A DNA stretch of 64,000 nt from positions 75,394 to 139,393 of the forward strand of contig CAVYNY010000030.1 in the NCBI GenBank assembly GCA_963769935.1, read 5' to 3'. The DNA comes from an uncultured delta proteobacterium (lineage in GTDB: Bacteria > Desulfobacterota > Desulfobacteria > Desulfobacterales > JAFDCJ01). Of the stretch, positions 1 to 64,000 are shown in pieces (position 1 is the stretch's first letter; every line of letters starts with the position of its first letter). The translations under genes and the position numbers were made by a program. Below the pieces are notes generated by a model that searched no databases, was not told where the DNA came from, and was given only the letters and a program-made list of their open reading frames with translations.

Positions 1-174
1 TGTCCGCTGAGTGGGCAGATGTTTACGGTGGCCGGGCCGCTCGCCCCGAAGGCCGACCTGCTGATCGGAGGCAAGACTGCTCAGCTGAAAAATTTCACCC
101 AAGGCGAGCATGTCAATGTGAAATGGCAAGCGACCGAGAATGGACATTTGATTCTCAGGCTTGCGGCGAAATGA
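1..174 (+). CDS. C-terminal end of a hypothetical protein (partial, runs off the window start)
   Basis: Frame 1 is open from base 1 to TGA at 172-174 (CPLSGQMFTVAGPL...GHLILRLAAK*) and is followed by two hairpins. Confidence 0.55.
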   Translation, partial: CPLSGQMFTVAGPLAPKADLLIGGKTAQLKNFTQGEHVNVKWQATENGHLILRLAAK

Positions 175-201
175 TCGCCGAAGGACAAGCTGTTCCGGTC
201 T

Positions 202-281
202 AGGGGTCTATCCTGAAAAAAAGAGGGTAGACTCCTCAAATTTGGATCTGACAATAATGGCGCCGCGAAGCGCCATTATTT
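202..281 (+). terminator. Two tandem stem-loops, probable intrinsic terminator
   Basis: aggggtctatcct/agggtagactcct (202-236, with G-U pairs) and a perfect 11-bp stem aataatggcgc/gcgccattatt (253-280). Confidence 0.5.
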
Positions 282-324
282 CAGGTTTCATCAACACCGC
301 TGGACACCGAAGGCAAACAGTTTA

Positions 325-762
325 GTGGCGTATGTTTGCATCTTGAATTTTAAGGACCGCTGGCAGAGCAAGGGCTTCATGTGGGAAGATCAGCCGGTGC
401 TCGCGCACGGCGACGTGACGCCCACCAACATCTTGTTCGGCGATGAACTCTGGGTGATCGCCGTCGATTTGGAGCGAATGAAATTGGGCGACCGGGTTTT
501 TGACTTGGGCAGGCTGACCGGTGAGATCAAACATTTTTTTATGCAGTATGCCGGCAAGAAAGACTTGGCAGAACCTTACATCGGCCACTTCCTCTGGGAA
601 TACGCCGGTCATTTCCAAGATCAGCGCGGCACTTTTGCCGCCGTTACCCGCCGCCTGCCCTATTATATGGGACTCAACCTGTTGCGGATCGCCCGCAATC
701 CATGGTTTGATACCGGCTACCGGCGCCGATTGCTTAAGGAAGCCAAGCTGACCTTGCGGTAG
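325..762 (+). pseudogene. Aminoglycoside/choline phosphotransferase (APH-like) kinase, C-terminal lobe only; probably 5'-truncated
   Basis: Brenner motif HGDVTPTNILF and VDLE...DRVFDLG begin within about 30 aa of the start, leaving no room for the N-lobe. Confidence 0.55.
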
Positions 763-855
763 TGAAGCATCCCAGCCTAGAAAGCCAGGATTTCACTTGA
801 CTCCAGACGGCTTGCCTTGGACGTCAGAAAACCCATGGAATAATGGAATAAATAT

Positions 856-1584
856 ATGCGGATAAAAGGCATTCTTTTTGATCTGTACGGGACGCTCATC
901 GATATCGAGACCGACGAATCCTTGGATAAGATTTACCGGGGCATCAGCCGCTTTTTGATCTATCAGGGAATAAACCTGCGCTGGCAAAATCTCCGCGACC
1001 TTTACTACGCGATCATGCAGGAGCAGCGGCAAGCCAGCAGCGAGCAGCATCCGGAAATAGACGTTGAGGCAATCTGGGATGCGCTGCTTGCCCGGCAGGG
1101 TCTGGCCTCCGAAGCCAAGCGGCGCGGCCTGAAAAGGTATTTGGCCCAGCTTTACCGCGGGCTGTCTCTCAAGCGCCTGAAACGCTTCGCGTATGTAAAG
1201 CGCGTATTGAATACCCTCCGGCGCCCTTATCGCATGGCGATTGTCTCCGATGCCCAACCCTGCTTTGCGGGGGCCGAAATCCGGACGGTAAAGCTGGAAG
1301 GCTATTTCGATCCGCTCATCATATCGGCCAACTGCGGGTTTCGAAAACCGGATCCGCGTATGATCCGACTGGCATTGGATAAGATCAGGTTGACACCGGG
1401 CGAAGTGATCTTCGTCGGCAACGATATGTATCGCGATATTTACTGTGCCCAACAACTGGGAATAAAAACCGTTTTTTTCGCTTCCACCTCGGGCGCTCAA
1501 TCCTACGAGGAGGTTGTCCCGGACTTCCGCATTGCCCAATTCAAGGATTTGCTGCCGGCGGTGAAAGCCCTGGCGCAGGATTGA
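856..1584 (+). CDS. HAD-superfamily hydrolase
   Basis: Motif I FDLYGTLID, motif II VSD, motif III RKPD and motif IV VGNDMYRD. Confidence 0.85.
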   Translation: MRIKGILFDLYGTLIDIETDESLDKIYRGISRFLIYQGINLRWQNLRDLYYAIMQEQRQASSEQHPEIDVEAIWDALLARQGLASEAKRRGLKRYLAQLYRGLSLKRLKRFAYVKRVLNTLRRPYRMAIVSDAQPCFAGAEIRTVKLEGYFDPLIISANCGFRKPDPRMIRLALDKIRLTPGEVIFVGNDMYRDIYCAQQLGIKTVFFASTSGAQSYEEVVPDFRIAQFKDLLPAVKALAQD

Positions 1585-1586
1585 AT

Positions 1587-1763
1587 TTATTTTGGCAGCC
1601 GATAAGTACCATCCAGCCTGGATACCATATTGCCATAGCGTTCCAGGAGATCCGAACAGGCTTTTTCAAACTCCGCTTCGGTTAATTCACCCTTCTTATG
1701 CAAAGCTTCAATTGCCGAATATTCATTTTCATACCATCGTTCTGGATCAAAGTTATAGGTCAT
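1587..1763 (-). CDS. 58-aa small protein with a SHOCT-like segment (below the ORF-track cutoff)
   Basis: MTYNFDPERWYENEYSAIEALHKKGELTEAEFEKACSDLLERYGNMVSRLDGTYRLPK*. AAAGGA lies upstream, and the ORF fills the gap between convergent genes. Confidence 0.65.
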   Translation of the reverse strand: MTYNFDPERWYENEYSAIEALHKKGELTEAEFEKACSDLLERYGNMVSRLDGTYRLPK

Positions 1764-1791
1764 CGACGATAATCCTTTGGGGAATCAGCCA

Positions 1792-2787
1792 TTAATTTGA
1801 GGAAAACGCTTCGTCGAATACCCGGTTTGACGGCTTGAAATCGATCTGCTTCACGAACGCCGCAGCTTCGCTGGCGCCGATTTCGCGATCCATGGCCGCG
1901 TCTTCCCACTCCACGGAGAGTGGGCCGTCATACTTAAGGATATTCAAGGCTCGGATGATCTCTTCAAAGTCGATCTGCCCGCGTCCCAGGGAACGGAAGT
2001 CCCATCCCCGCCCCGGTTCGCCGAAATTCAAGTAGCTGCCGAGGATCCCCGAGGTGCCGTCCAGAGAAACAATGGCATCCTTCATGTGCACATGGTAGAT
2101 CCGGTCCGGAAAAGCCTTGAGAAATTTTACGGGATCCACTCCCTGCCATTCAAGGTGGCTGGGATCGAAGTTGAACCCGAACGCCTCCCTGCGGCCGATG
2201 GCCTCGAGGGTCCTCTGCGCAGTGATGAGGTCAAAGGCGATCTCGGTGGGATGCACCTCGAGGGCGAATTTGACGCCGTTTTCATCAAAGACGTCCAGAA
2301 TCGGGTTCCACATATCCGCAAAGTATCTAAACCCCTCTTCGATTTGATCTTTGCTGACCGGCGGAAAAGAGTAGATAAGATGCCATATGGAAGAACCGGT
2401 AAAGCCGTTGACAACCTTCAATCCCATGTTTCTGGCTGCGACGGCGGTCTGTTTCATGGTTTCCACCGCCCAGGCTCTTTTCTTTTCCGGGTCTCCGGCA
2501 CAGTCTGCCGGCGCAAAGCCGTCGGAACGGGCATCGTTGTTGAGATCGCATACCAGCTGTCCGGCAAGGTGATGCGATATGGAATAGACGCTCAGATTGT
2601 TTTCTTTGAGGATATTTTTCTGCCCTTCACAATAAGCCGGATCGGCGGCTCCTCTGGCCGGATCGAAATGATCGCCCCAGCAGGCGAGTTCCAGCCCGTC
2701 ATATCCCCACTCACTGGCCTTTTTTGCCAGTTCGGTTAATGGCAGGTCGGCAAATTGTCCGGTAAAAAGTGTTACGGGTCGTGCCAT
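1792..2787 (-). CDS. Sugar phosphate isomerase/epimerase family TIM-barrel protein (AP endonuclease 2 fold)
   Basis: Metal-ligand motifs ALEVHP, NFDPSH, HVHMKD and SVEWED; RBS AAGGAGG. Confidence 0.85.
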   Translation of the reverse strand: MARPVTLFTGQFADLPLTELAKKASEWGYDGLELACWGDHFDPARGAADPAYCEGQKNILKENNLSVYSISHHLAGQLVCDLNNDARSDGFAPADCAGDPEKKRAWAVETMKQTAVAARNMGLKVVNGFTGSSIWHLIYSFPPVSKDQIEEGFRYFADMWNPILDVFDENGVKFALEVHPTEIAFDLITAQRTLEAIGRREAFGFNFDPSHLEWQGVDPVKFLKAFPDRIYHVHMKDAIVSLDGTSGILGSYLNFGEPGRGWDFRSLGRGQIDFEEIIRALNILKYDGPLSVEWEDAAMDREIGASEAAAFVKQIDFKPSNRVFDEAFSSN

Positions 2788-2837
2788 GATTTACCTCCTT
2801 AGTTCAAAATGGATAACGATATGGAATATTCAAGCCT

Positions 2838-4004
2838 CTAATTGTAGCGCTTCATGGGGTACCACTTCTGATCGCTTTTGCCGCTTTCCACGGCCGATTC
2901 AATAAATGCAAGCCCTCGGGCACCATCAATTACCGTTGGAAAATCAAGCTCAAGCGCTGTGGGCTGCCTACCCTCCAGCTTGGCCCGGATCGTATCGGTA
3001 ACATTCATATAGATGTTGGCAAAGGCCTCTATGAAGGCTTCGGGATGCCCGGCCGGCAGTCGGGTAGCCCGCCGGGCTGCTTCGCACAGGTACCCGTTGC
3101 CGCGGCGATACAGCTGGGCCGGTCCTTCGTTGGTCCTGAACCATAGCTGGTTGGGCTCCTCCTGGTGCCACTCCAGCGCAGCCTTGACGCCGTAAACCCG
3201 AATGCGGAGGTTGTTTTCTTCTCCAGCCGAAAACTGGGAGGCGTAAAGAATTCCACAAGCGCCATTCTCGAAATGGAGCAGAATATTGCCATCGTTATCC
3301 AGGGGACGCTCAAAAATACTCTTCAGGTCGGCACAGATCTCTGTCAGCTCCAGGCCCGTGATATAATGGGCGAGGTTGTGACAGTGGGATCCGATGTCTC
3401 CCATACAATTGGAAACACCCGACTGCTTGGGATCGGTCCGCCAGGCGGCCTGTTTCTGCCCCTCCTGTTCGATCGGCGCGAGAAGCCAACCCTGGGGATA
3501 CTCGACAACAATTTTCAGAATTTCACCCAATTCACCGTTTTGCACCATATGGCGGGCCTGCTTTACCATGGGGTAACCGGTGTAGTTATGGGTCAGGGCA
3601 AATACGATGCCCGACTGTTCGACCACGTCAACCAGTTGCTTGGCTTCTGCCAGGGAGTAGGTCATAGGTTTGTCGCAGATGATATGGATGCCTGAATCGG
3701 CAAAAATCTTGGCAACCGGGAAGTGCATCTTGTTGGGGGTTACAATGGATACAAAATCGATCCGCTCACCCGGCGGCATTTTTGATTCAGCCTCGGCCAT
3801 CTCGGAATAGGTCCCATAAGATCGCTCTGCGGGCAGCAGCAGTTCCCGCGCCGATGCTGCCGCCTTTGCCGGATCGGAAGAGAGGGCCCCTGCAACCAGT
3901 TCAACCTTACCGTCCAGCAATGCAGCCCGGCGGTGAACCGCACCGATGAAAGCGTCCTTTCCACCTCCGACCATGCCCATTTTCAATTTACGTTCCAGTG
4001 TCAT
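2838..4004 (-). CDS. Gfo/Idh/MocA family NAD(P) oxidoreductase
   Basis: GMVGGG...FIGAVH, IVTPN, ICDKP and GDIGSH motifs. Confidence 0.9.
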
Positions 4005-4104
4005 GGTGTCTCCTTTTAAAATTCCTAGAGATTAATTTTCTCTGTTCTGGTTGTTGATTTTCTATAATTTGCTGAAGCAAAAATGACTACATCGGCATGA
4101 AAAT

Positions 4105-4127
4105 ATTAATTTAAACATTGAATCAAA
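4105..4127. promoter_or_regulatory. Putative ROK repressor operator 1
   Basis: ATTAATTTAAACATTGAATCAAA, a 23-bp quasi-palindrome shared with 4291, 7033 and 7328; lies downstream of a minus-strand TTGACA at 4162-4167. Confidence 0.6.
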
Positions 4128-4290
4128 TCTCGCAAATTAACTTGCACCAGCCCCCATATTTTGTCAAGATGAATCTATTCCAAGAAATTTCATTGTAATT
4201 GAAATTAAAATATTATATATTTTTTCAACATGTTATATTGCTTTTCAGCAGTCATGGCGCTATGGTGCCGCCGCCAGTACCCGACTGTGA

Positions 4291-4313
4291 ATTAATTTAA
4301 ACTTAAAAATAAT
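4291..4313. promoter_or_regulatory. Putative ROK repressor operator 2 (autoregulatory position)
   Basis: ATTAATTTAAACTTAAAAATAAT, 15 bp upstream of the ROK gene ATG. Confidence 0.6.
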
Positions 4314-4328
4314 GATGGACGAACAAAT

Positions 4329-5543
4329 ATGCAGGCCGCGAATCGTGAAATTACCAAAGCCATCAACCAGTTCAATATTCTGAACACCATCCGCAAGTCA
4401 GGCCTGATCTCCCGGATTGAGATCGCCCAACTGACAGGCCAGAGCAGGGCGGCGGTGACCAATGTGACGGCCCACCTTATTAGAGAGGGTACGATCCTGG
4501 AAAAACAGACGAAACCCTCTGGTTCGAGGGGGCGCCGCCGGGTGATGCTGGCATTGAATCCCTCGGCCGCCTACGTGGTCGGCGTTAAGCTTTCCGCTTT
4601 CCAACTCAGCTTTGCGGTCACCAACATGCAGGCTGATGTTATCTCCTCGCTGACTGTGCCCGTTAGAATAGGGAAACGCTCCGCTGAATTCGTGACTGAT
4701 CTGATGGAAGAAGGAATTCGCCATTGTGTCGCCAAAGCGAAACTCGGGATGAAGATGATTGCAGGCATCGGCGTCGGCATACCGGGTTTTGTGGACAGCC
4801 AGAAGGGCATTACGTATTGGTCACCGCTTTACAGTCAGGGCAACGCCTACTTGAAGGACATGATTCAGGGCCGTTTTAAAATTCCGACGTATATTGAAAA
4901 CGATGCCAATACGGTTACCCTTGCCGAGCAGTGGTTCGGTGAAGGCATGGGCGTCGACAATTTTCTCGTGGTAACGGTTGAGCATGGTGTCGGCATGGGA
5001 ATTGTGGTAAACGGGCAAATCTACCGCGGAGAGCGGGGAATCGGCGCCGAATTCGGACATCTTGTGATCCGGCCCGGCGGGGAGCCCTGCCGCTGCGGGA
5101 AACGGGGATGCATCGAGTCTTATGTGGCCGATTACAAGGTGCTCGAAGCGGGTATCAAAGCTGCTGAAGACGGACTCTGGAAATATGAAGACATTTCGTC
5201 CCTGACCATAGAAGATCTGACCGCGATCGCCGCCAAGGGAGAGCCCGTGCTCAAAGAAATTTTCAAGCGCAGCGGCGAAATATTGGGGCTGGGAATTTCG
5301 GGCTTGATACAGCTATTCAATCCCAAAAAAATAATTATTGCCGGTGAGGGCGTGCGCGCCGGAAGCCTTTTGTTTAAGTCGATGCACAAAACCATTGCAA
5401 CTAACACCAGCAAAGAGCTCCTTGCGTCCCTGGAAATCATCATTCAAAAGTGGCAGGATACCGATTGGGCCAGAGGGGCCGCCAGCCTTGTTCTGCAAGA
5501 ACTCTACAAATCACCCTTCAACAGCCTCAGACCGATCATCTGA
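4329..5543 (+). CDS. ROK-family transcriptional repressor (XylR/NagC-like)
   Basis: N-terminal HTH (ISRIEIAQLTGQS), ENDAN, and GAEFGH...CRCGKRGCIE zinc motif. Confidence 0.9.
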   Translation: MQAANREITKAINQFNILNTIRKSGLISRIEIAQLTGQSRAAVTNVTAHLIREGTILEKQTKPSGSRGRRRVMLALNPSAAYVVGVKLSAFQLSFAVTNMQADVISSLTVPVRIGKRSAEFVTDLMEEGIRHCVAKAKLGMKMIAGIGVGIPGFVDSQKGITYWSPLYSQGNAYLKDMIQGRFKIPTYIENDANTVTLAEQWFGEGMGVDNFLVVTVEHGVGMGIVVNGQIYRGERGIGAEFGHLVIRPGGEPCRCGKRGCIESYVADYKVLEAGIKAAEDGLWKYEDISSLTIEDLTAIAAKGEPVLKEIFKRSGEILGLGISGLIQLFNPKKIIIAGEGVRAGSLLFKSMHKTIATNTSKELLASLEIIIQKWQDTDWARGAASLVLQELYKSPFNSLRPII

Positions 5544-5640
5544 CAATTACTCCAAAATTGAAAGCCTAATCTCCTCTGGGGTGAAGTCAAATCCTGGCCC
5601 TCTGGGTCAGGATTCTTTACTGATCATGGTTGCGCAAGTT

Positions 5641-6951
5641 TTATACATACGCAGCCAAAATGCTTTCCAGCATTTCCTGGCGACCGCTTTGAAGTGCGGG
5701 TTCACCTTTATCAAGGATATACTGCTCCAGAGTTTCAAAGGAGGCTGCTCCCGATAATATGTCATGGCCGAGACCAAGGTCATAGCTGGCGTAACGACGC
5801 CGGACAAAATCATCCAGGATGCCGTCTTCAATTATCTTCTGAGCAGATAGAAGGCCCCGCGCAAACGTATCCATACCGCTAATGTGGGCATAAAACAAAT
5901 CCATCTCGTCACAGGAACCGCGCCTTGGTTTGGCATCAAAATTCAGCCCGCCGCTCCCCAGCCCGCCGATCTTGAGAACTACCAGCATGGCGCGCGTGCT
6001 GGCCAAAGGGTCGGTGGGGTACTGGTCGGTATCCCAGCCCAGCAAGGGATCGCCCACGTTGGCATCGATGCTGCCCAACTTGCCGTTGATGGCCGCAACG
6101 GTCAGGTCGTGTTCAAATGAATGCCCGGCCAGAGTGGCGTGATTGGCTTCGATATTGAGCTTGAAATGATCCAGCAGATCATATTTTCTCAAGAAACCCA
6201 GTACCGTAGCCGCATCGAAGTCGTACTGGTGCTTGGTGGGCTCTTTCGGTTTGGGTTCGATCAGAAATGGTCCTTGGAACCCGATGGAACGGGCATAGTC
6301 CACGGCCATGTGAAAAAAACGTGCCATTTGTTCCTCTTCGCGCTCCATGTCCGTGTTGAGAAGTGTTTCGTAGCCTTCGCGGCCTCCCCAGAATACATAA
6401 TTGGCGCCCCCGAGTTCCTTGGTGGCGGCAATGGCATGTTTAACCTGGGCCGCGGCATAGGCAAACACATGCGCATCCGGGTTGGTTGCCGCCCCGTGGG
6501 TGTATCGCGGGTTGCCGAAAAGATTAGCCGTACCCCACAGCAATCGGATGCCGGTTTCAGACTGCAGGACTGAAGCCTTCTGCACCATCTTTTCAAGGTT
6601 TCTACAGGATTCGGCCAAGCTTTCACCCTCAGGAGCCATGTCCCGGTCATGGAAACAATAGAAAGGCGCTCCCAGTTTCCGGGTAAACTCGAAGGCCGCA
6701 TGCAGGGTATGTTCGGCCTTTTCCATGGGGGTTTTGCTCTGTGCCCAAGGCCGGACAAAAACCGGATCCCCAAAGGGGTCGCTGCCGCTGGATTTAAACG
6801 TGTGCCAATAAGCAACTGAAAAGCGAAGGTGCTCTGCCATGGTTTTTCCGGCTACAATCTGCTCTGGATTATAGTACTTAAAGGCCAGTGGTTCCTTCGA
6901 GGCCTTGCCCTGAAAGGGTATTTTATCCTTGATTTGCGGAAAATATTCCAT
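5641..6951 (-). CDS. xylA: Xylose isomerase (class II)
   Basis: [43 protein letters not shown] and NFDAK motifs. Start placed at MEYFPQI after AAGGAGG. Confidence 0.95.
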
Positions 6952-7032
6952 TTTTATTCCTCCTTTTCGCGGAAGTGGCAACGCGGCCCTCCACACCCGG
7001 CAAGGTGCGAGAGCGGTCCGCCCGGCCAATCA

Positions 7033-7055
7033 ATTAATTCAGAAAATAAATTAAT
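7033..7055. promoter_or_regulatory. Putative ROK repressor operator 3, upstream of xylA
   Basis: ATTAATTCAGAAAATAAATTAAT, with perfect 7-bp inverted arms. Confidence 0.65.
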
Positions 7056-7327
7056 CTAATCCGGCAACTCGTATTATACGGGCTTGTCGCCCGCGCATTG
7101 ATCAAAATTAAACATTAAATTTCAGGTAGTTAAAATAAAAGAGCCCTAAGCACCCTCTGGCCATGCAAGGTCTTGCTCGATCTTCTATCAGGAACACACC
7201 GGCCAGACAAGCGAAATATCGGATTCCACGGACTATAAATATTCAAACCTGTTTTTGGATATTATATATTATGCAATAATATCAGAATGATATCTATCAT
7301 AATCGTTGGACGGTATGTGCCGAAAAA

Positions 7328-7350
7328 ATAAATTTTTGTAAAAAATTAAT
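7328..7350. promoter_or_regulatory. Putative ROK repressor operator 4, upstream of the sugar ABC operon
   Basis: ATAAATTTTTGTAAAAAATTAAT; its reverse complement begins ATTAATTT like the other three. Confidence 0.55.
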
Positions 7351-7540
7351 CCTTGATTTAGATATCAAAATCTGTCAGTTTGTATTCACTCTTTCCTGTG
7401 ATATCGTGCGCAGGGCAACCAGGCGATGCGGGCACGGTACAATGCCCGTGAGCCGAATCCGGTCCCATCCCGGCACCTGCTTGCAACGCCGAGCCTGGCG
7501 TCTCTTTTTGACAGTCAAATCGGCTATGGAACATCAAGCT

Positions 7541-9058
7541 ATGAGCGATCCGATACTGACCGCAACCTCCATTGTTAAGGAATTTTCAGGGGTCCGGGTA
7601 TTGAACGACATCAACCTGGAAATTTCCGGCGGAGAGGTGTTCGGGATCATCGGCGAAAACGGGGCCGGCAAATCCACACTGATTAAAATTTTCAGCGGCA
7701 TTTACCAAGCTACCTCGGGTGACCTTTTTCTGGAGGGACAAAAGATCGACGTCAAAAACCCTATCATGGCCAAAAAGCTTGGGATCAGCACCGTGCCGCA
7801 AGAGTTTAATCTGATCGGCCCCCTCAGCGTGTTTGAAAATATATTCCTGGGCAGTGAAATCAGAAAGTACCTGCTGCTGGACAAAGCCGCCATGAAACGC
7901 CGGACCGTTCAGCTGCTGCAGGAGCTCAACAGTAAGATTTCACCCGACACGCTGGTGGACTCGCTCAGCGTGGCCGAAAAACAGATCGTAGAAATTGCGA
8001 AAGCACTGGTGCACGACTCCAAAATTCTCATTATGGATGAACCCACCACGGTTTTGACCAAAGACGAAACCGGTGTGCTCTTCGGCCGCCTGCGCCAGCT
8101 GAAACGCAAGGGTGTCTCCATCCTCTTCATATCCCACAAACTTAAGGAAATCAGGGAAATTTGCGATAGGGTCATGGTTTTACGTGACGGTCAGCAAATC
8201 AGCATCGACAAAGCCGACCAGATAGATGAACACGAAATGGCCCACCGCATGGTGGGCCGGGAGCTCACGCAGATCTTTCCGAAGAAAACATTGGCTCAGG
8301 ATGAACCTGCGCTTGAGATAAAGGGCCTTGAGGTGGCCGATTCCGTGCATGGGGTTCATTTTTCCTTGGCCAGAGGCGAGGTGCTGGGCATGGCCGGCCT
8401 GCGGGGGTCCGGTCAGACCGAACTGGCAGAGGCCATCATGGGAATCACAAGGATGAAAGCCGGCGAGGTATTGGTGCACGGCAAACCTGTCGCCATTCGA
8501 TCTCCCCGCCATGCGGTTCAAGAAAAAATCGCCTATCTTTCAGACGACCGCCAGGGGAAGGGCATCATCGTCAATTTCGATGTTCCCAGCAACATTACCT
8601 TGATTTCCCTGAAAAACTATTCCAGGATACTGATCAACAAGCGCAAAGAGTACCATAGTGCCCAAAACTACGTGAAAAAATTTAGTATCCGGGCGGCATC
8701 CCTGGCCTATGAACTGCAGTATCTGAGCGGCGGAAATCAACAGAAAGTCTATTTATCAAAATGGATGGACACCCGCCCCGAGGTGCTGATACTCAATGAA
8801 CCCACCCGGGGGATCGACGTCAACGCCAAAAGCGAAATTTACCATTTTGTGCACTCCCTTGCAGAGAGCGGTATTGCCTGCCTGGTCATATCTTCCGAAC
8901 TGGAGGAAGTTATCGGTTTGTGCTCGCGAGTTCTGGTCATGCGGGCCGGAAAAATTGCCGGTGAACTGACCGGTGATGAAATCAATGAAGAGACGATCAT
9001 GCTATACGCCACCGGACTCCAGGACACCGGAACTACAGACGGAATGACAATTCAATGA
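7541..9058 (+). CDS. Monosaccharide ABC transporter ATP-binding protein (RbsA-like, two domains)
   Basis: GENGAGKST, IMDEPT and LSGGNQQKV; likely start MSDPIL. Confidence 0.9.
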   Translation: MSDPILTATSIVKEFSGVRVLNDINLEISGGEVFGIIGENGAGKSTLIKIFSGIYQATSGDLFLEGQKIDVKNPIMAKKLGISTVPQEFNLIGPLSVFENIFLGSEIRKYLLLDKAAMKRRTVQLLQELNSKISPDTLVDSLSVAEKQIVEIAKALVHDSKILIMDEPTTVLTKDETGVLFGRLRQLKRKGVSILFISHKLKEIREICDRVMVLRDGQQISIDKADQIDEHEMAHRMVGRELTQIFPKKTLAQDEPALEIKGLEVADSVHGVHFSLARGEVLGMAGLRGSGQTELAEAIMGITRMKAGEVLVHGKPVAIRSPRHAVQEKIAYLSDDRQGKGIIVNFDVPSNITLISLKNYSRILINKRKEYHSAQNYVKKFSIRAASLAYELQYLSGGNQQKVYLSKWMDTRPEVLILNEPTRGIDVNAKSEIYHFVHSLAESGIACLVISSELEEVIGLCSRVLVMRAGKIAGELTGDEINEETIMLYATGLQDTGTTDGMTIQ

Positions 9059-9999
9059 AAAGAAAGTTCGATTTTGCCAAATATGCCCCGATTTTTGCCC
9101 TTGTTATCCTGTTCATTATTTCATCATTGGCCAGCCCCTATTTCCTGAATTTTAAAAATATAACCAATATTTTGCGCCAATCGTCGTATACCGGCATCAT
9201 CGCTCTGGGAATGACCTTCGTCATCATCTCGGGCGGAATCGACCTGTCGGTTGGATCTATGGTCGCACTTATCGGGGGCATTGTCATCCTGCTGCTCAAT
9301 TACTTCGGCGGCGATCCCATGGCGATCGCCGGGGCCATTCTGGCCGGAATGTGCCTGGGCCTGATCGCCGGCGGGCTCAACGGACTTATCGTCACCAAAG
9401 GCAAGATTGCACCCTTCATTGCCACATTGGGGACCATGTCCATTTTCAGGTCCCTGACTCTTTACATCAGCAACGCCGGTGAGTTCCGCTCAGCCAGCGA
9501 TATATATCCGGTCATCGGTTCCGGGTACTTTCTCAACCTGCCGATTCCGGTCTGGATATTTTTCGGTCTGGCTGTTGTCTTTCACATCCTCTTAAATAAC
9601 ACGCGCTACGGCCGGTATGTCTGTGCCGTGGGAGCCAGCGAAAAGGTGGCTGTTTACTCGGCAATCAAAATTGATTGGGTCAAAATGATGACCTATGCCC
9701 TGACCGGGCTGTCCGTTGCCGTCACCTCCATCATGCTCTCATCGCGGTTGAACTCTGTCAGTTCATCCAATGCAGGTGTCTTTTACGAACTGGATGCCAT
9801 TGCAGCGGTGGTTATCGGCGGGACCTCCCTGTCCGGAGGAATCGGTACGATCATGGGGACTGTGATCGGGGCTATTATTCTGGGCATGATCAACAATATG
9901 CTCAACATGGTAGGCGTATCCCCTTACTTACAGGGTACTGTAAAGGGCTTGGTGATTATTTTTGCCGTTCTTGTTCAATACAAACGCAGGAACAATTAA
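9055..9999 (+). CDS. Monosaccharide ABC permease (RbsC-like)
   Basis: GGIDLSVG, PFIATLG and YELDAIAAVVIGGTSLSGG; ATGA overlap with the upstream gene. Confidence 0.9.
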   Translation: MKRKFDFAKYAPIFALVILFIISSLASPYFLNFKNITNILRQSSYTGIIALGMTFVIISGGIDLSVGSMVALIGGIVILLLNYFGGDPMAIAGAILAGMCLGLIAGGLNGLIVTKGKIAPFIATLGTMSIFRSLTLYISNAGEFRSASDIYPVIGSGYFLNLPIPVWIFFGLAVVFHILLNNTRYGRYVCAVGASEKVAVYSAIKIDWVKMMTYALTGLSVAVTSIMLSSRLNSVSSSNAGVFYELDAIAAVVIGGTSLSGGIGTIMGTVIGAIILGMINNMLNMVGVSPYLQGTVKGLVIIFAVLVQYKRRNN

Positions 10000-10051
10000 T
10001 TCATCCGGCGCAGGCCGGAAAATATGTAACCTAAACAAAGGAGGTAGGAAT

Positions 10052-20636: not shown

Positions 20637-20675
20637 TTGACAATCGATTTTATAATTTATATTTGATCAAATATA
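20637..20675 (+). promoter_or_regulatory. Sigma70-like promoter overlapped by an 18-bp perfect palindrome (GntR operator candidate)
   Basis: TTGACA at 20637-20642; TATATTTGATCAAATATA at 20658-20675. Confidence 0.6.
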
Positions 20676-20703
20676 TAAAAGGCAACATTATGTAGGAGAC
20701 AAC

Positions 20704-21342
20704 ATGACGATCTATCGAACAATGGCCGATCTGGCAACTGAGTCGCTTCGGGAACGACTGCTGGTGGGAGGGTTCTCTCCCGGTACGAGGCTGATTCCTG
20801 CCGAACTGGAAGAGACGTTGAATCTAGGCCGCATGGCCATCCGGGAAGCGCTCAAAGAACTGATCGGTTCCGGACTGGTCATACAAAAGGCAAATAAGGG
20901 TATCTGCGTGGCCGCTCCGCCTTCGGTTGTTGAATTGGACGCCCTCTTTGACGCGCGCTGCGCCCTGGAAGGCAAAACTGCGGCCATGGCCGCTTCAAAA
21001 ATCGATCAAGAGTCTCTGGCCGTTCTCGAACGCTTGTATGAAGAGATGGAAGATCCGAACAAAGCGCCGATAGAATATCATCTAATCAACCGAAAGTTTC
21101 ATCTCACCCTGTATCAAGCCTCGGGGTGGCGCCATGCCGTAGTTTGTATCACCCACATGCTGGATCAGGTCCTGTCTTATTTCGGACCGCGTGCTGCCAA
21201 AGCCGAGCTCGACTTTACTCCCTACAACCGGGAACACAAACGCATCCTTGATGCCGTTCATGCAAAAAAACTCGATGAGGTTCGCGACCTGATCGTGGCC
21301 AACATTAACAGGGGCAGGCAATTAATGTTCTCATTGAAGTAG
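20704..21342 (+). CDS. GntR-family regulator (FCD domain)
   Basis: GGFSPGTRL...GRMAIREAL HTH; NRKFH and EHKRI FCD motifs. Confidence 0.88.
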   Translation: MTIYRTMADLATESLRERLLVGGFSPGTRLIPAELEETLNLGRMAIREALKELIGSGLVIQKANKGICVAAPPSVVELDALFDARCALEGKTAAMAASKIDQESLAVLERLYEEMEDPNKAPIEYHLINRKFHLTLYQASGWRHAVVCITHMLDQVLSYFGPRAAKAELDFTPYNREHKRILDAVHAKKLDEVRDLIVANINRGRQLMFSLK

Positions 21343-21381
21343 GCATTATCCAGCCGTGCTCAAAAGCAAAGGAGGAGGAAC

Positions 21382-22452
21382 ATGAAAAAGCATCTAATTT
21401 TAACCGCAGTATTGTCGGTGTGCCTGCTTGTTTTCCTTGTCAGTCCGGCATTGTCTCAGAGTACACCGGCCCACAAACCTGAAAAAGTTATCTTCCAGAC
21501 CACCCAGTTCGGCCGGGCCTTTTATGACTACGCTTTCGCTTATGAGGAGCTGGCCCGCAAATCCGGATCCTGGGTGGAGCTCAAAGCCGAGGAAACGCCG
21601 GGGGCAATGTTCATAATCAAATACCAATACGAAAACCTCGATCAGATGCGTTCCGGCCAAAAGCCCTGGACCGTTACGTATGGCAGCTCCAACGGGATCC
21701 GGTTTAACAGAAACGGCTGGGCACCTTTCAGCAAATATCCGCTACCCGGATTCACCGTGTTTTCATCGATTTTGTGCCGCATCAACGTACTGGGCACCTT
21801 TGACCCGAACATAAAGTCCGCCAAGGACCTGGCCGGAAAGCGGGTGGCCGTGGCCGCCAAGGCAGCCCCCTTCAATTCGACCCTCAAATATTTACCGTAT
21901 TTTAAGAAAGGACTCGGCGTGGACGTCAACTGGCAGTTCATCGGCATCGATCAGGGCAAGGACGCTCTCCTGAACGGCACGGTCGATGCCACCGTCTGCA
22001 CATTCATGGGAGAATACGAACTGGCTCCCGACGGAAAGACTTTTGTCATTACCAAGGCCGCGCCGGATTCGCCCACCCTGCAGCTGCTGGCCTCGGGCCG
22101 TAAACTGCATCTCATCCCATTCGATCCGCAAATTCTGATGTCCACCTACCAGGGCGAGGAGATGGAGGTCTTTAACCCGGCCCTGCTCAAGGCAGGTGCA
22201 GCGGACGGCATTGCGGCGGATGTCACGGGATTGTGCGAATTCCTTTATATGCAGTGTGATAAGGACACACCCGACGATATCATCATCGAGCTGTTGAAGG
22301 TCCGCTACGAACAGGCGGACAAATTCGGCGATTATCACGCCATGTTCAAAATGCAGCCCAAAAACCCGTTCCCTGCGGGCGTGCCCAAGGACTATATTCA
22401 TCCGGCTGTCTACAAAGCGGCCAAGGAATTGGGTTTCAAAGTAATCGAATGA
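21382..22452 (+). CDS. TAXI-type TRAP solute-binding protein
   Basis: Signal peptide, AEETPGA, IKSAKDLAGKRV, DALLNGTVDA and IHPAVYK; precedes a fused 4TM/12TM permease. Confidence 0.8.
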   Translation: MKKHLILTAVLSVCLLVFLVSPALSQSTPAHKPEKVIFQTTQFGRAFYDYAFAYEELARKSGSWVELKAEETPGAMFIIKYQYENLDQMRSGQKPWTVTYGSSNGIRFNRNGWAPFSKYPLPGFTVFSSILCRINVLGTFDPNIKSAKDLAGKRVAVAAKAAPFNSTLKYLPYFKKGLGVDVNWQFIGIDQGKDALLNGTVDATVCTFMGEYELAPDGKTFVITKAAPDSPTLQLLASGRKLHLIPFDPQILMSTYQGEEMEVFNPALLKAGAADGIAADVTGLCEFLYMQCDKDTPDDIIIELLKVRYEQADKFGDYHAMFKMQPKNPFPAGVPKDYIHPAVYKAAKELGFKVIE

Positions 22453-22487
22453 TTCCGTCCGGAACAGGGGGACCGGCAAATCTCCCA

Positions 22488-22524
22488 AGCCGTTGCCGAT
22501 CGGTTTTTTTGATCGGCAACGGCT
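22488..22524 (+). promoter_or_regulatory. Intercistronic 14-bp stem-loop after the TAXI binding-protein gene
   Basis: agccgttgccgatc / gatcggcaacggct. Confidence 0.55.
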
Positions 22525-22595
22525 GACATTTACAACTGTTCGGTCATCGGTGTGATCCATTCATCCCGCACATTCTATCAATAGAGGACGCATAC

Positions 22596-24479
22596 ATGCC
22601 TGAGCCTGAAACTAAAACAGAAGACAGCTGGACCCGGACGATTGACTTACTGATAAAGGCCGTCGCCCTTATCATGATCGCCTACCATGCCTTTACAACC
22701 TGGCATCCCATTTTCAACGATTTGGTCCACCAGAACATCCACCTGGGATTCGCCCTGGCCATTCTGTTTCTTTACGGCATGAAATCACCGCACCGGCGCA
22801 GCCGGGTAATCTATTCGATCGGCATCATCATCAGCATCGGCTGCACGTTATATATGCATATCAATTTTGAACGGCTGGACATGTTTTCGGGATCTCCCGA
22901 GTTGCAGGACATCCCGGTCGGGATCATTCTGCCGGCAATCGTCCTGGCAATGTCGTGGGTCCAGTGGGGAGCCATATTTACCTGTCTGGCGCTCGTTGCG
23001 GTGGTCTACGCCTTGTACGGCCATCTGATTCCGGGCGCATTAGGGCATTCGGAATTGGCACCGTCCTATGTATTGTCCATGATGGGCGTCGGATACCGCG
23101 GCATCTACGGCGTGCTTCTGAACGCTTCAGCCATCCTCATCATGCCTTTCATCATTTTCGGCAGCGCTTTCGAATCCGTCGGAATCAATCGGGTATTCAT
23201 CGAAATCGGCAATTGGATCGGAACCCGAATCCGTGGCGGCGCAGCCCAGATCGCCGTTATTTCAAGCACATTCATCGCCATGTGTACCGGGGCGGCCATG
23301 GCCAATGTGGCCTTGACCGGGTCCTACACCATCCCCCTAATGAAAGAAAACGGCTACAAGCCTGAACAGGCCGGGGCCATAGAAGCCGTGGCCTCCACGG
23401 GCGGGCAGATAACGCCGCCGGTAATGGGCGTTTCTATTTTTATCATGGCCAATTTCCTGGGGATCGGCTACCAGGTTTTGATGGTCAAGGCCATCCCATC
23501 GGCCGTTATCTACCTTATTTTGACATCTTTAGGCGCCCTTCTCATCGCCCAGCGGGAACACCTGGCGAAGATAACGGTCAAGACGAATTTTTCGGTCATT
23601 GCCAAGGGTGTCTGGGTTTTCATTATCCCGATGCTTGTGTTGGTAACCCTTCTGGTCAAAAGGTTCAGCCCGGCCTATGCCGCCTACACGACCCTGGCGG
23701 TGCTGCTGGGCATCGGCTTATTGTCAAAAGAAACGCGGCCGTCCCTGGGAAAGTTAATCGACGGCCTGGCCAACGGCGTCCGCATCGTGGCTTCATTGGC
23801 CATCGTCTGCGCTGCGGTGGGCATATTTGTCAGGATGCTGATCCTCACCGGAGCGGGCATCAAACTGGCGGGGATGATCGAGGTCCTTTCCGGCGGCAAC
23901 CTGTTGATCGCCCTGTTTTTAACAATGATCTTGTCGATCGTGATGGGCTGCGCCCTGCCCACGGTTCCGGCTTATATCATTGTAGCGCTGGTCGTTGCCC
24001 CGGCCCTGGTCAACATGGGGGTGGACAGGCTGCTGGCCCATTTCTTTGTGTTCTACTACTCTGTGCTGGCGGTCATCACGCCGCCGGTTGCTCCCGGTTC
24101 CATGGTGGCCAGCAAGCTGGCTGAAGCCAAATTTATTACAACGGCCTGGGAAAGCACAAAATTGGCGGCGCCTTTTTTCCTGGTGCCGTATTTCATCATC
24201 TATAATCCGTTGTTGCTGTTGGAGCCTCAGAAAGATATTTGGGGTATTGTCCTGGCGGCCATCAGCATGATCATCGGCTGCGGCTCTTTGATGGTAGCAC
24301 TTCAAAAGTGGCTTATCGTCAAGACGACTCCTGTTGAGAGGCTATCTTTGTTCGCATCGGCCATCCTGGCCACGGTATACAGCATCAACCAGAATTATGC
24401 GTTCTTAACGATTGCCGCGGTTATTTTCGGCGGAGTTATCCTGCTTCAATGCAACAGGCTGAGATCAAGTAGAATTTAG
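22596..24479 (+). CDS. TRAP transporter fused permease (4TM/12TM, TAXI-type)
   Basis: AIEAVASTGGQITPPVMG, MGCALPT and ITPPVA. Confidence 0.9.
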   Translation: MPEPETKTEDSWTRTIDLLIKAVALIMIAYHAFTTWHPIFNDLVHQNIHLGFALAILFLYGMKSPHRRSRVIYSIGIIISIGCTLYMHINFERLDMFSGSPELQDIPVGIILPAIVLAMSWVQWGAIFTCLALVAVVYALYGHLIPGALGHSELAPSYVLSMMGVGYRGIYGVLLNASAILIMPFIIFGSAFESVGINRVFIEIGNWIGTRIRGGAAQIAVISSTFIAMCTGAAMANVALTGSYTIPLMKENGYKPEQAGAIEAVASTGGQITPPVMGVSIFIMANFLGIGYQVLMVKAIPSAVIYLILTSLGALLIAQREHLAKITVKTNFSVIAKGVWVFIIPMLVLVTLLVKRFSPAYAAYTTLAVLLGIGLLSKETRPSLGKLIDGLANGVRIVASLAIVCAAVGIFVRMLILTGAGIKLAGMIEVLSGGNLLIALFLTMILSIVMGCALPTVPAYIIVALVVAPALVNMGVDRLLAHFFVFYYSVLAVITPPVAPGSMVASKLAEAKFITTAWESTKLAAPFFLVPYFIIYNPLLLLEPQKDIWGIVLAAISMIIGCGSLMVALQKWLIVKTTPVERLSLFASAILATVYSINQNYAFLTIAAVIFGGVILLQCNRLRSSRI

Positions 24480-24493
24480 ATAAGGAGGAAAAT

Positions 24494-25699
24494 TTGGCTA
24501 TTTCAAATGTAGGACCTTTGGACGGAATTAAAGTTATTGATTGCACCCATATTCTATCCGGCGCCTTTTCAAGTACCATGATAGCGGACCTCGGCGCCGA
24601 CGTCATCAAAATCGAAAAAATGGGCACCGGGGATCCTGTGCGCGCGAGTGGCCCTCCCTTTCAAAAAGGTGAGAGCGCTTATTTTTTTTCGGTGAATCAC
24701 AATAAAAAAAGTATTTGCATTGATCTGAAGAAAAAAGAGGGCATCGATGTCGTCCACCGGCTGGTGGCGCAGGCCGATGTCTTTATGGAAAATTTCAGAC
24801 CCGGTGTCATGGACCGGTTGGGGCTGGGCTACGAGGCCCTGAAAAAAATAAATCCGGAATTGATATACGCTTCTCTGACAGCCTTCGGCAGCAAGGGGCC
24901 TTATAAGGACAAACCGGGTTTCGAGCTGATCATTCAGTCTCTCACGGGACTTGTAGACGTTACGACGCCTCCAGGGGGGCAGCCCGCCAAGATACAGGTC
25001 CAGATGGTCGATCTCACAGCCGGTATTATTCTGGCATACGCCACCCTTGCAGCACTCTATCACCGGCTGGTCACCGGAAAAGGCCAACGGGTGGAAACCT
25101 CATTGCTGGAATCGACCATCACCATGCTGGCCAACCTGGCCAACATTTTCCTGATGTCGGGCAAAGTTCCGACCGGATTGGGATCCAGAAATCCCCAATC
25201 CATGCCCTCCCAGGCATTTAAGACCAAAGATGCCTATGTGTCCGTTGTATTGTCTTCCGACCATTGGGGGCGATTCTGCAATGCTTTGGGGCACCCGGAT
25301 TGGACTGAGCACCCGGATTTCAAAAAGCCCACCTATCGCGTCCGGCATTATGCCGAAATGGAAGCCATGATCCAATCGGTAACCACTACCAAAAACACGG
25401 CGGAATGGCTTGAAATTTTCGAAACACATCAGGTTGCGGCGGCCCCCATCAATACCGTTGAGCAGGCTTTTGAGGATCCCGGCGTGATAGCAACCGGCAT
25501 GGTCAAAACCATGGAGCATCCGATTGCCGGGAAAATAAGGCTTCTCGACAAGCCCTGGCACATGTCGGAAACGCCGGGCGGACTGAGACTGCCGCCTCCG
25601 CCTCTGGGATGGCATACTTCAGAGGTTCTGACCGCAGCGGGATTTGAGGCGGACGAAATTGACGATCTGAAAAAAGCGGGAGTCATTGGCGGGAAATAA
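24494..25699 (+). CDS. Class III CoA transferase (CaiB/BaiF family)
   Basis: PLDGIKVID, ADLGADVIKIE, ENFRPG, MVDLTAG (catalytic Asp position) and PPPLGWHT. Confidence 0.92.
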   Translation: MAISNVGPLDGIKVIDCTHILSGAFSSTMIADLGADVIKIEKMGTGDPVRASGPPFQKGESAYFFSVNHNKKSICIDLKKKEGIDVVHRLVAQADVFMENFRPGVMDRLGLGYEALKKINPELIYASLTAFGSKGPYKDKPGFELIIQSLTGLVDVTTPPGGQPAKIQVQMVDLTAGIILAYATLAALYHRLVTGKGQRVETSLLESTITMLANLANIFLMSGKVPTGLGSRNPQSMPSQAFKTKDAYVSVVLSSDHWGRFCNALGHPDWTEHPDFKKPTYRVRHYAEMEAMIQSVTTTKNTAEWLEIFETHQVAAAPINTVEQAFEDPGVIATGMVKTMEHPIAGKIRLLDKPWHMSETPGGLRLPPPPLGWHTSEVLTAAGFEADEIDDLKKAGVIGGK

Positions 25700-25753
25700 C
25701 CCCCAACGTTGCATAAGTATTTTTAACTCTTCGTGTCTCGTATTAGATAGGCC

Positions 25754-26020
25754 GTTGTTTTTACCGCGACGATGCTGGATGCTGGATACTTGTTGCAGCG
25801 CAGCGGAGATCCAGCTTTAGGGGGAATGCTGGATTTACTATCACGCCCACTTTCAGACTTCGCTCTTCGAGCTACGACCCGACAAGCAGTTCGAGTTCAC
25901 AGAGACCGCGGAGAATATTATTCTTTCGCCGCAGGCGGCTGCCAACTTTTACCTCTGCGACCTCTGCGCGCTCTGTGTGAGATATATAGTTTCATATATA
26001 GATCCAGTATCCAGGATCAC
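25754..26020. repeat. Heptamer-based palindromic intergenic element, copy 1, with a nested second hairpin element
   Basis: Left end gatgctggatgctggatact, right end atccagtatccaggatcac; interior contains cacagagaccgcggag...ctctgcgcgctctgtgtg. Confidence 0.6.
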
Positions 26021-26205
26021 GTATTATTACCAATGCCTTGCATTACAACGTCTCGTTTCAGGAAAATAAAGGATAAAGTGTCCCGGCGCGGAGGATCAGG
26101 CTTTGACTTCATGCCGGAAGGGGTAGCCCTGGCTGTCCAAAAACCCGTGAAGCGATGGAGTAATTGAGTAATGGAGTAGTGAAAATTTAAAAAGGAGGAA
26201 CGGAA

Positions 26206-27255
26206 ATGAAAGCCAGATTCGCAATCGCAGCAATCGTTTTTTTGACCTTGGTCATCTGCTCCCTGCCGGAAAGTGTTTTGGCGGCGGACCAGAAGAAATT
26301 GCCTGAAATCGAAATTAAAGTTCCAGTGCCGGCTGCTCAAAATTCGGATTTCGGAATTTTGGGGGATTGGATCGCTAAAAGCTTCGGGGAAATCACGGGC
26401 GGCAGAACCAAAGTAAAATTATTCTGGAGCAATTCCCTGGTTCCGCTTAAGGACCACTACAGGTCCCTTCAGGCGGGGATCATTGACTTTGCTTTCGTAA
26501 ATACTGGGGTCAATCCGGGCGTATTCCCGCTTTCGGAACTGTTTCAGCTTCCGGGCATTGCATCGACCATCGCATCGAGCAACCTGACTTTTATTGATCT
26601 TTTCGATAAGTACCCCGAATTCGAACAACAGTTCAGCCCCAAGGTAAAATACATCGCCACCTGCCAGTTCCTGCTGTCCGATCTGCATTCAATCAAGCCG
26701 GTCCGCACCCTGAAAGATCTTCAAGGCATGAAGATCGGCTGCCAGACCCCTGAAAGTGCCAAGGCCATGGAATTATTGGGCGCATCCGCTTCGACCGTCG
26801 CATGGCCGGATATGTATGTCCAGCTGGAAAGAGGTGTTGTGGACGGCGTTATTGCGGCCTGGGCCATCGTGAATATTACGCATTTGCATGAAATCGCCAA
26901 GTATCACACCATGCTGCGGCTTTGCCCCGGAATTGCGCATTGGATGTTCAGCCGCAATACATGGAATAAATTTACGCCGGATGAACAGCAAAAATTCAAG
27001 TTGCTTGGGGCGTCTTTGAGCAACAAAACCGCCTGGAGTGTGGTTTCGACAAGTCATGATATGCGCTTCAAGGAAATTACACCGGAAAAGGGGCACACCA
27101 CGATAGAACTATCCCAGCAGGACAGGGAACAAATCAGAAAACTTTTCAGGCCCTTGTGGGATGAATGGGCTGAGAGGATGAAAAGCCAGGGTTATCCGGG
27201 TGATGCCATCCTGCAGGATACGCTGAATTGGACTGAAATGTATAGCTACGAATAG
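26206..27255 (+). CDS. dctP: TRAP solute-binding protein, DctP family
   Basis: Signal peptide, PGVFPLSELFQLP, TLKDLQGMKI and MYVQLERGVVDG. Confidence 0.85.
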   Translation: MKARFAIAAIVFLTLVICSLPESVLAADQKKLPEIEIKVPVPAAQNSDFGILGDWIAKSFGEITGGRTKVKLFWSNSLVPLKDHYRSLQAGIIDFAFVNTGVNPGVFPLSELFQLPGIASTIASSNLTFIDLFDKYPEFEQQFSPKVKYIATCQFLLSDLHSIKPVRTLKDLQGMKIGCQTPESAKAMELLGASASTVAWPDMYVQLERGVVDGVIAAWAIVNITHLHEIAKYHTMLRLCPGIAHWMFSRNTWNKFTPDEQQKFKLLGASLSNKTAWSVVSTSHDMRFKEITPEKGHTTIELSQQDREQIRKLFRPLWDEWAERMKSQGYPGDAILQDTLNWTEMYSYE

Positions 27256-27314
27256 GAGTGAATATACCCTGACATAAATCTTTTTGACGCTTCATGTTTG
27301 AAATTAGCAACACA

Positions 27315-27415
27315 GTCGTTTTTAGCGAGACGATCCCGGATGCTGGATACTCGATGCTGGATATACTGGAATTCGCCGGGAGTCAGACATGGATCCATCC
27401 AGTATCCAGGATCAC
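27315..27415. repeat. Heptamer-based palindromic intergenic element, copy 2
   Basis: gtcgtttttagcgagacgatcccggatgctggatact...atccagtatccaggatcac; the last 19 bp are identical to 26002-26020. Confidence 0.65.
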
Positions 27416-27511
27416 TTACTTGTACCCATGACTTTCATTAGTAGCGCTGAATTGAAGCTGATATTTTATGCAACTTTAGAGTAACATTGCACAACAAGGA
27501 AAGTCGATGTC

Positions 27512-29410
27512 ATGCGGTTAGTCGTTTTCGCCAGACTATTAAAGAAGGTCCTGTATCCGCTAAGCTTTGGGAGCATCCTTGCCTCCGGCGCAGCAGTACT
27601 ATTGATGATGATCGTTATCGTTGCAGATGTTATATCACGCAACGTTTTCAACGTATCCCTGCAAGGCGCCATCGAGGTGGTGCGCGTGCTGATGATTATT
27701 GCGGTATTCGGAGGCATGTCTTATACGGCATTAGAGGACGCCCATGTTAGAGTCGACATTCTTGTTAAAAAGGTTTCTAAACCGCTTAGACTAAGCTTAA
27801 TTGCAGCCGCCGACTTGCTGGCATTTGGAGTGATCGTCATCATCGCTTTTGAGACGTTTATCGAGGCCCAAACGCTCTTGAACGAGCACGCCAACACCGG
27901 CCTGCTCCGCATCCCGCTTTCGCCATTTGCATATGCAACAGGTGTTTTCCTGTTTTTTTTTGCATTCGCACTTTTAACTGATTTCCTGGAATCCATCGGT
28001 GAAATTATTGCAAGCGGCAGCGGAATTTTTAAATTTTTAACTCCCATGGTAGTCATAATTGCAGGGTTATTTTTTCTGTCACTTGATCCAAGCGTCATAC
28101 CCATAAGATTGTCTTCAGGCATAACGGGTTTATTCTGTTTAGTATTCATGTTTGTACTTATTTTCCTGGGAGTTCACATTGGGGCTGCCATGGCATTTAT
28201 CACGCTGTTCGGTTTAAGCTACCTCATCAGTCCCGAAGCCGGTACAACCCTTTTAAGCATGACGTCTCAGAGTATTGCCTCAGACTATATATGGAGCGTC
28301 TTCCCGCTTTTTACGTTTCTCGGAATCGTTGCTTCAAGTGTAGGATTCGGTAAAGACGTCTACGAAACAGCTTACAAATGGCTGGGCCACCTACCGGGTG
28401 GTCTCGCTGCGGCCACAGTCGCCGGTTGTGGTGCTTTTGCTGCTATCGTAGGAGACAGCACAACCGGCGTCGTTACCATGAGTACAATTTCCTATCCGGA
28501 GATGAAAGCGCGCAATTACAATGTACGGCTCATGACCGGCTGCATTTGCGCGGGAGGCGCCCTGGGTATTTTAATTCCCCCGAGTTTGGGACTGCTGGTC
28601 TACGGCATCCTCACCGAGCAATCGATCGGAAAGCTTTTTCTTGCCGCTCTTCTGCCCGGCCTGTTGGAAACAGGGGCCATAATCCTGTATATATATGTGA
28701 TCTGTAAAAGAAATCCCCAACTCGGACCGCCCGGAAATTACTCACCATTTTCGGAAAAATTGCTTAGTTTGAAAAAAGCCTGGCACGTCGTCGTATTATT
28801 TGTTTTAGTGCTGGGCGGCATTTACACCGGCATTTTCACAGCCTACGAGGCTGCCGCCATCGGTTCGTTTGCGGTCGTGGCAATGGGTATTATAACCCGA
28901 AGGCTAAGCTTCAAAAATTTTTTTGACGGTGTTATCGGCGCTTCAAAGGTAACGGCTCTAATACTGTTTATCTTTGTTTATGCCAATGCCCTGGGGCAGC
29001 TTCTTGCGATCAGCCAGATCCCAACGACGCTGGCAAATTTCATTACCGGCCTGGAAATAAGCAAGTATGGGACACTGTTGGCGATTTACGTTTTGTACCT
29101 GCTGCTTGGCTGTGTGATGAATGTAATTCCTGCGATGATCCTGACGTTGCCTATTTTGTTTCCAACGATTATCAATCTCGGATTTGATCCCATATGGTTT
29201 GGCATCATCGTAACCATTTTATTGGAGGTAGGCGTCCTTACCCCGCCCATCGGAATGAACGTATTTGCCATGTCCGGAATTATAAAAGAGGTGCCCATTT
29301 ACACCATATTCAGAGGCGTCTTTCCATTTTGGCTGGTGATGATTTTCGTCTTATTGATTCTCACACTGGTTCCGCAAATAAGCCTGGTTCTGGTTAATGT
29401 ATTACATTAA
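27512..29410 (+). CDS. Fused TRAP DctQ-DctM permease
   Basis: DctQ motif HVRVDIL at the N-terminus; DctM motifs LGILIPPS, GFDPIWFG and LTPPIGMN. Confidence 0.9.
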   Translation: MRLVVFARLLKKVLYPLSFGSILASGAAVLLMMIVIVADVISRNVFNVSLQGAIEVVRVLMIIAVFGGMSYTALEDAHVRVDILVKKVSKPLRLSLIAAADLLAFGVIVIIAFETFIEAQTLLNEHANTGLLRIPLSPFAYATGVFLFFFAFALLTDFLESIGEIIASGSGIFKFLTPMVVIIAGLFFLSLDPSVIPIRLSSGITGLFCLVFMFVLIFLGVHIGAAMAFITLFGLSYLISPEAGTTLLSMTSQSIASDYIWSVFPLFTFLGIVASSVGFGKDVYETAYKWLGHLPGGLAAATVAGCGAFAAIVGDSTTGVVTMSTISYPEMKARNYNVRLMTGCICAGGALGILIPPSLGLLVYGILTEQSIGKLFLAALLPGLLETGAIILYIYVICKRNPQLGPPGNYSPFSEKLLSLKKAWHVVVLFVLVLGGIYTGIFTAYEAAAIGSFAVVAMGIITRRLSFKNFFDGVIGASKVTALILFIFVYANALGQLLAISQIPTTLANFITGLEISKYGTLLAIYVLYLLLGCVMNVIPAMILTLPILFPTIINLGFDPIWFGIIVTILLEVGVLTPPIGMNVFAMSGIIKEVPIYTIFRGVFPFWLVMIFVLLILTLVPQISLVLVNVLH

Positions 29411-29436
29411 AATTGGAAAAGGGGTAAAGAGAAAAT

Positions 29437-30174
29437 ATGGAGCTCAGAATTAAGCCGGTGCGCGTGGGCACGAGTCAAGTTGACAAATCGATTCTTACCT
29501 ATCTTCGCGGCCAGGGGACAAAGCTGACCGTTCCCCATATTATCTGGGTCATAGAAGGCGGGCAAAAATTAGTTGTTGTGGATTCGGGACCCGCAGCTCC
29601 TGAAATAGTATCCAAGGAGCTTGGCCGCAACCTCACCCGGGAAGTCAATGAGGAACCGGCACAGGCATTGAAAAATGCCGGCGTAGATCCATCTGAGGTG
29701 GAGATCGTTATCGCAACGCATCTTCATTGGGACCATTGCGGCAACTTTTCGTTGTTTCCGAACGCCGATATTTATGTACAACGCAGAGAACTGGCATTCG
29801 CCGTTGCGCCCTTGGATATATATCTGGGCGTTTATGACGCTGCGATCTTTAACATGAACCCGAAATGGTCGGGCAGTGTCTCCCGATTTCGGATTGTAGA
29901 CGGCGATTTCGACCTTGTTTCCGGTGTGCGGTTGTTGTCTCTCCCCGGACATACGCCCGGTTTGCAGGGCGTATTGATTTCCACTGGAAAGGGAAATTAT
30001 TGCATTGCGTCGGACACCGTAAACATAACGGAAAATTGGGCAGACAAAATCCCCTCCGGAATCCATGTGAACCTTGAGGATTGGTACCGGTCATTCCGCA
30101 AAATCGAAAAAATGTCGGATCATGTACTGCCCTGCCATGATATGGTGGTTTTAGAAAAGCCTGAATATCCCTGA
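29437..30174 (+). CDS. Metallo-beta-lactamase fold hydrolase, AHL-lactonase (AiiA-like) family
   Basis: THLHWDHCG, LPGHTPG, ASD and LPCHD. Confidence 0.85.
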   Translation: MELRIKPVRVGTSQVDKSILTYLRGQGTKLTVPHIIWVIEGGQKLVVVDSGPAAPEIVSKELGRNLTREVNEEPAQALKNAGVDPSEVEIVIATHLHWDHCGNFSLFPNADIYVQRRELAFAVAPLDIYLGVYDAAIFNMNPKWSGSVSRFRIVDGDFDLVSGVRLLSLPGHTPGLQGVLISTGKGNYCIASDTVNITENWADKIPSGIHVNLEDWYRSFRKIEKMSDHVLPCHDMVVLEKPEYP

Positions 30175-30179
30175 ATTAA

Positions 30180-31529
30180 ATGAACCGCACAGAAAACAAA
30201 TCCAAACCTCGTCGATATGAATTTGTCTTAGGGCCCGCTTCTTTTTTCGATATGCCGGAAATTCTGGAAGGCGCCTCGCTGGAAATCGATATCCAATCCG
30301 ATGGCGTGGTCGGCAGCCGGGCGCGCACAGAAAAACGGGTCCGAGTCATCCGTCTGTCTTTTATCAGTCAGCTCTGGCATGGATTTACCTGGAAGCATCA
30401 GGCCCGGATATACCTGCCGGTAGCTAATAGGCTGCATGAGCATGTGGGGATTATCGGCACTCACAGATTGTTTACCCAACCGGGTGACAAACGGGAGTTC
30501 ATCCCCGGCACCGGTCTGCGCTCTGAAGATGAATTTGCTGAAGGCACGGCGCTGGATCTTAACATCCCGATCATGATTTTCAGTACGCCGGATGAAGGCC
30601 TGGATGATATGGACGAATCCGACCTGATGGGATTTGGCATGCAGAACATGATGAAAACCGGTGATCTGACCTGGTCAGGGTATTATGCAATCGCAAAGTC
30701 ATATTTGCGTGCGATCACGCTCATGCAGATTCACCCGGACATCCGGGCTGAAAAGGCGGTTTTGCTGGGCTGCTCAAAAAGAGGATTGGCCGTCAGCATC
30801 TGCGCCGGTGCCGATCCCGGACGGGTGGCGGGAGTGATGATCACTTGCTTTCCCGGCGGCAACCTTCTTGGCATGGCGGCAAATAAGTACAAGGCTTTCG
30901 GGCCGGAGATCAGTGGCCCCTTGGAATCAAAAACAGGTCCTGGTTTCCAACCGCCGAAAGTTCAGCTGCGAACGCTCAACAATCCCGTCGGATTCGGCTA
31001 TCTAATGGCTTTTGATCCCTATTTATGGCGTGAGCAGATTAAAGCTGCTTATCTGGTTGCGATCGGCACCAATGACGAGTTTTACGGGTTGGAAGCTCCC
31101 AATGAAATGCTTGAGGAGTTTTCAGACAACAAAGCTTTTCTGGCGGTCGACAATCTGCCGCATACCTGGATTTCTCGGAAACATCTGGCAGCGTGGCGCA
31201 TGTGGCTGCGATATACCTTTCAGGGGGTCAAGATTCCACAAGTGACAACAAAGCTGGAAAAGGCTGCCGCCGTCGTCAATATTACCGCTGATGTCATTTT
31301 CGATGCAGCACCTTTGCAGGTCAGGCTCTACTATTCATACAACCATTCGCATGATTGGCGGTTCTCCAAGTGGAACCATAAAGAAATGGAACTGGTTTCA
31401 AATCGGTATCAAAGCCAACTGGAGGCTGTTCCTGATTCCCATCTGGCTTTATACGCAGAAGTTGGATATGAAGCAAATGGTGAACCGGCTTATGTAAGCT
31501 CCCTGGTTGCCGTTTTGCCGCATGGGTGA
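30180..31529 (+). CDS. PqaA-like alpha/beta hydrolase
   Basis: WKHQARIYLP, nucleophile elbow GCSKRG, GTNDEFY and NLPH. Confidence 0.7.
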   Translation: MNRTENKSKPRRYEFVLGPASFFDMPEILEGASLEIDIQSDGVVGSRARTEKRVRVIRLSFISQLWHGFTWKHQARIYLPVANRLHEHVGIIGTHRLFTQPGDKREFIPGTGLRSEDEFAEGTALDLNIPIMIFSTPDEGLDDMDESDLMGFGMQNMMKTGDLTWSGYYAIAKSYLRAITLMQIHPDIRAEKAVLLGCSKRGLAVSICAGADPGRVAGVMITCFPGGNLLGMAANKYKAFGPEISGPLESKTGPGFQPPKVQLRTLNNPVGFGYLMAFDPYLWREQIKAAYLVAIGTNDEFYGLEAPNEMLEEFSDNKAFLAVDNLPHTWISRKHLAAWRMWLRYTFQGVKIPQVTTKLEKAAAVVNITADVIFDAAPLQVRLYYSYNHSHDWRFSKWNHKEMELVSNRYQSQLEAVPDSHLALYAEVGYEANGEPAYVSSLVAVLPHG

Positions 31530-31551
31530 AGTCCGGCATTCCATCCATTCA

Positions 31552-32541
31552 TCAATACAGCAGGCAGGCCACAAAGTGTCCGGGAGCAATTTCCTTTAGC
31601 TGCGGATCGACCGATTTGCACTGCTCCATGGCCACCGGACAACGGGAAGCGAGTCTGCAGCAGGATGGTGGATCAATTGGGGAACTGATTTCGCCGATGA
31701 GTTTGACCCCGGCATCTCTTCGTTCCAATCCCGGCATGGAAGCTATCAGGGCACGCGAGTACGGGTGGCAGGGGTTCTCGAACAGCATTTCGGTCTGCGC
31801 CAGCTCGGCCACCTTTCCCATGTAGATCACCGCCACCTCGTGCGAAATATGCCGCACGACGTTCAGATCATGGGACACGAACAGATAAGCCAGGCCCTGT
31901 TCTTCCTGTAGCCTTTTTAATAGATTCAGAACCTGGGCCTGCACCGAAACATCCAGGGCGGATACGGGTTCATCGCAGATAATCACCTGGGGATTGACGG
32001 CCAGGGCGCGGGCGATCGCGATTCGCTGCCGTTGCCCGCCGCTGAACTCGTGCGGGTACCGATATAATTGTCCGGCATCCAGGCCCACTTGATGCAGTAT
32101 ACCGATGATGGCTTCCAGCCGCTGCTGCTGATTCAGATGCGTATGCAGCTTCAGGGGGCGTTCAACGATGGTTTTCAAAGTCTGACGCGGATCCAGGGAA
32201 CTGTACGGGTCCTGAAACACCATCTGCAGGCGCTGACGAAAGGTCCGCACCCGCATACCTGCGATATGGATACGAGTGCCCCTATCGTAATGGATGATTT
32301 CCCCCGATGTTGGCTGGTGATAGTGAACCATGGTAAAGGCGATCGTTGATTTGCCCGATCCGCTCTCCCCAACCAGGCCGAGTGTCTTGCCCGGGTATAT
32401 CTTCAGATTGACGTTGTCCACGGCCTTGAGCGTCGCTTTTTTGCCCAGGTCATAGACGCTGAAATATTTGCACAGGTTTCTGGCTTCCAGGATCGGCTGG
32501 CTGTTTGGCGCATACCGGCTTGTATGTTCTGTCATGATCAC
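31552..32541 (-). CDS. Oligopeptide/dipeptide ABC ATP-binding protein (OppF/DppF type)
   Basis: [25 protein letters not shown] and a C-terminal Cys cluster. Confidence 0.92.
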   Translation of the reverse strand: MIMTEHTSRYAPNSQPILEARNLCKYFSVYDLGKKATLKAVDNVNLKIYPGKTLGLVGESGSGKSTIAFTMVHYHQPTSGEIIHYDRGTRIHIAGMRVRTFRQRLQMVFQDPYSSLDPRQTLKTIVERPLKLHTHLNQQQRLEAIIGILHQVGLDAGQLYRYPHEFSGGQRQRIAIARALAVNPQVIICDEPVSALDVSVQAQVLNLLKRLQEEQGLAYLFVSHDLNVVRHISHEVAVIYMGKVAELAQTEMLFENPCHPYSRALIASMPGLERRDAGVKLIGEISSPIDPPSCCRLASRCPVAMEQCKSVDPQLKEIAPGHFVACLLY

Positions 32542-32547
32542 GTTCGG

Positions 32548-33510
32548 CTAAACCATGTGGCAGGCGATGAAATGATCTTTTTCGATCTCTCTTAACACGG
32601 GAACTTCCTGACGACAAATTTTATCGGCCAGCTTGCAGCGGGGGTGGAATGCGCAGCCGCCGGGAACCTGAAGCATATCGGGCACCATGCCTGGAATCGG
32701 TGTCAGATAATCGCTCTTTTTCCCGATTTGCGGCTGCGATTCTTTCAGACCGATGGTGTAAGGATGCACGGGTTTCTTGAATACCTCCGCGGTCGGTCCG
32801 ATCTCCACTTGCCGGCCGGCGTACATCACGCAGATTCGGGCACACACATCCGCCACCACATACAGGTTATGGGATATCAGCATCAAGGCCATGTTGCTTT
32901 TTTGAATTCGTTCGGCCAGCAGGTCCAGGATCTGGGCCTGGATGGTCACATCCAGGGCGGTGGTCGGTTCATCGGCGATCAGCAGCGACGGGTTGCAGGA
33001 AATGGCCATGGCGATCATCACCCGCTGGCGCATCCCGCCTGAAAGCTCGTGCGGATACTGCTTCAACCGCTCGCGGGGCGACGGAATTCCGACCATCTTT
33101 AAATAATCCATGGCCCGGTCGTCGGCTTCTTTTATCGTAGCGTCCAGGTGGGTCTTAATGCCGGCGCGCATCTGCCGGCCGATGGTAAACACCGGATTCA
33201 GACTGGTCATGGGCTCCTGGAAAATCATGGCAACCCGGGAACCGCGTATCCGGCGCATTTCCCGCATGGGCAGGCTGAATACATCGTTATGGTCCAGCAT
33301 CACGCGCCCTGTGGTAACGGCCGGCGGCGTCGGGTTGAGCCGATTGATGGTTTTGGCCGTGACGCTTTTACCGCTGCCGGACTCGCCCACGATGCCCAGG
33401 GTTTCCCCTTTATTCAACGTCAGATTCACCTGGTTGACCGCTTTAAGCTTGCCGGCCCTCAGTTCGAATGTGACACACACCTCTTGCAATGACAAAAAAT
33501 GGTCGTCCAT
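32548..33510 (-). CDS. Oligopeptide/dipeptide ABC ATP-binding protein (OppD/DppD type)
   Basis: [30 protein letters not shown] and GCAFHPRC. Confidence 0.92.
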
Positions 33511-33526
33511 AACTCCAACAGCTTGA

Positions 33527-34459
33527 CTATTTTTCCGACAAGCGCGGATCTAAAACGTCACGCAATCCGTCACCCAGCAGGTTTGCGCCCAGTACCGTGA
33601 AAAATATGGCCATCCCGGGGTAGACAGCCACCATGGGCGCGGTTTCCATCAGGTCCCGGGCTTCGTTCAGCATGAGGCCCCAGCTGGGTTCCGGAGGTGG
33701 AGGGCCCAGACCCAGAAACGTCAGTCCGGCGAACACCAGCAGGGTGTAACCCAGCCGCACCGTGGCCATGACTATCAAAGGGGACGCCACATTGGGAATG
33801 ATCTGCCGGTACAAAATCCACAGACCGTTTTCCCCGATCAGCTCGGCTGCCTTTACGTAGTCCCGCTCCCTTTCCGCGATGACCAGTCCCCGGGTCATCC
33901 GGACCAGGCTGGGCGCGCCTCCGATGATCAACGCCAGAATGCATGGCCACAAGCCGGCACCCATAATGGCCAGGATGGCCATGTACAGAATTAAGCCCGG
34001 AAAAGAGAGCAGGGCATCGTTTATCCGCATGAGCACGTTGTCGATCCAGACCCCGTAATAGCCGGCCAGGGCGCCGATCGCGACACCAATCAGCATCTGC
34101 AGCGGGACAACGGCCAGCGCCACCATGACCGCGTTGCGTGCCCCCCACACCAGGCGCGACCATATATCACGGCCCAGCTGGTCGGTGCCCATCCAGTGCT
34201 CGGCGCTGGCCGGGGCCCTGAGGTTTAAAAAATCTCCCTGGATGGGGTCATGGGTGGCCAGCCAGGGGGCAAAAACGGCCGTAAGCACCACAATTGTGCA
34301 GATAATCAGTCCAACCAGCGCAATCCGGGATTCCACCAGGCGGCTGAACGTCTTGTCCACGCGCATAATAAATCGTACCAGTGCTCCTTTGAAACCGGAT
34401 TCGCCGGTGATGCTGCCGGCGCTGTCAAATTGCGGATTCGCCTTGCTTGAGTTCGTCAT
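33527..34459 (-). CDS. Oligopeptide/dipeptide ABC permease (OppC/DppC type)
   Basis: HWMGTDQLGRD and FLGLG...PSWG. Start placed at MTNSSK; the ORF-track extension overlaps the oppB-like gene. Confidence 0.9.
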   Translation of the reverse strand: MTNSSKANPQFDSAGSITGESGFKGALVRFIMRVDKTFSRLVESRIALVGLIICTIVVLTAVFAPWLATHDPIQGDFLNLRAPASAEHWMGTDQLGRDIWSRLVWGARNAVMVALAVVPLQMLIGVAIGALAGYYGVWIDNVLMRINDALLSFPGLILYMAILAIMGAGLWPCILALIIGGAPSLVRMTRGLVIAERERDYVKAAELIGENGLWILYRQIIPNVASPLIVMATVRLGYTLLVFAGLTFLGLGPPPPEPSWGLMLNEARDLMETAPMVAVYPGMAIFFTVLGANLLGDGLRDVLDPRLSEK

Positions 34460-34464
34460 TTGAT

Positions 34465-35415
34465 CTATTCCAGTTGGATCCTCGGGTCCAGCCACTTGTA
34501 AATGATATCCACCAGCAGGTTGATCAGGATGAATGCGGACGACAGGACGATGATCCCCCCCTGGACCACCGGGTAGTCCTTGGCCATGATGCCTTCGTAG
34601 ATCATGTTGCCGATCCCCGGCCAGGAAAATATCTGCTCGATGACCACCGTCCCTCCCAGAAGCATGGCAAAGCGAATGGAGGAAATGGTCAGCGTGGGAA
34701 TCATGGCGTTCTTCAAGGTGAAGCGGGCCACGATCTCGGTTTCGCTCAACCCCTGCGACCGATGCGTTTGGACATAATCCTTGTTTAACTCCTCCAGCAT
34801 GGTTGAGCGGGTCATCCGGGTGAGCACCCCCGTCATTTCGATCCCCAGCGTAAATGCCGGCAAAAACAGGTGGTGCAGAAACCCCGTGATGCTCTGGCCG
34901 GGAGGGACGTAGCCGATTATCGGGAACCATTTCAAAACCAAACCGAAATAGAGCATCAGCATGAGTCCCGCCCAGAAGGAGGGCAGGCTCAGGCCCACCA
35001 GCGCCGTTACCTGGGCGGCATAATCCACCAGGGACTTTCGCTTTACCGCCGCGAAAATCCCCAGGGGAAATGAAAACAGGAGCGCAAAGAACATTCCGCC
35101 GACTGCCAGGTAAACCGTTCGCGGCAGCGCTTCCCCCACGATCACGGAAACCGGCCGGGCATGGAGGATGGAACGCCCCAGGTCCCCCCGCAGCACCTTT
35201 GCCAGCCAGATACCGTACTGCACGATGATCGGTTTGTCGAAGCCATACTTCTGGATAACCGCCTGCCGGACCTCGTCGCTGGCATTGATTTCAACCAGGG
35301 AATCCACCGGGTTCCCGGGGATCAGATGGAGGATGGAAAACACCAGAACCGTCACCAGGAACATGGTGGGCACCATATACAGCAGCCGGCGGACCAGAAA
35401 TCGCCTCAGTCCCAT
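34465..35415 (-). CDS. Oligopeptide/dipeptide ABC permease (OppB/DppB type)
   Basis: LIPGNPV, GDLGRS, IEQIFSWPGIG and LDPRI. Confidence 0.92.
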   Translation of the reverse strand: MGLRRFLVRRLLYMVPTMFLVTVLVFSILHLIPGNPVDSLVEINASDEVRQAVIQKYGFDKPIIVQYGIWLAKVLRGDLGRSILHARPVSVIVGEALPRTVYLAVGGMFFALLFSFPLGIFAAVKRKSLVDYAAQVTALVGLSLPSFWAGLMLMLYFGLVLKWFPIIGYVPPGQSITGFLHHLFLPAFTLGIEMTGVLTRMTRSTMLEELNKDYVQTHRSQGLSETEIVARFTLKNAMIPTLTISSIRFAMLLGGTVVIEQIFSWPGIGNMIYEGIMAKDYPVVQGGIIVLSSAFILINLLVDIIYKWLDPRIQLE

Positions 35416-35416
35416 C

Positions 35417-37108
35417 TTAGCTCTCCAGCCAGGCTTCCTTGAACCCCTGTTCCTGGATGTAGTAATTCCCGGGGTTGAAATTCTTCAGCTTTTTGCTCCA
35501 GCCGTTGGCCAGAACCATCGTCATGTATGGGATAAAAAAAGCCTTTTCGTTGGTCCTCAACACAACTTTTTTGAATTTCTCCCGCCGTTTCCGAAGGTCC
35601 ATCTCCGCGGACATATCGTCCAGCAGCCGGTCCAGCTCCGGATCCTTCACTCCCGTTATCGGCGCATAACCGTCATAGGGTTTGGCCGGGTCGGTATGAA
35701 GAAAGCTGTAATAATAAGTCATGGGATCGTCGCCGCCCACGGTGAAGACGAACATCTGGTAGGTCATGGTACGGAGGTTGTTCCAGTACTGAAGGCCCAT
35801 CTGCGTGGTAATCTTGATGCGGAAACCTGCCGGCCGGGCCATCTGCTGCACCACCTGCGCCATCAGGTCGTTCTTGCCCCAGGTCGGGGTGATCTTGAAT
35901 TCCACGTCGATGCCGTCGGGATAACCGGCTTCCTTCAGCAGTTGCTTGGCCTTGGCGATGTCGGGCTCCGGTACTTTGATATCGTCGAAGCCCCAAAGAG
36001 ATTCGGAGGGTTGAAACCCCTGGACCGTCGGAATCCCCCGTTCTCCGTACAACGCCTGGGCCAGTTTCCTGCGATCGATACTAAGAGCCAGCGCTTGACG
36101 GACTCTCTCATCGTGAAAAGGCGAATGCCCAATTTCCGGGAGATTGTTCAGGTAGATTGTCATGGTGGCGTCATTCAACCTGGGATAGAATATCAGATTA
36201 TCCTTTTCAAAAGGCACATACAGTTTTTGCCCCTGGAACAATTTCGCGAAGTATTCGTCAATCACGCCGTAAATATAGTCCACATCTCCGGCTCTCAGGG
36301 CCATGGTCCTGGGCTGGTCCTTGATGACCAGCATCTCGACCCCGTCCAGGTAGGGCAGCCCCGGTATGCGGTAATCCTTGAATGCTTTGAAAAAGGCCCT
36401 CTGGTTCTGCTGGAATTCCACCAACTCGAATGGTCCGGTTCCCGGCGGTGCGACCCGGTCGGATTTAAAGTCGGTGGATTCCCCGAAGATCTTGCCCTGG
36501 GGAATGGAATCCTTGGGCATGATCGGCGCATTGACCCAGGCGTTGGCGATCAGAAAGGCGGCGTAAGGCTGGGTAAGATTGGCCACCACCGTGTAACGAT
36601 CCGGTGTCTCTATCGATTTCAGGTAAGCCCCCAGTATTTTTCGCGCAGCCGCCATATGCGCCGGGTCTTGGATCCGCTCCCAGTTCCATTTGACATCGCC
36701 GGAGTCGAATTCCTTGCCGTCGTGGAATTTGACGCCCTTTTTAAGGTGAAACACATAGCGGGCGCCTCCTTGTTCGATATCCCAGGAGTCCGCCAGCATC
36801 GGCTTGACCTCCGGGACGGCTTCCGGCCCTTTTTCCTTCATGATTTGAAAGCGTTCTCCCAGGGAAATGGGGTCCACCAATCCTTCCCAGGCCAGGGCGG
36901 CATCCTGGCGGCCCCAGGTACCGTTTCGGCGCTGAGGATCGGGAGATTGAATCAAAAACGACATCCCGCATTTCAGGATGCCGCCGCGCCGGGGTGTTGC
37001 GGCAAACAGGGAAGCTCCCCCCAGGGACAGGGCCACAGTTCCGGCCGCACCGGCCGCCATAATTTTAACGAACTCCCGTCGGGACATCTGTTTCTTATGG
37101 TTGCTCAT
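35417..37108 (-). CDS. ABC substrate-binding protein, family 5, with Tat signal
   Basis: SRREFVK twin-arginine signal, LKKGVKFHDG, GTGPF and KAKQLLKEAG. Confidence 0.9.
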   Translation of the reverse strand: MSNHKKQMSRREFVKIMAAGAAGTVALSLGGASLFAATPRRGGILKCGMSFLIQSPDPQRRNGTWGRQDAALAWEGLVDPISLGERFQIMKEKGPEAVPEVKPMLADSWDIEQGGARYVFHLKKGVKFHDGKEFDSGDVKWNWERIQDPAHMAAARKILGAYLKSIETPDRYTVVANLTQPYAAFLIANAWVNAPIMPKDSIPQGKIFGESTDFKSDRVAPPGTGPFELVEFQQNQRAFFKAFKDYRIPGLPYLDGVEMLVIKDQPRTMALRAGDVDYIYGVIDEYFAKLFQGQKLYVPFEKDNLIFYPRLNDATMTIYLNNLPEIGHSPFHDERVRQALALSIDRRKLAQALYGERGIPTVQGFQPSESLWGFDDIKVPEPDIAKAKQLLKEAGYPDGIDVEFKITPTWGKNDLMAQVVQQMARPAGFRIKITTQMGLQYWNNLRTMTYQMFVFTVGGDDPMTYYYSFLHTDPAKPYDGYAPITGVKDPELDRLLDDMSAEMDLRKRREKFKKVVLRTNEKAFFIPYMTMVLANGWSKKLKNFNPGNYYIQEQGFKEAWLES

Positions 37109-37470
37109 GTTCCTATTCCTCCTTCGCATTAAAGGTTTCACGATCACGGAATGCAGCATCTTTTTGAAGGGCAATTTCCATTTTTAAACCGTTGCCGGGG
37201 TTTATTCAGAACTTACTAAGCCGAGCATAATTCAATAGACATAGATGCATTTAAAATCGAAAACAAACATTCACCTTGCGCAGAATGCCCTGCTCCAAAT
37301 GCCATTTCGAAATTTATAAAACCATGGCAGCTGACGGGGCATCTTTTATGTCTACTTAATGATGAGCTTCTCTGTATATGGGATCGACCCCGGGATGGTT
37401 CACTGCTTTGACCATTGCGCCATTTTAAAACGGGAGCGGCTTATAAACGGTCTGGACCAGAGGGCCCGTG

Positions 37471-38187
37471 TCAGGCATAGATCAACTCTTTGCTTCCCGT
37501 CTTCACATTTGAGTCGATCTGTTCCTGCAACTCCACAGAATAGTTGCGTCTGATATTTTCAATTCCTGACTGCACGTTTGATTTGACAAACGCTTTCAGT
37601 TTATCGGCGTCTTTATCCCGAATCGCCTTGAGGATATTCCGGTGATCTTTATTGAATGTGGCGAGATCCCTGTACATCTCTCTCCGGCAGAGACAGCTGC
37701 GGAATATCAATATCTGGTCGAGCCACAAGGCAACGGCGCGATGAAGATGGTTCCAGCCGGCAGGCTTATAAAGATTCAGGTGAAATTCCCGGTTCAATAC
37801 AAAATGGTCTGCGAAGTCTTCCCTATCGTCAGATAAGGACTCCATTTGAGTGCTTAAATGCGCTAACTCCTTAATTTGATCATAGGTGAGATTTTTTAAG
37901 GCCGCTGCGGCAATTGTGGGTTCAGCGTGAAGTCTTAGCTCAAAAATCACTTCCAGTTCGGCCAATGTCAGAGGTTTTGCCACATAAGTGCCCTTGTTGG
38001 TGATCGTCTCAGCCAACCCATAGCCCACTATCTGGCGAATCGCATCTCGAATGGCCTCACGGCTTAGTGACAGCTCCTTTTCAAGTTTGGCTGGAACCAA
38101 TTGCGTGCCGGGCTTTAACTCTCCCTGCAGGATGGACTTTCTGAGACCCTCTAAAGCCATCTCAGTCATCGTCATGTATCGTGCCAT
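37471..38187 (-). CDS. GntR-family regulator (FCD domain), paralog of 20704..21342
   Basis: GELKPGTQL...SREAIRDAI; NREFHLNLY..AGWNH parallels NRKFHLTLY..SGWRH. Confidence 0.88.
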   Translation of the reverse strand: MARYMTMTEMALEGLRKSILQGELKPGTQLVPAKLEKELSLSREAIRDAIRQIVGYGLAETITNKGTYVAKPLTLAELEVIFELRLHAEPTIAAAALKNLTYDQIKELAHLSTQMESLSDDREDFADHFVLNREFHLNLYKPAGWNHLHRAVALWLDQILIFRSCLCRREMYRDLATFNKDHRNILKAIRDKDADKLKAFVKSNVQSGIENIRRNYSVELQEQIDSNVKTGSKELIYA

Positions 38188-38447
38188 TGCATCACCGCTA
38201 TGAGAATTCTGTAAAAATGGTTTTCGTTGGGGCAAAGAAGACCGGCTCTGAGTAGAGCATGACTGCCGGCTGCCAGAACCGACCGCCGGCAGTGTTCCGG
38301 CGGCGCCGATCCGGTTCCTTATTACGACGTGGGGCCAGTTTGAAATCCAGGGAGAAGCGTTTGAGTCTCAAGATCCTGACTGAGAGAATATGCAGCAACA
38401 TCAGAACACAATCGGCGTCCTCAACTGTACAATTAATAGCATCATCT

Positions 38448-38494
38448 GTATTTTGTATTTCACCAAATACCAAATACTAAATTGATCTGTCAAC
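38448..38494 (-). promoter_or_regulatory. Promoter with a 13-bp inverted repeat (operator candidate)
   Basis: gtattttgtattt-cacc-aaataccaaatac (one mismatch) beside a minus-strand TTGACA at about 38488-38493. Confidence 0.55.
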
Positions 38495-38532
38495 AATTTC
38501 TTTAATTGAGTTTAGAAATGAAAGAACTATGC

Positions 38533-38779
38533 TTAGCCAGACGAGATAATAATCTCATCTTTTCGGCTTATGAACGTGAAAAACCCCTCTTCGTCCTTAA
38601 TGCCGATATCTCCGGTCAGCATCCACATCCCTATAAATTTTTCTTTTGTTGCCGGAGGGCTCCTCCAACATTCCTTTAAGACCACCGGATTCCTATCTGT
38701 CGCCTTTACGGCTGTCTCATCTTGTTCTCCTGGTGAAAGGATATTGCCGTTCTTTTCCAGGACCTCGAGGGCAGCCGGG
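38533..38779 (-). pseudogene. Degenerate fragment of an AMP-binding (acyl-CoA synthetase) gene
   Basis: Reads LEVLEKNGNILSPGEQDETAVK...WMLTGDIGIKDEEGFFTFISRKDEIIISSG*, covering the TGD and RxDxxI motifs, with no start codon and a premature stop. Confidence 0.7.
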
Positions 38780-38782
38780 CAA

Positions 38783-40673
38783 TTAATTCCATTTTATCTT
38801 TAATTTGATGGGCAAGTCGATGAAAGCATGGATCATTTCCACTTCGGTCTCTTGTCTATTTATTTCCACCTTGCCCAAATTAATGACTACAGTTACATTA
38901 GTTGTGCCATCTTTGAGAGTTTCGGTCGTGATATCAGCAATAGTCCTTTGATCTATGTATTTCGATAGAATCTGGCGCGTCTTTTCCTTTACTCCCAATT
39001 CGCGAAGAGATGGTTTGAATATTTTTCCGACAGTCGTCGTTGGCATCTCTGCAATCTCAAAAATTTTTTTAGGTTTGGCCGGTGGTTCAGCAATGTGCTT
39101 GATCATATATTTTTCGAAATCCACAATGTCCAGATCTTTGCCCGGTGCCTTTACGACAAAGAGAATCGGCACCTCACCGGCATACTCGTCAGGCATACCC
39201 ACAGCGGCACTCAGCGCTACCGCTGGATGGGCATCGGCAACTTCTTCAATAGAGGCCGGATCAATATTGTGGCCGCTACGAATAATGAGATCTTTTTGGC
39301 GACCAGTTAAAAACAGCCTATTTTCATCATTCATATAGCCTAAATCTCCGGTCACCAGCCAGCCGCCTTCCAACAAAGCCCCGGCATTATGCTGCGGGTC
39401 TTTGTATCCCGGAAACACCTGCGGTCCGCGAACCAGCACGGCTCCTATCTCCCCGACATCGCATTTAACCACGGTTTCATTTTCAAGTTCTTTCTGTCTG
39501 GCAACCATAAGGTCGGAAAAAGGAACCCTCAGGCCGGCCGATCCGAGAATCCGCTTCCCCATGACAGGATTGCTCGAAATCATGGCACCCGTCTCCGTCA
39601 TTCCGTATTGTTCGTAAAGCGGGCCGTTTATCTTTTTTTCGAAACGCTCACCGACAGGCACCGGACATAGGGAACCACCCGTGAAGCCCATTCGCACGGA
39701 TGAAATGTCGGCATCTCCAACCGGGACATCGGAAATGGCAACAATGGCCGTTGGCACGCCGCCTACGATTGTCGCTTTATACCGTTCAACAATTTTCCAA
39801 TAGTTGCGAAGTATATCCTGGTTTCTCAAACCATAGGGGGAAAGAATGACATCGTGCGCACCGGCGGCCATTCCGGACATGCCCAGTGATATCGTCCCTC
39901 CGACATGAAACATCGGCAGACAATTCAAAACCACATCGGTTTCATCGATGCGCCACATCTGCGCAAACGCCCAGGCACCATGGATCTGGTTGCCATGGGT
40001 CAGCTGCACGAGCTTTGGAGTTCCGGTTGTACCCCCGGTGTGAAACAAGGCGGCGATTGTATTTCTGCCTATTTCTCTGGCAAAGGTTAAACGGTCATTA
40101 GGATAGGCCTTGACCGTTTCATCGAAATCATGCATGCGGCTATCTTTTGCCGGCCCACCGCCGAGAACGAATATCTTTTCGATCATATCTGCTTGGGCGA
40201 TGACTGCCTGGACCTTTGCCCAAATGTCTTTGTCCACATTCGGACCGGGAACGACGAGAACCTCCGCATTTTCCGCATGCAGCAAATCAACGATTACGTC
40301 GGGATTGAGAAGGTAGTTGATGCTGCTCACAATACCGGCCGTCTGCGCACCCCAGATCGTGGCCGGGATTTGGTCATAGGTCGGAGAAATAATGGCGACG
40401 ACACCGCCTTTTCTCGTGACCGTATCGTACATCATGTTGGCCACACGCGTAACTTCTCGCAATAGTTCTTTATTGGTCCGGGTATGGGCGGCATCGTCTA
40501 AATTGCCTGAAGGCAGAACCGTTAACCCCGGTCTGTCAGGGTAAAGTGTAGCAGTGGCAGTGAAAAGATCATAGACACTTTTTGCTGTCACCAATTCGTC
40601 ATAAGGTTTGCTTCTCAAGGGATTCAATATCCTCGAGGCCTCTAATTGGTATGGTGCATTTTGTTGTTCTCAT
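38783..40673 (-). pseudogene. Acyl-CoA synthetase copy B with a +1 frameshift near codon 22-23 (pseudogene or sequencing error)
   Basis: ATG at 40673 gives MRTTKCTIPIRGLEDIESLEKQTL*. CAAACCTTAT here versus CAACCTTAC in copy A. FHTGGTTGTPK, YGMTE and TGD are intact downstream. Confidence 0.8.
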
Positions 40674-40725
40674 CTTTCTCCTGCGATTTTCAATATGCTA
40701 TATTGACATAATGTAAGCGCCCATA

Positions 40726-42225
40726 TCAATGGACAGCTGCATACATTACCATTGTCTCGGTTGCGTCTTCAGCATTGAATTCCTCAACGATACGCCCTTG
40801 ACGGGAAACAAGAATACGGTCGGACAAATGGAGAATTTCAGGCAAATATGATGAAATGACGACGATCGCCAGGCCATCGTCCGCAAGTTTATTTATAATC
40901 TGGTGAATTTCAGTTATCGCCCCGACATCTACGCCGCGAGTCGGTTCATCGAAAATGATCAGCTTCGGGCGTTGCGCGAGCGCTTTGGCAATCACGACCT
41001 TCTGCTGATTTCCTCCGGATAATTCGATGACGCGCGCATCGTTTCCGGTGGCCTTGATGTTGAGGGTCTTGGTCCATTCTTCCGCCATTTTCCGCATTTC
41101 ACTCATATTGACGATGAAACTCCTGGTCAATCCGGCAGTCATCGCCGCTATGTAAATGTTCCGCGCAATGGACATCGTTTCAAAAAAGCCCTCGATTTTC
41201 CGGTCTTCGGTTACATAAATAATCCCGTCCCTGACTGCCGGCTGCGGCACTCTGTACCGGACGGATCTGCCTTCTAATTTTACTTCTCCGCCATGAACGA
41301 GGTCTCTCTTCACAACCCCGGCAATAATTTTGGCAGTCTCGGTTCTGCCGGAACCAACCAGGCCGAAAATTCCGGTAACTTGTCCCGCAAAGACTGAAAA
41401 GGAGTTGTTACGAACAATATTCTGCATCGACAAATTCTGGACGCTCAATACCATTCGACCGGCTTTTCTTCTTTTTCTGCCTTGCGCACTGACATCATAG
41501 AGCTCACCACCAAGCGGTCGTCCGACCATGGCTTGAACGATTCTATCTCTAGTAAAATTAGAAGCGGCATCGGTTACTACTTTTTCACCATCACGAAGCA
41601 CTGTAATACGATCTGCTGATTGCAATGCTTCCTCCAACACGTGTGTTATAAATATTATTGTAACACCGGCTTGGCGCAGGCGATTCAGTAAAGCAAAAAA
41701 ATGATGTTTTTCTTCAGGCGTCAGCGTAGCAGTTGGTTCATCAAAAATGATGATGCGGGCATTATAGTACACAGCCCTGGCGATCTCGACCATCTGCTTT
41801 TGCGCTGCACCGAGCCTCGCCACCGTTACCGAGGGGTTTACTGAAAAATTAAGAGATTGAAGATATTGCTGCGCCGCTATGTAAATCGTCCGAAGCCGAT
41901 TATAAAATTTTTCTTTTCCCAAAAACAAATTCTGGGCAACCGTGAGCGACGGCACAAGGCTGGTCTCCTGAAACACCATTGCAATACCGTGCGCGATGCC
42001 ATCTGTCGGATGATTTATTTTAATGGGTTTTCCATCGAGTATAATTTCTCCCGCGGTCGGCGTAACGGCTCCTGCCAGTATTTTTGTCAACGTTGACTTA
42101 CCGGCGCCGTTTTCGCCGACCAAAGCATGGATTTCGTTCTCTTCCAGGTCAAAATCCACCTTCTTGAGAACCGGAACCCCTTTGTATTCCTTGGTCATAC
42201 TCTTCATCTGGAGAATTACAGCCAT
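40726..42225 (-). CDS. Monosaccharide-type ABC ATP-binding protein (two domains)
   Basis: GENGAGKST, FDEPT and LSGGNQQKV. Confidence 0.92.
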   Translation of the reverse strand: MAVILQMKSMTKEYKGVPVLKKVDFDLEENEIHALVGENGAGKSTLTKILAGAVTPTAGEIILDGKPIKINHPTDGIAHGIAMVFQETSLVPSLTVAQNLFLGKEKFYNRLRTIYIAAQQYLQSLNFSVNPSVTVARLGAAQKQMVEIARAVYYNARIIIFDEPTATLTPEEKHHFFALLNRLRQAGVTIIFITHVLEEALQSADRITVLRDGEKVVTDAASNFTRDRIVQAMVGRPLGGELYDVSAQGRKRRKAGRMVLSVQNLSMQNIVRNNSFSVFAGQVTGIFGLVGSGRTETAKIIAGVVKRDLVHGGEVKLEGRSVRYRVPQPAVRDGIIYVTEDRKIEGFFETMSIARNIYIAAMTAGLTRSFIVNMSEMRKMAEEWTKTLNIKATGNDARVIELSGGNQQKVVIAKALAQRPKLIIFDEPTRGVDVGAITEIHQIINKLADDGLAIVVISSYLPEILHLSDRILVSRQGRIVEEFNAEDATETMVMYAAVH

Positions 42226-42230
42226 AGTGT

Positions 42231-43304
42231 TTATCTCTTCTCAATCCGATCAATCGGATATGATGCGACCATGCCGTCGCCTTTAACGGCCAGCAACAAT
42301 CTTGCCTTATGTTCCATGCAACTTGTGATGCCGTGCTTTGACCCGTCGGCTCTACTGTGTAAACTGCCGACCGGCTGGAAGTTGCCGTCTAGCCGGATAA
42401 CCAAACCATAGGATCGGGCAGGAGACCATGGTTTCATTATTCCCAACTGCTTGACGCCTCCGGCTTGCAGCGGCTCATAGAGCGATTTATTGCTGCGTAG
42501 GGTCGGAGCCAGCCAGAAATCGGGATCAATGTTTTCCAGCATTAATTTACGGTATCTTTTTTCTCGCAGCACAAACTCCACCAACTGGCTGCGGGGAGCA
42601 AATACAGTCAGCCAAATGCCGTTCTCACGAGCCGGCGCCATCCGGGAGACATAGCCGGGCAAATGCCCCAGCACCTCATCCGGCGGCTTGCTCCCGTCTA
42701 AAAAGATTCTGAGGAGCCGGCTCCGCCAACTTTCCGCAACAATAAACATTTTGCCGTCATAATAAATGCCATACGGAAAAGCCAAGCCGCCGCAGATCTT
42801 GGTCTGCTTACCAGTGGCTATTTCGACACGCCATACCGATCCCGATGAATTCTTTTCCATAAGATCTCTCTTCCACTCATTGTACTTGTTTGTGGCAGAT
42901 CCATGGGTGACGAATAAGTGGTTGTCGGAATCGGCCTGCATCGCTGTGGGGCAGTTGGCTCCTTTATTTGGTTTAATGATTTTACCATTGTCCGGTCCAT
43001 TGACAATGGCGATCCGGCCATCAATTAATCCAACGGCCAGTCCTCCATTTGGTAATCCCGTCATACAGGATATCTCGACATCGAAACGGGCGACCTCTTT
43101 GGCTCCATTATCGACTTCCAAGATTTTGGAACGGCTGCTGACAACAGGTACACCGTTCATAATCGCAAGGCAATCCGGAGCGTCAACAATCAATAATTTT
43201 TCAGTTTCTTCTAATAGCTCATTTGGCATTAACGCCCCGTCCAATGGAGGAACGGTAATCGAGAACTCTCCGCGACCTAAATATTTCTTTATCATCCTTA
43301 TCAT
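42231..43304 (-). CDS. Strictosidine synthase/SMP-30-like beta-propeller protein
   Basis: GLAFPYGI, VAESWRSRL and LPGYVS; ATGA overlap with the upstream fusion gene. Confidence 0.75.
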   Translation of the reverse strand: MIRMIKKYLGRGEFSITVPPLDGALMPNELLEETEKLLIVDAPDCLAIMNGVPVVSSRSKILEVDNGAKEVARFDVEISCMTGLPNGGLAVGLIDGRIAIVNGPDNGKIIKPNKGANCPTAMQADSDNHLFVTHGSATNKYNEWKRDLMEKNSSGSVWRVEIATGKQTKICGGLAFPYGIYYDGKMFIVAESWRSRLLRIFLDGSKPPDEVLGHLPGYVSRMAPARENGIWLTVFAPRSQLVEFVLREKRYRKLMLENIDPDFWLAPTLRSNKSLYEPLQAGGVKQLGIMKPWSPARSYGLVIRLDGNFQPVGSLHSRADGSKHGITSCMEHKARLLLAVKGDGMVASYPIDRIEKR

Positions 43305-45424
43305 GAGCGGTCTCCCCAATATGATAACTTTCCTGTCCAGGAAGTATCCGCACCTGAAAGACGAATCCGGCCGATGCGATTGTTATTAATCCCGCCCAGG
43401 TATAAATAGCCCCGATGCTCACGCATTGATGTGACCATCGGATGATTCTCCCCGCCGAGATCCCAAAATGATTCGAGGACTTCACCGTGATCGTTAAACT
43501 TAATCACACAACCTGTGTTAATGTTCGGGAACAACCATTCATCGCTGGCTACTCTGCGCGACATTCTTTTGCGAAAACCGGGCATTGTCATTGCCAGATC
43601 ATACGTCGGTGTTCTCATACCAACGAGCGCCAGCCAGTAATGGCCGTCGGAGGATCGATTGATATTATCCGGATAGCCCGGTATATTGGGTAAAATACTT
43701 TCAACCTTGCCGGCCTTCGGCCCATTCAGCCAATAACGGCTGACCCGGCATCCCCATGTTTCCGCAAAGAAAAACGAGTTATTATCATGCGCCACGCATA
43801 CACCATTCGAAAACACAAGATTCCTGATAAGCGTTTTGGTCTTCTTATTGGAAGGGTCGTAGCAAAGAATACGTCCGTTTCCTCTACTCTCAAGAGAATC
43901 CACCGGCCATTCGTGCATTTCATAGCGTTTTGTTGCTTCGCTGAAGAATACTCTTCCATCCGGCGCTACATCCAAATCATCGGCCAGACTCAAGCGAGAG
44001 TCGTCGATTATCGACCAAGGGGTTCTGTTGGTTTCATCCGTCAATTTGGTGATTGATCTGTCTTTACCAATGCTGTAAAGTCCCATTCCCCCGATGCAAA
44101 CCAGAATATTGCCGTTTTTGTCCCATGCCAATCCCAATGGCCTGCCGCCGCAATGCGCAAATACTTCCGGCTCTTTATACTCAGGTGCTTTGAAACGAAT
44201 AATATCCCCTATTCTATTGCCTGTATAGATATCGTCATTATTGTCCAGGAGGATGTCTTCCGGTCCATCGATTTTGCCGAGTCCGATCAGCTCGACATCG
44301 CGCAGGCGATCATTAATTGCGTAAGGTGATGCTGATCCTGCCTCCGTGGCCGGAGGCGGCGGAAGCGGAAAATAAGTTGGGGAAACATAAACTTTTGTTA
44401 ATATTTTGTAACGGTTTTTAATAAACCGAATGTCAACAATCACTGCAAACAGAAGCATTATACCCAGAAATACTTGAGTGGCACCACTCTGCAGTCCAAG
44501 GCGAATCAAGCCGTTAGTTAGAAGAAGAACTATAAGGGCGCCCATAACTGCCTTGGCGGCCGAACCTCTGCCTCCGCCTAAACTGTTTCCCCCGACCACG
44601 GCAGCAGTAAGCACCATGAGTTCAAGCCCCACGCCGGTATCGGAGCCTACGCTGGAGAGTCTTGTTGCATACAGAAAGCCTGCCATGCCAACAAGAATAC
44701 CGGCCGCGATATAAGTCAGACAAATATCGCGTTTTACTGCGATCCCGACGTTATAAGCCGAGCGACGCGCCCCGCCTATCGCCATAATACGCCAGCCGGG
44801 CTTCATACGGCTGATAACTAAATGGACGCTGACACCGACAATCATAAGCACCCAAAAACTGGAAGGAATTTGCAGCAGAGTCCCTTCTCCGAGGAAATCC
44901 CATATGGGGGAGTCCGGGAATTTACCCGCCATGTCGGTAGCATAGCGCAAATACAATAAGTCCACGATTGACCTGACGATGACGAGCGTGACCAGCGTTG
45001 TAAGGAAAGCGCGAAGCCGCAGATAACCAATCAATATACCATTGACGAGGCCGACGAGCGCTCCAATCAGAAGAGACGCCATTAACACGGGCACTATCGG
45101 CCAACCCGCAAGAGATGTTAGTCCCAGTGCGGATAAATTTACCAAGGCGAATGTGGAGGCGACGCTAAGATCGATGCCGCCGGAGACCATGACGACCATC
45201 ATGGCAATTACGATTATGCCAAACTCACCTAGCTGCCGAGAGGTGTCGACCAGACTGCCTGTTGTGAAAAAATCCGGAATGATTGTACCTAAGCTTGTAA
45301 CAACGGCAATTAAAACCAGAAACGGAATTAAATTATCAACCCAACGCTTTGTCAGGATTTCACCTATAAGGTGCGTCGGCAGATAGACATAGCGAAACCT
45401 CATCGCTCCATTGTATAAAGACAT
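43301..45424 (-). CDS. ABC permease (RbsC-like) fused to a C-terminal strictosidine synthase-like propeller
   Basis: N-half GGIDLSV and AVVGGNSLGGG; C-half DGPEDI, GGRPLG, LADDLDV, VFSNGV and PGYPDNI. Confidence 0.88.
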   Translation of the reverse strand: MSLYNGAMRFRYVYLPTHLIGEILTKRWVDNLIPFLVLIAVVTSLGTIIPDFFTTGSLVDTSRQLGEFGIIVIAMMVVMVSGGIDLSVASTFALVNLSALGLTSLAGWPIVPVLMASLLIGALVGLVNGILIGYLRLRAFLTTLVTLVIVRSIVDLLYLRYATDMAGKFPDSPIWDFLGEGTLLQIPSSFWVLMIVGVSVHLVISRMKPGWRIMAIGGARRSAYNVGIAVKRDICLTYIAAGILVGMAGFLYATRLSSVGSDTGVGLELMVLTAAVVGGNSLGGGRGSAAKAVMGALIVLLLTNGLIRLGLQSGATQVFLGIMLLFAVIVDIRFIKNRYKILTKVYVSPTYFPLPPPPATEAGSASPYAINDRLRDVELIGLGKIDGPEDILLDNNDDIYTGNRIGDIIRFKAPEYKEPEVFAHCGGRPLGLAWDKNGNILVCIGGMGLYSIGKDRSITKLTDETNRTPWSIIDDSRLSLADDLDVAPDGRVFFSEATKRYEMHEWPVDSLESRGNGRILCYDPSNKKTKTLIRNLVFSNGVCVAHDNNSFFFAETWGCRVSRYWLNGPKAGKVESILPNIPGYPDNINRSSDGHYWLALVGMRTPTYDLAMTMPGFRKRMSRRVASDEWLFPNINTGCVIKFNDHGEVLESFWDLGGENHPMVTSMREHRGYLYLGGINNNRIGRIRLSGADTSWTGKLSYWGDRS

Positions 45425-45445
45425 TTTTTAAACCTTCTAAGGAGT

Positions 45446-46477
45446 CTATTTCTTTATCAATTCAGCAGGGTCCCAGCAAGAATCGGATTTGATGGTTTCT
45501 TTATTGATCAGTTGCAATGGGGAAAGTATAGAAACCTTGTACTCTCCCGGCTTGACTTTAGACTGCAGCAGGTATGAAATCAGAGCGAAAATATCACGGC
45601 CCTGTCCGGGAACATTGTAAGAAATAACTTCGTCAAAGGTCCCATCCATAACGTTGTCACAGGAAAACTTGGCGCCGCCGCCGGAGGTATTCAAGTATAC
45701 CGGCTTATCCCGTTTGGCCCGTTTATTAAATTCCTGGACTGCCGCAGCGGTACCGGTGTCCATTACGTCCCACATTCCCATAATCCCGCAAATGTCCGGA
45801 TTTGCCTGCAGAATTGTAGCTGTGATGTTGCGGGCTTTGGTCGCATCCCAGTCCGCAGCCTGGTCGGCAACGATTTTTATTTCGGGATGTTGGGACAGGA
45901 CATTCTCGACACCTTTCCTGGCAAAACCGCTGGCGCCCGAGGTAACAACCCCCTGCACAATTGCCACTTTACCGCTTGTGCCCGAGCCTTCGCCGCAGAC
46001 CTTAACGATTTGTTCGGCCTGCATTTCACCGATCCGGGTATAGTCGGCTCCCACGAATCCGGAACTTCCCATGCTCGATCTCATGTTAACCGAGATTACA
46101 TAAATGCCGGCCCGTTCAGCTCTCTGGATAAGCTTGGCATAAGAATTCACATCAGGATTATGAACTACGATTACGTCCGGTTTCTGCGAGATCAGGGAGG
46201 TAATAGCCTGGGCCCCGGCATCGATATTATAATTCGGATCACGTATTGAAAAATCCATTCCCACGTCGGTTGCCAGGCTTCTCAGAGTAGCGGCCCAACC
46301 ATCCGTCAAGTAAGAACCCATAGCAACGGGGACAAACACGATCTTTTTTCCCTTGAGTGCTTTATAATAATCGAGACGCGCCGGATCATCAACGCCCGCT
46401 GCCATAGCGTTTTGAAGCATCGCAGCACCGATGACGAATGAAATTGCCAAGCATAAAATTGCCCATCTCTTTTTCAT
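45446..46477 (-). CDS. Sugar-type ABC substrate-binding protein, copy B
   Basis: Signal peptide MKKRWAILCL; near-identical to 48412..49443; RBS AAGGAGG. Confidence 0.88.
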   Translation of the reverse strand: MKKRWAILCLAISFVIGAAMLQNAMAAGVDDPARLDYYKALKGKKIVFVPVAMGSYLTDGWAATLRSLATDVGMDFSIRDPNYNIDAGAQAITSLISQKPDVIVVHNPDVNSYAKLIQRAERAGIYVISVNMRSSMGSSGFVGADYTRIGEMQAEQIVKVCGEGSGTSGKVAIVQGVVTSGASGFARKGVENVLSQHPEIKIVADQAADWDATKARNITATILQANPDICGIMGMWDVMDTGTAAAVQEFNKRAKRDKPVYLNTSGGGAKFSCDNVMDGTFDEVISYNVPGQGRDIFALISYLLQSKVKPGEYKVSILSPLQLINKETIKSDSCWDPAELIKK

Positions 46478-48381
46478 TTTCTTACCTCCTTGGTTTGCCA
46501 TTTTATCTTTAAATTGATCGGCAGGTCTATGAAAGCATAGATTATTTCCGCTTCGATCTCTCGTTTGTTTTTTTCTACCTTGCCTGAATTAACAACTACC
46601 GTAACATCAGTTTTGCCGTCTTTGAGCGTTTCCGTCCTGATATCAGCAACAGTCCCTTGATCCATGTATTTCGATAGAATCTGGCGCGTCTTTTCCTTTA
46701 CTCCCAGTTCGCGAAGAGATGGTTTGAATATTTTTCCGACCGTAGTCGTCGGCATCTCTTCAATCTCAAAGATTTTTTTAGGTTTGGCCGGTGGTTCAGC
46801 AATGTGCTTGATCATATATTTTTCGAAATCCACAATGTCCAGATCTTTCCCCGGTGCCTTTACGACAAAGAGAATCGGCACCTCACCGGCATACTCGTCA
46901 GGCATACCCACAGCGGCACTCAGCGCTACCGCTGGATGGGCATCGGCAACTTCTTCAATAGAGGCCGGATCAATATTGTGGCCGCTACGAATAATGAGAT
47001 CTTTTTGGCGACCAGTTAAAAACAGCCTATTTCCAACATTCATATAGCCTAAATCTCCGGTCACCAGCCAGCCGCCTTCCAACAAAGCCCCGGCATTATG
47101 CTGCGGGTCTTTGTATCCCGGAAACACCTGCGGTCCGCGAACCAGCACGGCTCCTATCTCCCCGACATCGCATTTAACCACGGTTTCATTTTCAAGTTCT
47201 TTCTGTCTGGCAACTATAAGGTCGGAAAAAGGAACCCTCAGGCCGGCCGATCCCAGAATCCGCTTCCCCATGACAGGGTTGCTCGAAATCATGGCCCCCG
47301 TCTCCGTCATTCCGTATTGCTCGTAAAGAGAACCATTGATCTTCATTTCAAAACGTTCACCGACAGGTACCGGACATAGGGCTCCACCCGTGGTCCCTAT
47401 TCGCACGGATGAAATGTCGGCATCTCCAACCGGGACATCGGAAATAGCAACAAGAGCCGTGGGAACGCCACCGATGATGGTCGCTTTATACCGTTCAACA
47501 ATTTTCCAATAGTTGCGAAGTATATCCTGGTTTCTCAAGCCATAGGGGGAAAGAATGACATCGTGCGCACCGGCGGCCATCGCGGACATGCCTGACGATA
47601 TCGTCCCTCCGACGTGAAACATCGGCAGACAATTCAAGATCACATCTGTTTCATCGATACCCCACATTTGCGCAAACGCCCAGGCACCATGGATCTGGTT
47701 GCCATGGGTCAGCTGGACGAGCTTTGGAGTTCCGGTTGTACCCCCGGTGTGAAACAAGGCGGCGATTGTATTTCTGCCTATTTCTCTGGCAAAGGTTAAA
47801 CGGTCATTGGGATAGGCCTTGACCGTTTCATCGAAATCATGCATGCGGCTATCTTTTACCGGCCCACCGCCGAGAACGAATATTTTCCTGATCATATCTG
47901 CTTGGGCGATGACTGCCTGGACCTTTGTCCAAATGTCTTTGTCCACATTCGGACCGGGAACGACAAGAATTTCCGCATTTTCCGCGCGCAACAAATCAAC
48001 AATTACGTCGGGGCTAAGAAGATAGTTGATACTGCTCACAATGCCTGCCGTCTGGGTACCCCAAATTGTGGCCGGGATTTGGTCATAGGTCGGAGAAATA
48101 ATGGCGACGACACCGCCTTTTCTCGTGACCGTATCGTACATCATGTTGGCCACACGCGTAACTTCTCGCAATAGTTCTTTATTGGTCCGGGTATGGGCGG
48201 CATCGTCTAAATTGCCTGAAGGCAGAACCGTTAACCCCGGTCTGTCAGGGTAAAGTGTAGCAGTGGCAGTGAAAAGATCATAGACACTTTTTGCTGTCAC
48301 CAATTCGTCGTAAGGTTGCTTCTCAAGGGTTTCAATATCCTTAAGATCTCTAATCGGTATCGTATACTTCGTTGTTCTCAT
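46474..48381 (-). CDS. Acyl-CoA synthetase (AMP-forming), copy A, intact
   Basis: FHTGGTTGTPK, LPMFHV, QYGMTE, TGDLG, GRQKDLIIRSGHNI and VGKIFK. Confidence 0.92.
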   Translation of the reverse strand: MRTTKYTIPIRDLKDIETLEKQPYDELVTAKSVYDLFTATATLYPDRPGLTVLPSGNLDDAAHTRTNKELLREVTRVANMMYDTVTRKGGVVAIISPTYDQIPATIWGTQTAGIVSSINYLLSPDVIVDLLRAENAEILVVPGPNVDKDIWTKVQAVIAQADMIRKIFVLGGGPVKDSRMHDFDETVKAYPNDRLTFAREIGRNTIAALFHTGGTTGTPKLVQLTHGNQIHGAWAFAQMWGIDETDVILNCLPMFHVGGTISSGMSAMAAGAHDVILSPYGLRNQDILRNYWKIVERYKATIIGGVPTALVAISDVPVGDADISSVRIGTTGGALCPVPVGERFEMKINGSLYEQYGMTETGAMISSNPVMGKRILGSAGLRVPFSDLIVARQKELENETVVKCDVGEIGAVLVRGPQVFPGYKDPQHNAGALLEGGWLVTGDLGYMNVGNRLFLTGRQKDLIIRSGHNIDPASIEEVADAHPAVALSAAVGMPDEYAGEVPILFVVKAPGKDLDIVDFEKYMIKHIAEPPAKPKKIFEIEEMPTTTVGKIFKPSLRELGVKEKTRQILSKYMDQGTVADIRTETLKDGKTDVTVVVNSGKVEKNKREIEAEIIYAFIDLPINLKIKWQTKEVRK

Positions 48382-48411
48382 CTTAATTCATCGATTTCAA
48401 ATAGTTAAAGT

Positions 48412-49443
48412 CTATTGCTTTTTTAATTCAGCAGGATCCCAGCAAGAATCGGATTTGATGGTTTCTTTATTGATCAGTTGCAATGGGGAAAGTATAGAAA
48501 CCTTGTACTCTCCCGGCTTGACTTTAGACTGCAGCAGGTATGAAATCAGAGCGAAAATATCACGGCCCTGTCCGGGAACATTGTAAGAAATAACTTCGTC
48601 AAAGGTCCCATCCATAACGTTGTCACAGGAAAACTTGGCGCCGCCGCCGGAGGTATTCAAGTATACCGGCTTATCCCGTTTGGCCCGTTTATTAAATTCC
48701 TGGACTGCCGCAGCGGTACCGGTGTCCATTACGTCCCACATTCCCATAATCCCGCAAATGTCCGGATTTGCCTGCAGAATTGTAGCTGTGATGTTGCGGG
48801 CTTTGGTCGCATCCCAGTCCGCAGCCTGGTCGGCAACGATTTTTATTTCGGGATGTTGGGACAGGACATTCTCGACACCTTTCCTGGCAAAACCGCTGGC
48901 GCCCGAGGTAACAACCCCCTGCACAATTGCCACTTTACCGCTTGTGCCCGAGCCTTCGCCGCAGACCTTAACGATTTGTTCGGCCTGCATTTCACCGATC
49001 CGGGTATAGTCGGCTCCCACGAATCCGGAACTTCCCATGCTCGATCTCATGTTAACCGAGATTACATAAATGCCGGCCCGTTCAGCTCTCTGGATAAGCT
49101 TGGCATAAGAATTCACATCAGGATTATGAACTACGATTACATCCGGTTTCTGCGAGATCAGGGAGGTAATAGCCTGGGCCCCGGCATCGATATTCCAATT
49201 CGGATCACGTATTGAAAAATCCATTCCCACGTCGGTTGCCAGGCTTCTCAGAGTAGCGGCCCAACCTTCCGTCAGGTCAAAGCCCATGGCACAGGGGACA
49301 AACACGATCTTTTTTCCCTTGAGTGCTTTATAATAATCGAGACGCGCCGGATCATCAACGCCCGCTGCCATAGCGTTTTGAAGCATCGCAGCACCGATGA
49401 CGAATGAAATTGCCAAGCATAAAATTGCCCATCTCTTTTTCAT
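48412..49443 (-). CDS. Sugar-type ABC substrate-binding protein, copy A
   Basis: PBP type I pattern with signal peptide; RBS AAGGAGG. Confidence 0.88.
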   Translation of the reverse strand: MKKRWAILCLAISFVIGAAMLQNAMAAGVDDPARLDYYKALKGKKIVFVPCAMGFDLTEGWAATLRSLATDVGMDFSIRDPNWNIDAGAQAITSLISQKPDVIVVHNPDVNSYAKLIQRAERAGIYVISVNMRSSMGSSGFVGADYTRIGEMQAEQIVKVCGEGSGTSGKVAIVQGVVTSGASGFARKGVENVLSQHPEIKIVADQAADWDATKARNITATILQANPDICGIMGMWDVMDTGTAAAVQEFNKRAKRDKPVYLNTSGGGAKFSCDNVMDGTFDEVISYNVPGQGRDIFALISYLLQSKVKPGEYKVSILSPLQLINKETIKSDSCWDPAELKKQ

Positions 49444-49507
49444 TTTCCTACCTCCTTGGTTTATTTTGGTTGTTATTTAGATTAGCGATAAGGCTGCCAT
49501 AAATGAG

Positions 49508-50488
49508 TCAGATGTCACCCTGCTGTGCGGTTTGCTCATCGCGGGGATTCATTAGGCTGTCTATGATGATGGCAATCAGGAGAATGCAGCTCTTGACAAC
49601 ATTTTGCAGGGTGTATTGGATATCCATGATGGTCATGCCATTCCAGAGAACTCCGATCAGGAGCGTGCCGACAACAACATTGCGAATGCCGCCTCGCCCG
49701 CCCGAAAGACTTATGCCGCCGATGACGACAACCAGAAGCACGTCATATATGAAAGTCCCGGTAACCTGGCGTGTATTGACGGAAGCCACGGTCACGGCCG
49801 AAATGATTCCCGAAATATAACCAATAAGAGCGGACAGCGTGTACTGTAAGACTATTATCGGACGAACCGGTATTCCAACTATGCGAGATGCCTCAAGGTT
49901 ATCGCCGATCGAGTAGATTTGTTGACCTGGCCTCGTAAATTTCAGGAAAAGAGCGGTTAAGGTCAAAACCACAATAAAAAATATCACCGGCATGGGTATA
50001 ATGCCGAAAAGATATTTATTTCCCATCCAGGCAATCGCTGAAGCGTTCGGCGGCATATAAACAACTTCAAAATCGATTAGCTTGAGCCGCACGATGCCAA
50101 AAACAAAGATTCCCATTGCCAGCGTGCAGAAGATCGCCGGAATTTCAGCGAAGGCAATGATCAACCCATTGGCCAGGCCGACCAAAATCGCAAAACCGAG
50201 CCCTATAATCAGAGCGGTCTCAATAGAAAAACCGTGGCCGGCGAGATAAAAGGCCCAGGCAGTAGACATCGCCATAGTGGAAACGATCGAAAGGTCAATC
50301 CCCCGACCCAGGACGACTACGGCCATTGCCGTGGCGAGAATTCCCAGTGCGGAGACATTCCGGACAAGTGTAAACAAATTCTCGGCAACAAAAAAGCGTT
50401 CAAGCGTAACGGAGAATACGACAAAAAGCGCCACCGTAATCCCAATTACAATTTTCTCCTGTGTGATATGAAGACGAGATAGCAACAT
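49508..50488 (-). CDS. Monosaccharide-type ABC permease
   Basis: RGIDLSI and VVIGGISLSGGRG; likely start MLLSRL. Confidence 0.88.
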   Translation of the reverse strand: MLLSRLHITQEKIVIGITVALFVVFSVTLERFFVAENLFTLVRNVSALGILATAMAVVVLGRGIDLSIVSTMAMSTAWAFYLAGHGFSIETALIIGLGFAILVGLANGLIIAFAEIPAIFCTLAMGIFVFGIVRLKLIDFEVVYMPPNASAIAWMGNKYLFGIIPMPVIFFIVVLTLTALFLKFTRPGQQIYSIGDNLEASRIVGIPVRPIIVLQYTLSALIGYISGIISAVTVASVNTRQVTGTFIYDVLLVVVIGGISLSGGRGGIRNVVVGTLLIGVLWNGMTIMDIQYTLQNVVKSCILLIAIIIDSLMNPRDEQTAQQGDI

Positions 50489-50840
50489 CTTATCTGCAAG
50501 TTCCTTTAATTTATGAATTTCAATCAGTGAAAATAAAATAGGCGAGATTGGCCTGCCGTGCATTAAAATGCGCGCATTTTTTTTGTATATCAGTGCAAAA
50601 ATACCGCTAATTCGAGTTTCAAGACGGCGTTTCAATGGTTGCAGGATTCCAAAGCTGCTTGGAGATGTCTTGACACTGGCTAAAGAGAGGAATTGATAGG
50701 AAAATAGCGCTTGAAGAGCGCGATGGAATCTGCAGACACATATTGAATGAAAAATTTGCGCCAACGCAATGAATATATTAATCAAAGCAGTGTTGCTGCT
50801 TCGGAGCCACCCTTTGTTGGCCGCCCTCCTGATCCTTTCT

Positions 50841-50872
50841 GGCAGCCCTCCGGCAGAGCCGGGAGGGCTGCC
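50841..50872. terminator. GC-rich stem-loop downstream of the esterase gene
   Basis: ggcagccctccggc / gccgggagggctgcc. Confidence 0.55.
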
Positions 50873-50881
50873 TAAAGGAAA

Positions 50882-52616
50882 TTAATAAGTAGCGCAGGTG
50901 AAGCTTGATGCCAGGTTGACATCACCGGATTCCTTTATATTTCGGCCAACTCGGATATTCGCACAGCGGACGGGTGCGCCCCGGTACACCGACGCTATCG
51001 GTTACAATTTGATTCGTCGGAGCGAGTCCTTTTTCCACCCAGTTTTCAAGCGCGGTAAGCGAGTCCCAGGAAGCGTTGAACACTGAACTGAGTGCATGGC
51101 CATAACCCGGGACCTCGTAAAACCTGACAAAGGTGTCGACCTTCGCATGTCCCATTTGAGCTACCAATTGCTGGTAGTATTGCTCGGTAGAACGGGTGGC
51201 GACAAGCACATCGGAAATACCATGGGCCATCAGCAACTTACCGCCGCGGGCGGCGAACGCAGAAATATCGGTTTTCGCGGTAAACAGAGCGCTGAGTTCG
51301 CTGATGCGACTGCCCCAAGCTCCGGGGTTTTCGGGGTCGAGATTGTAAGAGTCGAAATCCGGGTCTCGCGTCACCATATACTTGATCCACTGGTCAACCA
51401 TCAGACTGATATATGGTCCGGTCTGGGCCTGGGGATTTTTCGGCTGAGTTGTTCCGAGGGCCAGCCATTTCACATATTTCTCTATTGGGCTTCCGGTATC
51501 CATGCCGAGATCGCTACCCCACATATTGTAACCGGGAAATTGCGTGTCGCCGCTGGCAAGAAAGTAGTTGAATTGTGTATCTGTACCGAGCGCCTTCAAC
51601 GCTGTGATCTGCGCATCCGAGAGACAGGTGTCGCCGGTGTCTTTTCCGTCCGGGCAGCGCAATGGAGCGCCTTTAAAGGTCGCTTTCGCGGGATCGAATA
51701 TCGCGTTACATTTCACCTGGTAGCTGACCAGGCCATCGGCAACTCCATCCAAGGCATCGCAAGCCTCCATTGCTGCATCAAAGATCAGCTTCTTCTTTGC
51801 CTGGTTGGGATAGGCCCCCGGCTTTGATAGTTCAAGGTTCACCTTGTGGCCGGCAAGCCAGGCGGGAACATTAGTCCATACCGGATACCAGGCGATAGCC
51901 CCGTTCCAGTCAGCGGGCCAGCGCTGGATAGCGGTTAGCGCTTCGCGTCCGCCGGTTGATCCGCCTGCAAAATACATCTTGGCAGGTCTTTTGCCATAGC
52001 GGGCGTTGATGATTGCGAGTGCAGCATCGTGGGTTTTCTTCAATGCGTCGCCGCTGAAGTTGCGCACAGCCTCTTCGTTGATGAAAGACGAGCCGTCCTG
52101 CGAGCCATATTTGCCGGCCTGGTGACCGGAGTCACTGCCGAAGGTAGCATAGCTTTGCCCTAAAGGCGTCGGTTGATTCGCCGGACCGGCGGGCACATTC
52201 TGGGCTACATTCGGGATACGGCCGTTGAAACCCCCGCCGCCGAACATCAGCGCTTTCTCGTTCCATTTTGTAGGCAGGGCGACATGGAACAGAATTTTCG
52301 GCGCATCGGGGTCCACGGGATTGATTTCGCCTTTCACCAGGCAATATTCTCCGATGGCTTTGGCACCTGTCAGGAGTTTGCCCTCTTTACCGTCTTTATC
52401 CTTTTCTCTGGCCGCTGGGACTACTTCTGTGCTGGTGACCATGGCCCCGGTGGCCGGCAAGCCGATCGAAGCGGCGGGAATCACCATGCCGTTGAGTTCC
52501 TCGCAGGTCATTGTTGCAGCGGCCGAGGCACTGTTACCAAATCCGATAGGTCCAAGGCCAATGATTGCTGCTACGGCCAACACCACGGTAAATAACTTTA
52601 TTCTGCAGATATTCAT
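50882..52616 (-). CDS. Secreted tannase/feruloyl esterase family hydrolase with a +1 frameshift in the last ~17 codons
   Basis: Signal peptide, GGGGFNG, SDSGH, GGSTGGRE, HGISD, PGYGH and RTRPLC. Removing one A at 50930-50931 restores KGSGDVNLASSFTCATY*. Confidence 0.85.
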
Positions 52617-52646
52617 GTTTCCCCTCCTCTACTTATATTGACCGAT

Positions 52647-53606
52647 TCAACTATAGTTCTTCATTAGATTTCGTAATTTTCGCGGTGCCATTCCAAATTC
52701 TTCCTTAAATAAACGGGAAAAATGAGAGGAACTATTGAATCCCATAGAAAATGCAATACTTGTGATGGAGTCATTTGCGTATTTGTCACTAACAAGCTTC
52801 TGGTGACATTTGATTAGTCTTTGCTCGCGAACCCATTCAGAAACCGAAATCCCGCTGCTCGTAAACAGGTAATGCAAATACCGCAAAGATATTCCGTTGG
52901 CTTTTGCAATATTGGCCGGTGATAGATCCGGGTCATCAAGTCTGCTGTCAATATAAGATTTAACCGACTGGAGACGGAAATTTTTGCTTATATTTTTATA
53001 GGATGATTTGTGCTCAATTTCGACATCTATATACACGGCTAAAAGATCGATTAATTCCGACGCAACTTTCGACGCAATTTCCTTTTTAAAGGAATCCGAA
53101 TCAGCGGCAATTAATTTGCAAAATGTTACCAAAGCCCAGCCCAATCCCTCAGAGAAATTCAACGAGGCGGGTTTTGAAATCTTGTCATTTGAGCATCTTT
53201 CAACCAACATCGGCCGCGGTATCTCGATGTATATCGATTGGCAATGATCACGGCATGTTAAATGATATGGTTTCGTTGAATCAAACAGTACGGCCATGCC
53301 TGGCGCAGAAACCTTCTCTTTGCCGGACTGCTGCACCAGAAGTGACCCTTTAGATGGAAACATAATATAGATTACTTCCTTATCCAGATGGGCAATATGA
53401 TTGGATCTTCGAAATATATCCTGCCTTGACAAAAAGACATCAGTCAACACGGCTGGTCCAAGAACTGACTTTTCTAGAAACCCAGTGTAGTTAGCTGGAT
53501 CATCACTGCAGACATCGACGTTCAGATAGTGCTCGCATATAGCTTCTTGCCAAGCTGTAAAGCGTTTGATCTGATCTAAATCTTTAGTAGAAAAAACTGT
53601 TTTCAT
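52647..53606 (-). CDS. AraC-family activator (FeaR-like N-domain)
   Basis: FSTKDL...RFTAWQEAI, ISLRYLHYLF and ITSIAFSMGFNSSSHFSRLFK. Confidence 0.9.
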   Translation of the reverse strand: MKTVFSTKDLDQIKRFTAWQEAICEHYLNVDVCSDDPANYTGFLEKSVLGPAVLTDVFLSRQDIFRRSNHIAHLDKEVIYIMFPSKGSLLVQQSGKEKVSAPGMAVLFDSTKPYHLTCRDHCQSIYIEIPRPMLVERCSNDKISKPASLNFSEGLGWALVTFCKLIAADSDSFKKEIASKVASELIDLLAVYIDVEIEHKSSYKNISKNFRLQSVKSYIDSRLDDPDLSPANIAKANGISLRYLHYLFTSSGISVSEWVREQRLIKCHQKLVSDKYANDSITSIAFSMGFNSSSHFSRLFKEEFGMAPRKLRNLMKNYS

Positions 53607-54076
53607 CGCTGCACCGCCTTCTTAATTAAACAGATAAATTCTATAAAGACGACTGAAACTACATGGACTAATTATATCAAGCTACATCATTTCGAAAATA
53701 AAGGAGCACATAGCACCTGTTCGTAAAAGCTTGATTATGATAAATCCGGAAAAACGATTGAGACTCAAAAATAGATATGGGACATTATATAAAGATAAAA
53801 AAAATGATTTGAATAATATTCTATAAAAAAATTTCTGTCAAGTTATAATAAGTATTTATATAACTATCTTAATACACACATAATATATTATTTTACGGGT
53901 AATTTTGATTTTTATTTTGCCTAATTAATTTATATTTTAACTTGAATATTGCTCAAATTTAATGAATAATGTTGCCAAAATCAAAATATAAGCTATCGGT
54001 TTCTTGAGGTTCTAAGATAGTTTGTTTTATCACAGGGCCTTCCAATAGGGCTTACTGATTTTGCAAGAGGTAGCCA

Positions 54077-55348
54077 ATGATGAGTGAAAAAAGGCAAAAA
54101 ATTCTGGATGCAGCCGAGCGTATTATGTCTGCCAAGGGACGAAGCGCTACAATCAGCGAAATAAGCGCCGCTTCTGGGGTAACGGATTCTGTGCTCTATC
54201 ATTATTTCGAAAACAAAGAGGACCTGCTTTTCTCTGTCGCACAAGAGCACCTCAGGGATGCACTGGAAAAATTGGATGAACAACTCCAGGGCATCATGGA
54301 TCCGGTCAATCAGCTTAGTAAGTTAATATGGTTTCAACTGTATTACCATGACACTCACCCTGACTATGGAAATCTCCTTTTGTTCGAATGTCGCTCAAGC
54401 AAGCGGTTTATGAACCATGAGGCTTACGGATTGATTAAGCGTTGGTCCGGCATCGGAATAGAAATTCTCAACAATGGAATTTCTGACGGCTCTTTCCGCA
54501 AAGACCTTGCCCTGCCAATAGTTCGCGATGCAATTTTTGGATTGGTTGATATGGAAAATATTCAGTTCCTGACTGCACGAGAACAGCTACAGGCACATAA
54601 GGACCTGGACGCTATTTTGGACCTCGTGCTGCCGATGATTCGACCCGATACAGAGGAGTGTGCCCCTAAAAACAACAAGGCCGGCAGAATACTGGCGTCT
54701 GCTTTAAGCGTTTTTGCCGCAAAAGGATTTCAGAACGCTACGGTACAGGAGATTTCAAAATCGGCGAATGTGTCTGAAGGAACTATTTACGAATATTTTA
54801 ACAACAAGGAAGATTTGCTCTTTTCCATACTTGAGCGGCAATTTCAGAACAATCTTGATTTGCTTGATGAGTTGTTTGAAGTCAGGACCCCACTGCGCAA
54901 ACTAAAACGCTTCATGCGCTATCATTTCACGATCTATCTTACCCAGCCTGTTTTTGTAAAAGTTTTTTTGTTTGATGCGATTTACAATTCCGGCTTCTAC
55001 GCCTCAAACGCCTATCAACCCTTTAAGCAATACATCGAAAGCATCTATGCGATTCTTGACGAGGGTAAAAAAGATGGCAGTATACGGCCGGAAATCAATA
55101 ATCGTGTATTCAGAAATCTTTTTATGGGAATCTTCAGCCACATGGCCTTGAGGTGGCTGTTTACGCAAAAAGGCCGCCAGACTGATAAAATCGAAGAGAT
55201 TAATGCGGCCGTTGCCCTTTTAAGCCGATCCGTTGCTACGCCCAACTATCGTTCATCTCCAGGATTGCATAGCGGCGAATGGTCGGCGCGACCGGTACGA
55301 CTCAAAAGCGCCATCCATGGTGCTGAACAACCGCCTGGCTATCGCTAA
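54077..55348 (+). CDS. Tandem double TetR-family regulator
   Basis: Two HTH units: ILDAAE...LYHYFENKEDLL and ILASAL...IYEYFNNKEDLL. Confidence 0.88.
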   Translation: MMSEKRQKILDAAERIMSAKGRSATISEISAASGVTDSVLYHYFENKEDLLFSVAQEHLRDALEKLDEQLQGIMDPVNQLSKLIWFQLYYHDTHPDYGNLLLFECRSSKRFMNHEAYGLIKRWSGIGIEILNNGISDGSFRKDLALPIVRDAIFGLVDMENIQFLTAREQLQAHKDLDAILDLVLPMIRPDTEECAPKNNKAGRILASALSVFAAKGFQNATVQEISKSANVSEGTIYEYFNNKEDLLFSILERQFQNNLDLLDELFEVRTPLRKLKRFMRYHFTIYLTQPVFVKVFLFDAIYNSGFYASNAYQPFKQYIESIYAILDEGKKDGSIRPEINNRVFRNLFMGIFSHMALRWLFTQKGRQTDKIEEINAAVALLSRSVATPNYRSSPGLHSGEWSARPVRLKSAIHGAEQPPGYR

Positions 55349-55504
55349 GGGTTCACGGAAAAATAAGTTCACAATTTTAGGCGTTGAGGCGCCCGTCCGG
55401 CAAGGCGCGAAAACGCAGGAATATCTGGATATTCCGAGCTTTCGCAACGCAGTCGGGCGGGATGCGTCGGCGTATAAAATGTGAAGTTATTTTTGAGTGA
55501 GCCC
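55349..55504. mobile_element. 156-bp MITE-like palindromic element with TAA target duplication
   Basis: Left end GGGTTCACGGAAAAATAAGTTCACAATTTTA versus right-end reverse complement GGGCTCACTCAAAAATAACTTCACATTTTA; TAA at 55346-55348 and 55505-55507. Confidence 0.75.
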
Positions 55505-55670
55505 TAAGCGGCTACGCCAGTCCATCACAATCATTAATGGACACATAGTTGTGATGTATGGGAATATACGTTATGTGGCCGCCCTCTTCTGATTTGGTCG
55601 ATCGCTGGTCAGTTTCTGCAGCAAGTACGGATAAATCTTTTGTTCCGAATTCGGTATGGTCGTCGGAATT

Positions 55671-56066
55671 TTATATTGCTATCGCGGAACGAATATCTGT
55701 TTGCCTGAAATCGTTTCCTTTGAAAAGCAACGGTTCCCCTGAATATTTGGCCAGAGCATAGGCACAGCAGTCTCCAATGTTCAAGCCTGCCGGATGGTTA
55801 CCTTTTCCGTATTTCCTCCAGGCAGTCCTTGCGAGTTCAGCCTGATCAGCGTTCATGGCCACTATCTCGATTTGAGCACGATGTAAAAGCAGGTCAAGCT
55901 CCCGCCCGCCCGCCTCCCCTTTTCTGGCCTCGACTACAATCCCGGTCTCCAACGCATTGAAGGCACTGATCAATTTACGGGATTCATCTGCAACTGCTCT
56001 AATAAAAGATAACGCTTCCGGCTCGCCAAAAAGTATCGCGATCAAGGCAGAGGTATCGATAACCAT
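55671..56066 (-). CDS. vapC: VapC PIN-domain toxin
   Basis: MVIDTSALIAIL, YGKGNHPAGLNIGDC and LLFKGNDF. Confidence 0.92.
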   Translation of the reverse strand: MVIDTSALIAILFGEPEALSFIRAVADESRKLISAFNALETGIVVEARKGEAGGRELDLLLHRAQIEIVAMNADQAELARTAWRKYGKGNHPAGLNIGDCCAYALAKYSGEPLLFKGNDFRQTDIRSAIAI

Positions 56067-56320
56067 TATTCTGGAACTCCTGTCGGACCATAGCCTAATA
56101 TTTCGTCGGGGGAACGCTGATCTTGATCGGGAATTTCACTGCAGCGCTTGGAAATCTTCGTTATCTCTTCAGCCAGATCAATGGCCACGGAACGCCCGCG
56201 GAGGCGTTGCAATCTTTCCTCCAGAGCACGAGTTATCGCCTGAGTAATATTTTCCCCGCTTTCAGCCGCAAGTTCCCGGGCCAGCTTTTCTGCCTTAGAA
56301 TTCCTTATACTTAGAGCCAT
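56066..56320 (-). CDS. vapB: VapB antitoxin
   Basis: MALSIRN...GENITQAI...DEILGY; overlaps the vapC start. Confidence 0.88.
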   Translation of the reverse strand: MALSIRNSKAEKLARELAAESGENITQAITRALEERLQRLRGRSVAIDLAEEITKISKRCSEIPDQDQRSPDEILGYGPTGVPE

Positions 56321-56672
56321 TTTTCCTCCTAATTAATCCGCCCAGGCAAAATTGAGCATTTTCACCAATTTCAATAGAATTGATATGTTGTGCCCGAACT
56401 TGGTATCGCTATTTTTCAGGGTGGATTTATTAGCGTATATATTTCATAAAAAAATATATATTATAGCCGCACCATTTGTCAAGTGATTGTCAGGGATCCA
56501 AATAGATTGCAGCACACCAACATCCCGACCGTACCAATGCTGGCGATGTGATCCCGGTCTTTCCGGGTTAATTTTGAATTTGGATCAGAATTTTGATTTT
56601 CTGCGGGATTTTAATGAATGGTATACTCGGTCATTCATAGTTTCTGTTGGGGTGATATTAAAATCTGTTTCA

Positions 56673-56993
56673 TCAATGAATCCTGCCATCATTATCCAGC
56701 ATATCCCAGATCAATCCTTCCCATCCTGAGACAACGCCTTCATCGCCGCACATATCGCAGCGCCAATGAATATGTTCGAAGGCTTCATCGAGATCTATGT
56801 CCAATTCGCCTTTACAGGCTTTTCGTTGAGGCCTGCGCCAACATTTCGGAGCCGATTCAGTTTGTATTCCTGCCGCAACTGATGTGGCATAGACAATGAT
56901 TTCGCTAAGCTTTTTGACTTTTAAATTTAATTGAGGTACCGCCGGGCCACTCTTTGTTTCGTCTAACCAGTGCTGTATATTGATCACCCACAT
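56673..56993 (-). CDS. Small hypothetical Cys-rich (putative zinc-binding) protein
   Basis: CWRRPQRKAC...WRCDMCGDEG; start MWVINIQHWL. Confidence 0.6.
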   Translation of the reverse strand: MWVINIQHWLDETKSGPAVPQLNLKVKKLSEIIVYATSVAAGIQTESAPKCWRRPQRKACKGELDIDLDEAFEHIHWRCDMCGDEGVVSGWEGLIWDMLDNDGRIH

Positions 56994-57365
56994 GATTATT
57001 AACCTCGGATCGCTATAAGTGCGCAACTAAATTTGGCGTTTTTTCGAATATCTAAAGCTTTCTGTACGATATTCCGATATTAAAAAGCAAACAAAAATAT
57101 TCAATGCAAAAGGACGCAATTTTATGGCCGGCCACTTTATACTAACCTGTAAGGATTGTGGATCTCATGAACTTAGCGTTGTTTGGTTGAGAAGCGAAAA
57201 TCTTACTGCAAAGAAGAGCTTGAATGCTTGGATGTGCTGGCCCGAACCTCGATTTAAAGAAAGCTGGGCAAATAAAAATTGGATCAGACCTGATAGGTAG
57301 ATTATCCGTTCATTTTTATAACACGATATTTAAGCATAAAAAAACAGTGTCAAAAAATTCGATAC

Positions 57366-57641
57366 TCAGTAATCCACCCGCTCCTTCAATTCCTTTCCGA
57401 TTTTAAAAAATGGCAATCTTTTGGGAGCCACTTGGACAGTCTCACCTGTCATTGGATTCCTGCCCTGATAGGACTTATATTCCTTAACGAAAAACGAGCA
57501 CAGCCCACGGAGTTCAACCCGGTCACCGTCTGCAAGGGCATCTGATATTTTATTGAAAAATATGTCGACAACGGCAGTGGCTTCGTTTTTTGAGATCTGG
57601 CATTCTTCCTTCAGGTTATTTATAAGTTCCAGTTTGTTCAT
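57366..57641 (-). CDS. ihfB: Integration host factor beta / HU family DNA-binding protein
   Basis: MNKLELI, DRVELRG, GRNPMTGE and PFFKIGKELKERV. Confidence 0.85.
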   Translation of the reverse strand: MNKLELINNLKEECQISKNEATAVVDIFFNKISDALADGDRVELRGLCSFFVKEYKSYQGRNPMTGETVQVAPKRLPFFKIGKELKERVDY

Positions 57642-57815
57642 CGTGTCTCCTCAGTCCTTGAAAATCTGCTGATCGAAATTTGTTTTCCGGAAAATTCGGA
57701 TACTGTTTTATGATATCAAACGATGTAAAAATAGTAAAGAATTTCAAATGGTTTTAACATCTATAAAATTGTTAATAAAGAAAAGGTCCACGCCAATAAC
57801 ACCGCATGGAATTAT

Positions 57816-58094
57816 TTGGAACATTTTGCGAGCGTGGACTCCCAGATCGGAGCTCTTTTTGTAGTCAACGGTAAAGTGGCTGATATGGACTGCTTCGGTA
57901 AAAGCGAGGCTCTTGAAAAAACGTCTATGAAAATGATTGAAGGCTATGCCCAGGAGGCTGCTGATAATTTTGACCCGAAAATGAAGCTCAGATCATCCAA
58001 AACGGAGGCGGTGGATTTTCTGCAATCGGATCGAATATTTTTGATATACGTTGGAGATATATCAGGTTTAAACAGATTAGAAAACCTGGAGTAG
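57816..58094 (+). pseudogene. Gene fragment resembling the ARPP-1/DUF6569 C-terminal region
   Basis: QIGALFVVNGKVADMDCF...GYAQEA pattern with only a TTG start and a short length. Family recognised by eye. Confidence 0.4.
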
Positions 58095-58130
58095 CAGAGA
58101 TACATGTAATTAGGTCCCAGTTTAGATCTG

Positions 58131-58248
58131 GTCGGGTGCCCCCCCCACGCTCTCACAGCTGGGGTCGAGGACTGGCGCGGTACTCGAAAGCCCGTCTCCA
58201 GCCCTCGCCTCGTCAAAAGCAGCATGCGGATTTCCCGCACTACGCTTG
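58131..58248 (-). mobile_element. Group II intron remnant: domains V-VI of one intron abutting the 3' end of a second
   Basis: Minus strand AAGCGTAGTGCGGGAAATCCGCATGCTGCTTTT (DV), GACGAGGCGAGGGCTGG...CCAGTCCTCGACCCCAG (DVI), then CTGTGAGAGCGTGGG...CACCCGAC. Confidence 0.7.
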
Positions 58249-58462
58249 CTCTGTTATGGGTAAAAGTCAGCGATAGGCGGGAGGAGCGCTCACTATTTAC
58301 ACCCTTCACGCCGAAAAGCAACGTCTATGGATAGGGGAAGTTTGGCTATTGCTGATGGTGGGTTCTGGGGGAAGAATTGAGTTGACGGAATGTTGCAGAG
58401 GCCATATGTTACCGCCGCCTTGTATTTATTTCCTCCCAATATGATAATTATCTGGCCAATAA

Positions 58463-59620
58463 ATGACGGATGCAAACAAATTTAATATTAAAATACTCTT
58501 TGCCCTGACCCTGGTCCATTTTACAGGTGATTTTTACAGTTCTTTTATCAATCCGCTGTTCCCCTTGTTTGTCCAAAAGATGGGATTAACCCTGGTACAG
58601 GTTGGAATCATATCCGGGGTTGCCCGCTTACTGGCCTTTATTGTCCAGCCTTCCATCGGATATCTGGCTGATCGTTACAGTACACGCCATTTCATTTTGC
58701 TGGGCGTGCTTATGCCGGTGGTGTTTATTCCCATTTCCGGAATTACACCCGGATTCTGGACACTGCTGGCAGTTGTGGCGCTGGGGTCCATAGGCTCATC
58801 CATGTTCCATCCCTCCGTAACAGGCCTGGTTCCGGTCTATTCCGGGAATAAATCGGGATTTGCCATGTCCATATTCAATGCGGGGGGCTCGTTGGCTTTC
58901 GGAGTGGGACCGTTGTTTATCACTTGGTATGCTATCAGGTTCGGCCTGAGCGCTCTACCTTTTACCATGGCCTTCGGGCTTCTGGTGGCCTGGTATCTAT
59001 ATTGGGTCGTGCCGGTCCCGCAAAGTGAAGGGTTACGGCGACTGGGCTTCTTGGGTTCCCTCAAAGACAGCCTGGGCAGCGTCTGGAAAACCATTCTCTG
59101 CATATGGGTAGTGATGGTTTTAAGGTCGATCGTTGGACAATCCTTTTTGACCTTCATGCCCGTTCTTTTTGTTGAAAAAGGCTTTTCAGTCCTGTCTGCG
59201 GGCGGCATTTTCTCCCTCTTCACGATGGCCGGAACAATAAGCGGGCTGATCGCCGGTCATGTTTCCGATCGAATAGGGTTCAAACCTGTTTTTATCTTCA
59301 CCCATACCCTTATGGCGCCTGTACTCCTAATGTTTTTAAGCCTTCCAGGTAATTGGGCCTATGTGGGCTCTGCCATCGCCGGTGGCATTGTATTGGCCAC
59401 CATGCCGTTGGGGGTGGCCATGGCACAAACCCTGGCACCTAAAGGCAGGTCCATGGTGGCCAGCCTGATGATGGGTTTTGCCTTTGGGTTGGGTGGCGCC
59501 ATTGCACCTGTGGTGGGTAAACTGGCCGATCTTTACTCCATCAATAGTGTTCTGATGGGCGTATCTTTGCTGCCTCTGTTAACTCTTCCTCTCATATTCA
59601 GTTTTCCGAGAGTAAAATAG
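58463..59620 (+). CDS. MFS transporter (Fsr-like)
   Basis: QPSIGYLADRY, GSSMFHP, SIFNAGG and GHVSDRIG; about 12 hydrophobic segments. Confidence 0.88.
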   Translation: MTDANKFNIKILFALTLVHFTGDFYSSFINPLFPLFVQKMGLTLVQVGIISGVARLLAFIVQPSIGYLADRYSTRHFILLGVLMPVVFIPISGITPGFWTLLAVVALGSIGSSMFHPSVTGLVPVYSGNKSGFAMSIFNAGGSLAFGVGPLFITWYAIRFGLSALPFTMAFGLLVAWYLYWVVPVPQSEGLRRLGFLGSLKDSLGSVWKTILCIWVVMVLRSIVGQSFLTFMPVLFVEKGFSVLSAGGIFSLFTMAGTISGLIAGHVSDRIGFKPVFIFTHTLMAPVLLMFLSLPGNWAYVGSAIAGGIVLATMPLGVAMAQTLAPKGRSMVASLMMGFAFGLGGAIAPVVGKLADLYSINSVLMGVSLLPLLTLPLIFSFPRVK

Positions 59621-59973
59621 TGAGTAGCCCTTCGACAAGCTCAGGGTAAAAGTCGGAACAAAACTCATAGCCTCATAATTTCTTGCCATGATCTCAGCGC
59701 TATATCCTGTTGTGATTTATTGAGAATACATGCAAAACCGCTAAAATACAGATACGTAGATGAAATATGAAAAAACAAAAACCCCACCTCTCTACTGAAA
59801 AATAGGGTCCTGAAAAGTGGCGCATGACACCCTCCATCGAGGGTTATCGGTTAGCTTTTAAAATATTTTTCATCATGTTATGCATGTATCCAGATGCGTT
59901 ATCAAATTTTAATATCAAACACAGCGAGCCAGAGTCAAATAAAAAAAAGCCACTCCCGTCATTGCATCTATTT

Positions 59974-60495
59974 TCAATTCCAAACCTTTTGAAAATTGCA
60001 ACCCGCCCTCACCCGCTCATCCTCAACCTTCTGAAATGCGTCCTCCTCCTTGGGCACATTTCCGCACACATCGACCAGCAAAGACTGCATATCAGCATAC
60101 TCCCGGCAATATAAGCCTTGGCATTTTCGATTTCAGTAGACCCCATATTAAATTCCGAACCCTGGTTCGCTAAATGGGTTATATTCAATCAGTTTCACGT
60201 CCTCTGGATCTATCATCTATCCCCCATCTGTCCAAAGCATACATCCCATAGCAGGCAAGCTGCATCGATATATCCTCACCTGATCCCCGGCCAGGTTTCC
60301 AGTCGATGACTTTGATTCCGCCAACTTCAGTCCGGAAACTGCAATCTTATACCGCCCAGATTTTGGTTTGATTCAGATAAAATGATGAAAAATCCTCGAC
60401 CTCCAGCCACAGCCGCCGGGGAAGCTCTTTAAGCATTGCAAAGGTCTCTGAACCGTAAAAGTGCCTCAGGCACAGTGTTTTAACTTGCCTCCCAA
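59974..60495 (-). pseudogene. PD-(D/E)XK nuclease (RecB-like) pseudogene, 3' part
   Basis: Reads WLEVEDFSSF...KIWAV*DCSFRTEVGGIKVIDWKPG...QLACYGMYA, then after frameshifts DMQSLLVD...GCNFQKVWN*. Has an in-frame stop and a 7-bp duplication at 60208-60221. Confidence 0.7.
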
Positions 60496-60601
60496 TTCTG
60501 TCAAATCAAAAATAGGGCAGGAAAAATTATCCACAGGCAGGGATCAGGGAAGCCCTTTTCGGCCGATCGCACTATCCCGTGGTTATTGTTTGAAGGTATT
60601 T

Positions 60602-60856
60602 TTAAAACCAGTTTAATTTCTCCAACAAATCCAGAATCCAAAGAATATATCTGCTTAACAGGGGAGGTAAGTTGGCGGGTCCAACATAAACCACTAAACA
60701 ATACAATAGTAGATGAGAACAAAGAACAACCGCCAACCCCCAAAAAATGATGTGTATTTTCCCCCAATTGAGAATAAACGAAAATATAAATAACCCGATT
60801 GAGACCAGAAGAAATAAGCTGATAAATGCTGTAATGATCTGCAAGCTGCCCCCCAT
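60602..60856 (-). CDS. Small hydrophobic hypothetical protein
   Basis: 84-aa ORF with two hydrophobic stretches and a purine-rich upstream sequence; no recognisable motif. Confidence 0.3.
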   Translation of the reverse strand: MGGSLQIITAFISLFLLVSIGLFIFSFILNWGKIHIIFWGLAVVLCSHLLLYCLVVYVGPANLPPLLSRYILWILDLLEKLNWF

Positions 60857-61644
60857 ACCGCCCCCTTTTCTAAAGGTTTATATCAAGCCACCATACCTGT
60901 TTAATTCCATGTTCAATACTTTGAATTAAACCCTAAACCCAGCTGCAAGCATATTAGCTCAACGGTTCCCCGCTGTTTTCCCGGGATGATCGAGGCTCTT
61001 CCCTCATCTGGTTTAAGGTGATGTCAATGATCTGCTCGACATCCAGCACCGATATGAATCGAACTGTCTTTAAATAGGGATCCGTTCAGCCGAGAATTAA
61101 GGACAATAAACGATCTTTCTATTCAATAGACTCCCTTAAAGTTTCAGAAAAAAATCCGATATAAACTGATTAGCCCTTATAATTTAAATAAAAAGGATGC
61201 CCAAAATGATTAAAAAATTCGCCTATCTGTTTGACCCAAAAATTGTCAATACCCCAGATTTCGAACAAGCCCTATCTTTAGCCGATTCCATTGTTCGGTT
61301 GTTAGTTCCATCCTGATTATATAACATAATCATGACCTTATGTCTAGATTTTTTTGAGCTAAGCTCTAAGCAAGAAAATGTTGGCCATAAGTGTGATATG
61401 GGTTGATCATAATGTATGATGGTTGTTTTCCAATGCCGGCCGGCCAAATAATTACAAAGGTCGTCGATCAAATTTTACACCACACAACAGGCTGTATTCA
61501 CTAACGTGTTGACGCACAAACAACATTTTGGCATACTCGATGCCGGTTAAATCAAATTCCTATCCATCATCCAGTCAAGAAACCTGTTGTAATTAGATTG
61601 ATGAAGCCGATAAAAAAGTTCTTAACATATTGAAAAGGAAATTG

Positions 61645-62904
61645 ATGATGAAATTTGAAGACAAGTTCTCATTACCGCTAGAATGGATCAGTGACGAAAC
61701 AAAACGAATCGTTGAAAGTTGTCGGGAGATTGTAGAAAAGGAAATAATTCCAATTCGGCATGAGCTTGATGAGGATTGGAAAGATCACAAGATTTACAAC
61801 AAACTGTTAAAAATAATCATGCTAGATTTTGGTTTGCAGTGCGCACCATGGCCAAAAAAATACGGTGGTTTGGAATCGGATTTAATTACCGCTTGCCTAC
61901 TCAATGAAGAAATGAGCAGGGGCGATTCCGGCTTATCTACAGCTGCTGGTTGCATCAATTGGACATTTATGCCCATGTTAGCTCCAAACCCGAATCCAAT
62001 CCTGATTGAGAAGTTCGCCCCCCTTGCCTGCCAAACTGATAAGCTGTTTGTCGGATGCGCAGCAATCACTGATGCAAGAAGCGGATCGGATGTTGAAAAT
62101 ATTGATGGAACGCATGGAAAGTATATTGCCACAACCGCTGAACTTGATGGTGATGAATGGGTGATAAATGGTCATAAGCTATGGCCTACGAATTCTGGCG
62201 GTCTTGCTGATATATTCGCTGTATTTTGTACTACCAACCCTGGCGTGGAGGATGATGAGGCTTTCGCAATAATTTATGTGCCTGCCGATACACCTGGTGT
62301 TAAACAAGGTGAACCTTACCAGAAGGCGGGTATGTCAGGTGATAAGAACAGTGACATTTGGTTTGACAATGTTCGGGTGCCTAAAGAAAATCGAGCTAAC
62401 CCAAAACCCGGAGATGATGCCATAGCAGCTAGAATGTTTATGAATGCCGGGAATATTGGTTCCTCAGCACATGCCATCGGTATCATGCGTAATTGCTACG
62501 AACTGGTAAAGGAGTGGTGCGATACACGCGAAGTAGGTGGTAAACTATTGAAAGAACACAGTATGACAGCATCGGTACTAGCTGACATTGCAATGATGAT
62601 AGAAGTCAGTAGATCCGATACATATATGAAAGCAAGAATGATGACTGTCCCGAATCTCTATGGTATCGACCCAACTGGTGTCGAATTTTTAGCCAAAACC
62701 AGAGCGAATAAACTTTTTGTAACGGATAAAATGACAATCCTTATCAATAAAGCAATGGATTTGATGGGTTCACACGGTTATGCTCGGGAAGGTCATATAG
62801 AGAAACACTGGAGGGATAGCAAAATAATTAGCCTTTGGATGGGGGGACGTGGTTTAGCGAAATTGGATATCGCCCGCTGGTTTTATGATTGTAAGTCATT
62901 TTAA
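61645..62904 (+). CDS. Acyl-CoA dehydrogenase family protein (atypical active site)
   Basis: EEMSRGDSG, SGSDV, WVINGHKLW, FDNVRVP and GSHGYAREGHIEKHWRDSK. Confidence 0.88.
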   Translation: MMKFEDKFSLPLEWISDETKRIVESCREIVEKEIIPIRHELDEDWKDHKIYNKLLKIIMLDFGLQCAPWPKKYGGLESDLITACLLNEEMSRGDSGLSTAAGCINWTFMPMLAPNPNPILIEKFAPLACQTDKLFVGCAAITDARSGSDVENIDGTHGKYIATTAELDGDEWVINGHKLWPTNSGGLADIFAVFCTTNPGVEDDEAFAIIYVPADTPGVKQGEPYQKAGMSGDKNSDIWFDNVRVPKENRANPKPGDDAIAARMFMNAGNIGSSAHAIGIMRNCYELVKEWCDTREVGGKLLKEHSMTASVLADIAMMIEVSRSDTYMKARMMTVPNLYGIDPTGVEFLAKTRANKLFVTDKMTILINKAMDLMGSHGYAREGHIEKHWRDSKIISLWMGGRGLAKLDIARWFYDCKSF

Positions 62905-63075
62905 TTTATCTTTTGGACGTACAGTTATCTGAATCCCTAAACTTTTTTTTAGAGTGAAAGCTCAAAATCTTCTAAAAACAAAGCAGGGAGAATTAGGGTC
63001 TGATCTGGAATCACTAACCTGTAAAATGCAAATGGGAGAAACCCTGATCAATTCCCTTTCGCCAAGACACGAATT

Positions 63076-63498
63076 TCAGAAATCTTGTCTAACAACCCAA
63101 TTCTGAACCTTCAAACCCGGCACTCGTTGAAACTCTTGCTCGTTATTGGTAACTACAATAAGAGAGGCTGCCTTAGCGTGTGCGGCGATCCATAAATCGT
63201 TGTTACCGATTGGCTTTCCTTGTGACTCCAGTGATGCACGGATGGCCCCATAAGTCTTTCCAGCATTCTCGGGTATTGGCAACACAGGGATAAAGGTTTT
63301 GAACTCCTCCAGCAACTGCAAAGCTTTTTTACGCTGCTGACTTTTCTCGGCACCGTATAGCAGCTCCCCCCAAGTAATAACTGAGATCGCAGCATCACCA
63401 TGGTTAAGCTTTTGAAAACGCGCTAACACTTCCTCAGGCTTTTTACGTTGAATGTAGATACAAATGTTGGTATCCAACAGATAATGAGTGGGCATCAC
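63076..63498 (-). CDS. vapC: VapC PIN-domain toxin
   Basis: YLLDTNICI, ELLYGA, IGNNDLWIAAHA and VTNNEQEF. Confidence 0.92.
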   Translation of the reverse strand: MMPTHYLLDTNICIYIQRKKPEEVLARFQKLNHGDAAISVITWGELLYGAEKSQQRKKALQLLEEFKTFIPVLPIPENAGKTYGAIRASLESQGKPIGNNDLWIAAHAKAASLIVVTNNEQEFQRVPGLKVQNWVVRQDF

Positions 63499-63725
63499 AA
63501 TCCCTCGCGATGCTGTGGCGGCGTATCATGGCGGCCTTCAGCAAAAAAATCCTCTGGGAGGTTGGTTAACAGCTCAAACGCACGAGCCAATCCTTTGGCT
63601 GGTTCGCGAAGCACAATTTCGTCGCCACGACGAAAAATTTCAAGCACCTTGCTCTCAACGGAAAATTCTTTTGGCAACCTAACAGCCTGACTATTTCCTG
63701 ATTTAAAAACTCGAGTCGTTGTCAC
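63495..63725 (-). CDS. vapB: VapB antitoxin (AbrB/VagC type)
   Basis: VFKSGNSQAVRLPKEF; overlaps vapC. Confidence 0.9.
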   Translation of the reverse strand: MTTTRVFKSGNSQAVRLPKEFSVESKVLEIFRRGDEIVLREPAKGLARAFELLTNLPEDFFAEGRHDTPPQHREGL

Positions 63726-63792
63726 GGCATCCTCCTATTTGGAGGCACGAGTTTGTAGCCTCCATTGGCACTCGTTCAATACGTTTCTTATA

Positions 63793-63818
63793 ATGTATAC
63801 ACGCTTAAGTATATACTT
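63793..63818. promoter_or_regulatory. Palindromic operator candidate for vapBC autoregulation
   Basis: tgtatac-acgcttaa-gtatatac, downstream of a minus-strand TTGACA near 63830-63835. Confidence 0.45.
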
Positions 63819-63839
63819 TTTAAAAGTATTGTCAATTTA

Positions 63840-64000
63840 TTAATAGATTGACCCGATAAAAATTTGAGCGGCCGTTTCACTGAGCAGCTGCTCAACTATC
63901 GATCTTTTGAAATCCTGCGTGAAGCGTCTGCGTCTCATGATCGGCTCCTTTCTCCTCCCCTTCGGGGAGGCGACGACCCAGTCTTAACACTCTATAATTT
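63840..64000 (-). mobile_element. Truncated IS3-family-like transposase OrfA start (remnant)
   Basis: RBS AAGGAG, then ATG at 63938: MRRRRFTQDFKRSIVEQLLSETAAQ, stopping after 32 aa. The left IR probably lies beyond the window. Confidence 0.55.

Follow-up and report, generated by a model that had tools for sequence, protein, structure and literature searches.

Two near-identical receptor genes carrying two old versions of a predicted cleft site in one deltaproteobacterial importer operon

According to the accessible part of PMC3924837, the primate red/green opsins and RHCE/RHD show a peak of divergence under gene conversion, and the locus described here resembles them in comprising duplicates that appear to be homogenised by conversion around a narrow, old island of putatively functional residues which includes synonymous differences. 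It differs from them in that the product is a bacterial transport receptor, that the island consists of two spots (residues 51-59 and 83), and that both versions also occur singly as alleles across species. A second precedent, as far as the accessible part of PMC3971661 goes, is the use of several binding proteins by one translocator, as with HisJ/LAO and HisQMP2 or the OppBCDF systems, an arrangement considered relatively rare. The present cluster shares with these systems the encoding of two receptors with one membrane and ATPase set. Receptor pairs of the HisJ/LAO and OppBCDF types are well diverged along their whole length, whereas here the two proteins are 98% identical, differing at five sites and in the last residues, and a downstream enzyme has been duplicated with them.

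The window (the whole 64,000-nucleotide stretch analysed) contains the parts of a CUT2-type importer in one cluster, namely binding protein, RbsC-like permeases and a two-domain ATPase (Table 1). Gene order places a single set of membrane and ATPase genes with two receptors, in agreement with the first-pass annotation, which had proposed one ABC transporter with two receptors; the genome's two other operons of the same importer family each have a receptor of their own (~41% identity). With the CUT2 importers RbsABC, AlsABC and AraFGH the array shares the type I receptor fold (Z 24-28), RbsC-like permeases and an RbsA-like ATPase. Unlike those sugar importers, however, it scores below the NCBIfam cut-off throughout, its polar sugar-binding residues are replaced, and it has a propeller-fused permease and neighbouring CoA enzymes rather than sugar kinases. 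A literature search largely confined to non-subscription journals showed, among the papers listed, no description of the importer family or of such a receptor pair.

Table 1. Features of the importer array and its surroundings (positions are those of the window).
Feature	Position	Strand	Remarks
CoA ligase 1	38783..40673	-	pocket state L263/F330; 629 aa in another assembly
Two-domain ABC ATPase, RbsA/AraG type	40726..42225	-	
Stand-alone strictosidine-synthase-like protein	42231..43298	-	weak Pfam hit; start approximate
CUT2-type permease fused to strictosidine-synthase-like propeller	43301..45424	-	
Binding protein copy A	45446..46477	-	343 aa, signal peptide, Peripla_BP_4; predicted cleft set V51 S55 Y56 D59 Y83
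Identical 704-bp run, putatively homogenised backbone	45471..46174	.	matches 48437-49140
Codon 83, copy A (Tyr, TAT)	46229..46231	-	second island, family-wide linkage to patch
Patch, copy A, codons 51-59	46301..46327	-	loop after strand 1 and start of helix 1
Duplication junction between the ligase 2 end and the copy A start	46474..46500	-	bridged by a short-read contig of run X3, no mismatch
CoA ligase 2	46474..48381	-	635 aa; pocket state S263/T330
Binding protein copy B	48412..49443	-	343 aa; predicted cleft set C51 F55 D56 E59 W83
Codon 83, copy B (Trp, TGG)	49195..49197	-	2 nt differences from copy A
Patch, copy B, codons 51-59	49267..49293	-	8 nt differences from copy A
CUT2-type permease	49508..50491	-	start approximate
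Tannase/feruloyl-esterase-family gene	50922..52616	-	upstream; not a conserved neighbour
AraC-family regulator	52647..53606	-	

Copy A directly precedes the permease-propeller gene and copy B directly follows the first permease. Each gene is 1032 nt long and lies on the minus strand, at an offset of 2966, and the comparison gave 15 nt differences in total, all within the four places reported in the first-pass annotation. Its count of eight substitutions in a 27-bp patch, three of them synonymous, was reproduced: from A to B the patch carries V51C (2 nt), S55F, Y56D and D59E, with silent changes in codons 52, 54 and 57. Beyond codon 83, the remainder consists of one synonymous difference at codon 101 and four in codons 336-343 at the 3' ends (2 synonymous, I341K and K343Q). 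No difference falls in the 70 nt separating the patch from codon 83, and the homology continues for 19 nt upstream, taking in the ribosome-binding site and showing a single difference. When 15 differences were placed at random, neither a cluster of 8 within 27 nt nor an identical run of at least 704 was obtained (0/200,000 placements in each case). Both genes retain intact reading frames, signal peptides and ribosome-binding sites, and a promoter and terminator scan between the genes revealed nothing decisive.

Ligase 2, which lies between the receptors, has no stop codon of its own: its frame runs on for six added residues across the copy A ribosome-binding region, and the resultant stop overlaps the copy A start codon by 4 nt. 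This junction bears on the prospect that two strain variants had been mis-assembled into a false tandem, which we regard as very improbable. The assembly is of the uncultured type, with 5.4% contamination and single-base indels nearby; the contigs of six short-read runs are fragmentary, none spanning the whole array, and the copy B/ligase 2 junction was absent among the listed short-read pieces. Set against these points, the contig of run X3 crosses the ligase 2/copy A junction and the same run holds both patches, run X4 crosses the permease/copy B boundary and also contains a receptor start joined to the ligase 2 end (12 nt), and the read-through tail, encoded only by the ligase 2/copy A junction, was found in proteins of two other assemblies, ligase 1 being present as well in one of these. 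With the junction recovered both from contigs of short reads and from the proteins of other assemblies, the duplication was taken as real, which answers the concern over mis-assembly raised in the first-pass annotation. Low cover over ligase 2 in run X1 carries no weight either way.

Both copies are type I periplasmic binding proteins (PF13407 score 155 bits, cut-off 35), and the receptor model matched the two-domain alpha/beta folds of RbsB and AraP with Z up to 27.9. Profile alignment to E. coli RbsB, in which a shallow version missed the patch and a deeper one covered it, placed residues 51 and 55 on S9 and N13, and residues 56, 59 and 83 on P14, V17 and N41, respectively. S9 and N13 are given as ribose-pocket positions in the accessible part of PMC6858440, as is N13 in that of PMC2630998, while P14, V17 and N41 are absent from the pocket lists in those parts of both articles. 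The earlier suggestion that the patch loop lines the cleft is supported by alignment for 51 and 55, which fall on pocket positions; 56, 59 and 83 do not align to such positions. A structural match of receptor residues 43-327 to 1-271 of 2dri (Z 24.3) has ends that agree with the profile alignment; loop confidence was moderate (pLDDT 67 over residues 51-60), and copy B, folded from its sequence alone, had a poor pLDDT of 45. RbsB residues N13, D89, R90, R141, N190, D215 and Q235 correspond to F/S, N, M, A, W, G and Y in the receptors, and A and B are identical at the remaining pocket-aligned positions. The curated RbsB-type equivalogs for ribose, allose and xylose returned 48-72 bits against cut-offs of 335-510, and in relatives the operon is followed by a gene for a CoA ligase or an enoyl-CoA hydratase. 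As judged from sequence, the ligands are probably related non-sugar esters or lactones.

The 1.9-kb gene for ligase 2 is a 93%-identical, mosaic paralogue of ligase 1, a relation absent from the first-pass annotation; between the two, identical runs of 242, 183 and 178 nt stand amid blocks of 76-92% identity, a pattern matched in 0/20,000 simulations. Both ligases are present in a second strain (118,105-bp contig), where both carry T486 and E518, whereas both ligases of the window carry A486 and D518. Such strain-specific changes common to both copies point to gene conversion; changes common to both copies of one assembly could also stem from polishing bleed. Conversion between the copies, which had been proposed for the receptors, is likely: it is indicated in the co-duplicated ligases and is not directly seen in the receptors. 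Mosaic ligase contigs in runs X1, X3, X4 and X5 are possibly graph chimeras and were left out of the evidence. Ligase 1 of the window carries one extra base near 40603-40607, which is probably an assembly error.

The best PDB match of the ligases was poplar 4CL (E 5e-44) and their best NCBIfam match PRK07529 (565-578 bits, below the 632-bit cut-off). The array enzymes share the adenylate-forming fold of PRK07529-like acyl-CoA synthetases and 4-coumarate:CoA ligases, departing from the latter in having Gly258 at the position of Tyr236. Position 330 aligns to Lys303, named as a key residue of poplar 4CL in the accessible part of PMC5239791. Together with position 263 it defines a two-state pocket, L263 plus F330 being present in 65/96 homologues and small residues at both positions in 26/96. 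A small residue at 263 accompanied A-type receptors in 4/4 cases and B-type receptors in 1/11, small numbers from related genomes in which receptors and ligases were paired by contig matching with one match certainly false. Two-ligase contigs, receptor fragments, V51-F55-D56 types and an impossible 1556 bp match were omitted from that count. The two receptor versions are probably matched by two versions of the neighbouring CoA ligase.

With A defined as V51 S55 Y56 D59 Y/F83 and B as C51 F55 D56 E59 W83, 116 close proteins that retained all five sites comprised 38 of type A, 62 of type B and 16 others, and the only mixture of A and B states seen was in one protein, where F83 accompanies a set that is B-like in all else. 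In other species, A-type loci use the same codons as copy A, including the synonymous GGT54 and TTG57, and two of the three synonymous patch changes largely track the family types. At codons 51-59, identity to copy A is 89-96% in three full-length loci of type A and 70-74% in loci of type B, and each copy is 89-100% identical to same-type genes of other species as against 70% to its own paralogue; over codons 102-335 the copies are 100% identical to each other, the nearest other loci reaching 92-93%. A backbone tree calculated without the patch gave nine type changes and rejected monophyly of A (p-AU 0.0012), although its starred branches force only two changes and type is partly clustered on it (7-8/500 shuffles were as low). 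A single gene occupied the standard slot in 18 of the 24 close loci with both flanks visible, A in four and B in 14. A and B are accordingly old, family-wide versions distributed across many deltaproteobacteria, usually one per operon.

No second two-receptor array was found among the 24 close loci with DNA, or in five genomes searched whole (one match each), and no second two-receptor genome among 60 relatives, 400 genomes of the order and two other families (21 and 81 genomes); outside the present genome, the relatives and the order gave only 40-46% homologues. Four further lineages have A/B pairs whose backbones are 98-99.7% identical and which differ at the same five sites, these lineages being 90-95.5% from each other and from the present one. 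Since the 24 loci and five whole genomes show single copies, these pairs, known at the level of metagenome proteins of unknown linkage, may represent alleles carried by different strains and not paralogues. The comparison with orthologous loci that the first-pass annotation had advised thus recovered the same A and B codons in other species, one version per locus. Its description of the copies as older paralogues stands in so far as the patch is far older than the backbone identity; because most relatives carry one version singly at one slot, the view of A and B as old alleles brought together is preferable to one of paralogues diverged in this lineage.

As the cleft versions are old and common to other species, copying from one gene to the other is the likely reason why the two stay alike, and selection the likely reason why two specificities persist. 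The reading that we favour, with somewhat better than even confidence, is a real pair of receptors carrying two old five-residue versions at or near the predicted cleft and serving one importer with different but related ligands. A unit extending from binding protein to ligase would have been duplicated in tandem or captured, and one copy would then have lost its membrane and ATPase genes, leaving the order permease, copy B, ligase 2, copy A, permease-propeller fusion, stand-alone strictosidine-synthase-like protein, ATPase, ligase 1. Recombination, of which part is visible, would overwrite both pairs, the receptors nearly completely and the ligases in blocks; selection would remove tracts that erase residues 51-59 or 83; and the identical backbones would dock on the same permeases. 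In the most speculative step, A would pair functionally with ligase 2, whose small pocket residues would suit a bulkier acid, and B with ligase 1. Less probably than the favoured reading, the five receptor and two ligase pocket residues could constitute a matched cross-species specificity cassette that switches uptake and CoA activation together and recombines onto fresh backbones, some genomes stacking both settings.

An unlikely alternative is that A and B alleles recombine between strains and that this lineage gained a second copy from a close strain, or duplicated its one copy and later imported the other patch, the backbones being alike because of a recent common ancestor and the receptors undergoing no ongoing conversion. 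The predominance of single-gene loci, the near-identical A/B pairs of unknown linkage and a ligase-2-like end at the ligase 1 position in run X2 would all accord with such capture. It sits poorly with the ligases of the same duplicated unit, which outside the converted blocks are as far apart (76-92%) as between species and have strain-specific changes in common, with the 70 nt between patch and codon 83, which are identical here and differ by 3-10% or more in other species' loci, and with the differences retained at the receptor gene ends. A recent duplication, followed by new loop mutations through chance or fast positive selection, would explain the identical backbones; it is scarcely credible, being refuted by the presence of each five-residue set, encoded by the same codons, in many other species, and sits ill with the three synonymous patch changes, two of which largely follow the family types.

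Rather improbable, too, is that both receptors bind the same ligand with different affinity or kinetics, A and B being tuned for different concentrations. The identity of all other pocket-aligned positions, the service of the same operon by either version in relatives and the second-shell placement, by alignment, of three of the five sites are what such tuning would lead one to expect. The exchange of F and S at the N13 equivalent and of acidic and aromatic residues at 56 are, by contrast, large changes, and the ligase pocket is likewise two-state and appears to go with receptor type. Returning to the favoured pair with two specificities, the importer family is widespread, and the A/B and ligase pairs constitute a ready-made specificity experiment in which a single ligand screen could identify the substrates and reveal how small a number of changes suffices to switch the specificity of a binding protein. 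The pair would also provide a clear example in bacteria of how an old functional polymorphism becomes permanent as two gene copies, something documented for the most part in animal genes. Should the cassette reading be true, an opsin-like two-channel sensor would have been assembled from trans-species alleles in a bacterial catabolic operon, and genomes with both settings would hold the versions apart against constant gene conversion. Standard annotation is blind to the A/B difference because clustering at 90% identity merges the two.

The tannase-family gene upstream was considered as a clue to the ligand and set aside as weak, a homologue (55%) being present in only 1 of the 24 close loci. 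A gene 61-67% identical to the AraC-family regulator lies upstream in 10 of the same 24.

In transcription order, the cluster comprises an AraC regulator, a tannase-family esterase, a permease, binding protein B, CoA ligase 2, binding protein A, a permease fused to a strictosidine-synthase-like propeller, a second propeller, an ATPase, CoA ligase 1 and a GntR regulator; in its relatives the operon has a single binding protein between the permease and the permease-propeller gene, then propeller and ATPase, and often a ligase and an enoyl-CoA hydratase after these. The two ligases, a pair overlooked in the first-pass annotation, are 93% identical. The simplest history would be that a block running from binding protein to ligase was duplicated and its first copy then lost the three central genes, which fits both junctions: ligase 2 has lost its stop and reads on into the copy A leader for six residues, and a ligase leader is joined a few bases past the copy B stop.

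Coordinates of features in the window and in related operons
Feature	Location	Strand	Remark
Binding protein A	45446..46477	-	patch 46301..46327
Binding protein B	48412..49443	-	patch 49267..49293
CoA ligase 1	38783..40673	-	L263, F330
CoA ligase 2	46474..48381	-	S263, T330
Stretch spanning the ligase 2/copy A junction	46452-46693		bridged by a contig of short-read run X3, zero mismatches
Regions lacking the 3' hairpin	45425-45445; 48382-48411		
Region lacking enoyl-CoA hydratase	38235-38783		
Extra base	40603-40607		disrupts ligase 1 start
Bases missing in short-read contigs	50934; 52231		tannase-family gene; four runs; one run
Direct-repeat pairs	25712-26045; 27273-27440		75-79%; 85 and 53 nt
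Further complete operons, window's genome	G000:C13:224387-231173; G000:C40:1382-8137		
Alphaproteobacterial member	L029:8854-10939		two tandem binding proteins, only 72% identical
A-type locus	L047:630-3282		no first permease between AraC gene and binding protein

Alignment bore out the earlier claim of two near-identical 1032-nt binding-protein genes on the minus strand at an offset of 2966, with 15 nucleotide differences over 1032 nt on pairwise comparison. Eight of these, three synonymous, lie as described in the 27-bp patch (codons 51-59), and the Y/W codon, silent change and last codons likewise noted correspond to codon 83 (2 nt), codon 101 (1 nt, synonymous) and codons 336-343 (4 nt). 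Seven residues differ between the proteins, and the differences are clustered far more tightly than chance would give (of 200,000 placements drawn at random, 0 matched); both genes have intact frames, encode an identical signal peptide and are preceded by a GGAGG ribosome-binding site. Since the 70 nt separating the patch from codon 83 show no change, the differences form two separate spots in a uniform background, matching the peak-of-divergence signature described for opsins in the accessible part of PMC3924837.

All five variant sites are present in 116 close proteins, many of them near-copies of one another; of these, 62 were B type (C51 F55 D56 E59 W83), 38 A type (V51 S55 Y56 D59 Y/F83) and 16 other, nine of the last being V-F-D-E-W, the usual state among distant homologues. 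Rarer patch types with V or A at 55 plus D56 (homologues P0137, P0143, P0145, P0016, P0023 and P0030) suggest a clade with more than two cleft states. Comparison with orthologous loci, as the first-pass annotation had proposed, located both types in other species: the codons of copy A, synonymous ones included, recur in A-type loci elsewhere, and codons 51-59 of each copy are 89-100% identical to same-type loci vs 70% to the paralogue, whereas across codons 102-335 the two copies match at 100% and the nearest other loci reach 92-93%. On a backbone tree (45 rows; residues 48-66 and 83 removed, three far outgroups excluded), type switched nine times and A monophyly was rejected (p-AU 0.0012), with support modest and the starred branches requiring only two type changes. 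Four other lineages hold A/B pairs, whose members may be in separate genomes, with backbones 98-99.7% identical; the same five sites always differ, and all differences bar one substitution lie within residues 1-92. Of 24 close loci, 18 in which both flanks are visible carry a single receptor gene (A in 4, B in 14), and none of the 24 carries two. Given such old, cross-species types and single-copy loci, A and B behave as alleles across species, both held by the window's genome; of the suggestion that the copies are older paralogs, the greater age of the patch stands, though they are better regarded as old alleles combined in one genome than as products of divergence within this lineage.

The binding-protein AlphaFold model (pLDDT 82) has the ribose-binding-protein fold, and a profile alignment with RbsB of E. 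coli, at 99.9% probability, equated sites 51, 55, 56, 59 and 83 with S9, N13, P14, V17 and N41. The predicted cleft location of the variant residues is thus supported for 51 and 55, S9 and N13 being ribose-pocket positions in the accessible text of PMC6858440 (N13 also in that of PMC2630998), with P14, V17 and N41 outside the positions listed there. The loop at 83 presumably adjoins the first loop in this fold. The polar sugar-binding set of RbsB is replaced in the receptors by N131, M132, A186, W236, G267 and Y287, and a family-score search of them returned no sugar-binding family at cut-off. The CoA enzymes and lactonase-like propellers of the operon point to a hydrophobic ester or lactone as the likeliest ligand class.

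The ligase pocket is also two-state: among the 96 homologues that include both sites, L263+F330 occurs in 65, other, smaller residues occupy the two positions in 26, and five are mixed. By counting from the alignment, the poplar 4CL residue equivalent to 330 is Lys303, and 263 adjoins Ser240, both 4CL residues being discussed as important in the accessible part of PMC5239791. A small residue at 263 accompanied 4/4 A-type vs 1/11 B-type receptors (Fisher p 0.004), a weak indication that receptor type goes with the 263 residue, because matching equal-sized contigs across the listings, which was supplemented by direct reading of two loci, also yielded one impossible match, kin are non-independent, and three of the 15 cases are short contigs of ambiguous pairing. 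Five exact contig-size matches between receptor and ligase listings (2.9-7.7 kb; 0.24 expected) fall short of the roughly 7.7 kb that the standard order requires, and three further contigs apparently hold two ligases; extra receptor-ligase modules may therefore recur.

Mis-assembly, an explanation raised at the outset, is unlikely. The X3 contigs also contain both patches, and one from X4 bridges permease and copy B, X3 and X4 being two samples from one study that may include the window's source; the tail specific to this junction is also present in proteins of two other assemblies (P0225, 2226-bp contig; P0346, 118,105-bp contig also encoding a ligase 1). No examined short-read contig carried the whole array, and the copy B/ligase 2 junction was absent from the listed contig pieces.

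Ligases 1 and 2 share identical runs of 242, 183 and 178 nt amid blocks of 76-92%, a species-level divergence, and simulations never produced such runs. A486 and D518 are found in each of the window's two ligases, T486 and E518 in each of the two of a second strain; since conversion predicts strain-specific residues common to both copies, it would fit these changes, which polishing bleed could mimic. Homogenisation by conversion, first proposed for the receptors, is likely in the ligases; the receptors show a uniform background around two spots. We consider it reasonably probable that two old cleft alleles occupy one operon, homogenised by conversion that selection would offset by keeping them distinct, and that both receptors would share one translocator. 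Capture of an allele without receptor conversion seems improbable, and recognition of one ligand at two affinities somewhat more so. Conversion islands are known, as are translocators served by several receptors (relatively rare, according to the accessible part of PMC3971661); the literature searched held no case that joins the two with five-residue alleles shared across species and a two-state ligase duplicated alongside. The value of the receptor pair lies in how small and testable its difference is.

Several minor features accompany the cluster. A GC-rich hairpin directly follows the binding-protein stop in nine related loci. An enoyl-CoA hydratase gene comes after the operon in 9 of the 11 loci examined, its best match in the window's genome being 40% identical and on a different contig. 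The extra base in ligase 1 is probably an assembly error, as it is absent in four runs and the protein has 629 aa in another assembly; the true C-terminus of the tannase-family protein may be longer. Receptors of the two further operons in this genome are ~41% identical, with different first loops, and loci L071 and L073 hold two operon copies back to back, the second truncated by the locus end. The direct-repeat pairs sit in spacers flanking a TRAP binding-protein gene.
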